IMG/VR virus record: IMGVR_UViG_3300025723_000142
Location: 1 to 27,000 of that record
From: a virus
Taxonomy: Duplodnaviria > Caudoviricetes
Reading direction: 5' to 3' (one strand)
DNA length: 27,000 bases
A program made the translations under genes and the position numbers. Shown one piece after another: positions 1-27,000 of this stretch (the stretch's first letter is position 1; the number at the start of each line of letters is the position of its first letter). The notes beneath the pieces were generated by a model that worked only from the letters and a program-made list of their open reading frames with translations, was not told the DNA's origin and made no database searches.

Positions 1-1009
1 CTGCGCCCGAGGTGCTCATGGTGATAGCCACCGAGCCTGCGGCGTTGTTCGTGATGAGCGTGGAGCCGTAGGAAGCCGAGACCGAGGCGGCGTTGCTCGA
101 CACCGTGACGCTCTGCGTGGTCTTGACTAGGTTGCCCAGAGTCGAGCCGGTACCGCCACGAGTGATTGCCAGCGTGTTGATAGTGTCGCCAATGTCGTTA
201 CTTGAAATTTCGTACCACTGCGAGCCGTTGTAGTTGACAAACGAGTAGGAGCCGTAGGCCGGAACGCTGAACGTCGTGACGCCGGTAGTGGAGCCGAGCG
301 GAACCATTGACGGAGTAAAACTCAGGCTGACAGAGACCGATGCTTTGTTGATGACCGTCCAGTTAGAGCCGTCAATAGGGCTTGACGGTGCGGTCAAAGT
401 CTGAGAACTGGTTGAGCCTGAGAAGATGGTTATCTCGTTGCGGCCAACCGTTGCCGAGGCCGAGCGTAGTTGGAGGTGAGACGAGATAGTCGTCGTCCAC
501 GTGCCAGGGGTGCCAGCAGTTGTGCAAACCCAGATGGTGCCGGTCTGATCAACGATGAAGTCGCCAACGGCAAACGTACCCGACGTAGGCGCGCCGTTTG
601 CAGTTCCTCCGACGTAACGAGTAGCAGTCGTGGCGCCGGTAAGACCAGACACCTTGAGGTCAGGTACAACTACTTCGCCAGTGAACGTAGCGCCAGAAAG
701 AGGTGCCAACTGGTTTAGCAAGTTAGCGTCTACGGTCTGGGCAATCTGGTAGTTGGCCGTAATCGTCTGAGCAGTGGTGCCGTATTGTGCGCGGGTGATG
801 GTAAGTGTGTCACCCGTTACGTTTGTCACTCGGCAAATCTCGGCGTTGGCGTTAGTCGGCGCTTGACCCGCAGGCCAGATGGTCACGTCAAAGGAAGCGG
901 CAGGGAAGTAAGAACCCTGACCAGACGTAACCGTAAGTGACGTACCGGACGTGGCGGGAGAAGGTGCGGTGACAACAAGACTGTACGCAAAGTTCTTTAG
1001 GGCGTCCAT
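1..1009 (-). CDS. Tail fibre / receptor-binding-like virion protein (partial, runs off the window start)
   Basis: Not in the ORF track. Manual translation from ATG 1009 gives MDALKNFAYSLVVTAPSPATSGTSLTVTSGQG...EICRVTNVTGDTLTITRAQYGTTAQ...GAPTSGTFAVGDFIVDQTGTIWVCTTAGTPGTW...AITRGGTG, open to position 1. It is T/S/G-rich with tail-fibre-like motifs. Confidence 0.75.
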   Translation of the reverse strand, partial: MDALKNFAYSLVVTAPSPATSGTSLTVTSGQGSYFPAASFDVTIWPAGQAPTNANAEICRVTNVTGDTLTITRAQYGTTAQTITANYQIAQTVDANLLNQLAPLSGATFTGEVVVPDLKVSGLTGATTATRYVGGTANGAPTSGTFAVGDFIVDQTGTIWVCTTAGTPGTWTTTISSHLQLRSASATVGRNEITIFSGSTSSQTLTAPSSPIDGSNWTVINKASVSVSLSFTPSMVPLGSTTGVTTFSVPAYGSYSFVNYNGSQWYEISSNDIGDTINTLAITRGGTGSTLGNLVKTTQSVTVSSNAASVSASYGSTLITNNAAGSVAITMSTSGA

Positions 1010-1096
1010 TTATTGTTCCAGTTCTGGTACGGTTTCCTCGTCAGGCAAATTCCACGAGGCAGTAGCGGTGGCGGAGAAATCGGCTGTATCCGTCAT
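1010..1096 (-). CDS. 28-aa hypothetical peptide MTDTADFSATATASWNLPDEETVPELEQ
   Basis: The ATG overlaps the upstream TGA (TGATG) and its TAA directly abuts the next ATG at 1009, so it fills the gap exactly. Confidence 0.55.
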   Translation of the reverse strand: MTDTADFSATATASWNLPDEETVPELEQ

Positions 1097-1479
1097 CACG
1101 AAATGGCGACGCTGACCGAACCTGTAGCGAAATTGACAGTGATGCCAGAAGGCAGTGAACCAGACAAGCCGGTAATCGTGCCACCGCCGAGGTAGGTTCC
1201 ACCCGACGAAGCGGTGTAGACGCCAAACCAGCCAATGCCACTACCTTCAGCGGGCAGGTTGGTAAAAGTCTGACTGTTGGTTGAAAGTTCAGCACCACCC
1301 GAAGCCGAGCCAAACGTGATGGCTTGACGAGCGTAAGTGGAACCACCCGTGTTAGTAATCTCACCGCTGGTACCTGTCTGCCCTGGCGAGGTGGTAAACA
1401 GGGCAAGGTAGTACGTGGTGCTGGGAACAAAAATAGCGGCGATTGCCGTGTTCTCTGATGAGACTGCGAGTAGTGCCAT
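1096..1479 (-). CDS. Virion structural protein (tail-fibre-associated type)
   Basis: YLALFTTSPG...GEI...YARQAITF...TFTNL motif pattern is typical of small phage tail structural proteins. AGGA RBS upstream. Confidence 0.65.
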   Translation of the reverse strand: MALLAVSSENTAIAAIFVPSTTYYLALFTTSPGQTGTSGEITNTGGSTYARQAITFGSASGGAELSTNSQTFTNLPAEGSGIGWFGVYTASSGGTYLGGGTITGLSGSLPSGITVNFATGSVSVAIS

Positions 1480-1488
1480 TGTTAGTCC

Positions 1489-1824
1489 TTAGATAATTGA
1501 TTCGCCCTTGTCGATAGCCGACTGGGCTTCTTCAAGGCGCTTGGTAATTTTGCTGTTGCCGATACGTTGACCAGTCTCGATTTCCCACTTCGAATCAGAG
1601 GTCTTTTCTAAAAGGGCTGAACCCTTGACGGACTTAGGCTGCAATCCGCTTTTGCGTAGTCGCCGGTAAGCGGCCACGTCTCGGTGCATCTTTCGTGTTT
1701 CTCGCTCGACGTTGCCAGCCTCGTTGCGCGTAGGCATTGCTGAGCCAGCGAACGTGGTCGAGGCAACCTTGCACCCGAAACAGTTTTCAGGGCAGAGGCC
1801 CCGGTTGTGCTTTACTGCGGTCAT
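1489..1824 (-). CDS. Hypothetical phage protein with Cys motif (CPENCFGCK)
   Basis: ORF track gives 1489..1833. Start moved to ATG 1824 because of the ATGA overlap with the upstream stop and GGAGG 9 nt upstream. Confidence 0.7.
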   Translation of the reverse strand: MTAVKHNRGLCPENCFGCKVASTTFAGSAMPTRNEAGNVERETRKMHRDVAAYRRLRKSGLQPKSVKGSALLEKTSDSKWEIETGQRIGNSKITKRLEEAQSAIDKGESII

Positions 1825-2231
1825 GCTATGCATCCTCCATACCCAGCCGCGGTCAAAGCGGTTTGCTCTGTCGCGGTGATAGCCGTGGGTCCCAAGTACA
1901 CTTTAGCCACGTAGGGGTTTTGTGACACTGTTGTCTTTACTTGCTTGCGTGGGCTTTGCGAGTAGTCAACGTAGTACGAAGTTGAATAAGGCGAAGCTGG
2001 ATCATAAGGGTTGTATGGATACGGAATGTTTGTATTCGTGTTGCCAATGATGTTGCCGCTGAGGTCATATCCATTGGGCGTGTCCTGCACATACGTGCCA
2101 TCGCTTAGGAGAAAGACAGCGATGTACCGCTTGCGGTTAGGGAAGTACCTAAACAAACGAGTCCCCAGCCCACCTGCACCAGGCAGGATGGGTGGGTTAT
2201 CGTATGCAACGGGCGGAGTGAAAGTTGCCAC
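1821..2231 (-). CDS. Hypothetical protein (structural module)
   Basis: 136-aa ORF, co-oriented and tightly packed in the late operon. Confidence 0.7.
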   Translation of the reverse strand: MATFTPPVAYDNPPILPGAGGLGTRLFRYFPNRKRYIAVFLLSDGTYVQDTPNGYDLSGNIIGNTNTNIPYPYNPYDPASPYSTSYYVDYSQSPRKQVKTTVSQNPYVAKVYLGPTAITATEQTALTAAGYGGCIA

Positions 2232-2237
2232 TCCGAA

Positions 2238-2465
2238 CTACTTACGGCCTTGCGCTCCAAGGCGGAGAGCGGCTTCAGTGTCCGTAGTGCCACGTCCACC
2301 AGTGGTCTGCACCTCTGGGCGTGGGCCGGTAGCGTCACCGACAGGCATGTTCACACGGTCAATACCCATCTGGCTCTGCTCAAGCAAAGTGGTAGGGCGG
2401 AAGTCCATTGTGAAACCATCACGCGTAGATTCAGTGCTGTACACAGCGTCATAACGGCTTGGCAT
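2238..2465 (-). CDS. Hypothetical protein
   Basis: 75-aa ORF with a TAATG overlap to the upstream gene. Confidence 0.65.
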   Translation of the reverse strand: MPSRYDAVYSTESTRDGFTMDFRPTTLLEQSQMGIDRVNMPVGDATGPRPEVQTTGGRGTTDTEAALRLGAQGRK

Positions 2466-2722
2466 TAGATATCCTCTCGAACCTTGAACGGCATGACTTC
2501 AGGCTGAATGGTTGCAGCCGCGTAGTCAATGGTGGTGATGCCGGTAATCATTGGAGCCATGAAACCGTCGCGGTTCGTGTTCGCTTCCATGCCACGGTTG
2601 GCTGGGCCGGTCGTGGTCGTGGAGGTAACGGGAGTCGGAATGATTCCAGTGTCAATGTAGTTAGCGGCGGTGCTACGAAGGTCGTATTCCGAGATTGGCT
2701 TGAAGGCTGCGCGTGATTCCAT
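2465..2722 (-). CDS. Hypothetical protein
   Basis: ORF track gives 2465..2752. Start moved to ATG 2722 (MESRAAF...), which overlaps the TAA of the 2722..2901 ORF. Confidence 0.65.
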   Translation of the reverse strand: MESRAAFKPISEYDLRSTAANYIDTGIIPTPVTSTTTTGPANRGMEANTNRDGFMAPMITGITTIDYAAATIQPEVMPFKVREDI

Positions 2723-2901
2723 TACATCCACCTTGCGTCTACGAGGGAACACTTACCGCAGTAGCAAGGGTCCGAGGTTTCTCCCTTGACTGCACTAGCG
2801 TTATTGGCGCGAGCGGCAGCCACACGGTCAAACGAACGACCGGGGATTGGGTCTGCGGATTCGATACCGCGAGTCAGGCCGAGGCCCGTAGGGGTTGTCA
2901 T
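2722..2901 (-). CDS. 59-aa hypothetical protein with C-terminal CYCGKC
   Basis: Manual translation MTTPTGLGLTRGIESADPIPGRSFDRVAAARANNASAVKGETSDPCYCGKCSLVDARWM. GGAGG RBS; ATGA and TAATG coupling at the two ends. Confidence 0.65.
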   Translation of the reverse strand: MTTPTGLGLTRGIESADPIPGRSFDRVAAARANNASAVKGETSDPCYCGKCSLVDARWM

Positions 2902-3047
2902 AGTTCCTCCGACGTGAACTGGTCAGATACGGGGACGAGTACACCGTCCTTGTCAGTGAGCCTCCCGCACGTGAGGCAGTGGATTTCATCAATCCCTGCC
3001 TGCACGTCACGAGAACCACAGGCTGCACAACTAAAAGGCCAAGGCAT
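2898..3047 (-). CDS. 49-aa zinc-ribbon-like protein
   Basis: Manual translation MPWPFSCAACGSRDVQAGIDEIHCLTCGRLTDKDGVLVPVSDQFTSEEL, with CxxC-x13-CxxC. GGGGA RBS; the stop overlaps the next ATG. Confidence 0.6.
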   Translation of the reverse strand: MPWPFSCAACGSRDVQAGIDEIHCLTCGRLTDKDGVLVPVSDQFTSEEL

Positions 3048-3065
3048 ACTCGTCCCCTATCCTGA

Positions 3066-4421
3066 CTAAGCCAAGTTGACGTTAGTGGTACCGGATTCAC
3101 CCAGGTCAACGCCAGGGGTGTAGTAGGCGTTCGTGATGTCACTGTTGAGCAGCGAAGCCGACTCAATGCGAACAATCGAAGCCTGACGGAAGATGCTGTA
3201 CGCACCGAGCCAGTACCAACCCAGCGGGACGTAGCGGCGCAGACGGTCAGTGATGGGACCGGGAACGACGTGCGGGTAAGCACCGTTTCCGTCAATCATC
3301 GAGTACGCCTTGGCAAGAGCCTGGCGACCGAGAATCATCGTACCGTAAACGTTCACACCCGAAGTCGTGGGCGAGGTGGTCGTAACCGTACCAGTGGTGA
3401 CGCTACCCGTGGCGCTGGTCACAACAAAGTTGAACGCAGGCGTAGGAACAGCGGCAGTACCCGAACCAACCGAGATGGTCGTGATGCCGGTGACGGTGAT
3501 GGTACCGACGACGGTAGCACCCGAAGTCACGAGCGTCGAACCAACCTGAGGCGCGTTACCAGTGTAGGTACCCTGGCCAACGGTGCCAGTGGCCGACGAG
3601 GCGGCGATGGCGGTCGTTACGGTGTAGGTACCGGCAGTGGCGGAAGCACCAGCACCAGCGAAGATAGGCGCACGAGGCGTCTCAATCCAACGGACACCTT
3701 CGAACGCACCCAACTCACCAGTCCAGATTTCACCTGGCTGAGCGTACACGTGAGGCGCACGCCAACCCTGAATGTTGGAACCAGCGACGGACTCACCCTG
3801 AAGGTCAGCCACAATGTCTGGGTGGACGTAACCCACGTACATACCACCAAAGGTAGGAACGTTCTGCGAGCGCAGACGCGCACGAGCGACACGAATGTCA
3901 AGGGCAGAGATGGTGTTGGAGGCAGCCACAGCCGAGCGAGCCGTAGGCGCGCTCAGAGCGGTCGAGCCAAGACCCGAAGCGTACTGTACGTTGGTACCGG
4001 AGTCCAAGGCAGCACGAGCGATCGTGTCAATCGACACACCAGCGTTGTAACCAACGACGTTGGCAACTACGGGGTCAATGTCCACGAACGAGGTACCACG
4101 CAACTTGGCGGTGGTGAGTACGGCGTTACCGTATTCAGCCAGCGTCAGCGTGACCTGCGAGTCAGACAAGGCAACGGTCGCCACGTCGCTCGACTCGGAC
4201 AGGGCCGAGGAAGCGATGGGAAGGTCGTTGACAATGGTGAACGTCACAGACGAACCAGGCATCGACTGAGCAGTCGGCTGGACGTCGGCGGCGGCGTCAA
4301 AGTACAGTTCAGGACGGAGGGCGAAGTACGCCAGTCGGTCGTAGGCTGCCTTTGAGAAGTCAAGGGTAGACTGACCCGTGTAAGCGTCAGTACCCGCTAC
4401 GTTGCCAAATTCATTGGCCAT
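3066..4421 (-). CDS. Major capsid protein (N4-gp56-like family, HK97 fold) with Thr-rich insertion
   Basis: Motifs TLTLAEYGN, YVGYVHPD, GELGAFEGVRWIE, GPITDRLRRYVPLGWY. Located downstream of a scaffold-like gene. Confidence 0.9.
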   Translation of the reverse strand: MANEFGNVAGTDAYTGQSTLDFSKAAYDRLAYFALRPELYFDAAADVQPTAQSMPGSSVTFTIVNDLPIASSALSESSDVATVALSDSQVTLTLAEYGNAVLTTAKLRGTSFVDIDPVVANVVGYNAGVSIDTIARAALDSGTNVQYASGLGSTALSAPTARSAVAASNTISALDIRVARARLRSQNVPTFGGMYVGYVHPDIVADLQGESVAGSNIQGWRAPHVYAQPGEIWTGELGAFEGVRWIETPRAPIFAGAGASATAGTYTVTTAIAASSATGTVGQGTYTGNAPQVGSTLVTSGATVVGTITVTGITTISVGSGTAAVPTPAFNFVVTSATGSVTTGTVTTTSPTTSGVNVYGTMILGRQALAKAYSMIDGNGAYPHVVPGPITDRLRRYVPLGWYWLGAYSIFRQASIVRIESASLLNSDITNAYYTPGVDLGESGTTNVNLA

Positions 4422-4452
4422 GGTGGGGGTTTCCTTTCAGGAAGTGAAAGGC

Positions 4453-4935
4453 TTAGTACATCCCCGTTGTGGTGACACCGACCTTGCGGCCTACATCTCC
4501 ACGAGCGATTGCCATGACTTCCTCGACGCTAGATGCACCCGCCAACGCTGCGAAGTACTCCTGCTGGGGGTCTGGTGTAGCACCAACCGTACCAATAGTC
4601 GCACCCTGCGCCCGACGTAGGGCTTCAAGCTCAAGGTCACTCGACGGTGTTGCCTGCTGTGCTGGGGCTTCCAAGATACCGTATTCACGAGCCTTTTCCC
4701 GAATTGCATCGAGATCAGCCTCACCACGGTACGCATCACGGAAAAGGTTTCCGAGAGGCGAGTCTGGAATACCAGCCTTAGCCAACAAAACTTCACGCTT
4801 TGAGTTCTCAAGTTCCTGGCGCATTGCGTCCAGTTCCTTGCGAGCCTTCTCAGCTTCACGCAACTGCTTCCGAATGTTCGGGTCTAGCGGCTGGGTCTGC
4901 TGTTCTTGCTCATCAAATTCGTCGTCGTATGCCAT
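4453..4935 (-). CDS. Putative capsid scaffolding protein
   Basis: Acidic N-terminus, coiled coil (IRKQLREAEKARKELDAMRQELE), immediately upstream of the capsid gene. AAGGAG RBS. Confidence 0.7.
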   Translation of the reverse strand: MAYDDEFDEQEQQTQPLDPNIRKQLREAEKARKELDAMRQELENSKREVLLAKAGIPDSPLGNLFRDAYRGEADLDAIREKAREYGILEAPAQQATPSSDLELEALRRAQGATIGTVGATPDPQQEYFAALAGASSVEEVMAIARGDVGRKVGVTTTGMY

Positions 4936-5087
4936 GCAATCGCTCCTTGCGGGTACGCACTTTGCCAGAGGGTAACAAAGCGGATAAGTTGTAAAACTGC
5001 ACTAGGTACGCATCGGGAATGTGCTGTTCCCAAATGGGGTTGGTGGTCAGCGCGCCTGCGGCCAAACAGGGCCAACTACCTAGAAAC

Positions 5088-5117
5088 ATTGTACAGTGCG
5101 CATAACGTAATGTTACG
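5088..5117 (-). promoter_or_regulatory. Putative late promoter CGTAAC-N18-TACAAT for scaffold/capsid
   Basis: Intergenic -10 TACAAT (5093-5088) with CGTAAC (5117-5112). The same arrangement occurs at 17711-17739 and 18180-18208. Confidence 0.6.
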
Positions 5118-5120
5118 CTA

Positions 5121-6587
5121 CTAAGTTCGCGCGGAACCTATACCCATGACACCCTTAGCGTTCTCGGCGTAACCGCCACCCTTTTCAAACGGTGCGGCCT
5201 TAGCCTGTTCTGCGCGAGCGACCTCGGTTTGTGCGGCGACTTGGTTGATGCCACCGAAGCCAGCGAGTTGCGAAGCGATAAGCGTTTTGGTGTCAACGGT
5301 AGGCGCAGCCAATCCAGGCAACGACTTGGTAAGGGCGACGTCACGACTGGCACCGAGGAGGCTACCTTCGATTTGAGTAACGCCGTAGCCGAGTGCCTGA
5401 TTGCCTGCGGTGCTGGCGAGTCGAGCCATGTCTGCAAGCTGACTGCCCATGTTGCGCCCCACGCCACCCAAACCGACACGACCGGCGTAGTCTTGGATTT
5501 CGGCAGAGGCGACCTGACGTTGCATCTCTGGCAGACCCTCGACCGGCTTACGGCCTGGCAACTTGCCGGTAGCAAGATATCCCTTGATATCGTTTTCGTT
5601 GATGCCAAACTCACGTTGCAGGATTGCCTTGGTACCCGCGTCAGCGTTCTGCACTGCGCTGTAAATGTCCTGCACACGCTGTTGGTATTCAACGGGGGAA
5701 ACGTTCCCGTTCAGTAGTTTGCCGACGTCCTGCTTGTTGGGCGCTGGAACGCCGTACTGCGTTGCCGTGTCACGGATACGCTGGGTGTACTGCTGGTAGG
5801 CGGATTCGGTCATGTAGACATTGACGCTGTTGGGGTTCTTTTCAAGGCTGGCGTTGTAAGCAGCAAGACCTGGGAATGCATTGTCGTAAGCCTGCTTGAA
5901 TTCCTTTTGCGCTTCAGATCCGAGTGACGAGGGCAAGTTGCCGCGGATAATCTCGACCAACTCACGGGTGTTGGTGACATTGTTGCGCGGGTCAGTAATA
6001 ATCTTGTAGACCTTGTTAGCCTCGCTTGCCAGTCCCCAGTCCTGCAAGTAAGACTGGATTACACCGTAGGCGCTTTCAATGGCGCTGGCGCTGGTCTTGC
6101 TAGTTCCAGCGGTGACAGGTCCACTGACCGTCGTGCTGGGCGTGATGGTAGGCGTTACGGGCGTTTTAGGCTTTTTAGTTGTGACTTCAACTGTTGGGAC
6201 TGTGTAGTTGCCTAGGTTGTACTTCGAGATGTTGAGGTTGGTAGTTACTGCCGAGTAGTACTTGGTAGCGTTTTTTCCGTTGGGGTCAAAGCCAGCAGGG
6301 AACAGAGAGGTGATAAGCCCTGTTTTTTGTTCGGTGGTGTAAGGGGAGGTTTGAATTGCCTCATACAATTCCTTACCCGTTACCGGAGCGTAAGGCGCTT
6401 GGGACAATCCAGCTTTTGCTGGTGGGTAGTAAGTGAGTTTTGACCCAGCAGGCAAACCTAACCGGCTAGCAATGCTGGCAGGGATAACCATAGGCGGTGC
6501 AGTGTTGGCTGGCTTTATAACAATAGTTGGCAAACCTGTTGAGCCAGTTGCTCCTACCGAGCCGACGTCACCAAAGACATTACTCAT
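5121..6587 (-). CDS. Hypothetical virion-associated protein (488 aa)
   Basis: Long ORF in the structural operon with a P/T-rich N-terminus and helical C-terminus. GGAGG RBS, TAATG overlap. Confidence 0.8.
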   Translation of the reverse strand: MSNVFGDVGSVGATGSTGLPTIVIKPANTAPPMVIPASIASRLGLPAGSKLTYYPPAKAGLSQAPYAPVTGKELYEAIQTSPYTTEQKTGLITSLFPAGFDPNGKNATKYYSAVTTNLNISKYNLGNYTVPTVEVTTKKPKTPVTPTITPSTTVSGPVTAGTSKTSASAIESAYGVIQSYLQDWGLASEANKVYKIITDPRNNVTNTRELVEIIRGNLPSSLGSEAQKEFKQAYDNAFPGLAAYNASLEKNPNSVNVYMTESAYQQYTQRIRDTATQYGVPAPNKQDVGKLLNGNVSPVEYQQRVQDIYSAVQNADAGTKAILQREFGINENDIKGYLATGKLPGRKPVEGLPEMQRQVASAEIQDYAGRVGLGGVGRNMGSQLADMARLASTAGNQALGYGVTQIEGSLLGASRDVALTKSLPGLAAPTVDTKTLIASQLAGFGGINQVAAQTEVARAEQAKAAPFEKGGGYAENAKGVMGIGSART

Positions 6588-7087
6588 TACATTCCTCCTG
6601 CGGGACGTGAGAAGTGTTCTTTCAACGCTTCCATAGTTTGCTGAGCGGTGTTGATTGCTTCAGGGGTTTTGTCATACCCGAAGCCTGGCTCGGTCATAAT
6701 GTGTTGCTTCCATTGATCCAACGACATTGGGGCGGGGCGACCAGTCGTGGGGTCGACGCCACCACTTAGGGCCGCAGTTGCTTTGGGGTCGGACTGGAAG
6801 TTTGGCTCGAAGTCCTCGCCTAGTTTCTGCTTAGCAATCTGGCGGTAAGGGTCAAGAAGATAGGCGGTGGGGATGCCAGCCTTGATTTGCGTGGCAAGCG
6901 TGGGGTATAGGCCCTGTGCCGTGGTCTTGACGTATTCTTCAAACGCCTTAGCCTTTTCGGGCGTGACGCTTTCACCGGCAATCTGCTTGACGGTGTTCTC
7001 GGTTATGGGGACGTGATACAGCTCAGCCATCTGCATCAGGTCCTTATCGGTCATTGTCTTTTCTTGTGGTTTGGTTTCTTCAGTCAT
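6587..7087 (-). CDS. Hypothetical virion-associated protein (166 aa)
   Basis: ORF in the late operon with an AGGA RBS. Confidence 0.75.
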   Translation of the reverse strand: MTEETKPQEKTMTDKDLMQMAELYHVPITENTVKQIAGESVTPEKAKAFEEYVKTTAQGLYPTLATQIKAGIPTAYLLDPYRQIAKQKLGEDFEPNFQSDPKATAALSGGVDPTTGRPAPMSLDQWKQHIMTEPGFGYDKTPEAINTAQQTMEALKEHFSRPAGGM

Positions 7088-7092
7088 AGTTC

Positions 7093-10000
7093 CTACGCGT
7101 TCGCGGTCGGGGCTTTAGCCAGGGTGTTTAGTAGACGGGCGATTTTGGAAGCAGCAGGATTAGCGGCCGCTTTCTCCATGACGGCATACAGGCTTTGCTT
7201 CAGGTCCCACTTCTGGGTGCCACTGGTTGCGTTGATTTCGGCAATGTAAGCGTTGTAAATCTTGTACGCCTCGTTCATATTGTTTACGTCGTCCTTGCTC
7301 AACAGACCCTTAGAGATTGTCTCTTGCTGCATCTTGGGGTCGCTAACAAACTGACCGAGTTGCTGAACAGCGGCGATTTGGTGTTGCTTTGAAACAGATG
7401 TTATGAGTGGGCTAGCGTTGCTTTCCCAAATTGGATTTACAAATTTACCGAAGTCTTTGGTTGCCGCATCAAGAGCTTTCTTGCCTTGGTAACTAATGTT
7501 GTTGCGAGGGTCGTTGGGACCAAAGTAGCCACCGCCACCAGGCGCACCCGAACCATACGATTTGTAGAACGTTGGCTCCAAGTACTCGTAGTACCACTGA
7601 TCGCCCATGGTGATAAGCGTTGCCTTCATGTACTCATCCGGCGTATCAGCCCTGCGCAGTTGCATACTGACCTGCGATTGGTACGCCGCAGGCACGTACT
7701 TGCCTTGGTTGTCAACCAACAAAGCGGCAAGGAATGGGATGCCATTCTCACCAATAAGGTTTGGAGCGTTGTCGTGCCACTTCATAAAGTCAGCAGTCTG
7801 ACCAAATGGACCGTATGGACTTTGCGACGTCGACACGGTGTCAAGGAAGTTTTGTGGGAACTTGAGCGCAAACTCAGACACCGCACTGCTGTAGCCAATG
7901 GGCGAGCCATCGGGGAGTTTCTGCTTGAGAATCTGGTTGAACTCATTTGATTTAGAGAAACGCTCTTGCAACGACGTCGACACCGGCAGGGCGAACATGG
8001 TTAGCAGTTTGCCCATGTACAAACCAAGTGCAGCAACCTGCATTTCGTCTGCGAATTTCTGCCTGTTCTTTTCTCCGATTCTTGGGCTACCAAAATGAAT
8101 CATAAGCATTTCGTCGGCGTACAGGTTGGCGTCAAGGTGCTTTTGTTCGGCAGACGCAAACGTAGCCTTGCCGTACTTGTCGTAGTATTCCTTGATTAGT
8201 TGCGAGCGGAAATCATCCATCTTGCTGTGCATGGCTTTGATTTGCGCTTGCAACACAGGAGCGACGGTCATGCCGTTACCGGCTGCTCGTTCCCCTACAG
8301 CGAGACCTTCTTGGAAAAGGTCACGGTAAAACGCCGAAGGGAGAAGGTCGGAGAACATACTAGTTTTTGAACCAACCGGGCCAAGAGTAGCTTCCAAGAA
8401 TTTGCTGTACGGTTTTGGATCAAACAGACCTGTCTCACCAAGCAACTTCTCCGCAATGCTGACGAACGGACCGGCTGGTGGCCGTATCATTTCTTCCAAG
8501 CCAGCCATGCCAGTTTGGTAGCCGGTGAGGATAACGCTGTTGAGCGAGCTGAGGCTACCGGAGTAGTCAAACATCATGCCGCTAATGTTTGGCCCAAGGT
8601 TGAAGATGTTGGACATAAAGCCAGGCAGGTACTCGGTACCGGGAATGGCGATAACCGGACTCTGACCATTCTGTGAGTGTGAGTGCAGGTAGTCCGTGGC
8701 ATGGAGGGAAAACTTGAGGAACTCGGTAAACGCCTGTGGGTTTTCTTCCAGCATGCGGAACGCTCGACGGTACGCCTGATTCTTGGCGAACCAGAATGGT
8801 GAATAGATACGAGCGTTCTGTTCAAACGCAAAGCGGTCAGCAGGATTGTGAACATACTTAGCCATTTGGATAAATGAATTTTCCATGGCCTTGTTAATTG
8901 CTTGGTCCTCGGTGATGATGCCACGAGCAACCTTTTCGCGCAACGCTTCCATCTCAATGTGGAAGCCAAGCAGGAATGTAGGTTCACGGCTGACCCAACC
9001 AAGGAACTTGCCAAAGGTCTTGTCAAGGATGTAGTGGTTAGCGGCGTTGGGCGCTTTCAATAAAGTGCTAGCACCTGCGCCAATCAATTTTGCGCCGGGG
9101 ATACGCATGGCGACTTCCATAAGTTTGTTGAACTCACGGACACCCTTGGTCTGCCACGGGAACTTTACGGGTTGGCGATCGATAAGGTTTTTGGGCGCAC
9201 CGTCAAGCGAGGCGTACTGCTTTACCAATGCCGCAGGCCCCTTGATTTGCCCGCTAATAGCCTGGTCGAGAAGGTCATTGTGGATGACCCACTTGCCTTC
9301 CTTGTTTACACCAGAGAAGATGCTGAGTACGTCATACGCCGTTGTTTTAGCCCAGTCCTCCATTGGGCTACCCGTTGTAAGTTCAGGGCTTGCAATAATT
9401 CGGTTTGATGCAACGAATGGCGCAAGTTCTGAATCGGACAACGCTTGCTTACGAGGCAAGTCTAAGTTTGTCAAATCTTTTAGAATTTGCTCACGTTCAT
9501 CGTTGGTGAATACATTGCCGCGAGAACTAGTAATTTTCCGCAGGTCCTTGGCAACTTCTAACAACTTCTGGTCACTGTGAACCTTACGCATGTTGTTGCC
9601 CAAGGCTGTGACAATGTTTTCTCCGTTTGCGCGTCCAAACTTGTCGCTGGCGTACAACTTCGACGTCATGGGATTGCCCTTGTCGTCGACGCCGTAAATG
9701 GTTTCAGCAGATGCACCGGAGATAGAGTCGGAATTGTACAACTGTGCGCTGGAGTGGCCAATGTCAGGGACAGCGCCACCCGTGAGTTGCAAAACAGTCT
9801 GAAAGTCGTCCAGCATGCGGTAAAAGCGATCGCCAGTCATGGCTTCAAGAATTCCACGCTGAGTACCAGTAAGCGCACCGGCAAGGAATCGCCCGGAGAA
9901 CTTGGTACCGCCGTGTAGTAGTTCAGCCGCATCCAGCACAAGGCGCTTGATGACAGTCGCTTCAGGTACCTTTTTTATTCCCTCTGCGGTCTTTACAATG

Positions 10001-12972
10001 CCTTCTTGCAATGGCGCGTACTTGAGCATACGCTTGCCGATGGAACGGGTAAGGCTGGCTTCGATAAAGTCAGTGCTACCAAAGCGCAGGAGGTTTGGAA
10101 TAAACTCTGCTCCGGCGATACGTTCAATGTACCCACCCGTTGACAGCATGAGTGGAATCAGGGCGTGGCTAAGAAGTCGGTTTAAGCCGTCAACGGCAAG
10201 GTTGCCCCAGTGAAGGTATGAGCCACCTGTGCGACCCAGTTGCTTCTCTAGTTGGGCATCAATGGCTTCTCGAACGCTCTTTTGCAGTTTGAGCTTTTCG
10301 TCAATCTTGATGCCAAAGAAATCAACGAAGTCATTGAGGTCCGACATATTGATTGGCAACGATTGCACGCGCGTGAACAGATGACGTTCAATATCTTCAA
10401 ACGCCTTGAGTTGCCCTTCTAGCCTTGCAATCTGTTGGCCTGCATTTGGCGTAGCGCGCAATTTGTAAAATTCAGAAATAACCTTGTCAGTTTCTCGGAA
10501 TACTTGGCGAGAACCCATGACAAACTTTTCAAAGTCATTCATGCCAGGCATTGTGCGGACACGAGCGAAAATGTCGGTGTAGACGCCCTGGGCATTCTTG
10601 TAGCCGTAAACAAGATTGCTAGAGAATTGGCTACCGGCGAAACTGCGGAGGCTACGAGTGACTGTGTTTGCGGCTGTTTTTTCAATGCCGACCAAACGAG
10701 CATTGCGGTACTGAGCCATAGCGGAATAGGCTTCTTCGTCCAAGTAGCGCAGACGGTTTCCTTCGCCAACAACTTCAGGGCCAAGGTGCTTGACTAATGC
10801 ACTCATCTTTCGGACAATGCCAGAAAGAACTTGTGGGTCAATGAACTTACCCTGCGAGATGTGCGTGTCACCGTGACCAAAAAACCCAGTGACGGTCCTG
10901 TCGTCTACAAGCGCCTTGAGAGAATACGCTTCGCCAAATTCACCGTTGACGTAAATACCTGCGCGGCCACCACCACCAGCGTCGTACAACTGCTGCACCA
11001 ATTCGCTAATTGTTTGACGAAGTTCGGTGTGGACAGCGGTGTAGGCGGGGGAATTGGTTGCCTTGGCGATTGACTGGTCAAGCATTGACGAAGTGAGATT
11101 GTTTAGAGCGTGTTGGAAATCTTGCGGGTTTGGCGTGTGCGTGAGCGCGTCACCCATGGCGTCGATCTCAGTACGCGAGAACTGACCTGACATTTGCATC
11201 ATGGCTTGGATGGCGGGGATGGCGTTCTTGTCGCCCATGCGGAAGCTGTAATTCTTGATGTTCGGCATGCCCTTAGCTGCTTCGCCTGCTTCGCTGTACC
11301 AAGGTGCTTCGGTGAGGTTTGATGCGGCCTTACGACGTACCCAAAGTGCTACTTTTTTGGGAACGCTTTTCTCTGCCGCTTCCATGGCAGTGCGCGTGGC
11401 AATGTCAATGCCGTCTTTCTTCAGTGCGCGCTGAGCGCCAGAAAGCGTGGCGTAATCTTTCAGTGCAGCAGCAATAGTGCGCCAAGCCTTGCGCGTAGGC
11501 AATACGTTGCGCGTGAAGTAAGCACCGTCAGCGACGTCGGCAAATACTTGAATAACTTTTTCTGGAGTCTTGGCGTCGGCAAGACGATTGATAAAACGAT
11601 CAACAACTTCAGATGGTCCTACAAGGTCGCGACGCAAAGTTTTGCGAATGGCGACAGCATCGGAGTTGGCAATGAAATCAATCATTCGTGCGCTACGAGA
11701 GGTGGTCCCTGCAACTCGAACGACATCAGCGCCACTCTCAACGCCAAGGCCCTTCCACCAACGGCCAAGCAAACCACCCAAACCTTCTGCGGTGTTGGCT
11801 TTTTCTAAGGTTCCCAAACCCGCTGTAACGGGGTCGGAACTAATAGTTGCGCCAAAGTCAACTGCACCGGAAAGCAATGAATACGGTGCGGTGCCTGGTT
11901 CGATACCAAACGCCTGAGCGAAACCCTGACCGGCAGAGATGCTTTGCTTGCGGCCAAACGCGTCGACGGGGTGTCCGTCCGCTACCGCTTCCCATAGCGC
12001 CTTTGCTTTGGGGTCAGACTGCACCGCCGCCTCGGTCATGTAATAGAGAGCTTGCAGTTGCATACTGCGGTTTAGTGCGTCAACGCCCTTGAACGCTTTT
12101 AGACCAACGCCAGGTACCCACTTGGCGGTGCCTTGAAATACCTTTACCGCATTCTTGAACGACTTAGGTGCGCCCGACAAACGTGCTTCGTCGGCCACCT
12201 TGGAGTCTGCCTGGGCTGTCTCGCTGAACTGTCGGCGCACCTGACGCTGGCGAATTGCCATGGCACGAGCAAGGTCGTCGTCGGTTGCTTTACCTGCGGC
12301 GGTACGCGCTTCAATGCTCGACAAGTTAGCGGCGTCTATTTTTTCTGCGGTGCCACCAATAAGTGCTTCTTCGCCAAAACGTGATGCCAGAATAAGTGGC
12401 GTTATGCGACCAAGCGCGTAGGGAACCCCATGACGTGCAGCGTCGGAACTAAAGAACGACACCATCTGAGATGCCTGCTTTAGACCAAAGTAATTATCTG
12501 GAGTAGGCACTTGTGCAGCAAGACCAGAGCCTAGATTCTTTACCGTTGTAAACGCGTCGTTCAAATTGGAATACATTTGACCAAGACCGTTTGCCTTTCC
12601 ACGCGAGCCGACAAAACCAAGTGTGCCAACTTCGCCAACAGTGGTTGCGGTACGGTTGAGAAAACTTGCAGCGCCCTTAGCCGTGTCAGAAACAGTTTGA
12701 GCCGCACCATCAGCAAGACTAGTTACATCGTGCCACCAGCCACCAGAATTCTTACTTGAGTTTGCTTCGTCGTAAATTGAAGTTTTTACATTGTCAACAA
12801 GATTGTTGTAATTGGTAAGCATCCCCATGCCGTGTGCGTCGACGCCGCTTGCGGAGCCAATGGCGTGAAGTGTTGACGGGTCTGACGAAAGGAAGGGGTT
12901 TGCCTTGAGTGCGGTGGCAACTTGATCTTCGTATGAATTCAGTTCTTTTTGTGTGGCGAACTCTTCAGCCAT
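7093..12972 (-). CDS. Very large virion protein (1959 aa), probable internal/ejection protein
   Basis: Uninterrupted 5.9-kb ORF between portal and scaffold, A/G-rich and helical. Function is inferred from size and position only. Confidence 0.75.
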   Translation of the reverse strand: MAEEFATQKELNSYEDQVATALKANPFLSSDPSTLHAIGSASGVDAHGMGMLTNYNNLVDNVKTSIYDEANSSKNSGGWWHDVTSLADGAAQTVSDTAKGAASFLNRTATTVGEVGTLGFVGSRGKANGLGQMYSNLNDAFTTVKNLGSGLAAQVPTPDNYFGLKQASQMVSFFSSDAARHGVPYALGRITPLILASRFGEEALIGGTAEKIDAANLSSIEARTAAGKATDDDLARAMAIRQRQVRRQFSETAQADSKVADEARLSGAPKSFKNAVKVFQGTAKWVPGVGLKAFKGVDALNRSMQLQALYYMTEAAVQSDPKAKALWEAVADGHPVDAFGRKQSISAGQGFAQAFGIEPGTAPYSLLSGAVDFGATISSDPVTAGLGTLEKANTAEGLGGLLGRWWKGLGVESGADVVRVAGTTSRSARMIDFIANSDAVAIRKTLRRDLVGPSEVVDRFINRLADAKTPEKVIQVFADVADGAYFTRNVLPTRKAWRTIAAALKDYATLSGAQRALKKDGIDIATRTAMEAAEKSVPKKVALWVRRKAASNLTEAPWYSEAGEAAKGMPNIKNYSFRMGDKNAIPAIQAMMQMSGQFSRTEIDAMGDALTHTPNPQDFQHALNNLTSSMLDQSIAKATNSPAYTAVHTELRQTISELVQQLYDAGGGGRAGIYVNGEFGEAYSLKALVDDRTVTGFFGHGDTHISQGKFIDPQVLSGIVRKMSALVKHLGPEVVGEGNRLRYLDEEAYSAMAQYRNARLVGIEKTAANTVTRSLRSFAGSQFSSNLVYGYKNAQGVYTDIFARVRTMPGMNDFEKFVMGSRQVFRETDKVISEFYKLRATPNAGQQIARLEGQLKAFEDIERHLFTRVQSLPINMSDLNDFVDFFGIKIDEKLKLQKSVREAIDAQLEKQLGRTGGSYLHWGNLAVDGLNRLLSHALIPLMLSTGGYIERIAGAEFIPNLLRFGSTDFIEASLTRSIGKRMLKYAPLQEGIVKTAEGIKKVPEATVIKRLVLDAAELLHGGTKFSGRFLAGALTGTQRGILEAMTGDRFYRMLDDFQTVLQLTGGAVPDIGHSSAQLYNSDSISGASAETIYGVDDKGNPMTSKLYASDKFGRANGENIVTALGNNMRKVHSDQKLLEVAKDLRKITSSRGNVFTNDEREQILKDLTNLDLPRKQALSDSELAPFVASNRIIASPELTTGSPMEDWAKTTAYDVLSIFSGVNKEGKWVIHNDLLDQAISGQIKGPAALVKQYASLDGAPKNLIDRQPVKFPWQTKGVREFNKLMEVAMRIPGAKLIGAGASTLLKAPNAANHYILDKTFGKFLGWVSREPTFLLGFHIEMEALREKVARGIITEDQAINKAMENSFIQMAKYVHNPADRFAFEQNARIYSPFWFAKNQAYRRAFRMLEENPQAFTEFLKFSLHATDYLHSHSQNGQSPVIAIPGTEYLPGFMSNIFNLGPNISGMMFDYSGSLSSLNSVILTGYQTGMAGLEEMIRPPAGPFVSIAEKLLGETGLFDPKPYSKFLEATLGPVGSKTSMFSDLLPSAFYRDLFQEGLAVGERAAGNGMTVAPVLQAQIKAMHSKMDDFRSQLIKEYYDKYGKATFASAEQKHLDANLYADEMLMIHFGSPRIGEKNRQKFADEMQVAALGLYMGKLLTMFALPVSTSLQERFSKSNEFNQILKQKLPDGSPIGYSSAVSEFALKFPQNFLDTVSTSQSPYGPFGQTADFMKWHDNAPNLIGENGIPFLAALLVDNQGKYVPAAYQSQVSMQLRRADTPDEYMKATLITMGDQWYYEYLEPTFYKSYGSGAPGGGGYFGPNDPRNNISYQGKKALDAATKDFGKFVNPIWESNASPLITSVSKQHQIAAVQQLGQFVSDPKMQQETISKGLLSKDDVNNMNEAYKIYNAYIAEINATSGTQKWDLKQSLYAVMEKAAANPAASKIARLLNTLAKAPTANA

Positions 12973-13394
12973 TACATCCCCATTGACGAGGCAAGGGCTG
13001 ACAGCTCAGCAAGAACGGGCGACGGGTTGCTCTGGGCGTGAGCAGCCATCTGCGCAGAAATTGGAATTTGCGTTGTCATCATTGCCTCCGAGCCAGCACC
13101 GGGGCCGTAGTCAATACCAGTTGTTACTGGTTCGGCAGGACGGTTGGTTTGTTCAAGGTGTGGCAGTTCGCCTGGTTGCGGCAAAGGCTTGCCAGCGGGT
13201 CGAGTGGGCATCTCTGGGGCAGCGGCAACTGGTGACGCACCCATTGGTACTGCTTGCTGTGCTTCGCGCTGTGCGGTGGCCATGCCATACTCCTGATTGG
13301 GAACGGTTGAGATTGGCTGGTTGAGATCGGTACGGTTTCCGTATGACGTACCTACTGTGCCTTGGCGAGCGCCGCCTCTACCCTTACGTGGCAT
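12972..13394 (-). CDS. Hypothetical P/Q/A-rich protein downstream of portal
   Basis: 140-aa ORF with a basic N-terminus (MPRKGRGGARQG) and TNRPAEPVTTG segment, coupled to the next gene. Confidence 0.75.
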   Translation of the reverse strand: MPRKGRGGARQGTVGTSYGNRTDLNQPISTVPNQEYGMATAQREAQQAVPMGASPVAAAPEMPTRPAGKPLPQPGELPHLEQTNRPAEPVTTGIDYGPGAGSEAMMTTQIPISAQMAAHAQSNPSPVLAELSALASSMGM

Positions 13395-13397
13395 TTA

Positions 13398-15275
13398 TTA
13401 GACTCCTGCTGGTGCTGGTGCTGGTGCCTGAGCGACGGGACCGCCCGCAGGTGCGCCTCCACCGCTGTGAAGTTGGGAAATCAAAGACTGAATATCGGGT
13501 GCCTGCTGTGGCTGTGCGCCCTGCACTGGATTGTCGGGGCTGACGCCAAGACCAGGCTGTTGCTCTGGCGTGGGCTGTTGCTGTTGCGCCTGCGCCTGAG
13601 CCTGCGCGTGTTGCTCTTCCTGCATCTCCTTGTGAATCTGCGTTACCGCGTCCTCAAGGGTGGTGTGGCGCTCTGCCTTCTTCATGGCAATACGAGCGAT
13701 GATGCTGGGGTCAAGTGCGCCTTGTGCGGCCTGCTGTTCCAAGCCGGTAAGCATCGCCTTACGGAGTCCCTCGACCTCAACACGGTCGGCTTCGGCAATC
13801 GGATCCTTGATGGCGGGGTCAAGCATACGAGCAGTTTCGTTGGACATGATTCCCATGCCGACACGCTGACCGATAGACACGACCATAGAGTTGACGTCGC
13901 TACCTGGCATTGGGTAGATGACCTTGGACACGGTAGTCTCAAAGGCTTCGTTAGGCGTGTAGTCGGGGCGCTCAATCTTGCCATCGGCGCTGAAGAAGAA
14001 CATACTGGGCTTGTTGCCGTAGTACGACTTCATAATCTTGACAGCGCGAGCGTTCTCCAACTCCATTGAGTTAGCGAGAATCTCCTGATATTCCTGCAAC
14101 GGCATGTCGATGGCAGAGCCGAGGACAGTGGCACCACGTCGAGCGGTACGGATGTTTGATCCGGACTCACCGTTCAGCTCAGATGGGATGTTACCCGTCA
14201 TACGCTGGGCGCGCTCAAGATTGTTGATTGCAATCTGGGCGTCCTGCGTCTGCTGTGGGTGGATTATCTGAATCTGGCCCTTGTCGAGAATTCCTCGGAT
14301 GCCCATCTTGCCGTCAGCCTCTTGAATGATTCGGGGGCTAGTAGGCGCATTTGCTGGTGAGACAACCCATTCGTCTGGGAATACATTGCGGAATACAGCA
14401 ATGGTGTTGAGTGCATCTAACTTAGCCTCTCGCTGGTACATACCAAGCATCTGGTCGAATTGTCCCTGCAAGCGGTCAAGGGTAATACGACCGGCGATGA
14501 CGACGGGGCAAACCTCTGCGCGGTTGGGGATACGCTCTAGGATAACGTTTGACGCGGTTCCCTTGCCAGGGTCGGAGCCAAACGGTGTAGCCTGCGGCTT
14601 CTCGGCGCCAACGGCAAGCATGACGGTTTCGTTGCCGTCCATGTATTCAAGAACTTGGAACAGGTCCGTCTTGCTCTTGTCGCCACGGTACAGCACGTTC
14701 ATCTGCTTAGGGTAGTTCTCCATCAACCAACCGAGGGGTCGACGGTCGGCAAAGATGCAGTCAGTCGGTTCCATGTTGTCAGGGTCAATCATGGGCGCTG
14801 GGTACGTGGATAATGGGTTGCGTACACGCCAGAATGGAATCTGTCGGCGGTCGGCGGGGTCAAGTGCAACGGGGGAAAGCGAGATGGCCGACATACCGTA
14901 GGCAGTCAAGTGACGCGCACGACGACGTACCTTGGTAGTCATCTTGTTCATGTCCCACCAACCAAGGTTGGCAAGGCGGCGGTCACGCGCACGATTCTCC
15001 GACACCTGGATACCGTTGCGCAGTGCAGGGTACTGAATGTCAGGAAGAATTGACGCCACGCGCATAGAGAACTGGTCAATGCCCTGAGCGATAAGGTTAG
15101 GGATTGCTGGGCGCTCTGCTTCGTCAAGCTCCGGAAGTGGTACGATAACGTCGCCGTTGTAGTGATCGCGTACTTCGGTCATACGCTTGATAACGCCCGA
15201 GCGACCCATACGCCGCTCTTGGTACATCGTGACAATCTGCCCTGCCGCTGTTGCGTTATCCGGGGAGAGTCCCAT
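13398..15275 (-). CDS. Portal protein
   Basis: 625 aa, directly downstream of the terminase. N-terminal PNLIAQGIDQ segment, helical core and low-complexity Q/P/A tail are typical of portals. Confidence 0.8.
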   Translation of the reverse strand: MGLSPDNATAAGQIVTMYQERRMGRSGVIKRMTEVRDHYNGDVIVPLPELDEAERPAIPNLIAQGIDQFSMRVASILPDIQYPALRNGIQVSENRARDRRLANLGWWDMNKMTTKVRRRARHLTAYGMSAISLSPVALDPADRRQIPFWRVRNPLSTYPAPMIDPDNMEPTDCIFADRRPLGWLMENYPKQMNVLYRGDKSKTDLFQVLEYMDGNETVMLAVGAEKPQATPFGSDPGKGTASNVILERIPNRAEVCPVVIAGRITLDRLQGQFDQMLGMYQREAKLDALNTIAVFRNVFPDEWVVSPANAPTSPRIIQEADGKMGIRGILDKGQIQIIHPQQTQDAQIAINNLERAQRMTGNIPSELNGESGSNIRTARRGATVLGSAIDMPLQEYQEILANSMELENARAVKIMKSYYGNKPSMFFFSADGKIERPDYTPNEAFETTVSKVIYPMPGSDVNSMVVSIGQRVGMGIMSNETARMLDPAIKDPIAEADRVEVEGLRKAMLTGLEQQAAQGALDPSIIARIAMKKAERHTTLEDAVTQIHKEMQEEQHAQAQAQAQQQQPTPEQQPGLGVSPDNPVQGAQPQQAPDIQSLISQLHSGGGAPAGGPVAQAPAPAPAGV

Positions 15276-15278
15276 TCA

Positions 15279-17192
15279 TTACCTCAAGTTCGATAGTTGC
15301 GTTTGACGCACCCAATTGGGTCGCCAAGCCTGTACCTTCTGCGTCTTAGGCTGGTAGAGGTTGGGGATGTTCCATTCAAAGAACCACTCAGCCATTACAC
15401 AGTCGTCTGTACGTCCGTGAGGATATTTGGTCACTTCGTCAATGAGCGCCATTGAACGAACTTTACCTTCACCCTTACCCATCAATCTTACACGACCGAA
15501 ACGCCAATGTTGAGAAATCGTCGTAACACCGTAATTTGCGTCACTCTTGTTGGTGTTAGTGTTGTGAGGAATTACCTCGACGCCGTTGAGTTGTCGCCAG
15601 CGTTTGAAGTGGTCATACTGGAGCATGAACCGCTGTGCAGCGTTTTGCTCAATGACCCATGTTTGGATTGGGAAGCCCAGACTGGTCGATAGTCGTTGCC
15701 ATTCTTCCATAACCCCGGTGAACTCACCGATATTGTAGTTGTACTCAAGAAATTCTGGCGCTTCCATTTTCTTACGAATAAGGTCAAGCAGGAACCGTTG
15801 CTGACTCTCTGGATGGTATAGCCAACATTGAATCGACCAAAAGTTAGTTGGCGAAGGGTCGGCTGTTGCGACAACCATGCAGTCGGCGGGATTGAGTCCC
15901 GGTGGTATTTCCCACCTGTCTCGGTCCTTATCAATGCAGCCAATCGATGTTCCGTGTCCATATACCCACTCGTTTCGTACCAGAGTTTCATCTAGGGCAA
16001 TGTCCTCTTGTTGATAAACAACTGCAAAGCGCTCTCCACGATTAGACATAAGGTTAGATATTTCGCGCCAGGGTAGGCGCCGGGGGTCAAGTAAGCATCC
16101 TTTCGGGTAAGCCTCTGAACCTCGTTTATGGTGTCCTGGGTCGCATAGTTCTTCATAGTGGGCCTTGTACTTTAGGTGCTTGTATTTCTTGTCGTGCCGC
16201 AAGTTGGCGATTTCTTCGTCGGTAAGTACGTCAAGTACTTCCTCATCTTCGATTGGCTGGGTCATGTCCAGCGCAAAGCGGTACAGATCGTCTGGCGCTA
16301 GCCTCTGACCGATAAGCGCAAGCATGCCAGCCGGTTCCAGACGCGTCTCGGCCACGTCCTGATACCAGTCCTCCATAGCCTCCCGCTGTTCAGCCGAACG
16401 CACCTTACGAGGGTCAACAAGGTCGTCCCAGAAACAGCCGTCGAAGCGGCCGCCAATAAAACCAGAGTCCATACCATAAGCACTTAGTGTCGGTTCCTTT
16501 TCTGAGATTGCACCGGCATCTTCCGGCTGCATAACAATGAATGCTTCATTGGTCCATAATTCTTTGTCTAATGGTTTGAATCGCCCAAAATCTTGGGCAA
16601 GGGTGGACTCGGCGTCAAATGCTTGACCACGGGCTTTTAAGTTGTCGTCAGCTTGTTCTGGGATGACACGCTCCAGCGAACGACGCACACGCATCAAGTT
16701 GCGCTTGGCAAGGCTCATGGTGGCTGAGCCGGTCAATAGACGCACTGAACGGTTGCGGCAGATGATCCAGCACGTCATGTCGTGGAGCAGAGTAGTCTTA
16801 CCGGAACCTGGTGGCATGTTCATCACCACGTATTCCTTCTGGTCAGACTCCAGCAGTTTGACTAACGCCTCGCCCGCTTCTTCCTGCCAAGGCGTAGATA
16901 CACGACCAAAATAACGACGACGAAAGTAGCCAAAATCTTCAAGCGCCTGCTGTGCCTCAGCAGGAAGATTCTCGTATTTCTTCGGACCTTCAAGTTTTGA
17001 CTCTGCTTTCAGTTCTCTATAATTAGAGGCAGATGAGTCAATTCCTTCATCGGCTCGTAGATTTTGGGCAGCCTTTTCGACTCGGTAGGCGGTGGCTTCC
17101 GAGAACTTCGCCTTCTGGGCGCTTTGGGCGATTGAGAAACCTGCCGCTCGTGCTTCAAAGTACTTCTTCCGCTGTACTGGTGTTACTGCCAT
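15279..17192 (-). CDS. terL: Terminase large subunit with N-terminal HTH-like extension
   Basis: Walker A MPPGSGKTT, Walker B CFWDDLVD, coupling motif IGQR, RNase H-like nuclease motifs TADPS and HGRTDDCVMA. Confidence 0.93.
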   Translation of the reverse strand: MAVTPVQRKKYFEARAAGFSIAQSAQKAKFSEATAYRVEKAAQNLRADEGIDSSASNYRELKAESKLEGPKKYENLPAEAQQALEDFGYFRRRYFGRVSTPWQEEAGEALVKLLESDQKEYVVMNMPPGSGKTTLLHDMTCWIICRNRSVRLLTGSATMSLAKRNLMRVRRSLERVIPEQADDNLKARGQAFDAESTLAQDFGRFKPLDKELWTNEAFIVMQPEDAGAISEKEPTLSAYGMDSGFIGGRFDGCFWDDLVDPRKVRSAEQREAMEDWYQDVAETRLEPAGMLALIGQRLAPDDLYRFALDMTQPIEDEEVLDVLTDEEIANLRHDKKYKHLKYKAHYEELCDPGHHKRGSEAYPKGCLLDPRRLPWREISNLMSNRGERFAVVYQQEDIALDETLVRNEWVYGHGTSIGCIDKDRDRWEIPPGLNPADCMVVATADPSPTNFWSIQCWLYHPESQQRFLLDLIRKKMEAPEFLEYNYNIGEFTGVMEEWQRLSTSLGFPIQTWVIEQNAAQRFMLQYDHFKRWRQLNGVEVIPHNTNTNKSDANYGVTTISQHWRFGRVRLMGKGEGKVRSMALIDEVTKYPHGRTDDCVMAEWFFEWNIPNLYQPKTQKVQAWRPNWVRQTQLSNLR

Positions 17193-17444
17193 TCAACTGT
17201 TCAGAGCAGTGGATAACAACCCGGTAATGCGGTAGGTCGGCACATTCCCGTCAAAGATAGAGAATATGCCACCGTTGCCATCCTTGAAGTCGCGTACTGC
17301 CACGACTAGGCAGTAATCCTCGATAGTGGGCATGTCCCAACGTTCGTCTAGTTCTAGGTCCTCGTTGACGCTAACTAGGAACTTGGGGAGGTTTTCCTCA
17401 AGCCACGACTTTAGGGACTCTTGGATTACATCCCCGTTTGACAT
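17193..17444 (-). CDS. Hypothetical protein (83 aa)
   Basis: The stop abuts the terminase start; TAATG overlap upstream. Confidence 0.7.
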   Translation of the reverse strand: MSNGDVIQESLKSWLEENLPKFLVSVNEDLELDERWDMPTIEDYCLVVAVRDFKDGNGGIFSIFDGNVPTYRITGLLSTALNS

Positions 17445-17704
17445 TAGGCGACCGACGTGTCGGTAGGCTTGTTGGAGTTAGCGACCAGCTGGTTGACGAC
17501 GTGATCGGCTGCCAGCAAGTTTGCTTCCAAGTTGTGAGTCTTGACAAAGTGTAGAGCTTCGATAAGTGCAGCGGCAGCGCTAGGCACCACTACGGCAAGG
17601 CCCTGCACAAAGGGAGGGATAGCAAAGCCAGGGTGGATGATTGCAAGCACCGACGTCGCTCCCGAAAGCAATGCAGTGATGTGAGTACTTAGGTTCTTAT
17701 TCAT
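17444..17704 (-). CDS. Small membrane protein, possible holin
   Basis: 86 aa with two hydrophobic segments. First gene of the late operon. No endolysin is visible in the window. Confidence 0.5.
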   Translation of the reverse strand: MNKNLSTHITALLSGATSVLAIIHPGFAIPPFVQGLAVVVPSAAAALIEALHFVKTHNLEANLLAADHVVNQLVANSNKPTDTSVA

Positions 17705-17710
17705 ATCCCC

Positions 17711-17739
17711 AGTATAAACAAGAAATCCCCCCAGTTACG
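17711..17739 (-). promoter_or_regulatory. Putative late promoter CGTAAC-N17-TATACT, probably giving a leaderless mRNA
   Basis: TATACT (17716-17711) lies 6 nt before ATG 17704. CGTAAC at 17739-17734. Confidence 0.6.
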
Positions 17740-17850
17740 ATACCGAGGGGATTACTTGCGTAAGGTTTGAGTGTTGTCCGTTGTGAACACCACAACCCTA
17801 CCACATTTTTGCGGGGACCCCTAAAAATTTTGGAGCACCTAGGTGCATAT

Positions 17851-17881
17851 AAACACAAACCCCCCTGCCGAAGCAGGGGGG
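17851..17881 (-). terminator. Intrinsic terminator
   Basis: 9-bp stem CCCCCCTGC-TTCG-GCAGGGGGG followed by TTTGTGTTT on the minus strand. Confidence 0.75.
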
Positions 17882-17971
17882 CTCGCATTGCGTTCCTCGG
17901 ACTTTCCGAGGTTCCACACACACACGTAGTCAGCATAGCAGAGAAAGGGGGCGTAGTGAGTGTTCTGTCTC

Positions 17972-18035
17972 CCGCGGAATTGCAATACTCCAGTGTGCGG
18001 AATCCGCGGAATTGGCAGTTAGAAACCTGCGGAAT
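17972..18035. repeat. Two 32-bp tandem units CCGCGGAATTG-N13-TGCGGAAT
   Basis: GCGGAAT occurs at 17974, 17997, 18006 and 18029. Confidence 0.7.
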
Positions 18036-18038
18036 TGC

Positions 18039-18152
18039 CTACTGGTTCTCGGTGGCGGGCTGGTCAGAGATTGGGTCCGACTTGAACTTCTCAGCTAGGG
18101 CCGAGCAACCTACACAATTACACTGCTTACCGCAGCCGCAGACAACACACAT
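18039..18152 (-). CDS. 37-aa Cys-rich, metallothionein-like peptide
   Basis: MCVVCGCGKQCNCVGCSALAEKFKSDPISDQPATENQ. GGGAG RBS 5 nt upstream, with its own promoter candidate at 18180-18208. Confidence 0.6.
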   Translation of the reverse strand: MCVVCGCGKQCNCVGCSALAEKFKSDPISDQPATENQ

Positions 18153-18179
18153 TATTTCTCCCAAGAATGGTCTTTACTA

Positions 18180-18208
18180 ATTGTACCGCCGCGGGAATAA
18201 ATGTTACG
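18180..18208 (-). promoter_or_regulatory. Putative late promoter CGTAAC-N17-TACAAT
   Basis: Third copy of the motif, upstream of the Cys-rich ORF. Confidence 0.6.
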
Positions 18209-18247
18209 ACGAATGAGCTTGCTTTGGCGGCCTCATGGTGTATCATG

Positions 18248-18655
18248 GAGTATCGCCGTTGGAAGCGATCGTGCGTGAAAGTCGCCGCGGAGTGTGAGTC
18301 TAGTAATAGATACTCGCCGTAGTTACCCGGTTAGAGCGGGATTCGGTTGGCGCACCCCAAACACAAACGGTCTAGTTTGTCTTGCACGTATGGCATTGTT
18401 TGGGAGAAACGTCGAGGCTTGCATTTGGCCACAGACAGTCCTTGCGCCGCGCGGTCTGGTATTGCGGCTTCTTTAGAAATGAGATAAACGTTCTTTAGAA
18501 GTGAGGGAAATGCTGGGAGAAATGTCTTAATAAACACTGAACGTAGTTGCTAATTCCTTGAAGCCTACTGATAGTGGATCTGAAGTAGAAACTAAAGCTG
18601 GATTGACAGTACCTTTTGTCTCCAGCCTGGCGGCTGTAGACGGCTTGGCTTTTAT
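18248..18655 (+). ncRNA. Candidate structured non-coding RNA (about 400 nt)
   Basis: Preceded by TTGCTT-N16-TATCAT (18219-18246). Stems GAGTATC/GATACTC, CCCAAACA/TGTTTGGG and GCTGGA/TCCAGC. Ends at a T-run; no credible ORF. Confidence 0.35.
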
Positions 18656-19051
18656 AAAATAACCCCGCTTAGCGAAGCGAGCGCAGCGAGTCGTAGCGTC
18701 TAGAGTCCCTGATGAGCGTAGGTGTGGAGAGAATGACAGTTTACCGTTCTTGGGATAAACAAACGGGCGCGCGGGGCCCGGCTCGGCACAATACCCGTCA
18801 GACTCGCGACCCTCAACGGGCTACGGGCGGGACACTAAAAACGCGGTTCGCGGTGGGAGGGGGCTGTATGGGCGGGCTATACCCCTTCGCTTCATCTCAT
18901 CCCGCGACAACGGGCGGGCCCGATCGAAGACAACGCGATCCGCGACTACATCACCTAAACCGATAGTCTGCCGCGCACCCATCACTAACCTAGATAGCGC
19001 CGAGTGCGGGGCCCTATCTCTAATCGTGATAGCACCTATCTCTCTAAATAG

Positions 19052-19080
19052 TTGCAATTCTCCCCTAGCGCCTGTAGTGT
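19052..19080 (+). promoter_or_regulatory. SigA-type early promoter TTGCAA-N17-TAGTGT
   Basis: Directly upstream of the first plus-strand gene. The same motif recurs at 19994 and 20672. Confidence 0.65.
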
Positions 19081-19119
19081 GTAGTTATTGGCAACGCGCC
19101 AATGATCGAAAGGGAGAAA

Positions 19120-19515
19120 ATGAACTACACCGAAACTGAAACTATCCAAGGGACGTATCTGTCGCTTGGCGAAAAAATTGTGATCCGCGATAACGCGGTG
19201 GAGATTCTCTACACCACCACCACCACGGGCGCGACTGTAATTAGCGACGACACCGCGAACGCGCTCGAAAATGCAATTGGCGGGTTCAATGCGCCATGGG
19301 CAATTACCGCGGACAACTACGCCGAGTGGCTTTCAATCTACAACGCAAAAAACTACCTAATTCACTACTACACCACCTACGGTAACATTAATCACGACGA
19401 GAGCGATTTAGACACCGCGCGTACCATATCGGATTACAATTATGAAGTTCACGCCATCATTGCCGAGTTCACGCGCACCACGTGCAACGCAATTCTAGCG
19501 GGACGGGGTTACTAA
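19120..19515 (+). CDS. Hypothetical early protein
   Basis: Start moved to ATG 19120 (AAAGGGAG RBS). 131 aa. Confidence 0.75.
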   Translation: MNYTETETIQGTYLSLGEKIVIRDNAVEILYTTTTTGATVISDDTANALENAIGGFNAPWAITADNYAEWLSIYNAKNYLIHYYTTYGNINHDESDLDTARTISDYNYEVHAIIAEFTRTTCNAILAGRGY

Positions 19516-19718
19516 TGGCGCGCGCAACCTGCCAAGGGTGTTGGCACCCCGCACCCCGCGGCACTAAGTTAGGCACCTGGAGCGGGTTCGCAACATTCGA
19601 TGCAACCGCGGCTAGCCCTGCACCTAAGTTTAGGCATTGGCGGCTATGCGCACTATGCGCCCGCGAATTAGGCGTAACTCTACGCTACGCCGCGCCCATT
19701 GTGGAGGTGACACAATGA
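19515..19718 (+). CDS. Small protein with CxxC...CxxC
   Basis: MARATCQGCW...CALCAREL. TAATG and ATGA coupling. Confidence 0.6.
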   Translation: MARATCQGCWHPAPRGTKLGTWSGFATFDATAASPAPKFRHWRLCALCARELGVTLRYAAPIVEVTQ

Positions 19719-19933
19719 CGCGCCGCCAACGCCGCGAGGCTCGCCGCCTACGCGCCTACACTATCGGACTAGGACTAGGACTAATGGTGATGAGCGCGGC
19801 ACTAATCGCGCTACTTATCTACCTAGTGCCAGGTGAGTTCACTTCAACCGTGATCGGGTGCTACATAAGCGCGGGCGTGATGTTTGCGGGATCCGCTTAC
19901 GCGGTAGTGATGGCGGCTCGCGAAGAACTTTAG
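19715..19933 (+). CDS. Small two-TM membrane protein
   Basis: GGAGG RBS before ATG 19715. Basic N-terminus followed by two hydrophobic helices. Confidence 0.7.
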   Translation: MTRRQRREARRLRAYTIGLGLGLMVMSAALIALLIYLVPGEFTSTVIGCYISAGVMFAGSAYAVVMAAREEL

Positions 19934-19940
19934 CAAGGTG

Positions 19941-19992
19941 GCGCGGTGCCGATAAGGCGGCCAACGTAGGTTCGATACCTAACCGCGCGCTA
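19941..19992 (+). ncRNA. tRNA-like (anticodon-less) element, copy 1
   Basis: GCGCGGT | GCCG-ATAAGG-CGGC | CAACG | TAGG-TTCGATA-CCTA | ACCGCGC | GCTA. Confidence 0.75.
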
Positions 19993-19993
19993 C

Positions 19994-20022
19994 TTGCACT
20001 AGTCGCTACTGGCGGCTATTGT
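19994..20022 (+). promoter_or_regulatory. Promoter candidate TTGCAC-N17-TATTGT within a hairpin
   Basis: Matches the 19052 promoter pattern. The spacer is self-complementary (TAGTCGC...GCGGCTA). Confidence 0.55.
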
Positions 20023-20061
20023 AGGTAATAGGGTAGTAACTAAATGATAAGGGATAAAAAA

Positions 20062-20613
20062 ATGTCGGCATATTTAGTAAGTAGTGACACACTAGACCTG
20101 TTGTCTAGTGTTGCGGCGTATTGGCGTGAAAGTCCACACAGTGGCGGCTTAACTGTACGTGTACCGCTAGACACCGCGCCGCTAACTAACCTGGAAGAAA
20201 CTAACGGTGCAAACATTGGCAGTGACGCGCCATGGAGTACAGAAACTATGCACTACACCTGGAGTTATGGCGGCGCGACGTTTAGCGACGTAGGCGCTGA
20301 GCTGTACGCGGGTAATGTCTCCAGTCTTGCGGCGCGCTACTCGGACTATGAAAGCATGATTAACTACACTTGGACTCCTAGCGGTGGTGCTATTTTGCCG
20401 GACTCGGTTAGCGTTGGCGACGTTTTAGGCGCGTTGCGTTGCTACGAATACCAGAGTTGCGAGGTTAGCGGGTGGGAAAATACGTTCACCTATGCATTAG
20501 TGCGCGCTATTGAACGTAAGGTAATCGGCTATTACTCCACAGGATGGGACTACGCGCGCCCGGCAAACTCGGCTAAGGTTATTAGCCTTTACGATATGGC
20601 TAAGGGCCGCTAA
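20062..20613 (+). CDS. Hypothetical phage protein (MSAYLVS...CYEYQSCE motif)
   Basis: Start moved to ATG 20062 (AAGGGA RBS). The motif pattern resembles a recurrent uncharacterised phage family, from recall only. Confidence 0.75.
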   Translation: MSAYLVSSDTLDLLSSVAAYWRESPHSGGLTVRVPLDTAPLTNLEETNGANIGSDAPWSTETMHYTWSYGGATFSDVGAELYAGNVSSLAARYSDYESMINYTWTPSGGAILPDSVSVGDVLGALRCYEYQSCEVSGWENTFTYALVRAIERKVIGYYSTGWDYARPANSAKVISLYDMAKGR

Positions 20614-20618
20614 CGGGA

Positions 20619-20670
20619 GTTAGGCGCGGGTACGGCCGCCTTAGTAGGTTCGACACCTAGCCTAACACTA
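20619..20670 (+). ncRNA. tRNA-like (anticodon-less) element, copy 2
   Basis: GTTAGGC | GCGG-GTACGG-CCGC | CTTAG | TAGG-TTCGACA-CCTA | GCCTAAC | ACTA. Confidence 0.75.
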
Positions 20671-20671
20671 C

Positions 20672-20700
20672 TTGCAATAGCGCCTATTAGGTGCTAGTGT
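20672..20700 (+). promoter_or_regulatory. Promoter candidate TTGCAA-N17-TAGTGT within a hairpin
   Basis: Hexamers are identical to the 19052 promoter. Hairpin TAGCGCCT-ATT-AGGTGCTA. Confidence 0.6.
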
Positions 20701-20748
20701 TAGTAACGGTAGCATGGGGCTACCGGCAATAAGTGAAAGTGACAACTA

Positions 20749-21348
20749 ATGAAATATGAAATTGTATTTAGTCGGCAGTGTTTCGCTGACTTGGCTAGCG
20801 TGGGTAACTTCGCTAGCGGCGATAGCGCGCGGCCGCTGCTGACTGGCGTATTCGTTCGCCAGAATGAGCGCGGCGAGATTACCGCTACCGCTACCGATAG
20901 CTACAAGCTGGCAGTGATCACGCGCGAAGCTGAAGAATTGACGGGAGAGTTCGCGCCCGTCATTATCTCGGCTGACGTGCTGATTCGCGCCGCTAAGGCC
21001 TTTAAAAAGGCCTTTAAGGTTACGGTGTCGGTCGAAGGTGACAACGTGAAGATTAGCGCGCCGCAATTCGATGACGTGTACGGGTGCCGCGTTATTGACG
21101 GTAAGTACCCTGACGTAGATAGTCTCATCCCTAACGCTGGCCGGATTAATGAGTTTGACGGGATTACTCTCAACCCCTGGTTTCTCGCTGACGTGGTGAA
21201 GCTGGCACCCTGGGCCGAGACGCCTAAGAATGGTCGCGGCCGTGAAGGAATGACTATCGCGACAATGGTGGACGCATTGCGCCCTATCCGTATCGAGAGT
21301 AGCGACGCTCGTACCGTGGTCGCCCTGATGCCCATTAGGCGCAACTAA
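20749..21348 (+). CDS. DNA polymerase III beta (sliding clamp, DnaN)-like protein, two domains only
   Basis: DSARPLLTGV, ATDSYKLA, IDGKYPDVDSLIP, LNPWFLAD and C-terminal LMPIR correspond to DnaN central and C-terminal domain motifs. 199 aa. Confidence 0.85.
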   Translation: MKYEIVFSRQCFADLASVGNFASGDSARPLLTGVFVRQNERGEITATATDSYKLAVITREAEELTGEFAPVIISADVLIRAAKAFKKAFKVTVSVEGDNVKISAPQFDDVYGCRVIDGKYPDVDSLIPNAGRINEFDGITLNPWFLADVVKLAPWAETPKNGRGREGMTIATMVDALRPIRIESSDARTVVALMPIRRN

Positions 21349-21641
21349 TGGCGCGGCACCTGAGTTTCATCAGTACCGCGGGCCACGGGTACTTGGTAAT
21401 TCGCGGCGATAGGGCTAATGCTCTATCGTGCGCGACCGGCTACGACTACACTAGCCGCCGCGATGACGTTGTCTACTTGGAGGAGGACCTTAGCGCAACC
21501 CTCTACGTTCGCAACTTCATGACTGAGGATGAGCGCGCCGATATGCCATTCTTCCACCGGGATGAGCTGCCAACGGGCCTAACGCGTATCACTGAGCCGG
21601 GCGCCATTGGTGCCGCGTACATGAAGGGTAAGGGCTACTAA
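21348..21641 (+). CDS. Hypothetical protein (GHGYL...YLEED motif)
   Basis: 97 aa with TAATG coupling at both ends. Confidence 0.7.
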   Translation: MARHLSFISTAGHGYLVIRGDRANALSCATGYDYTSRRDDVVYLEEDLSATLYVRNFMTEDERADMPFFHRDELPTGLTRITEPGAIGAAYMKGKGY

Positions 21642-21820
21642 TGACTACACCTAACATTGTCGGCCGCGATACTGATGGTACTCCATGGGTAACGGTGCGT
21701 TACGTCATTGACGTGCAAGTAATTGCCGAGACTGAAAGTGAAGCTATCTACTTCGCTGATTTGGCTCTAAGGGACAACTTGGACGGTGCCGAGGGGACGC
21801 CGCTGGAAGTAGTGCAGTAA
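21641..21820 (+). CDS. 59-aa acidic hypothetical protein
   Basis: Not in the track. MTTPNIVGRDTDGTPWVTVRYVIDVQVIAETESEAIYFADLALRDNLDGAEGTPLEVVQ; TAATG overlap, AAGGG RBS. Confidence 0.65.
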   Translation: MTTPNIVGRDTDGTPWVTVRYVIDVQVIAETESEAIYFADLALRDNLDGAEGTPLEVVQ

Positions 21821-21826
21821 TGAGCG

Positions 21827-21877
21827 ACTACCGGCCGGGATGGCGGCTAATCGGGTTCGATCCCCGCGGTAGTGCTG
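21827..21877 (+). ncRNA. tRNA-like (anticodon-less) element, copy 3
   Basis: ACTACCG | GCCG-GGATGG-CGGC | TAAT | CGGG-TTCGATC-CCCG | CGGTAGT | GCTG. Confidence 0.75.
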
Positions 21878-21909
21878 CCGGCAAATTGCCGGTGCGAAGG
21901 GAAGAAAAA

Positions 21910-22095
21910 ATGAAAGTAGTTAGAACTTTATTTTACGGGGGCGCGCTGTATGCCGCGTATTCGTTCGCGCGGTTCATCGAGCGTACCGATACCGCGGCGC
22001 TGATTAAAGGTAATAGCTTGGCTGTATGCACGTTCGTTGCCGTAGGCGCGGCGTTGTGCATGTTGATTAGCCTTATGACGGGAGGCATGGAATGA
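21910..22095 (+). CDS. Small membrane protein (61 aa)
   Basis: Start moved to ATG 21910 (AAGGGA RBS). Two hydrophobic segments. Confidence 0.7.
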   Translation: MKVVRTLFYGGALYAAYSFARFIERTDTAALIKGNSLAVCTFVAVGAALCMLISLMTGGME

Positions 22096-22283
22096 ACGCG
22101 TTAGAGATGGCTAAGAATATCGGCCGCGACGGTCACGTGCTGGAGAATGGTCTTTCGTTCATTGTCACCATTAGGGACGTGAGGAATGTCTACGGGAATG
22201 TTCGCTACCTGGTGACACCTAAGGCCGGTTATGGACAAACATGGGTGAACGCTACCCGTGTACGCGTATTGGAGAATAACTAA
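22092..22283 (+). CDS. Hypothetical protein (small beta-rich, SH3-like pattern)
   Basis: GGAGG RBS, ATGA overlap, 63 aa. Confidence 0.7.
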   Translation: MNALEMAKNIGRDGHVLENGLSFIVTIRDVRNVYGNVRYLVTPKAGYGQTWVNATRVRVLENN

Positions 22284-22504
22284 TGACTAAGGGACTAAAA
22301 AAGTGGGCTACGGAGAATGGAGAGTATTGCGGCTACACCTACCGCGGCTACTACATTGTGAAGTCTGACGGAGCTGGGTGGGATGTAAGCCTTATGGGTG
22401 AGGATGGCTATTTTCGCTACCAATTCTGCCGCGACACCTTGCCTGAAGTGACGTCAAAAATTGACAAAGTTCGCACTTGCTGGACACTATCGGAGGATAT
22501 CTAA
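22283..22504 (+). CDS. Hypothetical protein
   Basis: GGAG RBS, TAATG coupling, 73 aa. Confidence 0.7.
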   Translation: MTKGLKKWATENGEYCGYTYRGYYIVKSDGAGWDVSLMGEDGYFRYQFCRDTLPEVTSKIDKVRTCWTLSEDI

Positions 22505-22758
22505 TGAATGGCTACAACCGTTACCAAGACGACAACTACCAAGACGCGCTGGAGGATGCGCGTGCTGAAGTAGAAGCTCAGGAGCAGCAGGAAAAGGCCG
22601 CGGGATGGGTAATTGACGGCCGCGAACTGTGCCGCGACTGTGCGATCGACACTAAGGCCAACGTAACGCCGGGTGCCGAGGCCGTGGTCTACGAGGATTA
22701 TGAGCTGGCACCTGGTGAGTTCTACTACACGTGCGACGTGTGCGGGAAGTTCTTTTAG
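22504..22758 (+). CDS. Acidic protein with CxxC...CxxC
   Basis: Start moved to ATG 22504 (GGAGG RBS, TAATG). Motifs LCRDC...CDVCG. Confidence 0.7.
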   Translation: MNGYNRYQDDNYQDALEDARAEVEAQEQQEKAAGWVIDGRELCRDCAIDTKANVTPGAEAVVYEDYELAPGEFYYTCDVCGKFF

Positions 22759-22759
22759 T

Positions 22760-23086
22760 ATGCGCTCGCCACTATTCAACCTCATCCCTACAACGCTCAA
22801 CGTGTACCGCGCCGAGGATACCGCTGAACTTCGTTCGCTTTACTACAACATAGAAGATCACCTAACAATGGAGGCCGCAATGGCTGATGCAGCAACCCGT
22901 CCAACTCAGCAGTCAAGTGCTGAGACAATGCGCCAGATTATGATGATCAAGCTTTCGGTCATTACAGAATTGGCTCTCGAACATGCGGCTAACGCTCCCC
23001 TCGCATGGAACGTGGGCGATTGGGAGGCGTTTCTTGGCGCGCTTGAGATGGTCAAGAGCATGGCAGACGCCTACAAAGATTTCTAA
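22760..23086 (+). CDS. Hypothetical helical protein
   Basis: Start moved to ATG 22760, 1 nt after the upstream stop. Last gene of the plus-strand cluster. Confidence 0.6.
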   Translation: MRSPLFNLIPTTLNVYRAEDTAELRSLYYNIEDHLTMEAAMADAATRPTQQSSAETMRQIMMIKLSVITELALEHAANAPLAWNVGDWEAFLGALEMVKSMADAYKDF

Positions 23087-23097
23087 GCAACTGGAGA

Positions 23098-23131
23098 ATA
23101 CCCGGCACCGCTAGTTATGGGTGTCGGGTAT
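23098..23131 (+). terminator. Terminator-like hairpin ending the plus-strand cluster
   Basis: 12-bp stem ATACCCGGCACC/GGTGTCGGGTAT (one G-U on the plus strand), 11 nt after the stop. No U-tract. Confidence 0.55.
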
Positions 23132-23157
23132 CGTCATGTATGTGCTACAATGTTATT

Positions 23158-23232
23158 GCTGGTCAAGGGTGCCATCCCCTAGGCGTAATGAGTGCAGTGT
23201 TTTGTCATTTTCCACTGACTCCCCTTGCCAGC
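23158..23232 (+). ncRNA. Candidate small RNA (three-way junction)
   Basis: Extended -10 TGcTACAAT (23143-23151). The closing stem GCTGG(T)CAAGGG/CCCTTGCCAGC begins at the expected +1. Two internal hairpins. Confidence 0.45.
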
Positions 23233-23244
23233 CCCTTCGTTCGT

Positions 23245-23628
23245 TCAATGCTCGCCGCGTACTCGCTTGCGATACTTGGCTACCCTGAGCTTCGCTACTG
23301 CGTTGTATGCGTCCAGACAAGGCTGGCATATGACGTGGTTAGGGTCTTTGAGCTTGCGACGTCGGTGCCAAGCGTGACCGCTTTCGGTGCCATGCTCCGG
23401 GGCCTTACGGTTCGGTGGTTCGTATCCGAGTGACGCGGCAACAATCCGTAATTCGTTATACGACAAACCGCCCCACACTCCCCATGCTTCCCGATATTCT
23501 AAGGCCCATTTGAGGCAATCGGATTTTATGGGGCAGGTAGCGCAGATGTCGCTAGCCTGTTGTGTGAGGCGGTCATTGAAGAAAAGGTCGGTCTTGCCAA
23601 TGCACTTGGCGAGCGACCAATCAGTCAA
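23245..23628 (-). CDS. whiB: WhiB-family transcription factor with C-terminal extension
   Basis: Four Cys (C...CATC...C), DLFF and GVWGG motifs. Confidence 0.93.
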   Translation of the reverse strand: MTDWSLAKCIGKTDLFFNDRLTQQASDICATCPIKSDCLKWALEYREAWGVWGGLSYNELRIVAASLGYEPPNRKAPEHGTESGHAWHRRRKLKDPNHVICQPCLDAYNAVAKLRVAKYRKRVRGEH

Positions 23629-23631
23629 GGT

Positions 23632-23976
23632 CTACCAATCGGCTTCGGGCGTATTGGGCTTGGCATCCTTGGCGGCGAAACGAAGTTCCTTGCCGACGCC
23701 ATCGGCCACAATGACGGTCTTAGAGACGGTCTTACCCTCTTTGTTTTCGTAGCGGTCTTGGTTCAAGTAGCCGTGGACAATGACGCGATCGCCCTTCTTC
23801 AGCTCTTGGACACCTTGCGCCAGGTCGCCCCAGACAGTGACGTCGAAGAATGAGGTGTAGTCTTCATCGCCCTTCTTACGGTTCACGGCCACGCTAAAGT
23901 TGGCCACGGCAGTTCCCTTGTTGGTGAACTTGATTTCGGGGTCAGCGGTCAAACGACCAATCACGGTAGTAGACAT
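23632..23976 (-). CDS. ssb: Single-stranded DNA-binding protein
   Basis: GRLTADPEIKFT, VANFSVAVN, FFDVTVWG and LKKGDRVIVHG OB-fold motifs. Confidence 0.95.
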   Translation of the reverse strand: MSTTVIGRLTADPEIKFTNKGTAVANFSVAVNRKKGDEDYTSFFDVTVWGDLAQGVQELKKGDRVIVHGYLNQDRYENKEGKTVSKTVIVADGVGKELRFAAKDAKPNTPEADW

Positions 23977-23980
23977 CTTT

Positions 23981-24301
23981 CTAATTACCTTTCGGCTTTC
24001 TATTGTTTTTATTTACTTCCCCACGCAAGACGTTCTCACGTTGGGTAACTGGTTGTAGGTGTTCGGGATTGACGCAAATTTTTACGCGACAAAGGTGATC
24101 CAACACTAAACCCTTTGGTATTGGTCCAACAAGAAATTCGTAGGCGTACCTATGCGCCCTTGCTTTCTTTGTTCCTCTACCTCCTGTTTGAAAGTAGCCG
24201 TAGCCAGTAGAGTTGACGGTGCCTATCCACAGCCAGCAAAAATCGGTCTTTATAATGCTTGACCAAAACCTGCTTTCTGGTGGAGCGGCTTTTTTCACCA
24301 T
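23981..24301 (-). CDS. HNH endonuclease
   Basis: CWLWIG...GYG...AHRYAY...LDHLCRVKICVNPEHL...EN. AT-richer than its neighbours. Confidence 0.92.
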   Translation of the reverse strand: MVKKAAPPESRFWSSIIKTDFCWLWIGTVNSTGYGYFQTGGRGTKKARAHRYAYEFLVGPIPKGLVLDHLCRVKICVNPEHLQPVTQRENVLRGEVNKNNRKPKGN

Positions 24302-24347
24302 CTCTAATACCTATGCTTTCTATTCATTGTGCGGATGCACGAGCATA

Positions 24348-24356
24348 ATTGTATCA
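24348..24356 (-). promoter_or_regulatory. Extended -10 promoter candidate TGaTACAAT upstream of HNH-ssb-whiB
   Basis: Lies in the 58-bp gap between the glycosyltransferase and HNH genes. Confidence 0.45.
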
Positions 24357-24359
24357 GAG

Positions 24360-25385
24360 TTAGAGCAAGCTTGCCCACGCTTCTGCCCATTTGTAGGCGT
24401 TCTTCTCATAGGTGTTCTCACGGGCGAACGCTAGTCCTGCCTCTATGAGTTCAGTGTTATCACTCGATAGAACTCGGTTCATCTGCTTCAGCCAGTCATG
24501 CTTCTCCGGCGCAAGCAGTCCGACCCCCTGAGACGCCAGCACTTTGTATTCGTCAGTCGGAGAGGCCACGAACGGGATGCCCAGTGATGCGTACTCCATA
24601 CCCTTTAGGTAGGACTTGCACTGATTGAACCGAGTAATGGCAAGCGGCACAATGCCGACGTCGAACGTCTTTACTGCCATGGGGTAGTCAATGAGATCAA
24701 TCCACGGGGAGTAGATAGCCTCGCCTTCGTCGAACCCAGCAATGTCCCAAGCATCTTCTGAACCAATGACAAAGAACTTGGCGTCATGTTTGCGGATAGC
24801 GTTGCGCAGTGAGTACCCCATGCGCTCCAGGTCGCCAACGTGAGTTTGCGTGGAGCCGGTCCAGCCCACTACAGTCTTGCCCTCAGTCGCTTCCCAGCCT
24901 GTGCCGTGATTAGGTTCAACGTCGAGGTAGTAGGCAGGCACACAGTTGCGTAGGACTACGACGTTTTTGTTAGGCACTAACTTGGCTAGGGCCGGCGTGG
25001 ATACCGTCACCATGTCGGCCATCTCGCAGGATTTCGTAAGGTAATCAACACTGCCGCCTAATGCGCGTGTATTGGTAAAGAACTTACCCTTGACGTCGAC
25101 ACTCCAGAAATCGTCGTCAATCTCGACCACTACTTTCGTGCCGTTGGACTGAATGGCAGGAATGGCATCAACGACGTCGGGCATCATAGGGCGCTGAATG
25201 ACCATAACGTCGTGGCCCGTGTCTTTCACAGACACAATGCGCCCGTCTTTGCGTATCGCCACTTGGTTTTGAGATTGGTAGTCAATTTCAATGTCCAGCC
25301 CTTGCTTCTTCAGCACTGTGGCCGGAGCAATGAGCCTATAGAAACCACATCCACCAACGTCGGCAGGGCAGACTACAACTCTCAA
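24360..25385 (-). CDS. Glycosyltransferase (GT-B fold, GT4-like)
   Basis: GCGFYR, VVEIDDD, VTVSTPAL, VGWTGS, DVGIVPL...FNQCKSYLKGMEYASLGIPFVAS. Confidence 0.9.
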   Translation of the reverse strand: MRVVVCPADVGGCGFYRLIAPATVLKKQGLDIEIDYQSQNQVAIRKDGRIVSVKDTGHDVMVIQRPMMPDVVDAIPAIQSNGTKVVVEIDDDFWSVDVKGKFFTNTRALGGSVDYLTKSCEMADMVTVSTPALAKLVPNKNVVVLRNCVPAYYLDVEPNHGTGWEATEGKTVVGWTGSTQTHVGDLERMGYSLRNAIRKHDAKFFVIGSEDAWDIAGFDEGEAIYSPWIDLIDYPMAVKTFDVGIVPLAITRFNQCKSYLKGMEYASLGIPFVASPTDEYKVLASQGVGLLAPEKHDWLKQMNRVLSSDNTELIEAGLAFARENTYEKNAYKWAEAWASLL

Positions 25386-25723
25386 TAGCCCGCTGCCTTG
25401 AGTAGTAGCACCATCTCTTCGAGAGTGACTACGGCGTAAGCGAGACGTGGTGCCTTGTTGCGTCGCTTGATAACCGCAATGCCTAGGTCAGCTTTAGCGT
25501 TCTTACGCTCTACGGCGGTCTCATCCATGATGCTTGCGAGCGTAATGCTCTTGACGTTCTTGCACTCGATAACGATGGCGTGAGCGAACCCGTTGAGATC
25601 GCCCTTGTCTATCGTGTTACCAGCACCGTAGCGTCGCTCGACCTGGGGGTAGCCCATCTCATTGAACACCTTGGCAACGTCACGCTCCCATTGGGAGCCT
25701 TTAGCCTTCTCAGGCGTTGTCAT
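25382..25723 (-). CDS. Holliday junction resolvase (Hjc-like PD-(D/E)XK nuclease)
   Basis: KAKGSQWERDV...DKGDL...IECKN. Start moved to ATG 25723. Confidence 0.8.
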   Translation of the reverse strand: MTTPEKAKGSQWERDVAKVFNEMGYPQVERRYGAGNTIDKGDLNGFAHAIVIECKNVKSITLASIMDETAVERKNAKADLGIAVIKRRNKAPRLAYAVVTLEEMVLLLKAAGY

Positions 25724-25877
25724 CGGCCCCTCGGACCTCGCGCATGGCGGCAACAATCTGGTCCTTGGTCACACCAACGTTGAGCAACGCTGGAATAAAC
25801 GCGTCTACTAGTGCATCTATGGCGGCGTGGGTGGCCTTCTCGGCTACCTCGGCAGGGATTTCTACGTTTTCTGACAT
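25710..25877 (-). CDS. Hypothetical protein (55 aa)
   Basis: GAAAGGA RBS before ATG 25877. Confidence 0.6.
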   Translation of the reverse strand: MSENVEIPAEVAEKATHAAIDALVDAFIPALLNVGVTKDQIVAAMREVRGADDNA

Positions 25878-25891
25878 TGTTTTCCTTTCGT

Positions 25892-26449
25892 TCACTTCAC
25901 TAAACCTAGCACACGCTTAAAACCGCTAGGCATTGGCACCGATTCCGCTTCACGCTGGCGCTTGCGTGCGTATAATTCCTCGTCAGACACCACTTTCGGC
26001 TGGAATCCTGCGGCAGTTGGGTGCTTCTCTTTTGCGCTGTCACGTTCGCGCTTGTTGCGTTCCTCGACCTTGCGAGCAGACATGGTGGCGTAGTGCTTGC
26101 GAAACTTCACCGGAGAGAGGATAACGCTTGCCCAGAATTCGTGCGCTAGGCACCACTCGATAATGTCGCGAGCTTCTGGTTCGCTTACCTGATCAATGCG
26201 AAGTAGTCGCTCCATGGCGCTGATGTTGGTTACGTTCATCTTGAACGCGCGGTACGAGTTTGCCGTGATGCCGTCGTGAAGTCGCTGGCACAATGCCTCA
26301 GCAGCGGCCCAGGTGGGCGTCTGACGGCTTCTTTCAATGCTGGTGGACTCTAGGTACCCCTTCATGTCCTCGACCTCTTGGAGCGTCAGTTTGCCAGCCT
26401 GAATGAACTGGCACAGCACTTCTTTGTAAATGTCAGTCACGGTAAACAA
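25892..26449 (-). CDS. Putative replication-initiator-related protein
   Basis: RLLRID...IIEWC...FWASVILSPVKFRKHY resembles the C-terminal region of phage replication initiator proteins. The start codon is uncertain. Confidence 0.55.
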   Translation of the reverse strand: MFTVTDIYKEVLCQFIQAGKLTLQEVEDMKGYLESTSIERSRQTPTWAAAEALCQRLHDGITANSYRAFKMNVTNISAMERLLRIDQVSEPEARDIIEWCLAHEFWASVILSPVKFRKHYATMSARKVEERNKRERDSAKEKHPTAAGFQPKVVSDEELYARKRQREAESVPMPSGFKRVLGLVK

Positions 26450-26747
26450 TCCCTCCTAAGGCTTGGAGCAACACTTCATAGGCGTCCAGTATTTTGATAA
26501 CGTCGCAAGGGAATTCGATAATTTCATCACCATGTTCATAGCAATACTCACATTCCCATTTCCACTCGGAAAAATCGTGAGAGCCATCTTCTGAGTATCC
26601 ACAACCGAGTGGTCCTCCGTACAATGTTTTGTCGGTAACGGTTTCTTCGTATTCGGCTTTTGTTAGATCACATCGTCGGCAGGTTGGCTCAAACCCTTCA
26701 CCTTTACAGTGCTTCTCTCGTAGGGCTTTGCGTTCTTCGGGGGTCAT
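26433..26747 (-). CDS. Cys/His-rich hypothetical protein (ALREKH...CxxC...PCDVIK family)
   Basis: 104 aa, paralogous to the adjacent upstream gene. Confidence 0.7.
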   Translation of the reverse strand: MTPEERKALREKHCKGEGFEPTCRRCDLTKAEYEETVTDKTLYGGPLGCGYSEDGSHDFSEWKWECEYCYEHGDEIIEFPCDVIKILDAYEVLLQALGGIVYRD

Positions 26748-27000
26748 AGTTCACCTTTCAAGGTAAATTCGGCGGTCTGTAGCCATTCAAAGTCGTCCTC
26801 GTCCACTCGCATTGTGTTGATGTGGTCGAGAGCGTCAAGGGCTTTCTTGCTATTTGCTTCCCAAGCGTCCAGCACCTTGATTACGTCGCAGGGGTAGGGG
26901 ATGTCCAATCCGTCATCATCTAGGCAAAAAACACAAAAGATTCGGTTCTCTCGAAACCCAAATTTGCCGTGCTTCTCTCGTAGGGCTTTGATTTCGGTGG
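26744..27000 (-). CDS. Paralogous ALREKH...CxxC...PCDVIK protein (5' partial)
   Basis: Manual translation TEIKALREKHGKFGFRENRIFCVFCLDDDGLDIPYPCDVIKVLDAWEAN...KGEL*. ATGA overlap with the next gene. Confidence 0.7.
   Translation of the reverse strand, partial: TEIKALREKHGKFGFRENRIFCVFCLDDDGLDIPYPCDVIKVLDAWEANSKKALDALDHINTMRVDEDDFEWLQTAEFTLKGEL

What the first reader, a model, noticed from the sequence alone, without database searches (positions are those of the whole stretch)
19941..21877. Three anticodon-less mini-tRNA elements punctuate the early gene cluster
Seen: three intergenic 47-48-nt elements (19941-19988, 20619-20666, 21827-21873) start 7, 5 and 6 nt after a stop codon. All have the same fold: a 7-bp closing stem (GCGCGGT/ACCGCGC, GTTAGGC/GCCTAAC, ACTACCG/CGGTAGT), a 4-bp hairpin with a 6-nt loop ending GG (ATAAGG, GTACGG, GGATGG), a 4-5-nt linker, a 4-bp arm with GG-TTCGANN-CC, and then RCT. 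Stem sequences differ but pair perfectly, i.e. covariation within one genome. Known: the D-loop GG and T-loop UUCGA form the tRNA elbow, which RNase P, RNase Z, CCA-adding enzyme and T-loop modifying enzymes read; mascRNA and bacterial Y RNAs use such mimicry. There is no anticodon arm and no encoded CCA, and the stacked helix is 7+4 bp rather than 7+5. Inference: a phage tRNA-mimic system that directs processing of early polycistronic mRNA, protects mRNA 3' ends, or releases small decoys against tRNA-targeting defences. I do not recognise it as a described family.
Basis: partly seen in the sequence, partly recalled or inferred. Interest (0 to 1): 0.92.

Follow-up and report, generated by a model that had tools for sequence, protein, structure and literature searches.

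The report
Anticodon-less tRNA mimics between phage genes
Three 47-48-base elements predicted to fold like the top half of a tRNA sit just after stop codons in the likely early genes of a freshwater phage, recur in many related phages, and likely mark where the host's tRNA-trimming enzymes cut the long viral message and leave it with protected ends, though no cut has been measured.

Summary
In detail: three elements, with coordinates and pairing as described; 0 of 300 shuffled windows give one. They belong to a family of 65 distinct parsed copies in 27 phage records, up to seven per genome, on the sense strand of small-gene clusters. Stems covary at 14 of 16 pairs. D-loop AG goes with T-loop G55 (7 of 7) and GG with U55 (32 of 33), as expected for a tRNA elbow. 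New here: the tail is R-C-(U/G)-R with invariant C74, which CCA-less tRNA genes of actinophages also keep; base -1 rarely pairs with 73; a hairpin follows the tail in 40 of 40 copies; the helix is 11 or 12 bp. The host is likely actinobacterial (WhiB). Best reading: host RNase P processing sites, probably with later 3' release, that split the early message (0.55; inferred, no RNA data). No match to Rfam 15, ARAGORN or Ro60/Y RNA. This scan has noted the same kind of element on other DNA (43 notes, at least 38 genomes). Those notes cite minimal tRNA mimics (tLRNA); I could not read that paper, and its two Rfam models do not match here.

The parts
19941..19988 (+). Element 1: three-way junction (7-bp acceptor-like stem, D-like arm, T-like arm), 7 nt after stop TAG 19931-19933
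   Evidence: model R2 61.2 bits
19989..19992 (+). Tail of element 1 (R73 C74 U75 A76), in place of NCCA
19991..20027 (+). Hairpin directly after element 1, overlapping a promoter-like sequence
   Evidence: RNAfold -19.6 kcal/mol on the 40-mer
19994..20022 (+). Sigma-A-like promoter consensus (-35 at 19994, 17-nt spacer, -10 ending 20022); function untested
   Evidence: not reported by the stricter sigma-70 scan
20619..20666 (+). Element 2, 5 nt after stop TAA 20611-20613
   Evidence: R2 56.9 bits
20667..20670 (+). Tail of element 2 (A73 C74 U75 A76)
20669..20705 (+). Hairpin after element 2, overlapping a sigma-A-like promoter consensus at 20672-20700
21827..21873 (+). Element 3, 6 nt after stop TAA 21818-21820
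   Evidence: R2 49.4 bits
21874..21877 (+). Tail of element 3 (G73 C74 U75 G76)
21877..21893 (+). 7-bp hairpin after element 3, followed by a purine-rich leader and ATG 21910
19052..19080 (+). Sigma-A-like promoter consensus at the head of the + strand cluster, followed by a 5' hairpin; predicted source of read-through transcripts
19120..23086 (+). Cluster of 11 small genes divergent from the terminase/structural operon, inferred early; only 20749-21348 (beta-clamp-like) has a family hit
23245..23628 (-). WhiB gene: marker of an actinobacterial host (context, not part of the element)
   Evidence: PF02467, E 3.8e-15

Best explanation
These are conserved, anticodon-less tRNA mimics placed a few bases after stop codons in the likely early operon of a phage that likely infects Actinobacteria, and they likely act as processing signals that host RNase P would cut at their 5' end, splitting the long message into shorter units whose new 5' ends would be protected by structure. 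Shown by sequence and comparison: the three-way-junction pairing, loop-loop covariation, the R-C tail, the unpaired -1 base, the spacing from stop codons and the downstream hairpin with a purine-rich leader. Inferred: transcription through the element, formation of a tRNA elbow, and the RNase P cut at +1 anchored by R73/C74. Least certain: a second cut just 3' of the discriminator (RNase Z, or RNase E plus trimming). That cut would free a roughly 48-nt mini-tRNA and leave the downstream mRNA starting with the conserved hairpin.
For: (1) Stems covary: 96.7% of cells pair against 63.3% shuffled; 14 of 16 pairs change on both sides; slid controls give 33-45%. (2) Loop covariation: AG D-loops with G55 in 7 of 7, GG with U55 in 32 of 33, and C56 in 36 of 36 seven-base T loops. 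The AG/G55 copies fall into 3 sequence groups of 56% identity or less. (3) C74 in 40 of 40 and purine 73 in 40 of 40, C74 also in 25 of 25 in a second set. Real phage tRNA genes mostly lack CCA but keep C74: 22 of 22 in Immanuel3, 21 of 22 in FlowerPower and 18 of 18 in G058. A G74 substrate is cut more than 100-fold slower by B. subtilis RNase P (PMC1874595, passage). (4) Base -1 can pair with 73 in 0 of 40 copies against 14 expected, and in 2 of 25 in the second set. (5) The stem starts 5-15 nt after a stop in 39 of 40 and 6-18 nt after in 23 of 25, never closer. (6) A hairpin of at least 5 bp starts within 3 nt of position 75 in 40 of 40, against 16.7 shuffled (maximum 24) and 20 of 40 coding controls. 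(7) L287 holds a copy with canonical U8-A9 and D arm but no anticodon arm, z -3.16. (8) Precedents: t-elements cut by RNase P/Z at plant mitochondrial mRNA ends (PMC1920247, section 35); M. smegmatis YrlA, which mimics the D arm, T arm and acceptor stem, is cut by RNase P (PMC4201824, passages).
Against: There is no expression or cleavage evidence. The helix is 11 bp in 24 of 40 copies and 10 bp in one, against the fixed elbow-to-cut distance that RNase P measures; YrlA cleavage was tied to a 7-bp acceptor stem, and 17 of 40 copies have 6 bp. At least four copies have degenerate T loops (L135 at about 6072 and 6495, L161 5864, L153 3901). One copy (L153 3905) starts about 6 nt after a -10 box, so it would have no leader to cut on that transcript. 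Eight of 40 copies have a promoter consensus right behind them, which would make a processed 5' end partly redundant. Many close relatives lack the element: 18 of 23 complete terminase-WhiB intervals, and complete genomes G006, G015, G020, G027 and G043. The tail and some spacings were written into the search patterns, and A8 was fitted to the model. An RNase P cut alone would leave the upstream mRNA without a 3' hairpin.
Confidence: 0.55

Rival explanations
1. The element is never cut. It works in cis as a compact 5'-leader structure, either a roadblock to 5'-to-3' decay (RNase J, as viral xrRNAs do; recalled) or an elbow that binds the ribosome and helps initiation or re-initiation at the next gene.
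For: It always lies 27-84 nt before a start with a purine-rich leader (39 of 40). One copy begins at a predicted transcription start (L153). The 10-11-bp helices and degenerate T loops are tolerated. RNase P, the T-box and the L1 stalk read the same elbow motif (PMC4919913, passages).
Against: It does not explain the invariant C74 shared with CCA-less pre-tRNAs or the unpaired -1 base.
Confidence: 0.18
2. The main product is the released mini-tRNA, which acts in trans as a decoy for tRNA-binding or tRNA-cutting defence proteins, modification enzymes or uncharged-tRNA sensors.
For: Several divergent copies per genome (up to 7 in L135); the shape would be a CCA-adding-enzyme substrate if released (inference).
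Against: There is no anticodon arm for anticodon nucleases to attack. Copies are tied to gene junctions and never clustered as a small-RNA operon. The downstream hairpin and leader are conserved as part of the unit.
Confidence: 0.1
3. It is a transcription-control or phage-protein-binding RNA (terminator, pause or antitermination signal) whose likeness to tRNA is a relic of its origin.
For: It sits after stop codons, is followed by a hairpin, and in 8 of 40 copies precedes a promoter consensus, as a terminator would. Element-free relatives carry long perfect hairpins, some with U tracts, at gene junctions of the same region.
Against: Only 2 of 40 downstream hairpins have a U-rich tail; 32 of 40 have no promoter to restart transcription; tRNA-specific tail features are kept.
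Confidence: 0.08
4. It is mainly a DNA-level exchange cassette like the PeSLs of T4-type phages: repeated promoter/stem-loop units at which small genes are swapped by recombination.
For: In a related strain (run X24) the element-plus-leader blocks align with few changes (19937-20053: 2 differences; 21816-21917: 5) while the flanking genes are replaced or too diverged to align. The same block pattern holds between L135 and L161. PeSL concept: PMC4122927 (abstract only).
Against: Copies in one genome differ in their stems, which lowers recombination. G-U pairs occur 25 times and A-C never (partly built into the parser). Loop-loop covariation points to selection on RNA. Swapping can be a side effect.
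Confidence: 0.06
5. The elements are inert remnants of tRNA genes or attP sites.
For: A tRNA origin is likely (L287 intermediate), and many relatives do without the element.
Against: Compensatory changes across 45 clusters at 80% identity, fixed strand, fixed spacing from stop codons and the added hairpin. No integrase was found among the 32 window proteins scanned.
Confidence: 0.03

Closest known systems
t-elements of plant mitochondria (Forner et al. 2007, PMC1920247; abstract and section 35 read)
   Same: tRNA-like folds with the GGTTCRANYCC T-arm motif at mRNA boundaries, proposed and partly mapped as RNase P / RNase Z cutting signals.
   Different: Organellar degenerate tRNA sequences at single loci. 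Here a 43-52-nt multi-copy family in phages, with no anticodon arm, a D arm joined directly to the acceptor strand, and a fixed downstream hairpin. No ends are mapped here.
tLRNA-2 (DUF2693-FD, RF02926) and tLRNA-3 (salivarius-1, RF03030), minimal bacterial tRNA mimics; name taken from earlier scan notes, paper not seen
   Same: Similar size (models of 49 and 56 positions) and, by the notes, the same idea of a minimal tRNA mimic.
   Different: Neither model matches the elements in 5 of 5 genomes searched. Whether this family falls under that paper's wider class is not known to me.
YrlA-type bacterial Y RNAs (Chen et al. 2014, PMC4201824; passages read)
   Same: Mimic D arm, T arm and acceptor stem; found in phages; the M. 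smegmatis RNA is cut by RNase P and receives CCA.
   Different: YrlA is a larger RNA next to a Ro60 gene, and its acceptor-like stem is internal. Here the acceptor stem is open and embedded in mRNA, and no TROVE gene was found (0 of 5).
PeSLs of T4-type phages (PMC4122927, abstract read)
   Same: Repeated small intergenic cassettes in a hypervariable early region, some with a promoter, with gene exchange next to them.
   Different: PeSLs are terminator/promoter composites; these carry tRNA elbow and tail features, and only 8 of 40 have a promoter consensus.
Phage RNase P substrates: C4 antisense RNA of P1/P7 and M3 RNA (listed in PMC11143913, passage read); T7 early RNase III sites (recalled)
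   Same: Phage RNAs matured by host tRNA-processing or dsRNA-processing enzymes; T7 splits its early message into single-gene mRNAs.
   Different: C4 is a single antisense regulator (no Rfam match and no complementary target here). T7 uses RNase III hairpins, not tRNA mimics.

Membership tests
tRNA gene | Anticodon arm and cloverleaf | tested here: not met
   Linker of 1-6 nt between the D and T arms; ARAGORN finds none at default settings. At a relaxed threshold it mislabels some copies as tRNA.
tRNA gene | T loop and D-loop GG elbow residues | tested here: met
   C56 in 36 of 36, A58 in 34 of 36, D-loop GG or AG in 40 of 40, with covariation
t-element | tRNA-like fold with T-arm motif at an mRNA boundary | tested here: met
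t-element | Mapped RNA ends coincide with the element; cut by RNase P/Z | not testable with these tools
   No RNA holder listed
YrlA / bacterial Y RNA | Ro60 (TROVE) gene close by | tested here: not met
   PF05731 in 0 of 5 element-bearing records, 4 of them near complete; none among 32 window proteins. The window is an incomplete genome.
YrlA / bacterial Y RNA | Match to the Rfam Y RNA models | tested here: not met
   No such hit at E up to 10 in the window or 5 loci
YrlA / bacterial Y RNA | GNCGAAN Rsr-binding motif near the 5' end | not tested
   No motif search was run
DUF2693-FD (RF02926, tLRNA-2) | Covariance model score over 44.5 bits | tested here: not met
   0 of 5 genomes; the only hit is 11.1 bits at an unrelated place
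salivarius-1 (RF03030, tLRNA-3) | Covariance model score over 50 bits | tested here: not met
   0 of 5 genomes at E up to 1
tLRNA class as a whole | Definition given in the source paper | not testable with these tools
   Paper not retrieved; the supplement of PMC5737381 could not be read
PeSL | Promoter joined to a stem-loop | tested here: inconclusive
   Promoter consensus behind 8 of 40 copies, including window elements 1 and 2
PeSL | Intrinsic terminator part | tested here: not met
   U-rich tail in 2 of 40; no terminator called at the elements
PeSL | Gene exchange at the cassette | tested here: inconclusive
   Flanking genes replaced or diverged while cassettes are kept, in one related strain
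C4-type antisense RNA | Complementary targets elsewhere in the genome | tested here: not met
   Longest matches 10-11 nt, mostly to sister elements; window only
tmRNA tRNA-like domain | Tag reading frame, pseudoknots, CCA end | tested here: not met
   No tmRNA by ARAGORN or Rfam; the element is under 55 nt

The most novel reading that the evidence does not exclude
Phages have evolved their own tRNA-punctuation system. Host RNase P and a 3' enzyme excise each mimic, turning one early transcript into separately stabilised single-gene mRNAs, as in mitochondria. At the same time they release several sequence-diverse, CCA-accepting mini-tRNAs that tie up tRNA-reading host or defence proteins early in infection.
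Probability: 0.15. Interest if true: 0.9.

Novelty: new variant of a known kind. Interest (0 to 1): 0.64.

Why it matters
If the cut is real, a mitochondrial-style way of punctuating mRNA with tRNA shapes operates in bacteriophages, with a substrate smaller than any tRNA. The family is a natural mutagenesis series for what bacterial RNase P needs: 10-12-bp helices, A18-G55 elbows and a tail reduced to R-C. It would also offer a 50-nt portable processing and stabilising module for actinobacterial expression. The elements are missed by Rfam and default ARAGORN, and can be mis-called as tRNAs at relaxed settings.

Tried and rejected
Rfam: one chance hit in the window and five sub-threshold hits in 5 loci; three of these were Plastid-ycf2 on the opposite strand of elements at 21-24 bits against a cut-off of 65.7. 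First pattern scan: 8 of 8 hits were chance. A single-protein locus search with the clamp-like gene found nothing. Cultured phages: no match to the early region and only tRNA-arm or chance matches to the element. L244 and L211 have no cultured match, and L287 has only short matches to actinophage genes. In 4 cultured actinophages searched with R2 no hit exceeded 24.1 bits; the Immanuel3 cluster falls in its annotated tRNA array. Bacterial genomes: 0 hits with one pattern and 11 with another; at least six of these read as coding or chance by eye, and only L193 reaches 33 bits, with 2 broken acceptor pairs, so none was accepted. Stop-codon readthrough was rejected: an open in-frame path to the next start exists in 2 of 38. 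Antisense function was rejected. A virion RNA polymerase reading hairpin promoters was rejected for lack of evidence: the 1959-aa protein has no DxDGD motif, no PDB match and only LPD-type look-alikes. The test that elements replace promoters was inconclusive because the promoter regex was too narrow. Pairing of the 5' flank with R73/C74: 26 of 40 against 17 shuffled (maximum 29), suggestive only. No RNA holder was listed among 24 runs. Fremin 2023 (PMC10690425): passages describe only ARAGORN-overlapping tRNA-like candidates; six contig ids were not found, but 3 of its 6 supplementary files were not searched and three more are too large to read, so the family could be among its 10,006 candidates. 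PMC9569102 and PMC13191261 gave nothing relevant. Rows dropped before counts: from A8, L081, the L157 fragment and L153:4814; three copies that the parser could not handle (L157, L109 1782, L153 3901); four degenerate copies were added by eye; L135 5605 is mis-parsed and L159 4570 has no clean upstream stop. From A9 only hits in 13 chosen loci were parsed; the single-copy L203-type and hits under 26 bits were left out.
Full report
Context. The window is a 27-kb fragment of a tailed phage: terminase, portal and major head genes lie on the - strand, with SSB, RusA-like, DnaD-like and HNH genes at the right end. A cluster of 11 small + strand genes (19120-23086) runs divergently from the terminase; only the beta-clamp-like gene has a family hit. 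Calling this cluster early is an inference from its position, gene sizes and host-type promoter consensus sequences at 19052, 19994 and 20672. The runs that hold the region are freshwater metagenomes (23 of 24 rows). WhiB is encoded in the window and in 5 of 5 relatives tested, and the closest cultured terminases are from Streptomyces Beephvirinae at about 30% identity, so the host is likely actinobacterial.

Observation. The three elements are as described. A strict descriptor finds these three and nothing on the - strand, against 0 in 300 shuffles. Neither ARAGORN nor Rfam 15 recognises them. Single-sequence folding is weak support: z -1.5 to -2.3, and the junction is the minimum-energy fold only for element 1. 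Across the family it lies within 1 kcal/mol of the minimum in 24 of 40 copies. The case therefore rests on comparison.

Family. Eighty loci fetched by terminase similarity were scanned, with the window, by a descriptor that has no tail requirement. It gave 10 hits, all on the early-gene strand upstream of the terminase. Pattern scans and two covariance models extended the set. In the scan, 11 of 14 loci were true members; yields were much lower. The result is 40 distinct parsed copies from 17 records and 25 more from 10 records, forming 45 clusters at 80% identity. Carriers include phages whose terminases are only 23-42% identical to the window's and three without a WhiB hit (L244, L287, L211), so the host range may be wider. 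L135 has seven copies in its early cluster. In whole-record searches the hits at family-level scores lie within a few kb of each other. Distribution is patchy: 18 of 23 complete terminase-to-WhiB intervals of close relatives have none, and some of these carry long perfect hairpins at junctions instead. No convincing chromosomal copy was found in two scans of genome contigs.

Structure. On alignment A8 (43 distinct rows, including three non-family or partial rows, and fitted to the model), 96.7% of cells pair against 63.3% shuffled, 14 of 16 pairs change on both sides, and slid controls give 33-45%. R-scape was not available. The acceptor-like stem joins the D-like arm with no connector in 39 of 40 copies. 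The strongest independent signal is between the loops: all 7 copies whose D loop ends AG have G at T-loop position 55, whereas 32 of 33 GG copies have U (Fisher p 4e-7, uncorrected for kinship). The seven fall into three groups of 56% identity or less, and three of them have irregular T loops that I numbered by rule. That G18 contacts U55 and G19 pairs with C56 in tRNA is established knowledge; my search for a paper on the A18-G55 swap found none. L287 carries a copy with the canonical two-base connector and D arm but no anticodon arm, which suggests an origin by deletion from a tRNA.

Ends. The tail is R73 C74 (U/G)75 R76 in 40 of 40. It was part of later patterns, but the family hits of the tail-free scans show it too; one of these (L100 3454) does so once read with a 6-bp stem. 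It is never CCA. Real tRNA genes of actinophages look the same: Immanuel3 keeps C74 in 22 of 22 with full CCA in 4 and U75 in 11; FlowerPower keeps C74 in 21 of 22; provirus G058 keeps it in 18 of 18 with CCA in 3. RNase P RNA pairs with C74 and C75, and a G74 substrate is cut over 100-fold slower, while CCA-less precursors are still processed (PMC1874595, passages). RNase Z cuts CCA-less precursors after the discriminator and is present in M. tuberculosis (PMC10673834, passage). Base -1 cannot pair with 73 in 40 of 40 copies (14 pairings expected) and can in 2 of 25 in the second set. The stem starts 5-15 nt after a stop codon in 39 of 40, just clear of where a terminating ribosome would sit (inference). 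A hairpin begins within 3 nt of position 75 in 40 of 40 (shuffled mean 16.7; coding control 20 of 40), followed by a purine-rich leader and a start codon 27-84 nt on. In 8 of 40, window elements 1 and 2 among them, that hairpin contains a -35/-10 consensus, so it can form only on read-through RNA. Several primary-transcript starts predicted in the same phages also begin with a hairpin, but not all.

Mechanism. The unit is: stop codon, short spacer, tRNA top half, R-C tail, hairpin, ribosome-binding leader. The simplest reading is a processing signal. RNase P would bind the elbow and the R-C tail and cut at +1. The downstream message would then start with paired RNA, and if the mimic is later removed at its 3' side, the conserved hairpin becomes the new 5' end with at most 2-3 free bases. 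None of these steps is measured. Against it: 25 of 40 helices are shorter than 12 bp although RNase P measures a fixed elbow-to-cut distance (PMC4919913, passages); some T loops are degenerate; one copy starts at a predicted transcription start; and many relatives do without the element. An uncut cis-acting cap or translation aid is the main rival (0.18). Trans decoys, transcription control and PeSL-like exchange cassettes explain fewer features, although cassette-like behaviour is visible: in run X24 the element-plus-leader blocks are kept while neighbouring genes are replaced or diverged. Readthrough and antisense roles were tested and rejected.

Comparison and novelty. It works, by inference, like plant mitochondrial t-elements (PMC1920247) and shares its module with YrlA (PMC4201824), but it fails the Y RNA test (no TROVE). 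Ten literature searches (six aimed at tRNA-like or repeated phage elements) listed no paper describing this family; the library lacks most subscription papers, and unread supplements of PMC10690425 and PMC5737381 may bear on this. Earlier notes of this scan describe the same kind of element in other phages, actinophages and cyanophages among them (43 notes, at least 38 genomes). They are not independent evidence, and none matched this window by sequence. They name minimal bacterial tRNA mimics (tLRNA-2 and -3) as closest known. I have not seen that paper; its two Rfam models do not match these elements. I class the finding as a new variant of a known kind: real, conserved, absent from Rfam, directly testable, with its function unproven. 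Interest 0.64.

Noticed in passing
L081 9236-9285 (+), also L082 981-1030: Even smaller tRNA-like element: 7-bp stem, 10-nt loop in place of both D and anticodon arms, T arm, GCTA tail; on the terminase strand, upstream of it.
   Followed up: partly
L079 5898-5953 (+); L083 about 5890-5956 (+): tRNA-like elements upstream of the terminase with an RCTA tail. The L079 one seems to keep an anticodon-like 7-nt loop but no D arm; not called by ARAGORN.
   Followed up: partly
L304 about 800-835 and L305 about 880-920 (Streptomyces phages Immanuel3 and FlowerPower, just after tRNA-Pro): Unannotated T-arm/minihelix-like hairpin inside the tRNA arrays of cultured phages; the FlowerPower copy is followed closely by ACCA. 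A possible laboratory handle on minimal mimics.
   Followed up: no
L203 3975-4036 and L205, L208, L216, L218-L221, L231: Single-copy, longer relative (5-bp D arm, 8-nt loop, purine-rich linker, ACTA tail) in AT-richer phages; L203's record has WhiB. 35-37 bits with R2.
   Followed up: partly
L064 about 4340-4375, 5060-5095 and 5760-5790 (-); L080; L095: Repeated palindromic motif with a GTGACAC/GAGACAC core between the hairpin and the ribosome-binding site of early genes, with or without a tRNA mimic upstream; possible operator.
   Followed up: no
window 19994-20022 and 20672-20700; L013, L043, L095, L100: The 17-nt promoter spacers are themselves near-palindromic, so they may double as repressor sites on DNA.
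   Followed up: no
window 7093-12972 (-): 1959-aa virion-region protein with no Pfam, PHROG or PDB hit; Atlas look-alikes are large polyvalent-type viral proteins.
   Followed up: partly
window 20749-21348 (+): Stand-alone 199-aa beta-clamp-like protein in the early cluster, usually with an element on one or both sides in relatives.
   Followed up: partly
L193 3990-4043 (+): Intergenic anticodon-less tRNA-like sequence (33 bits, imperfect acceptor stem) in an ICE-like region of a Rhodospirillum contig; status unclear.
   Followed up: partly
L087, L017, L031 early regions: Element-free close relatives carry very long perfect hairpins (15-22 bp) at gene junctions, possibly terminators or RNase III sites.
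   Followed up: no
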